A stretch of 64,000 nt of DNA from Fistulifera solaris. Taxonomy: Eukaryota. The translations under genes and the position numbers were made by a program. The stretch is from the NCBI GenBank assembly GCA_030295235.1, contig AP026131.1, forward strand, positions 1-64,000, read 5' to 3'. This document shows positions 1-64,000 of the stretch, piece after piece; positions within the stretch are counted from its first letter, which is position 1, and every line of letters begins with the position of its first letter. Below the pieces are notes generated by a model. The model was not told where the DNA came from. It did no database searches and saw only the letters and a program-made list of their open reading frames with translations.

Positions 1-306
1 CTCCTAACCCTCCTAACTCCTAACCCTAACCCTAACCCTAACCCTAACCCCAACCCTAACCCTAACCCTAACCCTAACCCTAACCCTAACCCTAACCCTA
101 ACCCTAACCCTAACCCTAACCCCAACCCTAACCCTAACCCTAACCCTAACCCCAACCCTAACCCTAACCCTAACCCTAACCCTAACCCTAACCCTAACCC
201 TAACCCCTAACCCTAACCCTAACCCTAACCCTAACCCTAACCCTAACCCTAACCCTAACCCTAACCCTAACCCTAACCCTAACCCTAACCCTAACCCTAA
301 CCCTAA
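1..306. repeat. Telomeric repeat array (CCCTAA)n, chromosome left end
   Basis: About 50 tandem CCCTAA units with a few CCCCAA/CCCCTAA variants. The C-rich strand is at the 5' end of the window and joins unique sequence abruptly at 307. Confidence 0.98.
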
Positions 307-889
307 GTCTTCTGAGAATATATCTTCTTCCTCTCTATTCACAATCAAATAATAGTCAAATTCATCAAAAAAGCGGTGTCTATTAGTCATTTTACTACAT
401 TGTTTTTTCCACTTTCATGGCTGCTGCCAAAGTCTCATCCTTTTCAGACAGCATTTATTCATCCATGTGCGCACCTTTGGCCACCAAACTCCTCCATGTA
501 TCACTCCTTTGTCCGGTGATGTGGTTTCTGGTTTTTAAATTCATATGAATGACATGAAAAGCGTCGGTCCATGTCATAGAAAGGACCCATTGTGGTTGCC
601 TACAAGCATGGTGACCTTTGAGGCACCGTAACTCGCTCAATATTCGCCCAATCACCCGCTTCTTTTCTCATCCTCCCTTCCTGTCTCCAAAGTATCATAT
701 ACGCAATTTGCAGGCTTTAAAACTGCATCAATTTCGACTTGCAAGTGTATTTTCTTCATTCCTTCTTGCATGACAATGAGTGCCATTGTCGGGTGGGAAG
801 GACAGACTGCTGAATTTTTCGATATGTCAGTGGGTGTGCCAGACAGACCGTGCTGCAGCGAATTGTCTTACTGGTGCACAATGTCCAAT

Positions 890-1056
890 ATCTTTCCTAT
901 TTCCCTATTTTCCCACCTATTCCTCTTTTCCAATTATCTGCTTGTTCCTTCTACCTCATTTACCTCTTCCTAGTTACCATATTCCGCTTTACCTAGTTCT
1001 AAGTTCCCTTTTCCACATTCCAAGTTCCATATCCCAATTTCCAAATTCCTAACCCT
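890..1056. repeat. Degenerate 7-nt-period pyrimidine-rich array (NTTCCNN)n ending in CCTAACCCT
   Basis: Consecutive 7-mers gttctaa gttccct tttccac attccaa gttccat atcccaa tttccaa attccta, then accct; very G-poor. Confidence 0.65.
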
Positions 1057-1059
1057 GTC

Positions 1060-1670
1060 GTGAAGCCGGATAAACGTTGGTGATTTTAATTCTGTCGGAG
1101 TGGCGAAGATGCCTAGTTCCTGTTTCTGTCTTGCAGTTGCTTTTCACAATAATCAAAACTAATCTTAAAATTGCAACCACATGGAATGTTCTGGTCCGCT
1201 TGCATGTATTGGGTCAATTTGTTCGGAGGGGGGCCTCCAGATGCACGCCATGCTCGATTGCATACTATTGACTGTCCCTTTCGCCCTCAACACAAAACCT
1301 AAAACCTGTCGCCATTGGCTTCATGTGATCTCTAAGCGCATCAAAAGAATCGTGACACCTGATGTTTCTTGTAAGTTGCGCTGACATGATTTTGGATGTT
1401 GAGAATGTTTTGTTGTACATCAGAAAGATTGTCAGCAAGCAAGGCATCACCAGTCGCATTGCTAGGCACAGACATGTCTTCTCCAGTATGCTACAATGGA
1501 ATGACTTATATTAGGTTGGTTGTCATGGTCAGACTCACTGTCATTCCGTGAGTCCTCTTCGCTGCCACCATTCTCCACAGAACAATCGTCAATTTCCATC
1601 TCCATGGTTTTGGATGCAAGTTTTAATGAAGTCAAGCTCTTGCGATTATGAGATTGTGAAACAAACAATA
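1060..1670 (-). pseudogene. Possible decayed Mutator-like (FAR1-type zinc finger) transposase fragment
   Basis: Stitching broken minus-strand frames gives DSFDALRDHMKPMATGFRFCV..CNRA..CGCNFKISF..IKITNV, spaced like a FAR1/MULE N-terminal Zn-binding domain. Several stops and frameshifts. Confidence 0.3.
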
Positions 1671-2391
1671 AAGATTATTCAGCTGCAATGGGTTGCGAAA
1701 GTGTGTGAACATTGATCAATGATCGATACTGGTAGAGCCAAAAACCAATGCTATGGCATGAGCCTATGACAAGTGTGCGTGTCAGGTCCTAAGTTAATGT
1801 TCATATCCATACTGAAGATAAAACATAAAGTCGGCACGCTCGGTCACCTTAGACGTAGGCGCGCGGAAACGCGCGGTGACCCGTGTTTTGCAAGGAGTTT
1901 TGCAATAAGTGTTTTGCAAACAAGGACTCTCCATTTTTCCCACAGTAAAGGTTTTTTCCTTAGAATAAGTTACTAGAGCACTTTAACAGCACGCTGCTTC
2001 AACTACCAATTGTTTTTTGCACAACATAGACCTATTAGCTATTAGAGTATAAATCTGACGACTTTGCTTATGACGTCACCTTTTGGCGCGGCCGACGACC
2101 GACGACCGACCGGCGTTCTTACCCGGTTGGCGGAAAGATCGTAAATCGTATGGCTTACACGTGGAATTTTTTGCGTAATGTTCTTACGGATATACCGGTA
2201 CGACGGATGACGGAAATCGGAAGCGTCCGCGACGCGCGATGATCTTGAAAGATCGTTTGGGTTCGCGCACTCCGTTAACAGAAAAGAAAGAACGACAACA
2301 ACGCGGCCATAATCGATCCAATTGGATATCTTGTATCGCAGTCATTCTTAGCTTCATTTTCGCTTTGTTCGAATTCTTCGAAATAAGAATC

Positions 2392-3166
<775 letters not shown>

Positions 3167-4822
3167 AACACAACAAATTTAAGTCGACTTTAGATAATTG
3201 ATATGACGTTTTACTTTTATGTCTAGCGCAGATTATGTTGATTCAAATAGTTACAGAAAATCTTGGGGTTTTAATGTACTGTGAAAGCGACATCAATGCA
3301 ACCCAAGAAGGTTTTTGGCGCTGACCACAGCACTTAGCTTAGATTACTATTCGTCTCGGTTAATTGCCTCGAGCGCCAAACCTCAGTTTAACTCACGCAT
3401 ACTACTGGACGAATTGTCTTCATCTACCGCAGACGATGCAAGTTGCCGAATAGATAGATTGTCGATCCCGACGACTGAGACGACGATTTTTGTCACTACG
3501 AGTGTAGCCGCTCCTATCGAAACCACGAGAATCACCGCCTTCTTCACTGGAATCAAACAGCAAATTGAAACGGTACGCGAAAGAGCTGTAGGCTTCCGCA
3601 TTCTCCAGCTTGGACATTGTTTCGAAACTTGAGCAGAGCAGGTCGTGGTGAGTGATCGATCAGTCTATTTGACCGCGCGCGCATCAACAGGACTTACATT
3701 TGGTCCCCAACCTTAGCTCTTTCAACGTAATAACAGCAAGTTGTTGATTGGTTTGATCGATGAATGATGACGGACCCTTTGGATTTGAACTTTGCTGAGC
3801 GGCGCGATTCTTGGGCTTCGTCACCAGGGCGTCCAAGTCCTTCTTGCTAAGTAGCGCCACCAATTAAGCAGTTAGCGATCGTTCTCAAACCTTTTAAATC
3901 CCAATAACATAATTGAGAATTCGCGATTGCCTAATGGACATCCCGCACTTGAGTATCTGCACTGTATTGAGCTAGTTGTTGCTTCGAGAATCCTCCTTTC
4001 GACCGAGCCTCACGTGAGATCAATACGCGACCCTCTTTCTATCGTTTCGACACATTGACGTCGACTGATCATTTGATTTAGGGCGACGATATTTATCAAC
4101 GGTTGCTGACGCTCTCGTCATCCAAACAATCGTTACTGTTCCATGTTGGGAGTGAAGACAAGGAAAGGATGTCTTGAAATACTTGCGACGCGACATTCTC
4201 CATTCAACGATACTTTAGCTGCAATCGGCATATCAACATTCCTTTAATGATTGATGACTCTTCTTGGGTATTCATTTTTGTAAGAAGAAAGAAGATGGTT
4301 CACGGAGCTTCGAGCAACGTTGTTATGAGACAAAACGATTCATTCGACAGAGCCGGCGGCGGTCCTTTAGCAGTGCATTACCAAGTAAGTTGTTGTAGAC
4401 CGAGCAAATGTATGCTTCGTTTAACCTAGAGAAACAAATCGTGACTCGTGACTATTCTTCGTTCTTTGTAGCATCAATAGCATTTTTCGTTTTCGTTGAA
4501 TGCGATTACCTTGCACTGCAACACGAGCGCGTTGTCATCTTATTTTTTCGTGTTGCGCATGAGCGTTAACCATCCACCATCCGTCAAGTGCAAGCGAGCA
4601 GATAAGAGGAAATGGCGCGACGGACGGTCTGCCTGTCTGTATGTCGAACCGATCCTGAAGAACAGACGACCAGACCAAAAGACACAAAACACGCAGCAAG
4701 CAGCAAGCAAGCAAAAGCACGCAATAAACGAACAACGAAAGCGAGCTGCCGACAACAAATAATAATGACGAATAAGTCAAGATCGATTTCTACGTTCGTT
4801 CATTGCAATCGGTTTTCTTACA

Positions 4823-6121
4823 ATGGGCGCGCATCAAAGCAGAGATTCTTCCCCTCCTTCTCCGCCCGCCACGGCAGATGACAAGACATGCTCGCCTTGT
4901 TTTTTCTTGGACGGAGTTGCCGAAAGAATACGCTCGAACTCAAAGTCCGATCCAATTGGCTCCCCTCTTCCTGAAACACCAGTCATTCAGAGAAGACGAC
5001 AGCAACAGCAAATAGAGGAAGCTATGAACGATGTTCACAATCTATATGCGTCGCAATATGGGAAACAATCAGAGATCAAAGCCGACGAGGATGACAACGT
5101 CGGCATCCACGAAGGGCCGAACTGCGAAACGGAACTGAACGAAAAGTACGAACTTTTGGAGGCCATGGGTGTGGGATCTACGTCAACGGTTCATAGATGT
5201 GTGCATCGAAGGACGGGAAAAGAGTACGCCTGCAAAATTATCGACTGTGTTCTTATTGAGGAGCGCTTTCAGGGAATGATGAGTCAATTTCAAACTGAAA
5301 TTGAGTCTCTACGAAAGCTCAAACACCCTGGCATCATAGAGCTGTATGATGTGTATCTGGCTGACTCGAAAATATATATAGTCATGGAAATTATGAATGG
5401 CGGTGAGCTTTTCGAATACGTCGTTCAAAAGGGGACGCTCACAGAGGATGAAGCCGCAAAGATTGTTCGAAAAGTCACCAGTGCGCTTGTTTACATGCAC
5501 GACAACAATATTGTTCATCGCGATTTAAAACCGGAAAATCTACTTCTCAAGAGAAAGCCCCAAGGACCAGGTGACGATATTGAAGTCAAAATTATTGACT
5601 TCGGTCTATCAAAGGCCATGGAAGAACCAGTGGCGCAAACGTTCCTGGGCACACGAGGATATCTGGCTCCAGAGATGCTACAGCGGCGAAATTATACAAA
5701 AGCTGTCGATACGTGGGCGTTGGGCATCATTGTTTTTGTTTTGGTTTGTGGATGTTTGCCTTTCGATGATGACTCGGCTACAGTCCCAAGCGATGACTTG
5801 GTTAGAACGAGGTTTGTCTTACGCTTTCCTAGATGGGCTAAAAATTTGAGTAAATCGGCAAAGGATCTTCTATCGCACCTTCTGGATGTGAACCCAGCGA
5901 CGCGATACACAGCAGAGCAAGCGCTGAATCATCCGTGGGTCAAAGGAGAGACCGCAGTTAAGGGCAATCTTCTCGCATCTCCAGGGAAAATTAAGAAGAG
6001 TCCTGCATACACAGGTAGTGCTAAACCTGGAAAATACATACAGGCGGGACGAAGAGTTGTACATCCAGGTGAGAGTCCCCTTTCTCCTGATGTTCAAAGA
6101 GTTCGCAAAAATAGTCTTTAG
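4823..6121 (+). CDS. CaMK-family Ser/Thr protein kinase
   Basis: Intact 432-aa ORF with GVGSTS, ACK, HRDLKPEN, DFG, APE and DTWALG motifs. Confidence 0.93.
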   Translation: MGAHQSRDSSPPSPPATADDKTCSPCFFLDGVAERIRSNSKSDPIGSPLPETPVIQRRRQQQQIEEAMNDVHNLYASQYGKQSEIKADEDDNVGIHEGPNCETELNEKYELLEAMGVGSTSTVHRCVHRRTGKEYACKIIDCVLIEERFQGMMSQFQTEIESLRKLKHPGIIELYDVYLADSKIYIVMEIMNGGELFEYVVQKGTLTEDEAAKIVRKVTSALVYMHDNNIVHRDLKPENLLLKRKPQGPGDDIEVKIIDFGLSKAMEEPVAQTFLGTRGYLAPEMLQRRNYTKAVDTWALGIIVFVLVCGCLPFDDDSATVPSDDLVRTRFVLRFPRWAKNLSKSAKDLLSHLLDVNPATRYTAEQALNHPWVKGETAVKGNLLASPGKIKKSPAYTGSAKPGKYIQAGRRVVHPGESPLSPDVQRVRKNSL

Positions 6122-6595
6122 GGCGGTTTTTGATTCGGAAAATAACTTTTCCGTGACTATAAAGACTCTCTGAACTATATTATTGAACTTTTGATGATGT
6201 AATGTTTGTCTGCGTGCCGTAGTTGTTTGTTTAGGCTTGCGTTCTTGTCTATTTCCAGCACACCAAATGATGCCAGCTTCGGTTCTTTCTACTCTTCTAT
6301 CTATAATATTTTGGATCTGCTACAAGCTATAAGGTAGTGGTTCCGGTACAATTAGCCAGAATGTAGACTTTCCTCTATTTCAATACCGTTCTTTTACAGT
6401 AAATACCATAGCATTCGAAAACAGCAGCTCCCAGGGACTATGCTTTGGGTACTGGGTAGCGCGTAGCGTCTAGAGCGCCTGTCTATAATATTTTACTATA
6501 TTGCCCCGTCTCATTCCTTTTAAGGGGTCATTTTCAAACATTCACACCTGTAACTTTCCTCATTGAAAGCGCCCTGTATTAGAAAGATTAATGAA

Positions 6596-7519
6596 ATGGC
6601 AAAAGTAGTATCTTCCGGAGCTTGGATAGATTCGTTTCCTTATGATACAGACTATTGTGATCACTTCGAAACGCCGCGGCAAGCTTACGATGATATTGCT
6701 CCGATTTTAGACATGTTATTACTGTCCACGCAAAAACCTAGCCGTTCGAAAATAACAATTTATGATCCTTATTTCTGTGATGGCCGCGCTGGAAGAATGC
6801 TTCGTGAACTAGGCTTTCAAGTCCAGCATGATAAAAGGGATTTTTACAAAGATATACAAAACGGCGATGTTCCTCATCATGATATTTTGGTAACGAATCC
6901 GCCCTTTTCCGATCAGCATAAGAAGGTAAATCACATAAGGAAATTGCTGTATTTCTGCCTTGCTAGTCTTACCATCGCTTCTTGGCCATCGTTTTGCAGA
7001 GGTGCCTAGAATTCTGCTTCGAGCAACTCCGAGGCCCGACAAAGCGCCCATTTGCGATACTCATGCCCAACTACGTCGCAGCGCGAGAGTATTACAAGAA
7101 GCTTCTTACACAGCAGAGTAATAGAGAAGATGTCGTTTATTTCATTCCGACGACAACGTATCATTATGACCATCCCGATGGAACGGGTAAAGACACTCCG
7201 CCGTTTGAGAGTCTGTGGTTCATTGGTGTCAACATAAACAGAGATTGGAATAAAAGTTTTTCTCGTGGGAAAATAGCGGAAACACTGAAGGCTTTATCGA
7301 CTTCGAGCGATTCATTCAAAAGGATTTTCCAAAAGCGACCCAATCCAAAAGCAACGAAAGAAAAAGGGCAAGAAAAGAGCAATTGAGCTCGGAACGAACA
7401 CAATAATAGATGTGACTAATCCCCAACCCGTAGAACCCTCACAAACCGATTCCAATCCAAATCGAAAGAAAAGCAAGTATCGCGATGCGTTTGGTGTGAG
7501 GAAACAAGGCCGATTTTGA
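6596..7519 (+). CDS. Putative amino (N6-adenine-type) methyltransferase, NPPF motif; intron 6926-6999, probable 1-bp error near 7350
   Basis: Motifs DHFETP, IYDPYFCDG, DFY and ILVTNPPFS. GT-AG splicing joins the two ORFs in frame. Basic C-terminal tail ends ..RKQGRF* at 7519. Confidence 0.7.
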
Positions 7520-7725
7520 ACAATGCTGTGCTCGGCGCGCGTAGGGATAGGCTTGTGGACACCTGAAGGGTAAATCAAGCGAACGGCTGCGATTATCTTT
7601 CCGTCGATCTTCGACAGTTCAATGTGTCTATTCAAGGCGGAGCTTTTATGTTGAAAACGTCGTCTGAGACCTACTGAAGAGTTTGAACCAAACGTGGAAT
7701 TAAATTAGAGTGCTACGATATCGCA

Positions 7726-10700
7726 TCACTTTCTTGCTTTCGGCATTTTCTTGGCTTTCGAGTCTTCCACGTCGCTTTCTTGGTAATAGTGAGGTGCTAT
7801 TTCCACAAGCCAACCGGGTTGAATCGGAGCTACCTGTCGCATATACTCTTTCGTAGTAAACGCCAACTCGAAATATACAAGCCAAGTCGGGGGTTTTCTT
7901 CCTTGGCGAGAACGCTGCCCGGATGAATGTACACCGTCTTCTTTTGCTTGACTGTCTGGTACTCCCCTGTTCGACCAAGCTTGGCAATGTTGTAAAAGAA
8001 ACCAGAAGTGACAGACTTTAACACCTGGTCCATTTCATCGTCATTACATGAAACACTGCTGTCGATCTCAACTCTTTCGCATAATCCCTCAAGTTGCTCG
8101 CGAATATCTCTGGCCTTTTTCATGCTGCGCACTTGAACATAATTTTCGAAGCACCACGTTTGATTATAATCCGAAGCAGCCCAATCGCGATAGCACCGTA
8201 ACAGAGCAACATGATCGCCGCCACCTCCTCGAGCAAAATTGAGGCGAGCCGTATCGGCGTGCACCGCTTTCTCTTTTGGACGATAAAAAACAGATGAGCC
8301 AAGTGAGAGCATGGCTACCATCGACAGAATCTCCGACGTGCATTTGTAATTTTCAGATGCTATCACCGCTTTACTGAGCATGGGATCAAGAGGGAATTCC
8401 GCCATTCTTCGGCCAAGTTTCGTCAGTTCGCCGCGATCATTCAGTGCTCCAAGCGCATAAAGTTGTTCGAGAGCCCTAATCAATGCATCAGCTGGAGGCC
8501 GGTCCATGAAATCGAAATGAAGCAGATCGTTAATACCTAAACTTTTCAGCATCAAGACTACATTGGCCATATTGGTACGCAGAATCTCTGGGACTGTATT
8601 CGGCTCTAACTCGTTCTGGAACGAAAATGAAGTGAATAGTCGAAAACATCTGAGAGTCGATGGCAAAATTTGTGTGAGAAAAGGACGACAAGTCGTCTTC
8701 AAACGGTAAATTTGGAGCGACTTACTTTCCCGGTTGAGTTCTTCCCGCGCGTCCAGATCGCTGATTGGCTGCGGCTTGCGATATTGGTGTTACAACAAGT
8801 GATTCCATACCCGATCGAGCATTGTATGATTTCTGCTTGTTGAACCCTGTATCGATGACGTAACATATTCCGTTGATCGTTAAACTCGTCTCGGCAATAT
8901 TTGTGGCTAAAACCACCTTGCGAGCGCCTTTGGGTGTCGGTTCAAAAATCTTTGCCTGTTGTTCTGAGGGTAGATTAGCGTAGATCGGGCATACTAGCAG
9001 CTCGGCGATGCGTGACCCTAGATTCCGAGAGCGCTGCAGTAAAATTTCGGCGGCGGTTTCGATCTCCTCTGCCCGGTAAGAAATACAAGAATGTCCCCAT
9101 CTAGAGGCTGCGTCACGTGGATTTGTAAGACGGTAATGACAGCTGCATCAACATAATCAGCCTCGGGAGATTTTGTATAGTAGCTGAATCAAAGTGAGAC
9201 TCATGTTAGAGAATCGCTTTTTGTAGCGAGGGAAGAACTAATGCAACACTTACATATCAACGGGAAACATTCTGCCTGGAATCATAAATATACTAGCGCC
9301 GTCAAAGTATTTCGAAAACTTTTCGGCATCCAATGTGGCGCTGCTCACGATTAACTTTAGATCCTTGCGAAACCGGACAATATCTTTGAGTAATCCAAAA
9401 GAATATCTGTATGCAGTGTTCTCTCGTGTGCTTCGTCGACTCTAAAGGCGAAAAAAGCGGAAGACGAGAAAGTGAGTGAAACGGAATTGCGAGAACAATA
9501 TTCTCGGAAATATGGAACTTACACCATGCACGAATAACTTGCTAAATCCGGTTCATTAAGGATCTCGCGGAGTAACTTGCCGTCAGTAAGATAAAGGATC
9601 TTTGTCTGGGGACTTGTGCAATCCTCGAACCGAATTGAATATCCAACTTCGTGGCCCAGTTTGACATCCATTTCTTGGGCGACACGAGCCGCCACACTCA
9701 TTGCGGCCACCCTTCTCGGCTGAGTACATCCGATCTTTCCAAGCTCGCTGTAGCCGATTTCATGCAGGTACTGCGGAATTTGTGTGGTCTTTCCCGATCC
9801 AGTCTCTCCAACCAGGATAAGTACTTGATGGGCTTTGACTGCAGCAAGAAATTCTTCGCGATACGGATACACTGGGAGTCTCTTCCTTCCAGCGAGAATT
9901 TTCTCGTGCTCAGCCAGAAACTGAGGCCCCTCTGGTTTGCTGACATCCGTCTCTTCTATTGAGTCGACTTTTCTTTTCCTGCGATCGTATCCTTTCTTTG
10001 TTTCCTGCATGACAAAATCTATTTGATCCTCAAATACAAGTTCATACTCTTGTTTATCTGTCATGTTAGTTTTTCTTTTCGCGTGAGACAAAGCGGCAGC
10101 CTTGGCGGTTTGCGATTCTTCCCACAGTTCTTGCTCCGATTTCTCTTTGACGGTTCAAGATACCTAGATGTCAGAAGCGCCTTATCTTGGTCTGCTTTAG
10201 CCTGCTTTAAATTCAATTCATCGGGGAGTCTGTAAAATCCGTCATTAAGATCTTCCTTCTCTATTCGCTCTCTGGCCATGCTTAATATTTGCTTCTTGAT
10301 AGCTAGCTGTTTTTGTTCTGTCGCCGTTAAGCGAGCCCCTCGAAAGAGCTCATCTTCATCCTGTAACGATCGTTGCAACAGTTTGAGCTCCCGCTCTTCT
10401 CTTTTTTTCAAATAAGCCCGCCGACTGTGTTCCCGTAGCTTCTCAATGTTAATTGCCTCCCCGCTTTTCTCGTCGACAACCGTTTCCCCTCTCGCTAATC
10501 GTTCTTCCATCTTGACACGGTTTTCATCCGATTCTTTCTCTGCCTCGTGTTCCGTATGAATCTGTTTCGTTTTTAATTGATCTCTCTCTTTCAACCGTTT
10601 CACGAAGTCGTCTCGCTCTTTGATATCTTGATCACGTTCATCGACTTCCTCTTCTTCCTTCTGCTGGACCCGACGGTAACGACGCTCCTCTGCTTTGAGG

Positions 10701-11134
10701 CGTATGCGATCGACTCCTCCGCTGTCCTCATCTTCGCTGGAAGAAGGTCCTCGATAGCGTCGCTTTCTGATTCTTTCTTCCTTCTTTTCGGCTTTTTGTT
10801 GTCTCTTTTCTTCCTTGCGGCTCATCTTCTTCTCTCCAATTTGATCATCGCCTAACATTTCATATTTGGTTGCGGCTTTTATCCAATCGGCATTTGTTCT
10901 TGTGCTTTCTGTGGGTTTGTTGCGTCGAGCTCTCTGAAAAATCTGTCGAGAAAAGTCCACAAGACTTTGAGTGATATCAGTCTGACTTTCTTTCAAGACT
11001 TGCAGGATGTCATCGGGTGTTTTCGCTTTCAAAGCAACATGCGCCAGATAGGACGACAAGGCGACATCAGTAAAGCCCAACACATCGTGTAAAGAATCCG
11101 CGCACCATTGCTGAAGTTCTTTCTTGAAGCTCAT
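7726..11134 (-). CDS. DHX16: DEAH-box pre-mRNA splicing helicase Prp2/DHX16, multi-exon with frameshift errors
   Basis: N-terminal PWI-like region, [45 protein letters not shown] and an HA2 domain ([15 protein letters not shown]). Confidence 0.93.
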
Positions 11135-11746
11135 GGTGATAATCACATTGATGTTGAGTTAGTGAAGTATCTATAAGCACTCTGTCTTGTTGCAAGGTTC
11201 ATTACCAGGTACTGGAACCAGTACGGAATACTACGTAGTAATAATGCGGAAAAGACGCGTTCGATGATGCGGCCGCGAGACGACAACTCGAGAGTAGGGA
11301 GAAGGAGAAGGACCAAGGTGTGGAGGACGGACGTGTCTTTCTACGGTTTATTTATTCTCCGGTCGTGTTCGCGCGCTTATCTAAAGCGTCGATTATGCAT
11401 AAATGCGAGTAGACTGCGCTTGTCGATTTCAATAAATTTTGTAGCAGAGTGATTATCGGTTCAAAATAATCATAACTCTCAGGTATTGTAAAATAATGTC
11501 TGCCGAAAGCCTCATGACTCACGACTCATGACTGGGATGTCACTTTTTGAGTGGAATTTAGAATCTGGAATCGGTTCGTTTTTCGCAACTAATACAAAAA
11601 TATCGCATAATCCGAGATCCCAGTGGCCGATCAAAAATTCGAACGGAAAATGCACCTTGTACCATTCGACGTTCGACCATAATCGATCGATGATGGGCGA
11701 TAATAAATCAGTTGATGGTCAAACAGATAATATTAAAGCAGTAATA

Positions 11747-13264
11747 ATGAATGAAAGAGTAGTGAATCCTTTCACGCTGATTATAGTCGCCCTTTTGTTC
11801 ACGACGGCGAAGGCAAATGATTCATTCTCCTACAACCAAGTGTACAATGTAAACTTGGAATCTCCATCAGACGCAAAAATCGGTAATAGCGACTGTGATT
11901 TTTCGGTATCGTCCCTGGCGCTCATGAGAGATAAAGAATCGTTTGGAGATATCAACATGATGCTTCACTACAGTGAAGGATCTGACACTCATGACGACGA
12001 TGATAACGATGACGACGACGATCAGGGAGGACGATGACGGAAGCTGCAGCATGCTATCCAACGAATCACTTTCTCGGAGTCAGTATTCTGCATTTACCAC
12101 CACAACCTACGTATGCAAAGAGGAAAGCAAGCAAAGGACGACAACAAAGTCGCATAGAGTCAAATCTTCGCCAACTATGGCAGCATTAAGGATGCGCGGA
12201 GGAGCAATCACGAGTACTGGGGCCTCCACTATGGTTTTCCGTAAGCTTCTCGTTGTAGCTTTAGTGACTCTTGTCTATGAGGGATTGGTTGGTACGTAGA
12301 CTCAATAAGATTTTCTGTGTTGTGCATTATAATCTGCAAGCAATCTTAAATAAGCATTGTGAAACACAGGTCACCTTTTGGAATTCTTCAAAATTGTTAT
12401 GCAGACCGCTCCGGAAGGAGTAACATATCTTGATATTTTACGAAATATAACAGCTGCCAAAGGTATCGCGGGGCTTTGGGATGGTTTCTTTCCGTGGGGC
12501 GTCGTCCAAGCGGTCTTCAAAGGATCTGTCTTTGGCTTGGCTCATGCCACCGCTTCCAATATTTTACTACCGTTGGCTGATCAAGGTAAAATGACTTTGC
12601 CTCTGGCACTGACATTAGCTGGTGGTATTGGAGGAGGTCTTCAGGGATACGTACTATCCCCCACGCTTTTGTTGAAAACGAGGGTCATGACGGATCCAGT
12701 TTTTCGTCAAAAATGTCACCGTTTCGAACGACATGGTGGAGTCTTTGCATTGGATCAGACGTCGTGAAACGGGAAGGAATTATGGCTTTAATGAAAGGTG
12801 CAAATACTTTTGCTATAAAGCGCGTTTTTGATTGGTCAACCCGATTCTATTTCTCAGATCTCTTTGAGACGATGATGCTACAATCAAAAGGAGGGCTTCA
12901 ACTTACGACGGCCGAAAAGAGTATGGCGTCGTTTTTGGGCGGTGCGCTATCAACATTGAGTACTCTTCCGCTAGACGTGATTGTTGCCAAAACACAAGAT
13001 GCGAAAAGTGCGGGCGTAAAGGTGTCTCCTTGGACTTTATTCCAATCGGAATTGAACGAAAAAGGATGGAGCGGTGTGCGGAAAACTTATACGAAAGGGT
13101 TTCCTTGCACGGTTGTTACATGTCTGTACAACCACAATGGGTAAGTTTTCTTGCTTGAGTATCGTTCTCTACCTAAACAAAATCTCATTTTTGTGAAATC
13201 GACAGCCATCAAGACTGGCACGCCTATTGTTTATGATCTCATTTTCCAGCCGGCACACGTTTAG
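11747..13264 (+). CDS. Mitochondrial-carrier-family protein, YHM2-like (citrate/2-oxoglutarate), with a long N-terminal extension; introns 12292-12369 and 13141-13206
   Basis: HLLEFFK, GLWDGFFPWG..KG, KREGIMALMKG..DWSTRF, EKSMASFLGGALS and PLDVI resemble fungal Yhm2 segments. The N-terminus is signal-peptide-like. Frameshifts near 12025, 12710 and 13100. Confidence 0.8.
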
Positions 13265-13367
13265 CAACAAAGTATTATCGCGCATTGGGTCGGGAAAGAA
13301 TATTATCATTAGTTTTTGTTAAATTAAAATAGAATAGTGTTCCATGCATTCCAATTTATCGCGTATC

Positions 13368-15215
13368 TCATTCACCGTCAAAAGCCGACTGCTTTCGCGC
13401 ACTCAAAAGTTCTCGTTTCGATGGTGGAACAACGGATGCGGGCAACTCACTAGGGATGGGTCGTCCTTTCTGAACGACGGCGTCGCACAAAAACATAGCT
13501 ACCACATATTCATCAAAATCAAACAAGCCATCTCGATCCATGTCAGAGAGATTCCATATCTGACGCAACTGATCTTTTTCTAACCCTGTTCGCAAAAGCA
13601 CGTCCCGTGCTTTCTCGGTGGACAAATAGCCTCCCTCGGGCCCTAACTGTAGGTAGCTATTTTTGAGACGATCGGCAGAATCTTGTAGTGCCCTATGCGA
13701 AACCGAATGAGTTAGATTCCGGCAGCAAAATAGCGACAATTCACTCAAAGACACATGCATATCACTATCTCACCAGTACCGCTCTTGATCGGTTTCATCA
13801 TAACCAAATGGATTCCCTTCGTAATGGTCGTCTTTCTTGCCAAATTTACCGGCCGCTTTCGGAATGGGCATGTTCTCAGGGCTAGTCATTTTGTTGCATA
13901 GTGTCTCCGGCGAGTCTCGTTCCGATGGAAGTTGCGACATAAGTTGTGGAATTTCGTCAGTCAATACACGTTCCAGATCATCAATATACTTTTGATTCAA
14001 TGGAGCCAACTCTTGGAACTTGACTTCTTGTAACTTTGCGGCAAACGATTGTATTTCAGGGAAATCACCGGCAGCCAAATTGTATTTTTGAGAATGGATC
14101 GAAAGACATTGGGCAAGTCTTGAATGAGTTTCTGTTGTTTCTTTTCCTTGCCCATGAGGGTTGGCATTTGTGACTTTAGGTGTCCGACAATGTAAGCGAG
14201 CGTTTTTACTTTACGAATGCGTTTGACGAGTTCATTGATTTTTCGGACGGCACTCTGTCGGGGCAACACGGCCAAATCCTTCATGAGATCGCGTTCCTCC
14301 ATTTCGAACAAGGCAGCGTTGTCCATACTTTTGAGTGGCTCTTGCCAAAAGCTCCCTACGTAAACTCGAGCTACTTCCGGCGACGACATGGTCTTGCCCA
14401 AAGACCACAGCAAGGCTCCATAGACACGCATGAGTTGTTGTCGATCAATTTGATCGGCCTTGTTGAGAATGCACCTGATTTTATCTTCGTGTCCTTTGAG
14501 GACGTCAATGGCGCCTTTGAGTTCATCCGATATATCCAACTTGTGTGCATCGAACAAAAGAATAATCAAATCTGCCTTTTCCGCAAACCACGCAACGACT
14601 TTCGTGAAATCGTAGCCTCGATTGGTGCGCTGTTTCTCTCCCGACAAGATTCCAGGGGTATCAACGAGTGTGACGCTGCGTAGCACAGAACTAGAGAGTT
14701 GACTTCCTTCTAAACGACTAAGAAAGTTGACTCCGAATCGTTCCAATCCTTTAAAGGGTAAATCGGGGTGTACCGACAGGGCATTACCAGGGATGGTTCG
14801 TTCTTCTGGACCGTTCAAGAGGACGGTAAAACGATCAGTAGTCGGTTCCGGGCCGATGCGCTGACCGGGAAAGTTACGACCTAATAAATATCGAATAAAT
14901 GATGTTTTTCCGACACTATATTGTCCAACGAGAAGGACTTGCGGTTTCGCTACGTAGCGAACGTCGTGAGTTGAGAATTGTGTGAGCGTATTATTTGTTG
15001 CCTGTAGTCGTCAACACCTCTATTCTTTGCAACGTACCATCAAATTCTACATCACTAAGAAAAGGGCTTTCAAAGAAGAAGTCGTATTGATATTTCTTTT
15101 CAACAGGATAAACGTATTTCTTGTAAATTTGTTTCAAACGAGCAGCTACTTGTGCTGTGCGATCAGAGACTTCGTTTGCACCTGCATGCCTTTCGGGACT
15201 ACCAGAAGACGCCAT
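13368..15215 (-). CDS. EHD1: EH-domain dynamin-like ATPase (EHD/RME-1)
   Basis: GQYSVGKT P-loop, DTPGILSGEKQR, LNKADQ, VYVGSFW and a C-terminal EH domain (LRQIWNLSDMDRDG). GT-AG introns. Confidence 0.93.
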
Positions 15216-15667
15216 AGTCAGCTAACTATTACACAAAAGCAAGTAGGATATGAACAAGAAGGGCAACCGAAGGATAAAACAGAGGCTTTTAGACTGTCTC
15301 GTCCTATTCTTTCGTCGCGTCTCTTCGTCTCTTTCGTGTTTTGTTTTTCTCGCGTCGTTTATTATACGGTCTTGCGTGACGTCGTTGGCGATGTGATGCA
15401 AAGCATCCGTTGAGACGGATCAAGACGGACCAATAGCACTTATATCTTAGCGGTACCCGAGACGTTAGTATGGAGACAACGTCAACAGGGACTCAACTTA
15501 CACGGGACAAGCTGGAACTGCGACACAACATCATTATTTTTATTATTGTATTTATGGTACGCAACTTAACACGAAACAATGAATAATGTTCAACAATTGC
15601 CGCTTGAATCATCAAGTCTTTATGACCATCTCCTTTATCATTATCTGTTAGATTGCTGACACATAAT

Positions 15668-16663
15668 ATGGTTTCTGAACATAGGCACGCAAGGAAGCGA
15701 CTTTGGGACTCTCACACACAAGCAGTTTCGCGAAATGAGCTCTCAACAGTCGAGGCTGTTCTTAGTCTCTACACGACGCGGCCATCTAAAATAAGACTCT
15801 TCACACTGTGCTGTAACGCGCTGGTCGTGGTGCAAGAATTTTCATTGACTTGCTTCGTTCTAGCGCGGCATCGAATGGTCTGGTTGAAGCAGGAGCAGTT
15901 AATGCACAAAACACAGCGGAATTATATGGAAGCATCGAATTTGTTTCTCATTGCTGCGCTGCTCGTCGCAGTAGCTTGCGGCAACTCGCAACCACCAACA
16001 CAAGATCGAAGCACAAAAGTTCGACAACGAATTGCGGATTCATTTTTGCTGTCATTCGCCTTGCGATTCGCTTCGTCCTTTCTACAGAGTTTAACGGCTT
16101 CCTACAGTTCAGATACTGTTCATCGTTTGGCTATATTGGGTATGTTATGGCACGTTTTAACGTGTGATTACTCCTATGCCAATGGCTGCGTCAAAACAGG
16201 ATTGATAAATGGGTCACGTCCTATCTTTGGTGGTGGGACCTTCTCTTTGAATGCAGCTCTATTTTCGACGACACTGCTTGTCAGTCGCATCTACGACAAT
16301 CAAACGGTCTTCTTGTTCATTTCGCTATCGGTAGTGGTATTCGCCTTTTATAGTACGACGCGGCATGAAATGGCTAAAACACATCCTGCACACTCCAGTG
16401 GTACGTGAGATTTCGATGCCGATCGGCTTCATCGTTGAATCACACTCACCGCCTGATCCTCAGTGGCTCCCTGGCTTATTACAGTTTTTATCATCATGGC
16501 CACACTCTGCTTAATTTTAGACGACCTCAGTCTTGCTACAACGTTCCTGCTTTGCAGCTTGATTTTGGGTGGAGTGTGTCCATTTTGGAAGCATTCCTTG
16601 CAACATTTCCAAGTTCTAATAAAGGGTCCGTGGGATGTAGCACAAATCGTGCCGCTTGTTTAA
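15668..16663 (+). CDS. PIGC: GPI-GlcNAc transferase subunit PIG-C/GPI2; intron ~16401-16463
   Basis: Multi-TM protein with LQSLTASYSSDT, SLNAALFSTTLLVSR and C-terminal IKGPWD, all typical of PIG-C. Confidence 0.85.
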
Positions 16664-16809
16664 ACTATGATGATGGCTTAAAATAGAATTTGGTTGTAAA
16701 CAGTGCTGAATTCTTGTTTAATCCATCGAATAATATCGATCCAGTGCTCAGCCGTCATTCGTTTTCAATCCGGAAAGCGTTAGCTCTTACATTGCGCATT
16801 ATGCGGGTT

Positions 16810-17710
16810 TGGAGTTCTCGCGTGGTGGGAGTGGGAGACGAGACGATGACGAATGACGACTGATGTCGATGGTGATAAACTGATAATGTCGAACGGTCTG
16901 CTCCTAGGTGTTCCAGCGAAAAAGGTTCGTGTCAACCAGTCAACCACATGTTAAAGACTAAAGACAAATCGTAAATAATATGCAAATCTGCCATCTGTCA
17001 TCGTCACAATAACGTATGTAATCGTAGTTTTTGGCTGGGTTGGACATTTTTGTTTCCCGGAAACCACACAGAATGGCACCAGACAATTCCGGACTGCCTA
17101 CCTTACATTCACTATCGAATGGGGCTATTGTGTTGTGAGTCTGGGAGAATTTGAGTCGTATCTCTCATCTTTCTGTACGCAACAAAGCAGCATCTCGCTG
17201 AACGCTGAACGCTTGACGCTTGACGCTAGATCGTTAATCATCGTTGATGTTTTGGATGTACTCTATACTCTATTACAAGGTATTGTGCCAAATCTCCCGA
17301 ATGTTCCTCAATGATTCTGAGTACATTATAGTTACTAGTCTTTGTTATCCGTAATGTTGAAGGTTTATGGATCGTTTCAAATTTCAAATTTCAAAACTAG
17401 GACTCGAATCAAAGCTCAAAGCTCAAAGCTCAAGGCTCTTTTCTCCCGCCTGCCAGGCGGCCGCCTGCCTAACAATCAGTGAAGAGTAATAAGTCCCAAG
17501 TCCAATCATCAAAAATTACAATTACAGATTTACAGTGAAAAGGATGTCCTTTAGTTTGGTGTTTGGTGTTTCGTTTAAGTACACAGTTTATTGTTTATTA
17601 TGAGCTAAAGGCTAAACGGTAGAGAAAGTTTCTCGACGATACTTTATTATATTCACTTTTTCTGTAGAACCTCACAGTAAGTGTCAGGTGTCAATGCTAA
17701 ATGCCCAACG
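16810..17710. repeat. Intergenic tract of many unrelated 5-8-nt (mostly 7-nt) tandem duplications
   Basis: cgctgaa x2, cgcttga x2, tttcaaa x3, aaagctc x3, gtttggt x2, gtttatt x2, taaagac x2, gtcaacca x2. Confidence 0.8.
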
Positions 17711-18057
17711 CCAGACTTAGGAAAGTACGAAAAAGTACATCAGAGAAAAAAATAAAGACGGGGTCATTCGCCAATAGAGATAAGATCGCAGTTCTCGTCG
17801 GTAATGTCCACGGAACAAAGAGAAATTAGCCTACTTCCTTATCAATAGCTGATTGCTTTTTGCTTTTAGCCAGTCTACATCGGCTTCTCGCTCTCAACAC
17901 CCCGAGCTCGAAAAACAATCGAGAAGACGAGCGCGCATACGAACCGCAATACTGGAGTCGATCAAAACCCCCCTGAATTATCTCATAAACAGCAGATTAT
18001 TCTCTTCGAAACCACCGCAACCATTGAAGAATCTAATTTGCCACCAAAGACGCATAC

Positions 18058-19550
18058 ATGGAAGCGACAGGAGTTCACGCCGAATTTAAACAGAGTCAGG
18101 CTACATCGAAGACGCTGTCTGCGGAGCGCAACTTATCAGTGAGTGAGGAGGACGGCGCACCATCATTGCCCGCACAAGTTGATGCACTCTCATCGGAGAA
18201 AGTTGATTCTGTCCAGCAAAGCTCAACCTACCTTAGGGACGAGCAAGACAAGCCTCGGGCGTTGGCAGATGTTATTGACAAGCTTTCATATGAAAAGTAT
18301 CCCGAATATGTTCGAAAGAACGATTCTACGCTGACCTTTCCGGAAAAGGTAAGCTACCATGCGCTCTATTTAGACTTTGGGATCACAACTGATGCTCTTC
18401 TTTTGTATATTCACAGCTTATGCTAATGCTGATTCACGTGGAACAGGTTTACGCGAATCAAGCAAAGAAAACTGAAGATCAATCGATTGCCTGGTCTAAT
18501 AACGGAAAATCTTTTGTTATTCGTGATAAGGACGTCCTTTGCAAATCTTGGATCCCTGCTTTCTTTGGCCAGGCTAAGTTTTCTTCTTTCACGCGCAAGC
18601 TATACAGGTAAGCTCTCATTTGATTTTTGATGTTCCAAATACAAAGCTTCGCTCAAACATGCTGTTCCTCATGTTTTCTTGTCAGGTGGGGTTTTCGCAA
18701 GGTCAACGTCTCGATCAATGACAAGGGAGAACAAATCGTTGTATTCAGTAACGAGAATTTTCAACGCGGTGACGTGTCTCGATTAAGCAAAATGCAAAGC
18801 ATTACAGCTGCCAAGATCCGAAACCAGCTTGCTGTAAAAACCGGTCCTCGAAAGGAGTCGCCTCCGGAGAGCACAAGCATCGGTCTTCTTGAAAACGTTT
18901 CTGATCAACCAAGCGCTATTGATCAATTGTTGCGAGAACGCGTTACGCTTCCGACCACTGCGGCAGCAAGCTTCGCAAATTCGAGTCTTTTGCAGTACCG
19001 ACAAGAGCGTGAGCAAGAATTACTTCGCACCAGAAGTCTACTAGCGACTCAACTCAGCAACACCCGCTATCCGACGAGTAATAGTCTTGGACTTGAAGAT
19101 GCTTCGCTGCAAGCGCGGCAACAGGCCGTACTGAACCGGTACCGTCAATCTCCCACAGCTCTAACCACTCGAGGTGGTGTTGGGCAATCGTCGCCAGGAA
19201 GAGTGAGTCTCTCAGCGAGATCGCAGCTTGAAAATTTAAGACTTCTTGAAGCGTTGGATCGTCAACGTGCAGGCGGCATAAACTCTCTCTTTAGTGACGG
19301 CTCATTTGAGCAACTTTTGTTGCAAAGACAGCTTCGCGCTGTTCGGTCGCCGACCGTCGAGCTTGCTTCAAGTATGCAAGCCCTTGACGCGTACGCCTTA
19401 CTACGAAGGGAAGATGAAAGCAATCGGCTCAATCAAAACCTTCGCTCAGTCTATCTACAGCGACTGGAAAATAGAAGTGGTGGCAATGTCGACCCCCATT
19501 ACTTAGCCGCTTTGGAGGCTCTTCTGCAGCAACAAACTAACAACAGATAA
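18058..19550 (+). CDS. Heat-shock-factor-type transcription factor; introns ~18349-18416 and ~18608-18686
   Basis: HSF DNA-binding domain TFPEK|LMLML..IAWSNNGKSFVIRD..FSSFTRKLYR|WGFRKV across two introns; Q/L/R-rich tail. Confidence 0.9.
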
Positions 19551-19904
19551 TGTGATGCGTTCGATCTGTCAAGGAAGCAAAAGCCTGCACCGTAACTTTC
19601 ATGAAAGCAGGACTAACAAAATAAGTCGGTTTTGTCAAGTCCTTGTTGTTTCTATTGAACTTTGGCTCTCTACTAGAGTTTTGACTCTGCAGTTTTATTC
19701 CCGAGTGCAGTCGCAGGGCTGAATATTTTAGAGGAGGAGGAGGAGTCGTGCGAAAATTAATACGGACGAGTGAAAGGTTCAGGAATATATTATATTCCTG
19801 AACCTTAACCACGATTCCCAGGCGCGTTGTATTGCTTCTTGGTTACTTGATACTTGATCAAAGTAGACAATTACATTTCATAATTATTGTAAACTAAAAA
19901 ATCA

Positions 19905-21350
19905 ATGTCAGCCGTTCGCTCAAGGCGTGCGCCAGGAAAGACCATGGCGGGCGCTGAAAGAGAAATTGAGCATCAAATAATCAAAGAGGGCAAAGGCAGA
20001 AGGCGATCGTCCGCAAGTACCTGTTCGACTCGCCTGCTTTTCGCTGTCTGCGGTGTTGCATTTTCGTTTTCACTTGCATCTATTGCGTATTCCTCGCATT
20101 CTCAATTTGAGAGCCGTAATCAGCGTACCCGCATCGCGCGTGTTGTAATGTTAAACATTAACGATCGCAACGAAACGTTCGACTCCGTTTCGATCGACAC
20201 ACAACAAAACCGAAAGCGCACCCGAAAAGTCGAACAAATGATCGGCAACCGTGCAAGAGCCGAAATTGCGGAATCAAAGAGATACGCTGAGCTAGATGAA
20301 ATTGATTGGGATGGAAAGGAAGACTGCCAACTTGAATATGAATGGCAGCGTACTAGTCGACCCGCCTGCAATTCCATGCATGAATTCGATTTGACTACGC
20401 CATCCCTCGAATCTGGAGGCTCAAAATACAAGTTTCTAACGCACGGTTTTTACCGTGATGTCCTGTCGGCGTTTGATCAAGTTGGTGAACCTTTTGTATT
20501 CAAGCCCATGAGAAGGAAACATCGCTTTACTTATCGAAATTTCGATCGAATGCGGCGTGATGCGGTCATTATGGATCGACTGACGGCGCACAAATATATT
20601 CTGAATATCTACGGATTTTGTGGTACATCCGCTGTTTTCGAGTTTGCCGACGGGGGTGATATTGATTCAACGCTATGGCCGGATGGTGAAACCATAGCGA
20701 ACTTGACACAGCTGGAAAAACTTCACATTGGTATGTTTGAATGTGACGTGCAAACGCAATGTGAACTTTGACCTGAAATTCTATCTTCTGCTTCCTCAGC
20801 AACACAAGCTTCTATGGCTTTGGCAAGCGTCCACAATGTCGACAAGGAAGGGCGCCCTTCGATCGCTCACACAGACATATCGACAGGACAATTTATCAAG
20901 GCCAACGGCATCTACAAACTCAATGACTTCAATCGTGCGCGTTTTATTCATTACTCACGAAGTACAGGGAAGGCGTGTCCGTTTTATGTTGGAATGAATG
21001 CCGGCAGTAATCGATCGCCCGAGGAATACGCTTACGAAGGCGAAAGCGAAAAAGTAGACGTTTATTCTTTGGGAAATCTCTTTTTTACGATTTTGCAGGG
21101 TGAATGGCCTTTTGAAAATGAAGCTTCGGACGACGCAAGAGCCAAAGTTATGAACGGAACGCGACCGGCAATCTATGACGACTTGTGGCACAGCACTGAT
21201 CCAGTCAATGTTGCATTAAAGGAGGCCATGATTCTCTGTCACACGCATGATCCAACGGAGCGTCCTACCGCGCGATACATTGAGAACTTTTTGCGTCATA
21301 AAATGAACGAACTAGATCCTGGGCGTTTGGAAGAGTGGGGTGACGCGTGA
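19905..21350 (+). CDS. Type II membrane protein kinase, PKDCC/VLK-like secretory kinase; intron 20731-20799
   Basis: N-terminal TM (LLFAVCGVAFSFSLASIAY), then HGFYRDV, IYGFCG, AHTDISTGQF, KLNDFN, RSPEEY and DVYSLG. Confidence 0.8.
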
Positions 21351-21428
21351 TTTCCTGTTGCACCTCGGTGGCTATGCTAGACTAAACGAATTTAGATGTG
21401 AAATGAGCATGTATTATAGTAAAAATGT

Positions 21429-23003
21429 TTAGTAGAATGACGAAGGTGGCGGTGGCGGAGGGGCAGCTGGGGCACTCCCTAAAGGTTCAAGTCCACTACC
21501 TGCAGCTCCGCCCATGACAAAGCCTCCATTGTTGGTTTCGTCATCGTCAATGTTGACATGATTAGCGGGTGCCCACGCCACTCGGAGACTAGACGAGATA
21601 GTTAACGGTGTTGTGGCGGTAGGTGGTGCCATTGGGTGTGGTTGACTGGATATTCCCATAGAAGCCATCGAGACATTCATTGTGTTCAAAGCAGAGGCGC
21701 CCGAGGGTGAATAGGAAGTTGATGAATTTACATGAGAAAGCGACGGTAGAGTTGGGGCGGTGGAGGGCGCCAACGCATCAAAAGCAGAAAACGGATCATC
21801 GGACGGTGTTGTGGTTGTTGATGCGATAGTGGGAGTGGTCATCGTTGGAGCGGTTTGAGAAGATGTTGCCAAGACAGGCGGTTGCCACGAAGAATTCAGC
21901 GCGGGAGCAAATGGATCCACACTTGGCGGTTCGGTAGAAATGGTGACGAGACTCAATAGGTCGTCGTGTGCTGGGGAATGATTGTTGATTTTACTTGTCG
22001 CAATGTCGGCGGTTTCTCCGAAATCCAAAAGATCAACGGCTTTGCCTGACTCTGTGCCAGCAGCAATGGCACTATTTGTGTGGTCGTTCTGCCAGTCGAA
22101 CAAATCATCCGTACGACCATTTGGAGTAGTTAAGGACAATGGTGGCTCATAATCGACAAATCCAGGCACTAGACCTGAGCTTTTCGACACTTGAGCAGCA
22201 GAAGGCTCATCTCGAAATTGTGCCTGCTTCGCCGCTTCTTTCCTCCCTGGCAATTTCTATCATTTCTTCTAAGCTATGTGATGCACCAACAATCGATTGA
22301 CCGTCGCGAGACGAATATCCGCCTCCAAAGCCATTATCTGCTTTAGCAAGGTTACTTTTTGTTGCATGCGTTCTTGAAGTTGCATTCGTTGTTGCAGATA
22401 TTGCAATCGCTGTGCGTCAGTTGCGAAGGCTATTTCCTGATTGCTTCCGATCGGTACTAATGAAGTGGGATCTGCATGTTTTTCTCGTTCTCGCAGTAAG
22501 TCATGCCGTGGCATGGAAAGCAATGCAAACAGACCCTCCGCTAATTCTCGCACGGGTCCTCCTTCATCGACAGTCCCCCCTTTAAATCGAAGCCATACAT
22601 TTGCGGATTGTTGCTGTTGTTGAATCAATGCCGTATTGTAACCCCGTAACGCGGCTACGGTAGGCTTGAGAATTTGTGCTTCTTGCGTGACCTTTTCGGC
22701 GCCGACTAAAAGAACGTGACGTGCAACGACAAGTGCTTTTTGTAGAGTGAGCGTACTTTGTTGCGTCGGATGCAAGAAGAGCGATTGCAATAATTCGAAC
22801 AATGCTTCGCATAAGTCATCTTCGGCTGAATGTTGCCCTTCATGATACGTGAGTGTTGCCCATTGATTGAGTTCAAACGAGGATAAAACTTGGATGCTAT
22901 CATCTTGCAAGTCGTTGCGGAGTTTGCGCTGTAATTTATCCTTCTCCGAAGTAACGGAGGAACTGCTAAAAGCGGTATTTAAAAAATCAGTGACATTGAA
23001 CAT
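21429..23003 (-). CDS. ENTH/epsin-like protein, frameshifted near 22270-22350
   Basis: LTLQKALVVARHVLLVGAEKV..D.GGPVRELA fits an ENTH fold. The disordered tail carries DLLDF (clathrin box) and DPF motifs. Confidence 0.75.
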
Positions 23004-23405
23004 ACTGAACACAAAGCAATTCAAGTACAAGCAAATGAAAGTAACGATAGATTGCACTTATTATTCTATCGCGAAGAAGAGGTGCCTTGTGCTTTGTACT
23101 ATTGCAATGAAAAGATGTGCAGGTGCAGCAAATAATAAACGCGCACTTTTATCCGACAGAGGGGAGACCCGGATATGATTACAAGTACCCGGATATACTA
23201 AACTGTACTCCAGAACAAAACCGCCTTACAGTAATGCAAAATAACAATTAACAATCATTAACTCACTTATTCTTTTCAATCGACAATTCTATAGCAAAAA
23301 TACCAGGGTACTTTGCAAAAGGAATTTGAATATTTTGCGCTCTGATCGTCGCCCAAAAGGAAAAGAAGGGCAACTACTTGTAATCACACGATATGATTCA
23401 ACGCG

Positions 23406-25592
23406 ATGAACTGGCGCTCTCCCGTCATTTACTTGATTTTTCCTTACTTTCTTGCTGTGGCAATCATTTACTGCTTCCCTAATCTTCAAGACAACAAAAT
23501 ATCTTCGGAGTTCTTGCCTCTTTGGTTGTCTTATACGTCCAAAATCTTACAGGATAAGACAAAATCTCCTACGAACCTTGTCAGCGAAATATCGTGGCAA
23601 GTATCGTGTTATCAACAATTTCTCGACAAAATCGGAGTTATTCATCCCACAGTTTCGGTTGCATTGCATTTTAATGGACAAGCAGAACCTTGCAATATCA
23701 TTATCGTAAAGGAATTGCTCAATGACAGCAACGTTTTGTCAACTTTGCGATTACTCGACAAATGTCCAGATTGGGAGTCACAGTATTTCACGGATTCCTT
23801 CCTGACGCGATTATTACACGATTTATCAAGTCTAGCATGTTCTATCGAAGATCAACACCCAGGACTTCATCAATTTTGTGACAGGGGCCTGAAACGCACG
23901 CCCATCCTTCGTGATCATCGCCTACTCGTTCCATATAAGTTGACAGAGGATGGTCCAAGCTATTTGCCGTGCCATTTTCACAATGCAAGCGGGTACCGCC
24001 TTTCGTCAGTATCTTTGCTGCGCGAATGGATACAAGACATGTCATGTCAACAAGAGGACTACACCGCTGGAAAGACGTGTAGGGGGCATCCTACTCTGGA
24101 ACTGTATGCAGTGCCGGCAGGTCGGCATTTTATGTTTGCACCTAAATACATCGGAGAAATCATTCCATTGCCTCACGTCCCGGGCGCTGATCCAACTCAA
24201 CCCGTTAACTTGGAGGTCTTGTCCGTGTCGCCGCGTGTATTCGATCTCGTTAACTTCGTTTCCAAGCAAGAAAGCGAGGATTTAGTTGAAAGAGCTTTAG
24301 CAGAGACCAGAGAATCGTATCGTCTTCAAAGAAGTACCACGGGATCGAATGGGCGAGAAATCAATCGATATCGGACGTCAGAAACTGCATTTGATGCTGC
24401 GGGAGAAACGGCCATGAACATTAAACGGTACGACGACTGGTACTTATGGATCTGTCACCGAAACTCAACAACCACTGATTCATAGCTCTTTTTATTTTTG
24501 TATTCCAGTCGAAGCTTTGCTGTTTTAGGAATGGGCAACTACATTGAATCCTATGCCGATGGTGTCCAAATATTACGATATCGAAATGGAACTGCTTATC
24601 AAAAACATCTGGATTGGATTGAACCGAACACACGTTCGCAGCACAACTACGATTCGGCCGGCCAGGGAAGTAACCGATTCGCCACACTTTTGCTTTATAT
24701 GAATGATATCGAAGCAAATCAAGGAGGCGAAACGGTTTTTGCCAACGCGTGGCCGCTCGATGTGGCAGAAACAAAGCGACTTTCCCTCGAACAGGTATGT
24801 ATATCGAGAACTTGCAGGTCACAGCCCATTTGGCACAACGAGCAACTAACAAGACAACCTATCACTTTTTGTTTCGATATCTCTTTTGAATTTCTGTTGA
24901 TATACTGGTACAGGCGAAATCTCAGCTTTTGGAATCGGAATTCTCTAATTTTCTAACGCAGGGCTCATGGGAAGAAGACCTCGTACGTTGTCGCGGTTTC
25001 TTTGTCTTCGTGCATGCGCATGTTTTGCAAGATGTCCTAAGCTTTACTTTATTTTGTCTTTAGGCTGTTTGGTGTCGATCTCGTTTAGCTATCCGGCCCA
25101 AGTCAGCCCGTACAGTATTGTTTTATTCTCAGCTACCCGATGGACAAAAGGACGAGTCATCTCAGCATGGTGCATGCCCCGTTTTCAATACGACGAAGGT
25201 AAAATATGGCGTGATTTGCTGGTGGTCGACAGAATCATTGTAAGTCCTTTTTCCTCAAATACCTTTGGCGTCCGTTTCAGTTCGCTGCCAACGTTTGGGT
25301 TTGGAACGCAGCTAGAAGTGGACATCCCAACAGTCCAAAGAATCCTAGTTACGAGAAGCCGCCTCGAGCAACTCCAATTGAAGCGACATTTATCAACACA
25401 GGGGCGAATCCGGCAATGGACAACGCCGAACTCTATTATAAAGACACCCCCTGGGGGAGGTTGCGTCCTGGCGGTATGCATATTACGGCTAGTACTTTTA
25501 AGGAACAAAAGTGGACTATTGTTGTGGACGGAAAGCCGGTCAAACATTTTAGGATAGCGCCGCGTCCCGACAAGCAAGTGTTTGAAATATAA
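23406..25592 (+). CDS. Prolyl 4-hydroxylase (2OG-Fe(II) oxygenase) with N-terminal signal anchor, multi-exon
   Basis: LSVSPRVF..NF, RTS, QILRY..YQKHLD, NRFATLLLYMND..GGETVF. Later exons carry H.ACP and AANVWVWN. Confidence 0.85.
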
Positions 25593-25712
25593 TAGCGTAT
25601 TCTGGGATTAACAAAGACACTTAACTCTCAATGAAATCTACTTTATGTTGTGAGGAAAAGGGACAAATTTCAATCGAGACCCCTCGCGATTCGCGATTCG
25701 AACATATCTTGT

Positions 25713-27742
25713 TTAACAGTTGCTGCAACAATTAAACGGACAAATCTCACAATCGGCATTGAGTGTTGTTCCTCTCGTGATCTTCAAAAGACAGACGGGC
25801 TGCGGAATTTGTTCGGTCAGCAGGTTATCCTCAAGTCGCAACTGGGTTAAGCCCGTCAAGGCACCGAACTGCGAAGGCACCGCTCCAGTGAACGAGTTGC
25901 CGAAGAAGAAGAGTTGGCGTAGATTGGTCGCAAGTAATCCCAACTCAGAAGGAAGTGGTCCGGACCAGTTGCAGTTCGTGACAGACAATCCACCTAAATT
26001 CGTAAGAGCCCCCCAGAAAGTCGGAAAGGTCCCTGTGATGCCCGGATTTTCGTCCGTCCAAGACTCTCTGATAGACACGAGATTCTGCATAAAGTCGATG
26101 CCCCCTGTAATGCTAGATCCACGAGCATAGAAAAATTGAAGATTGGGCAACAGGCCGATTTCAGTCGGAATTGGTGAATTGAACGTGTTGAATTCCATCT
26201 CAATGTAGGCTGTGCGAAAATTACAATGTGTTATTAGAAATGGCAACGGAGGCGAAAAAATTGAAACCGGCTGCGTACGTACAGAGTTGTGTCATATCCG
26301 ATGGAAATGCCAAAGAACTAATCGTTCCTGCATAACGGACATTAGAGCATTCATAGAATTGCAGCTTTTTCAATAAGCCGATCTCTGTTGGAATTCCATT
26401 CTCATTAATGAAGTTCGTATCTTCGTAGCGCAAAGAAGTGAGTTCCGTCAGGGTACCCATCCATGAATTAAATACTTCTCCGCGAGTGAAAACTGGATTC
26501 TTTCCTACATCGAGATTCGTCAGAGTCGACTTCAAGAGAGTAATTTCGGGAGGAAATTCTCCGGTAAGGAAATTATTGAACTAAAACATGTCACTTGTTA
26601 GATCTTTCATTTCAAAACAAAACGTTTTGGCAAATCGTACTTACAAAGTCAAGTCGGATTACAGAGCCGGTAGTTTGTTGATCACAGAGAGTGTTGGACC
26701 AAGTGCACTCATCGGTGTTAGTCAACCAATCGCGTGCGTTGTTCCACGGGATGATATTTCCGGTGCCAAGGATGAGGTCGGTAAAGTTGGTCCGCACCTC
26801 GTATGTTGCATAGTAAATAGTGGCAAGAGCGTAGCGCTGGACAACTTTACGTCACTGTAAGGTGTAAGATCTGAGCTGCAAAGCCAGGCCAACGCTTTGC
26901 TTTGGTATGTTTCAGGATCTTCGAACTCAGCTCCTCCAAACAAAGCGACGGGTCGGATAACATCCTCACAGCGTCCGCCAACAGGAGTCGGTACCGGCGC
27001 TACTACTGGGGATGGGGCAGGAATAGGAGCTGGGACGGGTGCTGGAACAGCAACTGGCGATGGAACGGGCACCGGGGCGACAGCCGGTGCTGGTACAGGC
27101 ACAGGGGCTACCACGGGACTGGGAGCAGGCACAGGAGCTGGCACTGGAACAGGGACCGTTACCGGCGCAACAGGAGCGATCACCGGTGTTGGTAAAGGTA
27201 CAGGGGCAACTACCGGCGCTGGTGCAGGAACACGGGGTAACGTTGGTTCTGAAGTAGCTGGAACTGGCGGAACTACGGGCGCAACGGGAGAGATTACCGG
27301 GGCAACAGGTGTAGTTGGTGCGCTTGGTGGCAAACCCATGCTCGGCTGCATAGAGGGAGTAGGAAGACTTCCAGATGTCTGAAGAAATCTTTGCCAGTAC
27401 GAAACGTCCTCGGTCGCAGCATCTCCAAGTTTCCTTGCTTGGCTTTTTTGTTTTTCGCGCCAGGTTTCGACGTCTATCGTCAATCTTGGCCACGAGCTTT
27501 CTTACTTCCTTATCGTGCAGGTCAGCGGAAACATCTATCGACTTTCTCAGTTCATCGTACTCTTGATATGATCGAATTGCGTATTTCTTCCAAAGCTCAT
27601 TGTCTATTTCGCTGCGACTCTCCCTTTCGGCCTCTTCATCGCTCCAGGACAGCTTCGATGACGGTCGATGATAGATATCGTTCGCCTTGCAAATCGCAAG
27701 CGTCAAGAGGCAACACGAAGCTTTCCAAATTACCGACTTCAT
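25713..27742 (-). CDS. Secreted Pro-rich (PVAPVP) + LRR protein, paralog A; 2 introns, frameshift errors
   Basis: Signal peptide [23 protein letters not shown] and RFLQ motifs, Pro/Val/Ala repeats, QSKALAW..RYALA cap, IPTEIGLL LRRs and C-terminal [12 protein letters not shown]. Confidence 0.85.
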
Positions 27743-28197
27743 GGTGTATCTTCTTTCTCTTTTTGAAGAGATTTGTGAGCACTTCAATGCGGCAATCGCT
27801 GATTGCGCAAAGATTGAGCGACCATAAATGTGTATCGTGCTATACAAATAATAGTAGATTTTCTCCTAATAGGAAATGGAGGTCAAATCCGATTTAGACG
27901 ACAACTATTGGCGACTACTTTCTTCGTTATAGATTTAACGGTTGGAAAGGAAAGGAAAAATTCTTTGATTGTGAGAGAATACAGAGAATACGCAAAAGAG
28001 TAGACTTGTTTGTCGTATCGAGAACGCACTCCGCTATCTTTGTTCTGCACCACGACAAAGGATGCAAGGATGCGATCAAAAAAAATGATGGCTAAACTTC
28101 CTATCGATTATATAATTTCTTTACTTTCAAATCTTTACATCCATTTCGTATGATCTTACTGTTTTCAATCATTGTAAAGAAATGTTCGGCTGATTCT

Positions 28198-30531
28198 TCA
28201 GCAGTTCGTGCAGCAATTGAAGGGGCAAATCTCACAGTCGGCTTGTAGATTGAGCCCACCAGTGATCTTTAACAAGCACACCTCGCTGGGAATCTGAGTA
28301 GTCAGCAGATTATCTTCGACTCGAAGCTGTGTAAGCGCAGTCAAACCTGAATATTCGATCGGAATGCCGCCGGTCAAAGAGTTTCCGTAGAAGAAGAGTT
28401 GCTCTGTTTTGCGAAAGGCGAGAGTGAGAGAAAGAGGCTTCAAAGAGTGACGATCATAGCCTCCCATATTCACTTACGAAGACTGGCCGATAACAAGCCG
28501 AGTTCTGTGGGAAGAGGACCCGACCAGTTGCAGTTCGTGACAGATAAACCACCTGTACGGCAATAAACGACGACAAGTGAGAGATTTGACACGCAAGACG
28601 AAATGTGCGAGTGAATAACGTGATAAGAATAGCTTACCGAGGTTTGTCAGCGCTCCCCAGAAAGTAGGCAGGGTACCTGTAATACCTGGATTGTCATCTG
28701 TCCAGCATTCACCTATAGAGGAAAAGCAACTCACAAGATAAGATACCATTTCTTCCTACGATAAACACCAGCTGGTCCTTTACTTACGCATGTTGACAGC
28801 ACTTTGCATGAAATCGATGTTTCCTGTGATACTCGATCCACGGGCATAAAAGAATTCGAGACTAGGAAGCAATCCGATCTCAGTTGGAATTGGCGAGTCG
28901 AATGTATTGTACTCCATCTCGATGTAAGCTGTCAAAAGATTAAAGTAAGTTTGGATTTGTATAAGGTGAATGGGAACGATCACGGATAGCATAAATGGCG
29001 ACTCACCAAGATTCGTCAGGGTGGAGGGGAAAGCTAGACTGCTGATGGCTCCGACGTAACGAACATTGGTACACTCGTAAAACTCCAAATTGGTCAATAG
29101 CCCAATCTCTGTCGGAATACCATTGTCGTTGATAAAGTTCGTGTCTTCGTAACGTAGAGATGTCAATTGTGTCAAAGTTCCGAGCCAAGAATTGAAAGTT
29201 TCGCCGCGGGTAAACACGGGGTTTCTTCCAAGATCAATGTTAGCTAGAGTCGCTTTCAAAAGTGTGACTTCGGGAGGAAATTCTCCACTCATGAAGTTCG
29301 CAAACTGTTATAAATGGATCAATAAGAAGTTAGACCCTGTCGACGGCTGAACGTTCAGTCAACTAATTCTCAATCCCATGTACTTACAAAGTCCAATCGA
29401 ATCACCGAGCCCGTTGTTTGTTGATCACATTGAATGTTTGACCAAGTGCACTCATCGGTGGCGGTCAACCAGTCTCGAGCAATGTTCCAAGGAAGGACGG
29501 TGCCATTGCCAAGAAGCGCGTCCGTGAAAGCCGTACTCACGTTGTAAGTAGCGAAGTAAATACTGGCGAGAGAGTAACGCTGAATCATCTTGGCGTCGTT
29601 AGTCTCGTAGGCAGTTGATTCGGGGCCACATAGCCAGTTCAGTGCTTTGCTCTGGTAGCTTTCCGGGTCGGCAAACTCTTCCCCCTCCGAAAAGGGCAAC
29701 CGGTGTAATGATCTCTCGGCATCTACCTTCAACGACGGGCGCTAGAGTTGGTACTGCGACTGGTACAGCAACTGGTGTTGGGACCGCAACTGGGGCAGCG
29801 ACAGGAGTTGGGACTGCAACTGGTGTAGCAGCAGGAGTAGGAACAGCGACGGGAGTCGGAAAGGCAACGGGGTTGGGAATGCAACGGGCGTTGCAACAGG
29901 GGTTGGAACGGCAACGGGAGTTGGAACTGCAACTGGCGTAGCAACAGGAGTTGGGAACGCAACTGGCGTGGCAACAGGAGTCGGGACGGCAACGGGTGCG
30001 GGGACTGCAACTGGCGTGGTAACCGGCATATCCGAATCCATGGACGGAAGAGGGCTAGGAATATCAGATGCGTTTGGATCATCAGCAGTAGGCGCTTCAG
30101 TGCGAGGGACTGTTGGAACAACTGGTTCTGTCGGTGATCGAGTTGGCGTGGCGACAGGGGCGTCAGTCTCAATGCTACCGCTCGTCTGCAAGAAGCGCTG
30201 CCAATAGGAAAGATCGTCTTCTTTTTAGAGCGCGTGCTTCCTTCTTTGCTTCAACGCGCTGCAACAGCTTACGAAGTTCGTTGGGATGAAGGTCCTGATC
30301 GAGAGAAATGAGCTTTCTGTCTCTGTCATAGTTCGGATTGATCTTCACACCTTTCTCGACGATAAGCTGACGCTGCAAATGTCTTTGATGTAAACGGTGG
30401 CGATATTCACGATGTTCGTCTTCAATAGTCCACGACAATTTGGACGAAGGCTGATGATACTCATCGTCAATCGGAACAGCCAAGCCAACGTTCAACGCCA
30501 AGGCCAAAACGGTACTTTGGAAAACTTTCAT
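28198..30531 (-). CDS. Secreted Pro/Thr-rich (PTPVA) + LRR protein, paralog B; 5 introns, frameshift errors
   Basis: Signal peptide MKVFQSTVLALALNVGLA, shared YH.PSSKLSW and [11 protein letters not shown] segments, (V/F)PTPVA repeats, and LRRs closely similar to paralog A. Confidence 0.85.
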
Positions 30532-31265
30532 GGTTCCAAACAAGCAACAAGCGAACAACAATTGTTGGAGATTGCTTTGGCTGATTGCCCGTAATTTGTG
30601 AACGATCTTTCCTGATCAAATCTCGTCCTCTGTATCTTTCGTACAGTACATGATTATGTGACATCGGTTACTTGGAAAACATGTGATCAAGGAAGTCAGT
30701 CTCGACATAGGTACTAAACTTGGTCTTAGAGTCGCTGAAGCGAGTACATCTCTAAATAGAGTACGTTGAGAAAAGAATACTTAAATGTTGACCTGTTAAA
30801 ATATTTAGGTTGTCACACTCGCCGAGAGCCAGCCAGGCAGCCAGGCACAGTACAGTGCAGTACCGAGTACCGAGGCAGTCACGACGTCACGAGGAGTCAC
30901 GAGGATTTTATGGGACTGATGACAAAGAAGGCTGTCGACTGCAGCATTCCGCAGTGCAACAAACTGTACTATAGTGTACGTTGATAAAAGCGAGCCTATC
31001 TATTATATTATAATACTTTAACAATATTTTCCGTTGGTCACCAGAAAATCAAACCACTTATGGGCCGGCAAGGATTTGCGCGCGTCAATCTCCTTGCCGG
31101 CAACTTCGCGAGAGTGATAACGAGCAGATCGTTTTACAAAACTATTGCTTGTGAAACAACAGTCGAGTCTCACAAAAAATAACGATTGTCTTCTAACTGT
31201 GGGTAATCTAACAATCTATCGTAGGCTTGACAAAGACAGCGCGCAAACGGGGTCTATCCGGAGCT

Positions 31266-32521
31266 ATGAAATTACGCAACTCGAAAACTACAATCTGCGA
31301 AATGTTCTCGCAATGTACCTTTGCGGCGATGGGGATTCTTTCACTCACTGCTAGTTTCACGTATGCGTGGGGAGGCAACAGCAACAGCGCTCAACTTTCA
31401 GTCTACGGGAATGCGTTGGAACGCGACTGGCTTTACAGTTCATCATCTATTTCGCTGAAACTAGAAGGTTGTACTTGGGGATATGTCGAAGACAGTGGAG
31501 AAAGCGGTTGTCTTGAGAGAGGCAGTGAAGACGGAACGACATATTGGTATCAAATGGCAAATTGTCGAAGAGCTCAAGCTGTATTTTCGTTATATGCAAG
31601 CTCATCTGGCAGCACTAGCTGCAACAAAAATACATTTCAAGAGACGGTAGGTCTTTGTGTGGCTGATTCTTTTTGCGTTTTACACAAATGGCTCTTCGTT
31701 CACTCATTGATGACGCTTATTCACTCATCTTATTTTCCGCTCTCGCAGTTTGTCACAAAAAACGGTCTGTTGGAGTTTATTTACTACATGAATCAGTACG
31801 ATAGTAACAACGCATTGAGTGATTATGCCGTCAACTATCACCAAGGAGGAAACAACAATAAGGACAAAAACAACAACAACAACAATTATAACAATGGCGG
31901 GGAATTTCTTCCGATGTGCGAACATGTCAACAATGGGTATGTAGGCTTGGGTTGCAGTGGCGATGGAACCTTTTCTCTGCAGTATTTCAGCGACGAATAC
32001 TGCCTCAGGCCAACAGGACAAATCTACGACAATCTCAAATCTCTCAATTATGCATTGAAAACGTATAAGGGGTGTCACGGAATCTACAGCAGCGGTGACA
32101 GTAACAATTTGGCACAGATTCTTGCTTACAATGCCGACCCTTGCTCGTCATTAGATAGCGACTTATGCACAGATACGACCAGCATGAAGACACGACGAAG
32201 CTCCAGCGGGGCATCTTCCGCTGCACGAAATGCCGTAGGAAAATTCAGCATGGGCTCGAAAACATGGATCACCAAGACAAAGTATGTCGGTGGGGGTATG
32301 TTTTTGTTGGCTTCTTTGTCATGTTTACGGGTATCCTCTTCACCAATCGCAGAAGACGCCGAGCTCTCATGCAGCGCAAGTACCGACAAGCCAAGCTCCG
32401 CGGTGAAAGCTCTCGTCGAAGCAGCAGTAAGCGCTCGAAAAGCAAGGGACGAGACATCAGCAAGTCTCGACGCCGATCGAAAAGTAGGGGTAGAACCGAG
32501 GCTGAAGGAGTATTTACGTAG
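31266..32521 (+). CDS. Type I membrane protein, silicanin/silicalemma-associated-like; intron ~31647-31748
   Basis: Signal peptide, Cys-rich lumenal domain with an Asn-rich insert, GYVGLGC..FSLQYFSDEYC, a single C-terminal TM (after a 1-bp shift near 32315) and an Arg/Ser/Lys-rich cytosolic tail. Confidence 0.6.
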
Positions 32522-32637
32522 AAAGGGGGCCTTCAATGTAGTAAGTTTAGCTGAAGAGTATAGTAGGCGACAATAATATATGTTACATCATGATAAAACT
32601 CAACAGCGTAGCCTAGTTCTCTATGGTCACATTTGAT

Positions 32638-34091
32638 TCATGGCGTTAGTTGATCATGTTCCGTCATTACATCATTTAGCCCCAAAGCTTCATTCTCTGC
32701 GTGACTGCGCTCGTATTCTTCCAGGAAAAGGTTTTCGTCTCGCATTGCTCTCTCATTTACTGATACATCCGAATTGCCGGATCGACGGCCCACAAAAGAG
32801 TTGGAGAGTGGATCCGTCAATATGATCTGAAAAGGAAAATGTTGCCCACTTATCATTGCTTTCATTTTGTTCAAAAAGTCATTGAAGCGGTATGATAACT
32901 CGCCTTCTTGTCTAACTTTGCCGCCCGTCCTTCCAATGGTGGAATCGCCCATCGCAAACGGATTGGTAGTCTCTAAATGTCCCACTATCTGGGTCAAAAT
33001 ACCTTCAACTGTCGAATAGACTCCTCCGAGACTACACCCTCCGACTTCCAAATCAGCTTCCGGTATGAAAATTGTGGCTGTCGTGCTTGTTAGCACATCA
33101 CGGGACAAATCAACCATGTCGGTGACATTCAATGTGATACGAGTTCCGCGCTCCGAAATGGCTCCACCGTTTCCTTGAACATCATTACTACGGTAGCCAC
33201 AATTGGAACAAAGCATGCACATGAGAATCACCGATTGAAAGTGGGGGATACTTGTCGTGCACATGTTTGTTTCCGTGGGGCATCGACAGCTTGGACACGT
33301 GGTAGGGAAACTCATAATTTCGTCTTTAGGAACACATTTCTCGGTCGGCTCAAATCTTTCATCCTCGCAAGCGTGTATCTTGTAGCGAAGAGCTTTTGAA
33401 TCGGTGTGCTCGGTGTTTTTTCCGTATCGAAAGACGGTTGAAGACCCAGGACTGCATCTTGCTGAGGAGTCCGGCGGTACGGTGTATGTGTAAGTTGAGG
33501 ATCTCGCTTTGGAGCTTGAAAGTTCTCAATGTAAGAATTCCCTGCTGGATCATCGAGAATGACCTCAAAGGGAAAATCGGAAGAATTATCGATTCCAGGG
33601 GTCTCGTTCTCGGATTTGATTTCCGCGTTATTTATCCACCGGTTTATTGTGTCAATGACTGCACGGCAGCGATGAAAATTGTCTACGTCCCCTGATCGCA
33701 ATCGTTCTGCCTGCTGTTGAGTGAGTTGATTGACTGTCGTTTGTAAAATGCCCTCCAACGTTGATATTTTCCCTTGCTGTGTCGAACGAGGAATTTCTAA
33801 GTCGAGCGTTTGAAAGAAAAGGGTCGCCGAATCGGATTTAACAATTTGGCGATTCAAATCCTCGGAACAGCGAACAGTTAGTGTAATTCGCTGCCCTTCA
33901 TCTTGAATTGACCCACCAAAAGATACTTGAGCGTCGCGATTGCCGCAGACTTCGCAGTAAAGGTTCATGATGATAAGTTCACGGAAATAGGGAATCTTCG
34001 TTAAAAGTAAAGTTGTCGTAGCCTTATCGCCTTGACAAGCCGGACAATAGCAATCCTTAACGACAGTTGTTTCACATTCCTCATGGCTCAT
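32638..34091 (-). CDS. ZPR1: Zinc finger protein ZPR1; frameshift near 33320-33420
   Basis: Two ZPR1 modules: CPAC..TKIPYFRE..CEVCG..DLNRQIVKSD..DDPAGNSYIE and CPSC..IPHFQSVILM..CSNCGY..DPLSNSFV. Confidence 0.93.
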
Positions 34092-34779
34092 TGTAGATTG
34101 CGGTAACGTTATGCATCCTTGTTCATTGTTTTTGTGATGGTTGTGTCCTCGTCGACAAACACAACGAGAGATTTCTGCGGGGATAGTAGTGCGACACACG
34201 GTGTGAATCATATCAATTGGAGTCCCGGAAAAATAGGATTTGCATTTTTCCTACAAAGAAAAACAATAAAGCTTTTGTCGACCGATTTCTTGACAAGAAA
34301 TAAGCAACTATTTTGTGCTAGCTGGTGTGAAACAAGGTTACACAGACTGCGTCGCCCTTTTGAGTCGATCACAATGGCGGAAAAAAAATTAACGGATGCA
34401 TTCACTCTTTGTTTGCTATTGTCTCTGTAATTCCACCACCAACTATCTCACAAGCATCATTGGATATCTCCAGTGTTTATTCCAAGAATTAGACTCTCTG
34501 TCGAAAGTGATTACTGTCCCGCATAGCTATAAAGGAAGGGTCCCAAGTTTGTGTCATTAGAAGGAATCGGTTTGATTATCAAGTAAATGATACGGTTTAG
34601 CGGTTTACTCGTCAAACATCGAAGCACTCCTTAACCAGTACTTTATTAGCTAAGCCGGGGTAGGGATTCTCTATTCTCTAGCTAGAGGGAGAACTCTGGC
34701 TGCTCTAGAACCGCCAACTTAACTAATTTCCTCTTGCCGCCAAGGTCGGCTTTTGAGTTGTCCTTCTTCTTGTAGCCGA

Positions 34780-35780
34780 TGTGACATGTGACTACCAGGT
34801 ATGACCTATGACTATGACAGGGTGACAGGGACGACCATCGACCATCGACCATCCGTTGCTGAGTTGGGTGCTGGGTGCTGGCGAACGGCGAACTGGCCAA
34901 TAAAGCCAAAAACCGAACGCGGCACTGCCAACGTCAGAAGTACTTTTATGTATCGAAAGCTATTGCGGAAAATCTTTAGGCCTTAAAGCTTTTGTTATTT
35001 GGTTATTTGTTACAAAATGGAAATCGCAAACCGCAGTTCGCAGTTAACATTGGACACTGGACGCTAGACTACCTTGTAGCTGGTAGACACTGGTGACTGG
35101 AGATTGGAGATGATTCAGTGCTAACTAACAACTAACGTAGACGTAAACAGTAAAAAGTAAAAAAGTAGACAGTAGACCATACACCGTAAACCGTAAACCG
35201 TACACCTATGGCCTATGGCCTATGGCTGTGGCCTATTGTTGATGGTTGATGGTTCATAGTTCATAGATGGTTGATGGTTATTAGTTATTACTTATTACTA
35301 CGTAGTTATTAGTTGTCAGTTTTCAGTTCTCAGTTCTCAGTGGAGTGTGAAGTTGAAGAAAATAGAACGTTATCGACTGGCTTCTTGTTACTTGTTTCTT
35401 GCTGCTGTAGTATGTAGTACTTGCTTCCATAAGTCCATAAAATTCAGACGAATGCTATTCTTGCTATTCGATATTCGATATTAGATTTTTAAAAAACAAA
35501 ACACAATAGGAGTAAACAATAGTCTGGTCTGGTCTGGTCTGAGGATTGAGGATTGAGGATTGAGGATTAAGGTATACTGTCTACTCTAGACCGTGATCCT
35601 CTCTCTTTTCTTGCGAATTCTTAGTTCGTACTGTTTATTCCTGACTCCTGACTCCTAACTAGCATCGAACTTCCATAGCCTTGGCCTTTGGCCTTAATGC
35701 TTTGTTTATGCCCCTCTTTTACGACTAGGATCCTATAAAGTTGGATCAGCCGAGCAGCCGAGCCAATAGCCAATATTTAT
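34780..35780. repeat. Dense tract of unrelated ~7-nt tandem duplications
   Basis: ccatcga x2+, gggtgct x2, ggcgaac x2, cgcagtt x2, accgtaa x2+, cctatgg x3, ttgatgg x2, ttcatag x2, attcgat x2, gaggatt x4, gccaata x2. Confidence 0.85.
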
Positions 35781-36098
35781 GGTTTGGTCACTGGCATCAT
35801 TGCGTGTTCAAAGGCTTATTCGTTCTGTGAAGATTGAAGATAGTGCCCAATGAGATAAATCATAAATCGTATTCCTTCTTATAACAAATAAAACCAATCC
35901 AGCACAGCCAGCGGAAGCCTTCTATACTTCCTAGTGCATACTGTGTGCAAATGACACGTACAAAATACATATCACAAAGCGTGCAGTTCGCGCAAAGTGA
36001 TTTTGATCGGTATTCTCTCTTTCCCGAAAGCGAACAATCAAAAATTGATGCATTTGCGCAACGCTTCACATATTATTATAAACTGAAAAGTCAGCAAC

Positions 36099-36913
36099 AT
36101 GGATATCGCGTATCGTTTTCACGAAACAGGCGTCAAGCTTTACCAAGAAGGTCGCGGCTCGGAAGCGTTTGATCTGTTTTATGCGTCAATCGAAGTTCAA
36201 TTGCTGAGCCAAGGCAAGATGATGATGTCGCGTGATTCAACACAATGCCAATATCTTGCTTTCCATAATTCTATCGCTCAAGACCTCAAAGTAGACTCAT
36301 ATGAACGAAGTTACCCGCCAGTGAGCTTGCAGGCGCCTGAATTTCTTTTCCCGGAAGCCTGCTCTTTTGAACAGGTCAGACAAATGTGCACGACAACCGA
36401 TGGTCCCTCCCGTCAACACAGTCCACCAAGTCATCAAAGATTTGCCAAAACCGAAGATCCGTACATTTTTGAAAGAATTTTCCGCTGGAGAGCTTCTGAA
36501 TGTCCCCGCTATGAACAATTTGTCGTGTACCTCGCAATTGATTTCTTCAATATGGCCTTGATACTCCAAAAAGGGTTCATGAATCACAAAATGAGTCGCT
36601 GCCTCGAACGGGCGATGGTTCTGTACAATTATGCAGGTGAATTATTATGGAGGAATTTAGGCATGGCCTTAGTTCGCTCTTGTCCTTGGGGTGTCTCGCT
36701 TTCTACTTTATACTGTGCTGTGCTCAACAATACCGGATACTTAATGCATCAAATGGGCCAATTTGACTGGTCAGAGCTCTTTACTATCGCTTGCATGGAG
36801 CACTCGAAGTGCTCGAGCCAGCGGAGAGTTTGGAGGAGCAGAGCGATCGGGATGCTTTGCAACTCAATGTAATCGTACGGTTTGGCGCCTGCACTGCCGC
36901 CGGCTCGGCCTAA
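36099..36913 (+). CDS. Hypothetical TPR-like helical protein
   Basis: 257-aa ORF with FFNMALI..RAMVLY..A and AVLNNTG helices. The end is probably shifted by an indel near 36780. Confidence 0.6.
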
Positions 36914-37238
36914 AACAGAGTCTTTGGAAGTTTTGGTGATAACTTTGTAAGAAAATAGAACTTTTGTGTCAACGTCGATGCACATCGCATATAGAATGAT
37001 CTCTTTCGTCGCACACTTCTTTTCTCGCGGTCTCCGTCTCGAGTCTCGATCGTCGGCGTTTTCTTTTTCTGTAAAACCCCGTCTGCTCGTCATCCGTCAG
37101 ACGGTATTCATTCGTCTTTCGTAGTTTATTGCATTGCTGTATTGTTGCGTTGATGCGAGGCTGCGAGGTAATATAAAGAGAAGCATGCAACTATTATCAA
37201 TCTATTTATTTTGACTCGACACACATTAATCAACGAAA

Positions 37239-38644
37239 ATGGTACAAGGTTTAGCATTTCTCTCCAAGAAATCATGGCACACAAAGAACTTTGCGAATCA
37301 GGGAAAAGGTGTGGCTCGCTGAGGAGCAAAAGCGAGCCGAAGAACAGAAAACAAAAGAACTCGCGCGGCAAATACAGCAAGAAAGAGAAGAAGAAGAGTT
37401 AGATAAAGTAGCCGGAACAAAAAGAAAAGAGATCGCGGAATTGATTGGATGTATGAAGGGGGAAACGCACAATCCGAGCTGGCGAAAGAAGATGCGAAAA
37501 AGCAGGCGGAGGAGTATTTGCTGGGAAAGGAATTCGCAGCAACGCAACCGACCGGAGGTCATTTCAATGCCGAAGACAAAAATGAAGGGATACACGCGGT
37601 TCTGAAACAGCCACCTGTCTCAAATGGAGCGAAAGAAACAGTGACTAATACAGAGACTTCCATCAAAGAACCGGCAACCTCCATTCATTTGCCTTCCGTG
37701 CACGATCGAAATGAATCATTTCGTATGCGATACGAAGATCCTATGTTTGCTGTTTCACAAAAAGCACGCGAAAAGCAAGAAAAACTGGAACAAACAAAAG
37801 CGCTCTACGAACGTGTGACAGGGAAAAGTGCGGTCGATCGCACGGACGAAAATGAAACACAAAGAAAATCACGAAAACGATCGAAGAAGGACAAAAAACG
37901 CCACAAAAGTCATAGAAAGAAGGAAAAGAAACGACGCTACGACGACTCAGATAGCGACAGTAGAAGCTACCGTAAGCGTCGAAGACGTAGTCGATGTCCT
38001 TCTCCTCGGCGAGACCGGTCGTTTAGCCCTGCAAGACGTCATAGTGATCGAGGTAGAGAAAGAAGCAGGAGTTGGAGTGAGGAGTCGTCCAGAGGATTTA
38101 GCGACTACAGTCCCAGTCCTAGATATGACGATGAACGGTACAGAAACAGGGAGTCCTCTCGTAGTTTGAAAAGAGCAATATCCACCGTTCATTCTCTCCG
38201 GATGAAGGCGCACCTTTGAAGAAGTCGGGCTACGGTCTTATTGGATCACGAGATGGGACTTTACAACGTACTGGACCGGATACATTGGGTCCAGATCGTG
38301 AACTGCTCGACTCAAAACGTCAATCTAGGGAAGAAGAACGTCGCCGACAACGGGAGCTAGCATCCACCCGGCGTCACCGTACTCCAGAAGAGCGGGAGGC
38401 TGCTCTACGTGCCATGGAAATGGATGCACGACACCGCGGAGAGTCGAGGCGCGATTCCACAAGAGAGGGTGGTCCCGATGGGTGGTCAGATCAAATACAG
38501 GAGGAAACAAGGAATCACAATCCAAGTTTTCTGCATGACGTGCGCCGAAAAGCCAATGGGTTGCAAGGTAACTCAGGGCTTGCAGATCGCATGCGTCAAA
38601 ATCGAAACACAATTCAAAGACCAGATAGTGACCGGTTTTTATGA
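37239..38644 (+). CDS. CWC25: Pre-mRNA splicing factor CWC25; several frameshift errors
   Basis: LAFLSKKSWH..NQEKVWLAE, IDWMY, EEYLLGK, EDPM and an RS-rich tail. Confidence 0.88.
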
Positions 38645-38744
38645 AGAATATGTGTTCGTGGTATGCAAGCGGACCTTCTTCGCTACATTATAAGTTTTAA
38701 CCTAATACTCTAATACAAACCTCCGTTTTAGCAATAGCAATTTT

Positions 38745-41228
38745 TTATCTTCTTGATGCCGACAAAGCATCCGTGCTTCGTTTTCCTGGTTGCGGCCCGA
38801 ATCGATTACGGAGAAATGCCAAGAGAATACTCATGAACAAGATACCACTACCAATACGAAGAAACACTGGCGACCCGGTATGAACGCGTATTTTGTATCC
38901 CCAAACAGCATCTTTGGTATGTATTAACACATCTGAAGTTCCATCCCCATCAAAATCCATCATTACAGGACGACGAATAGAGGGTTGATGAAATGTAGCC
39001 GAAGCTAGAAGCTTCCCCGTCGAAGCAGAGAGAAGCACAAGCGAATTTTCCCCAGCCAGTAGGATGGGTCGCGTCGGTGGCACTGTCTGAATGGTATCGA
39101 TACGAGTGAGTAAGGCTATGGCTGCTTCATTCCAATGAGGAAAACTAGCGCCCTCTAACAAATGCTCGTTACGCCTTCCTTTCAGTCTCCAGAGCTGCCG
39201 TCCAGAAGCTCCGTGAATTCGATTCACCACACCCGAATTGATCGCCGCTACGATATCCCAACCCTTCCGACTATCCATTGGTTCCATCAAAAGCGGCGCT
39301 ACACCTCGTAACTCTTGCTGATTGGAAGGTGATAGGTAGCCATTGCAAAGGTTCGACGAATACAGCTCCTCACGACTCGGCATTCCCGAAAGGACCATCA
39401 GATGGCATAAAGAAGTTCGCTGCAACGGAGCCGCCACAGCTATATTCGTTTTCTTGGTTGCTTCGCCTTCCGCAACCCGTTGAGCCAGGTTGGTGATGAA
39501 ACGGAAATCGTCGTCTTCCTCCTCTTGCTCTAATGATTGGTGCATCACTGCGTGCGTTCCGAGAGCGAGTTGTACACTGTCCAGAGTGCCATCGTGGTTG
39601 ACATCGGCGTACAGAGCATTTTCATTGAGAGCTAGTCGGCACAATATTCGACCGTTTTTTAAAGAGCGCACTTGCAGTCCTTTCTGATTGTGTAAAACCA
39701 CAACATTAGGACGGCCATGCAGGACGGTAGGTTTTGAATGTCGTTTTAGCTTTGAATTCGTTTCGTGTTGATGATCCTTGTTATTCCTGATCTTGTTATC
39801 ATTTTTCTTCACCTTGTTGCTTTTGTGAGCGTGCGCCACAGGTTGGTCGAGATCAAAGTGCAACACACGTGTTGAAGCATCTTGTTGGGAGGAATAAACG
39901 AAAGGCAATGCTGCTTCGCCGGGCAAAGATGATGTCGCCGTCAACAATGGTCGTCGAAAATATGATTGCATACAATGCTGTTCCGGTAGCAACGAGTTTG
40001 ACGTTGAGGTCGAATGGAGATCGGGGATCAAAGAACGTCTCCGCGCGACAGAAGAAGTTCCTCTTGCCGTCACGTCCCGTAGTACCATTGGTGTGTCGTG
40101 TAATGAATGCCCTGCTTCGATCGCATCATTTGACATTTGCAACTCACGCCAAACCACTTGGCCTGTTCTCGCATCAACTGCCACAGTCAAATGTGCTTCT
40201 ACCGTGTCGAATCGCGGGTGCTGGTCATGAGGCAAGATCTCGATCGCGGCACTCACCAAAACAAGACCACTATCATTTCCGGCATCCACCGCATCGACAA
40301 ATTGCAAGGTCGATTCGATCCACGAAACGATATGAAAGTGTGTCTCCTGTTCCGGAAATAAGTTCAACGTCCACATGGTTTCAAACTGGAGCTGTTGCGC
40401 TGGTTCTTCTGCAGAATCTATTTGGCGGCTGGTGCGCAGAGCCGTCCAGCTGTGTAATGTCAGAATGGCATTCGACCACAACAGCATGACCGATGGTAAT
40501 CCTCCCACGGGAGACAACGCATATGTACTTGTCACATTACGAGTATCCATCAATCGTGAGTCTGATGAGGAAGGGGACTCTTCTAAAGATGGCTGTCGTT
40601 GTTCGGCTTGGGCATCACACGGCGTATCGGCAAAACAGCGTTGCCCGTCCGGACAATCACTACTCCTACCCGTAGGACAGTGTGTTTGACACGATTGCGC
40701 CGCGTGATGCCAGTCAGTTCCACAAAAGTAGTGTCTTGTCCGATCTTGTTGTTGTGTAGATGATGTAGTTGTATCCTTTTGTTGTTTTTGTTGCGCTGAT
40801 CGTTGTAGGATGCTGTCGCGTTTGGGTATAAGAACATGACCTACAGTCATGCGTAACGGCTCCAAAGGCGGAGAAACTGCAGATGAACGGTTTCCTGGAC
40901 TAAAAAGAGTCGATTCCAGTATTGTTTCCGGTATTTGCGGACGATGATTGTTGTTATATTTCGAGATAGGGAGAGAAAGGACTTTGAATTTCCATGACGT
41001 TTGCTGATTATTCTTTTCTTGATAAGCAGTGTCTTGTGAAAGACGAAGCAGTTGAACAAGTGATTCGGGTGTTCCGTCTCCGTCTAAATCCATAGGAGAT
41101 AGAAATGAAGATTGGCTAAGATAGAATGCGAGACGCACGGTTGCTGATAAGGATTCCTGTTCATTCCAAATCAAATGAGATAACGCAATAGCGAATAACA
41201 CAGCGGCAACATCGCGTTTGCGAATCAT
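38745..41228 (-). CDS. FG-GAP beta-propeller membrane protein (plant NERD1-like) with an inserted Cys-rich module
   Basis: Intact 827-aa ORF with DLDGDG, DVNHDG and DFDGDG Ca loops, PNVVVLHNQKGLQV..GRILCRL, an N-terminal hydrophobic segment and a C-terminal TM. Confidence 0.82.
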   Translation of the reverse strand: MIRKRDVAAVLFAIALSHLIWNEQESLSATVRLAFYLSQSSFLSPMDLDGDGTPESLVQLLRLSQDTAYQEKNNQQTSWKFKVLSLPISKYNNNHRPQIPETILESTLFSPGNRSSAVSPPLEPLRMTVGHVLIPKRDSILQRSAQQKQQKDTTTSSTQQQDRTRHYFCGTDWHHAAQSCQTHCPTGRSSDCPDGQRCFADTPCDAQAEQRQPSLEESPSSSDSRLMDTRNVTSTYALSPVGGLPSVMLLWSNAILTLHSWTALRTSRQIDSAEEPAQQLQFETMWTLNLFPEQETHFHIVSWIESTLQFVDAVDAGNDSGLVLVSAAIEILPHDQHPRFDTVEAHLTVAVDARTGQVVWRELQMSNDAIEAGHSLHDTPMVLRDVTARGTSSVARRRSLIPDLHSTSTSNSLLPEQHCMQSYFRRPLLTATSSLPGEAALPFVYSSQQDASTRVLHFDLDQPVAHAHKSNKVKKNDNKIRNNKDHQHETNSKLKRHSKPTVLHGRPNVVVLHNQKGLQVRSLKNGRILCRLALNENALYADVNHDGTLDSVQLALGTHAVMHQSLEQEEEDDDFRFITNLAQRVAEGEATKKTNIAVAAPLQRTSLCHLMVLSGMPSREELYSSNLCNGYLSPSNQQELRGVAPLLMEPMDSRKGWDIVAAINSGVVNRIHGASGRQLWRLKGRRNEHLLEGASFPHWNEAAIALLTRIDTIQTVPPTRPILLAGENSLVLLSASTGKLLASATFHQPSIRRPVMMDFDGDGTSDVLIHTKDAVWGYKIRVHTGSPVFLRIGSGILFMSILLAFLRNRFGPQPGKRSTDALSASRR

Positions 41229-41864
41229 TCTTTATTTATGTGTCGTCTCGGTAGTAATAGGGAGAAATGGAGGAGCGAGTTAATTATTAGTTGCTTAGCA
41301 TTGTTGCGCCGTTGTTGCTTTTGTAGTTGTAACAATAATAAGGCGTGCTCTGCCGCGTCGTTTTTGCGTCTCACAAAATCAAATCACGATGGTTCGTGAC
41401 TGTGAGCACGCCGGCATGCATTGATACCAAAAGTTCAACGATCCATTATCATGGATTACAAAATCATATCTGAGTCGCAAAATGACGTGGCAGACGTTTT
41501 CACGCCAGCCAGCCAGGCAGGCCAATCTCTCTTGTTCTCGCCTGTCCTCCCGGCCTATCGCGAACTAACTATACGTCAAAAAAGAACAACGCCACGTTCC
41601 CCCGTTTGCGTCGCTCTCTTTGTTTGCGCGCCTTTTTGGGATCGTCCTGTCTTTTGCTTCTTATTGTTTCCTTATTTTCCTTCTTCACACAATTGATTAA
41701 ACATAACAGACGCTTTTCAACGTTTCTTTTTTATTTCGGGTTGCTTGATGTTGGCTGATTGCGAGACGGGGAAGTATTTGCCTTTAAAATTGATATGAAG
41801 AATTGAGGACGACTTTTTCATTGCATCCTTTTCAAGCAACAATAATAATAGATAGGAAAAAAGC

Positions 41865-43900
41865 ATGTCAGCGGCTGTCGTTACAACGCGAGATCCGTCT
41901 CCGACATCATCAGTAGAGGAAACGGCCTGTTTGCCTTTATCTACTTCGAATAAGCAGCAACAATCGCCACAGCAGCAACAACATTCCGAGTCGCCAGTTG
42001 ACGAGCATAAAGCTTTCCCCAAGTTGAAAAATGAGCTTGATGAAACACGACATCACGATCGATATTCCCCACACAATACTAATAGCGCTGCAACAGCTGA
42101 TACGACGGAAACTGTACTAGTAAAACCGCAACCGAAACGATTAATACTTTGCAACAATTCTTCTCCATTGCCCGCGGAAGCCAAACGTATATTGACGCAA
42201 GTAGCACAAACGGGACAATATACGCATCTTCCGTGGTCAGTTGGCTCTTCGTCGCACAATCTACCTCGGAAAAGACCTCGGACGGAAACTCAGCAACATC
42301 AGAAGCAAGACGATTACGACACGAACGATACAGAGCCCTCACAATACACCAGCTTGCAACAAGTCCTACGGGTGAGTGTTCAAGCCGTACTGGAATTTTA
42401 TTATTACACCAAAGGAGGCTACAAACTAGCTCCTGTGGAACGGCTACGACACAGAACGTCAGCATCATCAGTAGCACCTCTGTCAACGGATCCGCCGGAG
42501 CCAACTTCCACGACAACCCCGGAAACAACATCAATAACAGCTACTTTGGAAGAACAAATATTTCGACAAAGATTACAACGTCTCTTGTCGGCCTTGGAAC
42601 AACCTTCCGTGTCAGATGGGCATCCTCCTTTTACCGTGCAACGGATTGCTGAAGTACTCGTGGCACCCGAACGCTATTACACTCAAACACACAAACTGTG
42701 CAATTGTCTTGAAAAATTGTTCTTGGTTACTGCTTCGGCTGATGCCTTTGGTGGAATGGACGGAGGAGATACAGCACAAACAAGGAAAGAAGCGCAAGAA
42801 AGAGCGGCGTTAGAAGATGAAAAAGTCGATTTCACTCGCACTACTTGCGTCGACAACATCATCAACAATTACAACAGCAATCTCCTTCCCCTCCCTCTTC
42901 TCCTCTATCGCCAACAACCACAAAAACAGCAATGCAACGCTACTCACCAGAGGTTACATCACCCGAACACGCAGCATCCGGTTCACCGGACCGCACAACT
43001 ACCATCCTGTATCATTCACCATCATCACCCTCGCCTACGTCTCCTCCGCCACCTGAATCATCGGCAGAAGACGCTGCGCGAGAACTATTAGAAGCCGCGG
43101 CACGTGCTTCCTTGCGCACGAAATTCGACCACGTCGGTTTGGTGGATCAAGGCAATCACAAAAGGGATGTCGCAGCTCGAATGATGATGTCTGAATCGTC
43201 TCGTGGTTTAACCAACTCTCCTCCGCCACCGAGTGTATCGTCCATGGCGGTGGCGGCACATTTAACAGGACATGGAAGTAGTTTGTTACGGACGCAGCAA
43301 CACCATCATCACGAGCCAAGTACGGAATTGGGACGAGCACTGGCGTGTACATCTCCTACGAATGGCGCTACACCGACATCACCATCTTCCTTGATTTTTC
43401 CCGAGGGTATGCATACGAATCACTTGTCCATGTTGCGCGGCACTAGTGTCTCTGGTTTGACGCCTTTGGAGTTGGCCGCCTTTTCAGCGACCGATCTCAA
43501 TAACAGTAATAGTAACAACAAGGATGCGGATTTGGAAAGTCGTTCATCCGCCTCGTCCGATATTGACTCTGAGTCAGATGACATTTCCTTGGACGATTCC
43601 GCATCCGATCGGAGCGACGGTTCTTCCGATCCTGAACCATCGACGACCCGAGCCATGGTATGGCGTCAACAACAGCAACAACGTTTGTCTCAGTCGCAAC
43701 GCCTGCAACTTTGGAGTTCCTTGCAAGTCCAACAGCAATTGGCTTCAAATAACAATGCGAGTGTTATGAACAGTAGCAATGCGAATAATGTTCCGAACAG
43801 CAATACGAACGAAGGCGGAGAAAGTGAAGGCCCTCCTCAAGAAAGTCGAACGGATGATTCGGGCGGCAGTGATTCGTCCATGTCGGATATGACGGATTGA
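41865..43900 (+). CDS. PPP4R2: PP4 regulatory subunit 2-like; frameshift near 42825
   Basis: PPFTVQRIAEVLVAPERYY..KLCNCLEK signature, followed by a low-complexity acidic tail. Confidence 0.8.
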
Positions 43901-43978
43901 AGGACGAAGAAAATAAGCCCGTACATTTGTGATGTTAGCATAATATTTTCTGTATTACAGTATGACTCTTCCTACCTT

Positions 43979-44620
43979 TCAACACCTCGGTTTCGCGCAC
44001 TTTCTTGATTCTTCAACGCCCGTTTTCGGACATACCATAGTATTCCAGCTCTTTGGTTGCATCACAGTCCCTCCTTTTGCAGAAAGTGCATACCATACCC
44101 CCAATTGCGGTTCTGCCAAGGTCAACATGTACCGTTGTGTATCTCCAAGTGACAAAACACGTGCAACAATCCAATCTCCCGGTCGAACGGCTTCAATGAC
44201 TTGCCACGAAGTCTTATTGTTAGCAGTATTCGTATTTGTCGTATGAGTCACCGGTACAGTGGAACCAATGTCCTCTCTCCTTACAATGGCTTCTGCCGGA
44301 TATTGTAAAGTCCCTCCTGTTTCTGTCGCAAAGATGGAAACATGTGCTTGCGTCCACGAAACGCGATCGACTTTGGCCAGTACAATTTGACCAACTGTAA
44401 TAACACGACGACTCGCAAAGTCGTGAGGGGGTGTCACTGTTATAAGCGACTGTTCTTCTTGTTGTTGTATTGATAAACGACCCGCTGTCGAAGCATACAA
44501 ATGTCCTTTGCGAGCACTCGTTCCTGGACCCGGTACTGTTGTCTTGAAAAACGATCCCAAACGATCGCCGGGAACAACAAACGAGTCGATTTCGTAGCGT
44601 AATCGCGAATTGTTGTTCAT
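43979..44620 (-). CDS. CSL4: Exosome cap subunit Csl4/EXOSC1
   Basis: VVPGDRLG, S1 domain (RPGDWIVARVLSLGD) and C-terminal MVCPKTGVEESRKCAK. Confidence 0.93.
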   Translation of the reverse strand: MNNNSRLRYEIDSFVVPGDRLGSFFKTTVPGPGTSARKGHLYASTAGRLSIQQQEEQSLITVTPPHDFASRRVITVGQIVLAKVDRVSWTQAHVSIFATETGGTLQYPAEAIVRREDIGSTVPVTHTTNTNTANNKTSWQVIEAVRPGDWIVARVLSLGDTQRYMLTLAEPQLGVWYALSAKGGTVMQPKSWNTMVCPKTGVEESRKCAKPRC

Positions 44621-45679
44621 TTTTTTAATGTTGGGGTTGTGATAGTATTATAAGCAACAAATAATACTCCGTAATGAACTACTCAATCATCGTCGCAATA
44701 TTTTTCCTTTATGGCTATCTTTTTCACTCGAAACACGGACGGACCATTGACCCTTGTGACACCAAAATCTACTATAGCTCCAAGTGTAGGTTCAAGGAGC
44801 CGCGACTGCAATTTGGTCACGAGTCAATATTTTTTTATTAAATCACACTGCTGCCGAATTTCCAATTATTGTTCTGCTAGCCGAATAAGCGTCAATTATC
44901 TTTCTTGCAATATTACAAACCTTATCATCGTTTTTATTGCTAATAAGGATTATCTGCGTCAAAAAAGTTTTAAAGATTGATGTCTTAGTTTTTACTATCG
45001 TCCAATGTGTTTGTTTACGACCACTACGTAGTACGTACCGGTACTTACTTGCAGTCACGACAATGGATTTTTTTGAGACGGACTTTCACCGAACTAGCAA
45101 TTGTTCTACATGTTAAAGTGAGCTTCATTTGTTGCTGGCACGGTGAACAATAAAATCAACGAGCCTTTGCAATGCATTCTTCGTTTATTTCCATCGACAT
45201 CGTAATCTTTAGTATTTACTATGTTTCCAATGTGTTGCTCGTTTTTCTCCAGACTGCATTTTAGTCATGAATGATTCAACAGCTTTCTAGCCAGAAGTGC
45301 TACAGTACTTGTATCAGTTAATGAGGATCAGTTGCGTCTAGCACACGAAAATAATCATGATGATACAGTAATTCGTGACTGATATTCACACGAGAAAAAA
45401 TACACGTAATGGCAACAATCACGTTTTCAACTATTTCTTATACAGTAATGCCCTCTCTGTTGCGGTACCCACTACCCACTGATCTCAAAACCAATGCCGC
45501 GATAAAAAGGGCGGGAAAATGAAATCAAAGGCGCAAAAAGCAACTCTCATCACAACAACAGATAAGCAAGCGACAATAGTTGCATTCAAAGCACAAAAGA
45601 TTCGAGATTACGCGTCATTAGAACTAGTTTCGCGAAAGAATATCGTATCTTCGCTGTTAGTGTAGCGCAAATAACGAAA

Positions 45680-48599
45680 ATGGACTACTACGAAGGAGGA
45701 GAAGACGAATGGGATGATCTCATTCAACAAGATGTCAATGAACCTTACGATGATGAAGATGATTATTATCAAGAGCCTATGGTTTATTTGTCGGAAGATG
45801 ACGAAGAAACAAAGAAGAATCAGCAACAAGAAAGCAATAAAAGGATAGCGATCCTCCCAATGCATCCTCTTTGTCGTCTACGCCTCCATCTTTAGCGACA
45901 ACTCAAAGTGCTGATGACGTTGATGAAGATGAAGATGTGCAAGAACAGCATTCACTGGAGTACAACAACAGAGGCAACAACAGCAACAACGATAACGATC
46001 TCTTTTCTTTTGAAAGGTACGTTCGAAAAACAGCTTTGTATTCTGCAAACTATTTCCTGTTGCCTTACACTTTTTACTTCATTTTGCATCACCAGATACA
46101 ACAAAGGCATGACTTGGAGGCAAGAGATTGTAACTTCTCCGGATACTATGAAAGCGAAACAGTTTGCGCGAAGCAAAGCGGCGGCCTCTTCTTTGTTTCA
46201 TGCGAAAAACAAACAAAGACAGCAGCAACACCAGCAACGTCCTTTGTTGGCGCACACTATCCAAACGCACGCGCCGAAAGTTGTTATTCTTCCTCAGCGG
46301 ATGACATTGCGCCCGATACCAGGTACATCCGTATCCATGACATTGAAAGATGGGCAACGTCTTTACATGAAGCAGACGACAATTACTGCAAACGATACTA
46401 TTGCTACAGCTGCTACTGCTACGACGACAAACTATCCCTTGGGAGAGTCCATGCGCGCCATTCGGGCCAGAGTTGATCGTCGAAGACGAAACGCTGCTAC
46501 TGTATCCACGGCATCGACAACGGTTAATCACGAGACTTCTGTCAACAACAACAGCACCCGCAAACAAGAAGATCAACTGTGGGTGGATAAACATGCTCCT
46601 ACTTCTTGGTCTCATTTGCTATCGGAAGAACGCGTCAATCGACAAGTACTCAAAACACTCAAAGCGTGGGATCCGTATGTCTTTGGTCAGTCCGCGCCCA
46701 TTCAGAAACACAATCCCAATCATCAGTCTGCAACGACGACAACCAGCACGCAAAGCAACGACATACGCCCGCCCGTTCAACAGCGCGTCATCTTGCTTTC
46801 AGGCCCTCCAGGCACGGGAAAGACCACATTAGCTCATTGGGTGGCACAACACGCCGGATACCGTCCGCTCGAAATCAACGGATCGGAAGATCGATCCGCC
46901 ACTGTGCTCATGCAGCACATTACGAGGGCCATGGAATCGTCCACGCTAGATCACCATTTGTCGTCATCCACTACAACTCAGCACCGCCCCAATTGCATCA
47001 TACTTGACGAAATTGATGGCGCTGATGCCAAGGGTGCCATCCAGGCTATCGTCGAATTGATTCAAGCCTCGAACAAACAGAAACGCTTTCTCCGACGTCC
47101 TATTCTGTTTCTTTGCAATCACAAATATGCCCCCGCTTTGAGACCTCTGTTGCCGTTTGCGAAACAATTCGAAGTGCATCCTCCGGAACCGCAACGACTC
47201 GTACAGCGACTACGTGGAATTCTTACGCACGAACAGTGTATTGTGTCCCAATCCAATGTATTGCACGATCTAGTCACGGAAACGGCAGGAGATATTCGGT
47301 CGTGTTTGTTTACTTTGCAGTGGGCGAGGGCGGCGGCCATGCAAACGAGTACACGTACAGTCGATTTGACGCGCGCAGTGGAACAAGCTTTGCAAGGAAG
47401 TGGGCTAAAAGATGAACGAAACGATGTTGCGAGTTGTTTGACGACAGTCTTTCGACGCGAAAAACGGCATAAGGAAGGATCGAATTCTAGTTTGGATCAA
47501 GTGTTGCATTCAGTCGATCGCTTTGGTGATTCATCCAAAGTAATGGATGCATTGTTCCTCAATGCTTCGCAGGTTTCATACGTTGATCCCACTCTAGATC
47601 GGTGTGCCACCATCTACGAGTGGTTGTCTGCGAGTGATTTGTTCCGTTCGTCGTTTTCATTGGAGGTTTGGCACACGCCTATGGCTGCTGGAGCAGCGCA
47701 TGTCCTTGGTCGTGTCGAACGGCCTCCGAATTTGGTGTTTTCGACTCGATTCTTTTCTGATTTGAGCTATCAGTGTGAGGGCAATGTAGCTCTGTTGCAA
47801 CGGTTCGCTGAAGGGCTACCGCAGTGTCAACTCGTTTCAGTATGCCGTGCTGTTACGGAGACAATTCCTTATGCCATGGCGATTGTAGCGCCATTAGTCG
47901 CGACGCACATTCGCCGTACAGTAACATCAGTGGAAGTGTTGACGCCCGCCGAACGCGTATCATTTGATCAGGCGGTACGAATTATGATTAGTCTGGGCCT
48001 TTCGTATGTGGCCACCGACAATTTCCACCAAGATCCGTCCAGCGGATCTTCTGGTAAAACTGTACGACTGGATCCCCCTGTTGACCGCTTAACGACCTTT
48101 GAAGGGTCAGCGTCTCTGCAATCGCAAGTTCCGTTACCGGTAAGTGCCATCACTCGCTTCATATTGTGTAATTCGATTGTAGAGAATGAGCTTATTGATT
48201 TGTCCTGGTCAGATTAAAAAACTACTTGCGAAAGCGATTGCAAGTCGACGATTGCAGGAAAGTGTGGATGAAACTACGGACATTCCTGATGAACCGAATA
48301 TGGAAAAAGAAACTAGGAACTCAGTTGAAAACATGTCGATTGAAAAGGGGACGGAAAGTCGTGTAATAAAACAAACTCATACCGCAGATGCTAGCAATTT
48401 TTTAAGGCTAGGCGCCAAGCAAGCCAAGGCCGCCCGTTCAGCGAGGTCGGCTTTACGTGCCGGTATCGATCGCTCATCGAAACGGCAAAAGTTATCGCAT
48501 TCTGGTAGCGGTGTTCCGCTGAATCAGGTGATTCGTTTCAAATACGTCAAAGGCTTCACGCAAGCAGTTCGAACCCCATGCTTTCCAGAAGATCTCTAG
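45680..48599 (+). CDS. CTF18: Chromosome transmission fidelity protein 18 (RFC-like); intron ~48140-48212, frameshifts in the 5' part
   Basis: LWVDKHAP..LLSEERVNR..LKAWD, GPPGTGKTTLAH, EINGSEDR, DEIDG, GDIRSC and C-terminal FKYVKGFTQAVR. Confidence 0.92.
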
Positions 48600-48654
48600 C
48601 TGTTAAATTTTACTTTCAAAAAATAAGTACCGTGAACTATTCCTCACCTTATTA

Positions 48655-51600
48655 TTATGTAAAAAGCGCTTTCATGTCTTCGGCGGCGAGCATCTTCAAA
48701 CTACCTGCATCTCTACCAACTGTCCCATCGAAAACAAGTCGTTTCTTCTCCTGTAACTGGAGGACACGTTCCTCGACGGTACCTTCAGCCACAAACCTTA
48801 CAGCTCGAATGGGTCTATGCTGGCCGATGCGATGAACTCGATCCAAAGCTTGCATTTCAGCGGCAGGATTCCACCACAAATCTAAAAGATACACCTCAGA
48901 TGCAGCCGTCAGATTCAATGCTACCCCAGCTGATTTCAGTGACATTAGAAGAACTCGAACATCATGATCTTCGCGAAACGACTTCAGCGCCGCGTCTCTA
49001 CTTTTCACGTCCATTCCGCCGTGCATGATTTTCACTCCCAAATCTAGATTAGCAAGGTAGGGATCGGAATGAAGCCTCCAACGAACAAGATCGAGCATAT
49101 TGACGAATTGACTGAAAACAAGCGCCTTGCTTCCTGGACGCCTGCGCCTCATTTCAATCAGTTCTTGAACTAGTACCTCAATCTTTGTAGAAGTTGCGAA
49201 GTCGGCGAGATTGATTCGCCTCAAGATTGATCCTGTCGACACGTGAGGCATATCTCGAAGAGAAGGAACTGGAGTATAATCCTTCTTTCCTTCTAAGCTT
49301 CGCAAGGCGCTTCCACCGGTGCCCATAACAGCAGGACTCTCTTGATTCAAATCAATGCTAAACGGCTCACGGCAGCACGGACAGGGAGTGCTCATTTCTC
49401 CGCCAGCTCCACTGATATAATCCAAGACACAAGTGCGACAGAAAGCAGCGTTACAGCATGAACTAGAGACACCATCCGTGGGTGGTTCATGGCAGATTTC
49501 GCAGTCCACGGAATCAAGAACGGCTGGAGAGGAAGTTGAAAGAGCTGCGTGTGCATGGCGTGTCTTTGAGTGCACAATCAAATAAGGGTGATTTACAGCT
49601 TGACGCATCTTGGTTAGCAAGTCCTTTGTTTATTTGAACAAAGCGTGAGAAACTTCGATAGCGCAGCGAAAAATGCTCAAAAATGCTCAATTCAGCACTT
49701 ACGAATATATGAGCGTAGTTGTTCAAAAGCGTTCCTTCAGCCACATAATCGTCGAAACTAGATTTCGTCTGAGTGTACAAAGCATTATAAAAGTCCTCTT
49801 CAATGGGATGCAGACGGATACTTCTCAGAGTTACAAGCCGTGGTGGCAGCTCAAGGTCTGCTGCCTTCGTCTCCTTCGTGCGCCGGAGTAAGCCTGCGTA
49901 AAATTACAACATAAGTTAGACGAAATAAGATGACCGCGTTGAAAATCCAGAACGAAAAATGATCTTACATTTGTCTAGAACATCGTTTTTCAGCGTAAAC
50001 ATAGCTCTGCGACCATCTCCACTGTAACCATCCCGTTGGATAGGATTCAAGACATACTTATTGAAATGAGCAAAGTGGGAAAACGAACGGTGACCGCAGT
50101 CTTGGCAAATACCATTTGCCATCCGATAGTGCAGTGACCTGCATGTGCAGTCTTTTGACGGCAAAAATAATACGCCATAGGTTCAATGCGTAAAAATCGA
50201 ATCAGCGAATAAAGCTCCCCGACACGGTTTTGCAAAGGTGTACCTGAAAGGCACCATCGATGGATCGCGGTCAAGGCGAAAGCAGCAGCACTACGCAGCC
50301 AAAGCAGTGAGAAAGTTATAGCTCGTCAAAAAAATACAACCATTCCACTTACGAAGTTTGACTAGCTCGTGATTTGATCATATGCGCCTCGTCGAGAACG
50401 ATTCTCCACCAGCAGAAAGAGTGCAGAGCACTAAATCTCGATCCTGCGATGGCTTGATTGATCAAGTCATCCATATCGATTCCATCCATAGGATCAACAG
50501 AATCAGCACCGTCAGAACTGTCACTGGAACTTTCATCGTCGAATTTCTTCTTTACTGGTCCTTTGAGAGCCTTCTTTTGAGTCATCTTCTTTTTACCCTT
50601 TCCCTTCGAAATCTTCTTCAGTGCCTGCTCCTGTTTTTCCACAGCGCGTTGGACCGCCTCGTCCTTTGCTTTACGTTTCGGAAAATGTTTAGAGGAAGTG
50701 ATAGGTGGGTCGACTGTGTTGGAGTCCGAGTCCGACGAGAATACATCCTCATTGCTACTAAACATGCTCTGCTCCGAACTATCTGAATCGTAGTTCGCTC
50801 CGTTGCTCCATTCTTTCATAGAGCCTTTCACTTTTCTGGCTGCTTTGATGGCTGCTGATCGCGACGGTCTCACCGGAGAATCATCTAAGTCATCCTGGAT
50901 CGACATTTCGCTTTCGGATTCGTAATCAGGAGTCGCATGGAGTTTGACAAATTTCGATGATTTTGTTGCAGGTGGCTTCGACTGCGGAGCCTTGGCATCT
51001 TTGGTGTTCGACTTTGGTTTCTTCTTACTGGGATTACCACCACGGTTAGGGTGTCGATCTAGTTCTGCCGTTCGGCGTTGTCGGGCTTGTGCTTCCGTTC
51101 GCTGCGCATTCTCTCCGCAAAAATACTTGAGATGAATCTTCAGTTTGCTAATTTTGAATTTACCGCCACAGTTTGGACAAGCGACTTTGTTGGGAGACAC
51201 CATTTTGCGAAAATCTTGTTCAAGCACTTGGTAGGTGGTCAGCACAACATCATACTTGTGCATCATATCAAGAGGCATTTCCGAATTACGCTTAGGACCG
51301 TGATAGATACCCACCGTCAGTCCAGCCTCGCTATCAACAAACTTCTCCAACTCAGATTTCCATTGCGACAATGCTACTACTGGACAAACAACAAGTGTCC
51401 CTGCACGGGTACCGCCCTTTTACCCTTGGGACGCGCCTTTTCTGGAACATTGTTCATGTCCATTTCGTGTTTCCATTCCTCCAAAGCTTTGGCCCACAAT
51501 GCCTCCTCTGCTTGCCGTTTCTCGAGATCAGGCGAAGACGGCGGGTGCTTCACTCCAGGTGGTGAATGCTGCAATATGGGTCTATTGTCTAACATTGAAA

Positions 51601-52740
51601 CAATGGTTTGAAGTGTTTTCCCCTGAAAAAGTAAATGTTAAAGAAAAATTCATCATGCTGGGAAGTGTGAGCTAGTGTTCGACGTACCATGCCCATTTCA
51701 TCCGCCAGAATACCACCTCGAATTTCTGGAGTATTCACTTCTTGACAGTACATCCAAGAAGCACCTTCAACTTGAAAGGGCAGGAGCGATGCGGTGAGAC
51801 CTTTGGGTGGGTCGCGAATCTCGCCCGAAAAAGATTCTTGAACCAACTCATCGGGTTGTAGCTCTTCTTCCTCCTGCTTGATCTCCTTCAAACTCTCCTG
51901 AATTCTCGCTGAAAGAGCCTCCTGGTCTTCTACTTTCAATGATTGCCATCCTCCTACATCTTGCAGCGTTTGCACATTCGAATCAAAGATAGCACATTCC
52001 AAATGACGGTAGACTCGAAAACCCGGCTTTCCACGAAACAAAGGTACATGCGAAACTCGAACTGCGTTTCGAGCAATGACTGCGTCGCATCTACGGCAAG
52101 TAGCACGACCGGTCGGTGAGTATTCGACGGTAAAGAATTTCTCTTCCGGATCGACTACATTGACTTGCTGAATGTCTTCGTCTTCACTTGCATTTTCTTC
52201 TTCCCTGTCGCTGGCGCTGTTATTCGAATCTGAATGCACAATGAGGAGAGGCTTTTTCGCAGCAGCTTGTTTCTTGGGCTTCTTGACAGCTATAACGGGT
52301 AGTTCTTCCACTTCCTCATCGTCTTCTTCAACTGCGACCTTTCGTTTCGTGCGCTTTCGTTTTGCGGCAGGTTTGCGATCCGCTAAATCCGTTTCCGCTT
52401 CTTTGACTGCCGCCAGTGGAAAAGGAGAAGGTGTTACGCTATGACGGGAAGGTGTAGGAAGTGGCGTCTCGTGCGAAGAAGCGAGAGGTAAGCGCGATCG
52501 TGTGTTTCTTCTCGGAAGCAAATCTTGATTATCTTTGCTAACGTCTCCTTGTTCGGGTTTCCATGCTTCGATTTCCGTACGCCGATAAACATCTTTGTAG
52601 CCAGAGACCTTTGCCTTGACTAGAACACCATCCATTGTACCATCTTCTAGTTCACAATATAACTGCAATACCGTTCCTACCTCGCGCATCCCATTAGCGA
52701 TAGGAACAAGGACCAAATCGCCTACTTGTAACGCAGACAT
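48655..52740 (-). CDS. RAD16: RAD16-like SNF2 helicase with RING finger and N-terminal PARP-type zinc finger, multi-exon
   Basis: [34 protein letters not shown] (CEICH..FCRTC..CPCC), FSQF, LNLT.AS and [19 protein letters not shown]. Confidence 0.88.
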
Positions 52741-53399
52741 CTTTTTGCTCGCTACTCTCCTATTTCTCGAATCGCCTTAATAACGATTCTTGCAATTGCT
52801 GTCTTAAGATACAATACGATAATGCTTCAGTCCGTCTTTCCGATCGTAAAAATGAAATGAGATCTTTCGTGTGAATAAGCAAAATTTGCTTCCGTCGTGC
52901 GACGAAAGAGGTGCGGAGAAGATGAAAAAAACAACGCCATTCATTCTGGAGTTCCAGGTCACCCCAATTCGTGAATGCATGAAGTGACGGGCGTTCTTTT
53001 CATACAAAAGTGTACGGAGTCTTGTGGGGAAAGACCGCCCCAACTTTGCGGGTTCATACCAAAGAAAAATAAAGTACAAAGACGTTAAGCTACGGTTTCC
53101 AACGGTCTTTACATAGAAGGCGAAGATCCGGGATTCGACGATTATTGTGGTCACTCCAAAAAGGCGCACTTTTGTTATCATCGAATGAATGCGATTGATT
53201 GATTCAATCTTTTGCGCATCAACTGAAAGCATTTTGTTTGACGACTTTTATTCTAAGCTTGTAATATTCTCTCCTTTTCTTCTTGAATTCGAAATGGTGC
53301 AATTTAGTGTGCAGTAAATTGTTAGAAACGGGGGAAATAGTTGTCTATTCATTCAAAGAGCTTTCTCCGACGAAAGAATTTTCAAAAGTGTATCTCATC

Positions 53400-56300
53400 A
53401 TGTCAAATAATAATCAGCAAGGACTCATGAAGAAGCTTTTTCTTCCAACTTTCACGGATGCTGGATCGAATGAAACGTTTCAACAGTCCACATATCAGGC
53501 GACCGACGAGACACACTCAGAAGCGAGCACAGCTGTACATGACAATCGATCACACGTGAAACGACAATTTCATTCGTCTGCCCATCGGTCTATCAATGCG
53601 AATCGACCGCCGCCCTTTTTTGCTTCGACGCGACCCGTCTCCGTCAAACAACATGCTAGTGAAGTAGAGACTCCGGTAGAGACCCCGGAACGACAACCAT
53701 TTGGAAGTACGAGGACTTTATCGACAGTGGCTCTGGCGAGGGGAGTCAGTGCTTCCTCGACCGACGAAAGAATCGAATTAGACGATAATTCTGATACAGA
53801 TCAAGTTGCACGTGCTAATGCAGCTATAGCGCATCAGCGGATTGAGAGGTTTGATATAGAAAGAGACGGCGACACAGAACACAATCAACTAAGTGTTGTC
53901 AGAACGGAGATTCATTCGAGAAAAGTTGAGGAAACGCCATGGGAAGAGGAAGCCACTCCAGAACAGACTGCATTTGGGAAACAGCTACTCTTTGCGAGGA
54001 AACATCCAACCGCTTTGTCAGATGTTTTGTCGACTGCATCGGAAATGGGGACGGTCATTGAATACAACGATAAACTTGCGGAATTAGAGAATATGGAGTT
54101 CCATTCGCCATCCCCTATCAGAACATACAGGGAAAAACAAGAAACCCAGTCTCCCAGAAATTCGTTGGAGAGAAGGACCGAAAAATCGGATATTTCGATG
54201 CCTGTTTTGGATGAAGTTGTCAATAAAACAAACAGAGACTCGGAATACGATGAAAAGAAGGGATCAGAACAAGAAGAGGACATCCTTCACAAGTTCAAAC
54301 CATCGCATACAACTTCCGCATTGCTATCAAAAGCCTTTAAACGGATCGGTACAGGTATTGCTCATGGAAGTCGTGTCGTAATGTCAGCCCCAACCACACC
54401 GTTGGGTGCCTCAAGAATGGCGCATTCCACATCGCCGCAGTTCACGACATCCAACACCGAGATCCATAAGTCTTCACAAACAAGTGGGGCCGTCACTGGT
54501 ACACCTTCATCATTTTTACTTCGTTCGCCTGGTTCGAAAGCTTTCGAGCTCGCATCTTCACAGCCACGCGATTTGCTGCGACCGCGATTCTCTTCCCGCA
54601 ATCGAGGGCACTCTGTAGGTAGCCGTATCGACGAGGATCAACCAACCGAAATCATGCGAAGGCCGCATCAGACAGCTTTTCAAATCGCGCGGTCCTGTTT
54701 TTCGTACGATGCCTATGACAGTGCGATGGATGATATGTTCGAAGTCTCGGCCACTGAAACGGATAATGATTTTATGCCATCATCTTATGGTGGTGTTCGG
54801 CGTCCGACTCCATTAGAGCATCCCCCCATAATAAGGACAAGTGCGAGCTGGGATGCAGCTGGTGTATCCCAAGTCCGATCCGCACGATTCAAACTGAGTC
54901 ACCAGAGGAGGAGACAGGAGTTGTGGGACGCTGATTCTATTGAAAATAAAGGTTGGGAAGCGTTCCACGCCGTAAACTTCAAAGACAGTTCAGAACCTGC
55001 GTCGATCATTCATGAAGTGAGCGCTTCGCCTCAAAGTAAAGAATTTGAACGAGAAGACGCTATAAACATTCTTGCATGTCTTGTCGAACGTGGAGTGTCA
55101 CTGAGAGATAGAGAAGGGCGATCAGCGAGTAATCGAGAAATTGATGGGCCAGTGGAAGGTAACAGCGTTTCGAGACTAGGTGCCGATACAACAAGATCGA
55201 CCGCGCTTTCGGGAGTAGATGAGCTTCGAGATATGGTATTGGCGAGCAACACCGGAGAAAACAGCCTTTCATATGAACGGCGCCTTGTCGCGCTTGATGA
55301 ATTGTTACGGTCGCACGAGTATGCTCAAGAAATGCGTCGCGCGTCGGAATCTGCTTTGACATGGCTAAAGACAGTCGATTACTCTGCCGGGCCAACGCTT
55401 CGACAACCAAATCATTCGAAAGAACGTGTCGTGGAAAGCGAGTTTGAGACTTTACCAGAAGGCCTAGATCTTGCAACTGCGAAGGCTTTGCTGCGTTCGA
55501 GTCAATTAAAAGTAAAAGAAAAGTGTGATTTGGCTGACAAGTTGAATGAAGAACTCGCAAAGTGCCGTGCTGAAATCGGTCGATTGCGGAGTTCATCTCA
55601 GGCCACTACTACTTTTAAATCCCCCGACCGGTCGATCTTGGACGAAAGCGAAGATGCCCTCCCGGAGGATGACGCGAGCCAGAATAAGTCATTTGATACT
55701 GCCAGTACGCCAATTGTTGCTATCGATGATAGTGGTTTTGTGGAAGCGTCCTTTTGATGAATGAATACGACCCGCCTGGGGCTCTGTTCCCCTGACCAGA
55801 GAATATCTACAGTTGAAGGTGCTTCCCTGGCCATGTATCAGAAAGCGCTGGATGACGCAAATGAACAAATTCGAAAGCTCCAAGCACAGTTAAATGACGC
55901 GATCAAAAATGGGAAGAACGGCCATGTGCCATCTTTTGTTAATAAGGGAATAAGGCTTCCATTGCGTGAATCGTCGGCGGATCAGTCCCAAGACCAATTA
56001 CTTGTAGATGAAGAAAATTATGAGACTGATTGGAGCCAGCTCAGTTCTGGACTGCCGCCACCCCCTGATCATGATTTGCACAATCCAATTGTGAATGCCG
56101 TTCTCGAACAATGGTCGAATGATCCAGGATTGCACCATCACCTTCTGGATTGGATGGAGGCGGTTCTTGAAGGAGGAGATGCATCTTCTATTCCGCCCTT
56201 GATGATTTCTAATCTAGAGGCGCACGTTCGTGATGGATTTGTAATGCATGTTTTACCTCAACTTTTACGGCGCGCCGATATCCGCGTCGATGTACAAACT

Positions 56301-57074
56301 CGAACACGGCGTGTTACCGCCCATGATCTGTCTGTGACAGTAGAACCCAGTGACCCATTCCGCTCAAAGCAGTCTGTGCTTGTCGACGATGATGTAGGCA
56401 GCACCACGCACAGCACTACGACGTCTATAACAGGCAATACACTTTTGGCGAGGAAAAGAACTGGATCGATCGGAAGTGCCAAACGACCAAGCCCTTATGA
56501 TGGAATTTCTAAAGTATCGTACGATGAAATTGCAGAGGATGGGATTGGTGCCGACCAGCCGCATGGTCTCATGAGTGCATTAGGCGGTGCACTCGGCGGT
56601 CTACTGGCGCGTCGAAGACCGCCGCACTTGTCTGGTTTGTCGGATGGTCCCGGATCGCCGCTGGATGTTTCTCCTTCGGCACAGAGCGCGGCCGTGCATG
56701 TAGCTGCTGCGGCCGAAGCGTTCGGTTCCAACCAAGGCAAGCCGGTCTTTTTGGACGAAGGCTCGGGGGATGATCAACCATACCACCGCGTAGTATCGGC
56801 CCCAGCCGGTCGCATCGGGGTAACCTTTGTACAATATCGTGGTCATGCCATGGTGAGCGACGTCGCTCCGGATAGTCCTTTAGCCGGATGGATCTTTCCA
56901 TCCGACATTTTAATCGCCATCGATGAACTTCCAGTAAGTGGTATGCCAGTCCGTGACATAATCAAGGTTCTGATGGACCGCAAACAGAAGCAAAGAGCAC
57001 TCCGTGTGATTAGTAGCCACGCTATGAACGAATTGTCATTGAATACCAGCCTCATGATGGATGCCGGAAATTGA
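53400..57074 (+). CDS. Large disordered/coiled-coil protein with C-terminal PDZ domain; break at 55755-55790
   Basis: Two long same-frame ORFs. The C-terminal APAGRIGVTF..VSDVAPDSPLAG..DILIAID segment is PDZ-like. Confidence 0.75.
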
Positions 57075-57217
57075 TTTTTTTGTGACAAATACGGCTAATG
57101 TTTTTCATTTGAACCTATCTAAATTATAACAAAAAATAGTACTTGTGGATGTCACGAACGCTAAGCCCTGCATTTCTCTCAATATCTCTTTTTTCATACA
57201 CATTATAGTCATCCGAT

Positions 57218-58003
<786 letters not shown>

Positions 58004-58677
58004 GATTGCTGCTACTCAAACAATTCGATGTAAGATAAGAGTGTAGGGATAAGAAAGCTAATAGAAAGGCAAAAGAATCAAGAATAACAACGTCATGTTC
58101 GATTGCAACGGGCGAGCCCAACGTAAAACACGACACACAACCACATGCGACGAGCGAACGAAGAAACTCGGAGGCGAGACTACTACATTTGTTATAGCAG
58201 TGATTACCGCTAAGATAGAGATCCGACAACGTAAGGGACGACCTTAATCATCGTTGTATTTGTATGTTGTATCACGGTAAACATTCAATTCCTGCTTCAA
58301 TATAACACAAAGCAGACCTTCGACATCGTCACGATTAAACAACACTGACAAAAATATGTTACACATAACTGAAGCTCACTGTTTCTTCATGTTTGAATGC
58401 ATTGAATATGTTCGGCCTTAGTTGGGACTCGGGACTGATGATCAATTGAGTCGGGAAAAAGTAATCTACTTTTGTCTCACTGTAGAAATTAACCCTGACC
58501 TTTGCGGCTAAAAGCTAAAACCGCATTCATAAGATAGGAGCACGCTTTTTGCACGCCAGAAGCACGGGGTGAAAAAAGAAAGAAAAGAATCGAGAAAATG
58601 AACAGCAAAAGGAACACCAAGGTGAACCAGTTGAGAGTCCTTTTATCAAATAAGATGATCTTCTCGCTTGTCTATTG

Positions 58678-61509
58678 ATGAATATGAGAATAGTAAGAGC
58701 TCTTACTGTTGCTGCCTTTTGTCATTTCCACGCGAAACAAGCACTGCAGTCGCTACATGCCGAGAATTATCAACATTTCGACGATGAGGATTTTCCTGCT
58801 TCACACCAAAATTCTTCCCTCCTTCATTCTTCACAACACAACCAGCAATCAACATCTCCTCTGAAACTTTCGCATGTACATATCAATCGACGTCAACTCA
58901 TTCACGGAACTGTTTCCGCATTCTTCATAAACACGCTCCTTCGAAAAAGTGCTGCGGCTGCCGATTCGCGAATCACTACTTCTTATCCAGCCGACATCAT
59001 CCCTTATTCTTCCGTGCGCCGTTACAAAACTCTCACTCTATCCAATGGATTGCGAGTACTCCTTGTGAGCGATCGCACCGCGCCTCGGGCTTCCGCGTGC
59101 TTGACAGTTTCGGGTGCTGGACAATTCGATGAGCCGCCCGATTTACCCGGCCTGGCGCATCTGATGGAACACATGATACTCAGCTTTAATTCAAAAGTAC
59201 TTTTCGAACGTCTCGAGACTTTGAAGAATGGCTTGGAGATAACGAAGGAGCTTCGAACGCGTTTACGGCATACGAGCACGTGTGCTTTCATTTTTCGTGT
59301 CCCGAAAATGTGTTGGCGGAAGCATTGCAACGGTTCTCGGGACTTTTTCTAGCACAAGATGTAGAGCAAATATGTCGAGATGAAGCAACCCTGCGACGGG
59401 AAATCCGTAGGGTTGACGCGGAACTGGATTTTGACGACATCAATGAGCAGATCTTTTATTTGACCAAGCAGTTTGTCAATGTGGAGCATCCTTACTCGCG
59501 TTTTCTGCGAGGAAGTCTGGAAACGCTCGAAACGATTCCAAAGGCAAAAGGAATTGATGTAGGGAGTCGACTGATATCCTTTTTCGGCAAAAATATCTAC
59601 CATCTGAGGCAGTTGTTGTTATTGTTAGCAACGCGGACACGTTTCTACTGGAGCGATTATGCAGTCCCTTTAATTTTATACTTTCTCGCAACAAGCCATC
59701 CAAGAAACCTCCCGCTCGATATTATCCAGGTACCTTTTTGGAAGGCTCTCGTTATAAACATGCTGTGCTGTCTCGACCGAGCGGGGATTCTGATCGTGAA
59801 CGAATCACGATGCAGTGGAACCTCAATCTCGACTATCGTAGTCAACGAGTCACCGCCACACAAATTTGCTTCGTCTTGGCGCAAATCTTGGGCCGAAAAG
59901 GACCAGGAAGTTTGTATCTTTATTTGCTCCGTCGAGGATGGTTACCAAGCACTGGAATTGCAGGTATTCCTCGTGTATCTTTGCCGCTTGATGTACCCGG
60001 AATGCAAATCATCCGTTTGGATCTTGACCTGACATTGGAAGGGGCTATTCGTCGATCGGCCGTGGTGGAAGCTGTATACGACAGTTTCGAACCACTGCGA
60101 TTATCGCGCGGTGAGTTCTCGTTACCTCGGGAGCTCGTGCAGCAATATGCATCAGTCGCAAAATTGCACGGCTATTATTTGGCGCCTCGGGCCCCTGATG
60201 CCATTGAGCTGGCCGTGGACGCCCTTCGATATGGTCTGGGGCCAAATGGAGTTGGCACAGGTCGATGGATTCGCTTCGCTGACTCATCGAATGAAATTCG
60301 AGCATTGCAGCGAGAAATGTCAAAAACAATTTCCAGAATTATGGACCCGAATAAAGCTGTGATTATTGCTACGGCCAGTCCCGCTGTCGTAGCTGCATCA
60401 TTTTGAAGAATGACGATACGGCGCTACTGTCAATACCACTGGGATCATCATCTTCTCTCCAGTGGAGAAAAGAACCTGTATCTGGCGCAGCATTTTTATT
60501 CGACGACATGTTGAAATCTTCCACACGCTTGGAAAACCAAGTACTGAAACGCATTGTAAGTCGGGACGAGTTATTGCCGCCATTCGTTAATCCACTCGTA
60601 CCCGCCAAGATCGAACCAGCTCGCGCCCTTCGCCAGGGCAACGGATGGGTTAACTCCAATGAATTGGTTCTCCGACCGAACAATCGAGAAGCGGACATAG
60701 GTCTCTCGCTGCGCAGAAAATCGTTTTCAGCACAGGTTATCAAATCCAGCAAGGCAAACAATTGGTCTATTTTAGATCCTTATCCCGGTCAATGTGGATT
60801 ACTGCTACCCCGTGGTCCTCCTGAACCTACCTGCCGCTGTGCCTTTGTGCTCGAGTTATTGTCGCCACGTCCAGCCCGAGCCGATGTCCGCCAAGCAGCT
60901 CATGCACAATTGTGGCTCGAATCGTTTGAAACCATTTCCATGAAAGATCTTGCCGAACTCGGTGCAATTGGTGGCTTGGCCTTTGATTTGAGTTTCAATC
61001 CGTACGGCCTACGTTTGTGTGTGCTGGGCATACGTCGGACATTGCCCTCGTACACGCGTCGGTTGGTGCGCAAACTGGTAGACCACTCGCTGGAATTGTT
61101 GCGGGGACCTGAATATTTTCCCTCAACTTTGACGGCCTCGACAATTCAGAGTGCACAACGGGCTCGTAATTTATCTCCGCGACGACTTCGTGTCATAACA
61201 AGTAATTTGCGTCAATCTACGGCCTACGAAGCCGCAGCCGAAGGAGTTACCTTTCTACGTTCGTGTCAAGGGGGCGTGTGCTTCGCGCAAGGTGATCTAT
61301 CATCTGATGAAGTATCGGAACTGCTACAAGATCTTCAAAGCATCTTGGAGCCCGCACTGAATCCTCGCACCAGTCGAAGCAGCGTCTTGGCCATTCCCAG
61401 CATTGATGAACTACTGTATCGACCCAACTGGAAGCCTCGAACGTTGCTTTCGTGTTCAATTCCAGGAGTTGTGTTGGTGAGTGATGCATGCGGTCGCGTG
61501 AAGCGTTGA
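58678..61509 (+). CDS. M16 (insulinase-like) zinc peptidase, probably plastid-targeted; several frameshift errors
   Basis: LSNGLRVLLVSD, GLAHLMEHM (HxxEH), NAFT and EALQRFSGLF. Confidence 0.82.
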
Positions 61510-61513
61510 CTAA

Positions 61514-62257
61514 TTAGTTCCCCCCGAGACCGCTGATCTCCTCTCGAGTAAGTGCACGTTTTTGTGCAAGCTCACGAGCACGCTTCCGCATAATTTTAGC
61601 GGCTTCACGGATTGCCGCCGTCTCTTGAGCCAACCGGAGCAACCGCGCTTGACGATCCTGAGACGAAAGAACGCTGGCTTGCTCTTGTTGATTCGCGGAT
61701 GCCAGTGTTTCTGACCACGGGATGATTTCCTTACAACCCAAATTGGTATCAGTTTGAACCGATTCAATTCGCGGGCGTTTGTTTTTGGGTGTTTCGGCCA
61801 GTCGAGTCACCAAGTCGACTTCGGCAGCTTCCATTGCACTCTTTAACGCTAGAAAATCTTGATGAACAGCATCCCACACTTTATTACTATTTTCTTGCAT
61901 TTCAATCCTCTTCTTTCGTGTGGGTTGTGCATCAATCGTTTCATCTTGAATAGCAGCATTTTTGAATGCCAAATTTCGTGTCTTTTGATTAAAGAAGTAA
62001 AAGAAATCTTTCAATTTCTGCACATCTTTCGTGTCATCTTTCAATTGCTGTGCACAATTAATCTGCTTTGATTCAATAGACTGTACGCGCTTCAAAGTCT
62101 CATCGTATCGTTGTAAAATGGCTGTTTTCGGATCGAGAAGAGATGGGGATCTCATCATGTCGGTGTTGTCGCTGCCTAGTTCCTTCTGTTCGTCTTGTGA
62201 AGCAACCGAAGTTGAACGATTACGCACACGATAAATAGCAGGGCGATTTGGAGACAT
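61514..62257 (-). CDS. Hypothetical coiled-coil protein
   Basis: Intact 247-aa ATG ORF with charged helical composition; no recognisable family. Confidence 0.6.
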   Translation of the reverse strand: MSPNRPAIYRVRNRSTSVASQDEQKELGSDNTDMMRSPSLLDPKTAILQRYDETLKRVQSIESKQINCAQQLKDDTKDVQKLKDFFYFFNQKTRNLAFKNAAIQDETIDAQPTRKKRIEMQENSNKVWDAVHQDFLALKSAMEAAEVDLVTRLAETPKNKRPRIESVQTDTNLGCKEIIPWSETLASANQQEQASVLSSQDRQARLLRLAQETAAIREAAKIMRKRARELAQKRALTREEISGLGGN

Positions 62258-62384
62258 AACGTTCGATTTTAATGAGTGAACTAGTGAACAAATAAGTTAC
62301 AGATTGCTTGTTATGTTCATCATTTGTTTCAATCAACCCTTACGCGATAAAAAGCTCGACGACGCGAACACGCGCTGGCGGGCG

Positions 62385-63370
62385 ACGTCCACAGAAAATG
62401 TAGGCGAGTGGTATTTTCACGTCTCCAGAAAATGTGGGGGAGTGCTGTTTTCACTTGTCCAGAATCCAGAAAATGTGGGCGAGTTGTATTTTTAAGTGTC
62501 CGAAAATCTGGGGGTGTGTAAAATTCACGTTTCCAGAAAATGTGGGCGTGTGCTGTTTTCACGTGCCCCGAAAATCTGGGCGAGTGCAAATTTCACGTCC
62601 CCCGAAAATCTGGGGGTGTGCTGTTTTCACGTGTCTCGAAAATCTGGGCGAGTGCTGTTTTTACGTCTCCCGAAAATCTGGGCGGGTTCTGTTTTCACGT
62701 TTCCAGAAAATCTGGGTGATTTCAAATTTTTAACGTGCCCCGAAAATCAGGGCGAGTGCAAATTTCACGTGTCCCGAAAATCTGGGCGAGTGCAAATTTC
62801 ACGTGTCCCGAAAATCTGGGCGGGTGCTGTTTTTCAAGTCTCCAAAAAATCTGGGCGAGTGCAAATTTCACTCGTCCCGAAAATCTTTGGGGTGTGCAAA
62901 TTTCACGTCTCCCGAAAATCTGGGGGTGTGCAAATTTCACTTGTCCCGAAAAATCTGGGGGTGTGCAAACTTCACGTGTCCCGAAAATCAGGGCGTGTGC
63001 AAATTTCACTTGTCCCGAAAATCTTGGGGTGTGCAAATTTCACGTCTCCCGAAAATCTGTGAGTGTGCAAATTTCACTTGTCCCGATAATCTGGGCGTGT
63101 GCAAATTCACGTGTCCCGAAAATCTGGGCGAGTGCTTTAGGTGCAAATTTCACTTGTCCCGAAAATCTGGGCGTGTGCTAGACATTTAGACCAATACAAG
63201 TACGGTGCGCAACGCAACGCTGCATCTTTGCACTGGAAAAGCTCGCGTCACACCGTTCATTTTTTTTTATAAAAAATAAACTTTTACGCCTCACAGGCGC
63301 CGCCAACAATTTCACGTTTCCAGAAAATGTGAGAGTGTGGAATTTTCACGTGTCCAGAAATGTGGGGGTC
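62385..63370. repeat. 34-bp minisatellite, consensus GTGCAAATTTCACGTGTCCCGAAAATCTGGGCGA; ~23 units to 63180 plus ~2 diverged units at 63305-63370
   Basis: Direct head-to-tail repeats visible throughout, with no unique spacers. Confidence 0.95.
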
Positions 63371-63547
63371 GACAATAAGAAAACGTGTTGCAACCAGTTG
63401 CAACGATGAGAATGCGAAGAATGAATAATATTCGATCGAGTTCGTCTTTCATTAGTTATCGATCAAAATCACCATTACAATATAATCGAATAGATGCACA
63501 AATCGTAAAAGTAACGAATAGCAGCCGATTTCTCTGCGTAAAGAAAT

Positions 63548-64000
63548 ATGGTGCATCGTAGGGCGACGACTGTACGCTGTATTCTTCTTCCCTTGATTTG
63601 TCTTTTGCCCAGCTACGCTTTGCGGGCTACTCGAACAAAAGATGAGAATATCACTTACAGCAACTATTTCACCGAAAATAACAGTACAGTCCCTACGAAC
63701 AAGCAACCTATCAAAGTCTTTTTTACTGTCGGGGCAGAGCAATATGGTTGGCATGGCTAGTGAAGAACATTTGCGCAAGTTGATTGAGGGCACTTCCGAC
63801 GGCGATGAATGTCCTTGTGATTATCAAACTCTTTGGAATGGTTCCGATTTCAGAGAACGTGATGATGTTTTCATGCAGTTTGAAGATCGACGGGGGAAGC
63901 TGCGTGCTGCGTATTATGGTGCGGTGAAAGGACGTTCGCATCATTTTGGGCCGGAAGTTGGTTTCGGATGGACCGTCGGTGATGCGTTACACAATGAAAC
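63548..64000 (+). CDS. Secreted SASA/CE6-type acetylesterase (SGNH), 5' part only
   Basis: Signal peptide, then IKVFLLSGQSNMVG (after removing one T near 63720) and FGPEVGFG; runs off the window. Confidence 0.82.

Follow-up and report, generated by a model that had tools for sequence, protein, structure and literature searches.

The spacer between a ZPR1 zinc-finger gene and a nameless gene, within a 64,000-nt window that forms the telomeric end of contig C9 in the 51.7-Mb genome of Fistulifera solaris, carries a dense field of tandemly doubled 7-nt words. We consider it likely that this stretch is a landing pad of repeated cut-and-paste insertion and excision, and that the doubled 7-mers are +7 excision footprints of hAT elements. 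The hAT attribution rests on genome-wide tests; the local signal in the patch is weak. Silicon transporters are present in the genome, and contig C10 is colinear with the window in aligned blocks that are mostly 80–91% identical; we infer a diatom genome with two subgenomes. The features referred to below are the following.

16846..17866, no strand: second, weaker field with 10 doublets.
32638..34211, minus strand: ZPR1 zinc-finger gene, two overlapping ORFs, each with Zn_ribbon_ZPR1 and jr-ZPR1; left neighbor, 5' end towards the field.
34666..35868 (about 1.2 kb), no strand: field of tandem 7-nt doublets with a single cluster of 26 perfect ones; its spacer is divergent and separates ZPR1 from the nameless gene.
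34711..34743, plus strand: P-like excision footprint, 7-bp direct repeats (34711–34717 and 34737–34743) around a 19-bp remnant.
34793..34801, no strand: TA-N5-TA word, probably left as a +7 footprint by a TA-targeting (Tc1/mariner-like) element.
35070..35078, no strand: TA-N5-TA word, probably of the same origin as the one at 34793.
35143..35341, no strand: densest core, in-phase arrays with units drifting by single substitutions.
35180..35188, no strand: TA-N5-TA word, again probably of the same origin as the one at 34793.
35296..35304, no strand: TA-N5-TA word that also occurs as two insertions within a hAT MITE copy (L258).
36099..36872, plus strand: 257-aa ORF, without Pfam hits and conserved on the sister contig; right neighbor, 5' end towards the field.

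Compared with 1000 dinucleotide shuffles, the stretch at 34780–35780 had a lag-7 identity of 0.508 versus 0.257 ± 0.014 (maximum 0.305; z = 18), with 0.59–0.70 per 100 bp in the core at 35000–35400, and it held 22 perfect primitive 7-mer doublets versus a shuffle mean of 0.054 (maximum 1). Identity was 0.376 at lag 14 and 0.303 at lag 21, and did not exceed 0.30 at any lag from 1 to 30 that is not a multiple of 7. Doublets of 5-mers, 6-mers and 8-mers numbered 2, 1 and 4, respectively, and units of 9–19 nt gave none. These results uphold the initial annotation of this DNA in its claims of a lag-7 excess over shuffled controls and of a unit length of mostly 7, and all 13 words that it listed are rotations of doublets that we detected. 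Its statement that almost every segment is duplicated was too strong, since 1220 bp hold 30 exact and 49 near-exact (6 of 7) collapsible units, although this is well above the 1.3 near-exact units in shuffles. The words were described as unrelated, but the adjoining words at 35238–35341 form a drifting in-phase family; likewise, the extent given as ~1 kb at 34780..35780 falls short of a field that runs from about 34666 to 35868. No Rfam family or tRNA was found in the field.

The sister spacer of the patch has its own weaker field, made of other words, and collapsing the doublets regained an alignment to this spacer over only ~130 bp beside the right-hand gene. The C10 counterpart of the second field (16846..17866) has two clusters with 13 doublets in all, together with two copies of the TATAG family of hAT MITEs. 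A ZPR1 scan of metagenomes for an outgroup of the locus found nothing. We also noted that the split of ZPR1 across two overlapping ORFs reflects either an intron or an assembly frameshift.

The process is not confined to this locus: the doublets turned out to be a genome-wide class, of which the patch is a dense example, with an excess in other diatoms too. The comparison covered C9 and C10 (280 kb of each), C15 and C16 (100 kb of each) and ten dispersed stretches of 10 kb, a non-random sample of ~1.7% of the genome. There were 516 7-mer doublets in 857 kb, or about 60 per 100 kb, which extrapolates from this non-random sample to roughly 28,000 in the genome. Outside long ORFs, their density was 171 and 151 per 100 kb, versus 8 and 11 (near chance) inside, and they were clustered (chi-square 244 on 64 df). 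Convergent, tandem and divergent spacers held 0.75, 1.74 and 2.52 doublets per kb, respectively, with densities rising away from genes and no link between doublet orientation and the direction of transcription (62 versus 56). An early idea that doublets form at promoter bubbles drew on a first annotation that hinted at their near absence from convergent spacers; given the density there under the better annotation and the lack of a strand link, it was abandoned.

Between the subgenomes, only 5 of 37 C9 doublets in aligned DNA had a C10 doublet within 10 bp and two were the same doublet by eye, yet spacer doublet densities correlated (Spearman 0.33, n = 101, p = 0.0007), which argues that the positions are old and the events recent. 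Clean non-ORF indels between the subgenomes peaked at length 7, with 43 cases including 9 perfect tandem duplications, versus 30 (1), 30 (3) and 17 (1) for lengths 5, 6 and 8. To look beyond Fistulifera, we took the 30 of 80 metagenome loci that were at least 2.8 kb long and merged redundant ones into 20 contigs, all diatom, with a quick SIT tree that served only to show lineage spread. Their non-ORF DNA held 57 7-mer doublets versus 6.0 expected, a larger excess than for 6-mers (49 versus 23), and 10 of the 20 contigs reached p < 0.01 for 7-mer doublets.

The lengths of the repeated runs bear on how the duplications are made. Among 469 doublets, runs of 7, 8, 9 and 10 numbered 220, 104, 56 and 34, close to the 223, 121, 52 and 23 of a microhomology-free duplication. 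Random 7-nt duplication simulated at 0.2–0.3 events per substitution reproduced the patch, whereas simulations needing 2–3 bases of microhomology gave 1.7–3.5 short runs at comparable lag-7 levels, against 13 seen. The initial inference that a length-specific process other than slippage acted repeatedly therefore stands. Like heptanucleotide slippage microsatellites, the patch class has a period of 7, 2–4 copies and some in-phase arrays, but it comprises 286 distinct units among 389 doublets and forms without prior microhomology. Runs of 10–11 numbered 34 and 16, a little more than the 23 and 13 expected without microhomology, so slippage may extend some arrays. As for a sequencing or assembly artefact, contigs from three low-share runs cover the flanking genes and include short chance pieces in the patch, and none of them reaches across it. 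However, depletion from ORFs (8–11 versus 151–171 per 100 kb), the presence of decayed copies, differences between the subgenomes, occurrence in unrelated metagenome assemblies, the transposon signature described below and the failure of the slippage simulations all speak against slippage or an artefact as the maker of the doublets, to which we assign next to no probability.

Next, we investigated which transposons might account for the doublets. Scanning for inverted repeats bounded by duplications recovered five MITE families with 8-bp duplications; at least five such families are thus resident, and the resident hAT elements have short TIRs. Fetched copies of the TATAG family had exact 8-bp duplications in 18 of 26 cases (two of them the same site), one mismatch in 1 and no recognizable duplication in 7; overall, resident MITE copies were 80–98% identical to the query. 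The longest TAGAC-family copy encodes a hAT dimerisation domain. Remnants of hAT transposase are resident, with only three matches, none demonstrably intact, and the copy on C8 is spread over five ORF pieces (introns or frameshifts). These few, possibly broken matches leave the source of the enzyme unproven; a conservative element can, however, leave many scars yet stay rare, hence their small number does not refute the hAT reading.

The doublet units carry a motif. In the 220 unambiguous doublets it consists of T at unit position 2 or A at position 6, with both present in 22 versus 32 expected, and GT is seen at positions 0–1 as well as 1–2. That T2 and A6 rarely occur together, and that GT takes two positions, suggests an 8-bp site read in two registers. 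The cross-validated gain over matched controls was 43 for a 7-bp symmetric, 40 for a 9-bp symmetric and 48 for a 7-bp one-sided model, compared with 61 for an 8-bp symmetric two-register model and 65–68 for three one-sided models, two of which are two-register. We collected 30 hAT target sites and omitted one with a mis-set boundary from the motif comparison; the hAT target motif is R T Y A T R A Y. A de novo 8-bp symmetric motif from 277 unambiguous doublets agreed in its log-odds with the motif of the remaining 29 target duplications (r = 0.92, p = 4e-7, 16 cells). Furthermore, a matrix from the 19 hAT sites without doublet overlap, including one site with a mis-set boundary, gave the 277 doublets higher scores than matched controls at offsets 0/1 (p = 2e-14), in statistical support of two registers of the 8-bp target; the remaining three offset pairs gave p = 1.0, 0.049 and 1.0. 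The half-site inside the unit was more enriched than the half-site that straddles it, and neither the +6 nor the +8 class showed a significant hAT signal.

When elements were removed in silico, 8 of the 30 hAT sites shared the register of a doublet (null 4.1%, p = 2e-5), as did 8 of the 11 sites that overlap one (null 34%, p = 0.01), which demonstrates in-register reuse. Flanking DNA held 6.65 doublets per kb around TATAG and 3.3 around TAGAC elements, versus 2.3 around Harbinger and 1.9 around mariner elements. In counts, TATAG flanks had 69 doublets in 10.4 kb versus 27 in 11.6 kb for Harbinger plus 5 in 2.6 kb for mariner (p = 1e-7), and beyond 50 bp they still had 41 in 7.8 kb versus 14 in 8.7 kb. 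We estimated the hAT share of doublets at 0.66 by moments and at 0.8–1.0 by likelihood outside the densest clusters, with a drop to 0.48 within these. Seven of eight perfect 7-nt duplications that differ between the subgenomes had a positive hAT score. In other diatoms, the hAT signature was present in 37 unambiguous doublets (p = 0.002); in 73 doublets of all run lengths the test gave p = 0.16.

Other elements were rejected as the source. A MULE 9-bp model had one borderline match, and the symmetric 9-bp model fits poorly, as given above. An 83-bp hairpin MITE and a 7-kb TIR element make 3-bp CNG duplications and are Harbinger-like, an LTR element has a 6-bp duplication, and the CAGCTG element, at first taken for one with 7-bp target duplications, is TA-flanked.

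We also considered that host nicking and repair make microhomology-free 7-nt duplications in open spacers, and that hAT elements merely share these sites and a weak R-T-Y preference. The excess across many diatom lineages (57 versus 6 in 20 contigs) and the hotspot spacers common to both subgenomes would fit such a process, as would the one-sided models, which do equally well or slightly better than the symmetric one (65–68 versus 61), and the lack of a significant hAT score for the focal doublets. It would, however, require that two independent processes share one 8-position motif and its phase, and the flanks of Harbinger and mariner elements, which are also intergenic, lack the enrichment seen around TATAG elements. 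The doublets show no orientation to transcription either (62 versus 56), and a UV-damage endonuclease, a candidate cause that we dropped, had no match. We regard such a host process as improbable.

Within the patch itself, the 21 scorable doublets did not score above the null with the hAT matrix (p = 0.28–0.42) and scored lower than the genome-wide set (p = 0.04). In simulated dense patches, the patch mean fell inside the range of both models, at the 10th percentile of a hAT model and at the 70th of a random one; only one of eight statistics favored hAT. A search of the patch with 10 terminal patterns found no hAT ends, the only match being one of 11 bp (E = 0.11). No pair of a filled allele and a footprint allele was seen; two element sites were checked against the sister contig, and neither aligned cleanly.

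The local evidence of transposon traffic from other elements is stronger than that for hAT, and three kinds of scar occur within one kilobase. At the patch edge, the 19-bp remnant in the footprint at 34711–34743 ends in 13 bases identical to the terminal inverted repeat of a resident MITE family, which makes 7-bp target duplications and has CA-initial inverted repeats. This P-like family (L202, L203, L204) is small, and a second scar of the same build lies at G000:C3:2539256. P elements leave end remnants on excision, and both footprints retain element ends. A test for a P-type transposase with PF21787, a weak one, matched nothing here nor in the controls.

The patch also contains four TAC-N3-GTA words versus 0.3 expected; in non-ORF DNA there were 301 versus 58 expected, a five-fold excess. 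Of the 27 clean 7-nt indels that distinguish C9 from C10, 8 consist of such words, which also occur as insertions within MITE copies. Four TA-N5-TA words dominate, with 84, 58, 36 and 35 copies in 297 kb, and no parent element was found in the sampled DNA. From their form, which we take to be like that of Tc1/mariner footprints, the TA-N5-TA words are probably scars of such elements.

Excision of P-like elements offers a further account of the doublets, in which clean excision of elements with 7-bp target duplications makes most of them. The family is indeed resident, with two full copies that have exact 7-bp duplications, and its footprint lies at the patch edge; the P-superfamily element 1360 likewise has 7-bp duplications (PMC3276498, accessible parts). 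Nevertheless, both identified scars retain 15–19 bp of the element ends, unlike the doublets, and the target sites differ from the doublet motif: the four P-like sites are G+C-rich (4–6 of 7), whereas doublet units peak at 3 of 7. The 7-bp symmetric motif also fits worse than the 8-bp offset models, only six terminal matches were found genome-wide, and CA..TG spacers flanked by 7-bp repeats hardly exceed chance (23 versus 16). A predominantly P-like origin is thus very doubtful. Of the sources put forward initially, transposon footprints are supported, but a transposon with 7-bp target duplications as the main one is not, because the signature is that of an 8-bp hAT site minus one base.

How, then, might hAT excision yield +7? 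A hAT element would insert at an 8-bp target ABCDEFGH and duplicate it, as shown for the resident MITEs. Excision of hAT elements first nicks one base into each flank, and excision here would start with those nicks. The host would rejoin the flanks with one junction base kept, to give ABCDEFG-ABCDEFGH or ABCDEFGH-BCDEFGH, both of which are perfect 7-mer doublets. Such an outcome could arise if the hairpin opening fell on the opposite side of the tip base, so that each flank kept a 1-nt 5' overhang, and if the overhangs were then ligated as a single mismatch, or one were filled and the other trimmed. Because the footprint would retain the whole target site, it could be hit again in phase, and triplets and drifting arrays would result. 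New elements would prefer such spacers, with DNA here growing by about one 7-nt event per 3–5 substitutions in our simulation, and P-like and TA-targeting elements would have left their own scars within the same kilobase. Most likely, the resulting spacer DNA is neutral.

A hAT-type transposase might instead cut without an element staying, either by abortive or reversed integration or as a domesticated hAT-derived nuclease, with repair leaving +7. The motif and register evidence fits this equally well, roughly 28,000 extrapolated doublets stand against few transposase matches, and the 80–98% identity of MITE copies to the query implies that many have long been immobile. Filling in a plain 8-nt staggered cut, however, yields +8, but lag-8 doublets occur only about one-tenth as often as lag-7 doublets (56 versus 508 in 343 kb of non-ORF DNA), and the loss of one base follows naturally from hAT excision chemistry. 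Cutting without a resident element therefore seems unlikely to us.

The +7 hAT footprint proposed here can be set beside known systems, as described in the accessible parts of the papers cited. The target duplication of hobo is 8 bp and of the nTnnnnAn type, GTNCGNAC / NTNNNNAN (PMC3276498). hAT transposases form flank hairpins that host enzymes open and join (PMC5499845), and Ds in Candida leaves two predominant footprints that differ at one junction base (PMC5873905). In Candida, budding yeast, plants and human cells, the base at the center of a footprint is complementary to the one that adjoined the element (P-nucleotides; PMC5873905, PMC3499496, PMC1978519). The doublets resemble the footprints of Ac/Ds, hobo/Hermes and TcBuster in the 8-bp target duplication with an nTnnnnAn-type motif, in end-joining repair of the donor site and in having two main forms that differ at one junction base. 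They differ in that the junction base is the original base and not its complement, so that the doublet is perfect, and in scale, with tens of thousands per diatom genome and local saturation. A complementary junction base occurred in 108 of 208 cases versus 103 expected, and in 29 of 68 versus 29 in patches; we therefore regard this class as absent and rejected classic hairpin P-nucleotide footprints. Complementarity of positions 1/8 (71 of 212 versus 34%) and double-complement +8 forms (5 of 30) gave no sign of it either. Collectively, the element, the target length and the motif place the doublets with hAT footprints while the junction base does not, which makes them a variant and not a plain member of that class.

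In rice, excision shapes intergenic and promoter DNA, and a 'perfect excision' leaves a doubled target site (PMC4423477, PMC5023962). Clean doublets made up 8 of 94 excisions there (PMC4423477), and hAT events 1 of 158 (PMC5023962); unlike in rice, where clean doublets are rare in the accounts available, a single stereotyped +7 product dominates in the diatom. Our literature search, largely confined to main texts outside subscription journals, found no account of 7-nt doublet fields in diatoms, nor do the accessible parts of the Fistulifera assembly preprint (10.1101/2021.11.10.468027) and of PMC12477816 mention them.

A broader proposal, which we put forward tentatively and at somewhat less than even odds, is that diatoms mend hAT breaks unlike plants, yeasts and human cells, with a perfect +7 doublet as the product, and that a real share of their intergenic DNA consists of tens of thousands of such scars, accumulated over time at landing pads that both subgenomes, and probably diatoms in general, have retained. 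Excision footprints are usually varied and hard to recognize, which keeps past cut-and-paste transposition from being counted; with a stereotyped perfect +7 scar a count would become possible, genome- and diatom-wide, as a record of transposition far beyond the few surviving elements. Much spacer DNA of this alga would then be built from excision scars, which would account for long spacers of the two subgenomes no longer aligning, and upstream spacer DNA could arise largely from visiting transposons. An unusual opening and joining of transposase-made ends in diatoms would also be relevant to transposon tagging and genome editing.

Several other repeats were seen in the genome. The 83-bp hairpin MITE occurs at C10:44426-44508 (L007:4426-4508) and in at least 40 other places, with 3-bp CNG duplications and often in GTAC-CNG-GTAC-like sites, and is Harbinger/Tourist-like. 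A 7.2-kb element at C10:8350-15508, not in C9, has ~170-bp inverted repeats, a 3-bp duplication, a Harbinger-like transposase ORF (by eye) and 14 7-mer doublets. A dispersed 79-bp repeat (C10:44540-44618 and 217479-217557) matches by eye the 'centromere/ARS' motif in the accessible part of 10.1101/2021.11.10.468027; since it adjoins a MITE inside an insertion, it may be transposon-derived. A second dispersed intergenic family of ~80 bp with a conserved core lies at C9:96732-96932, 120570-121510, 171338 and 188411, with further sites at C10:95525 and 135680 and at L014:5796. Two copies of an LTR retrotransposon, 97% identical, occupy C10:243720-249177 and 1332-6718, one with a 6-bp target duplication. 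The small contig C51 (L074 / L078; G000:C51, C20) repeats the end of C20 at 99.5%, and there are also sites common to C52 and C24 and to C54 and C18; some of the small contigs may therefore be redundant. Lastly, a 34-bp satellite of ~22 copies spans 62394–63180 of the window and is also found on C10 and C2.
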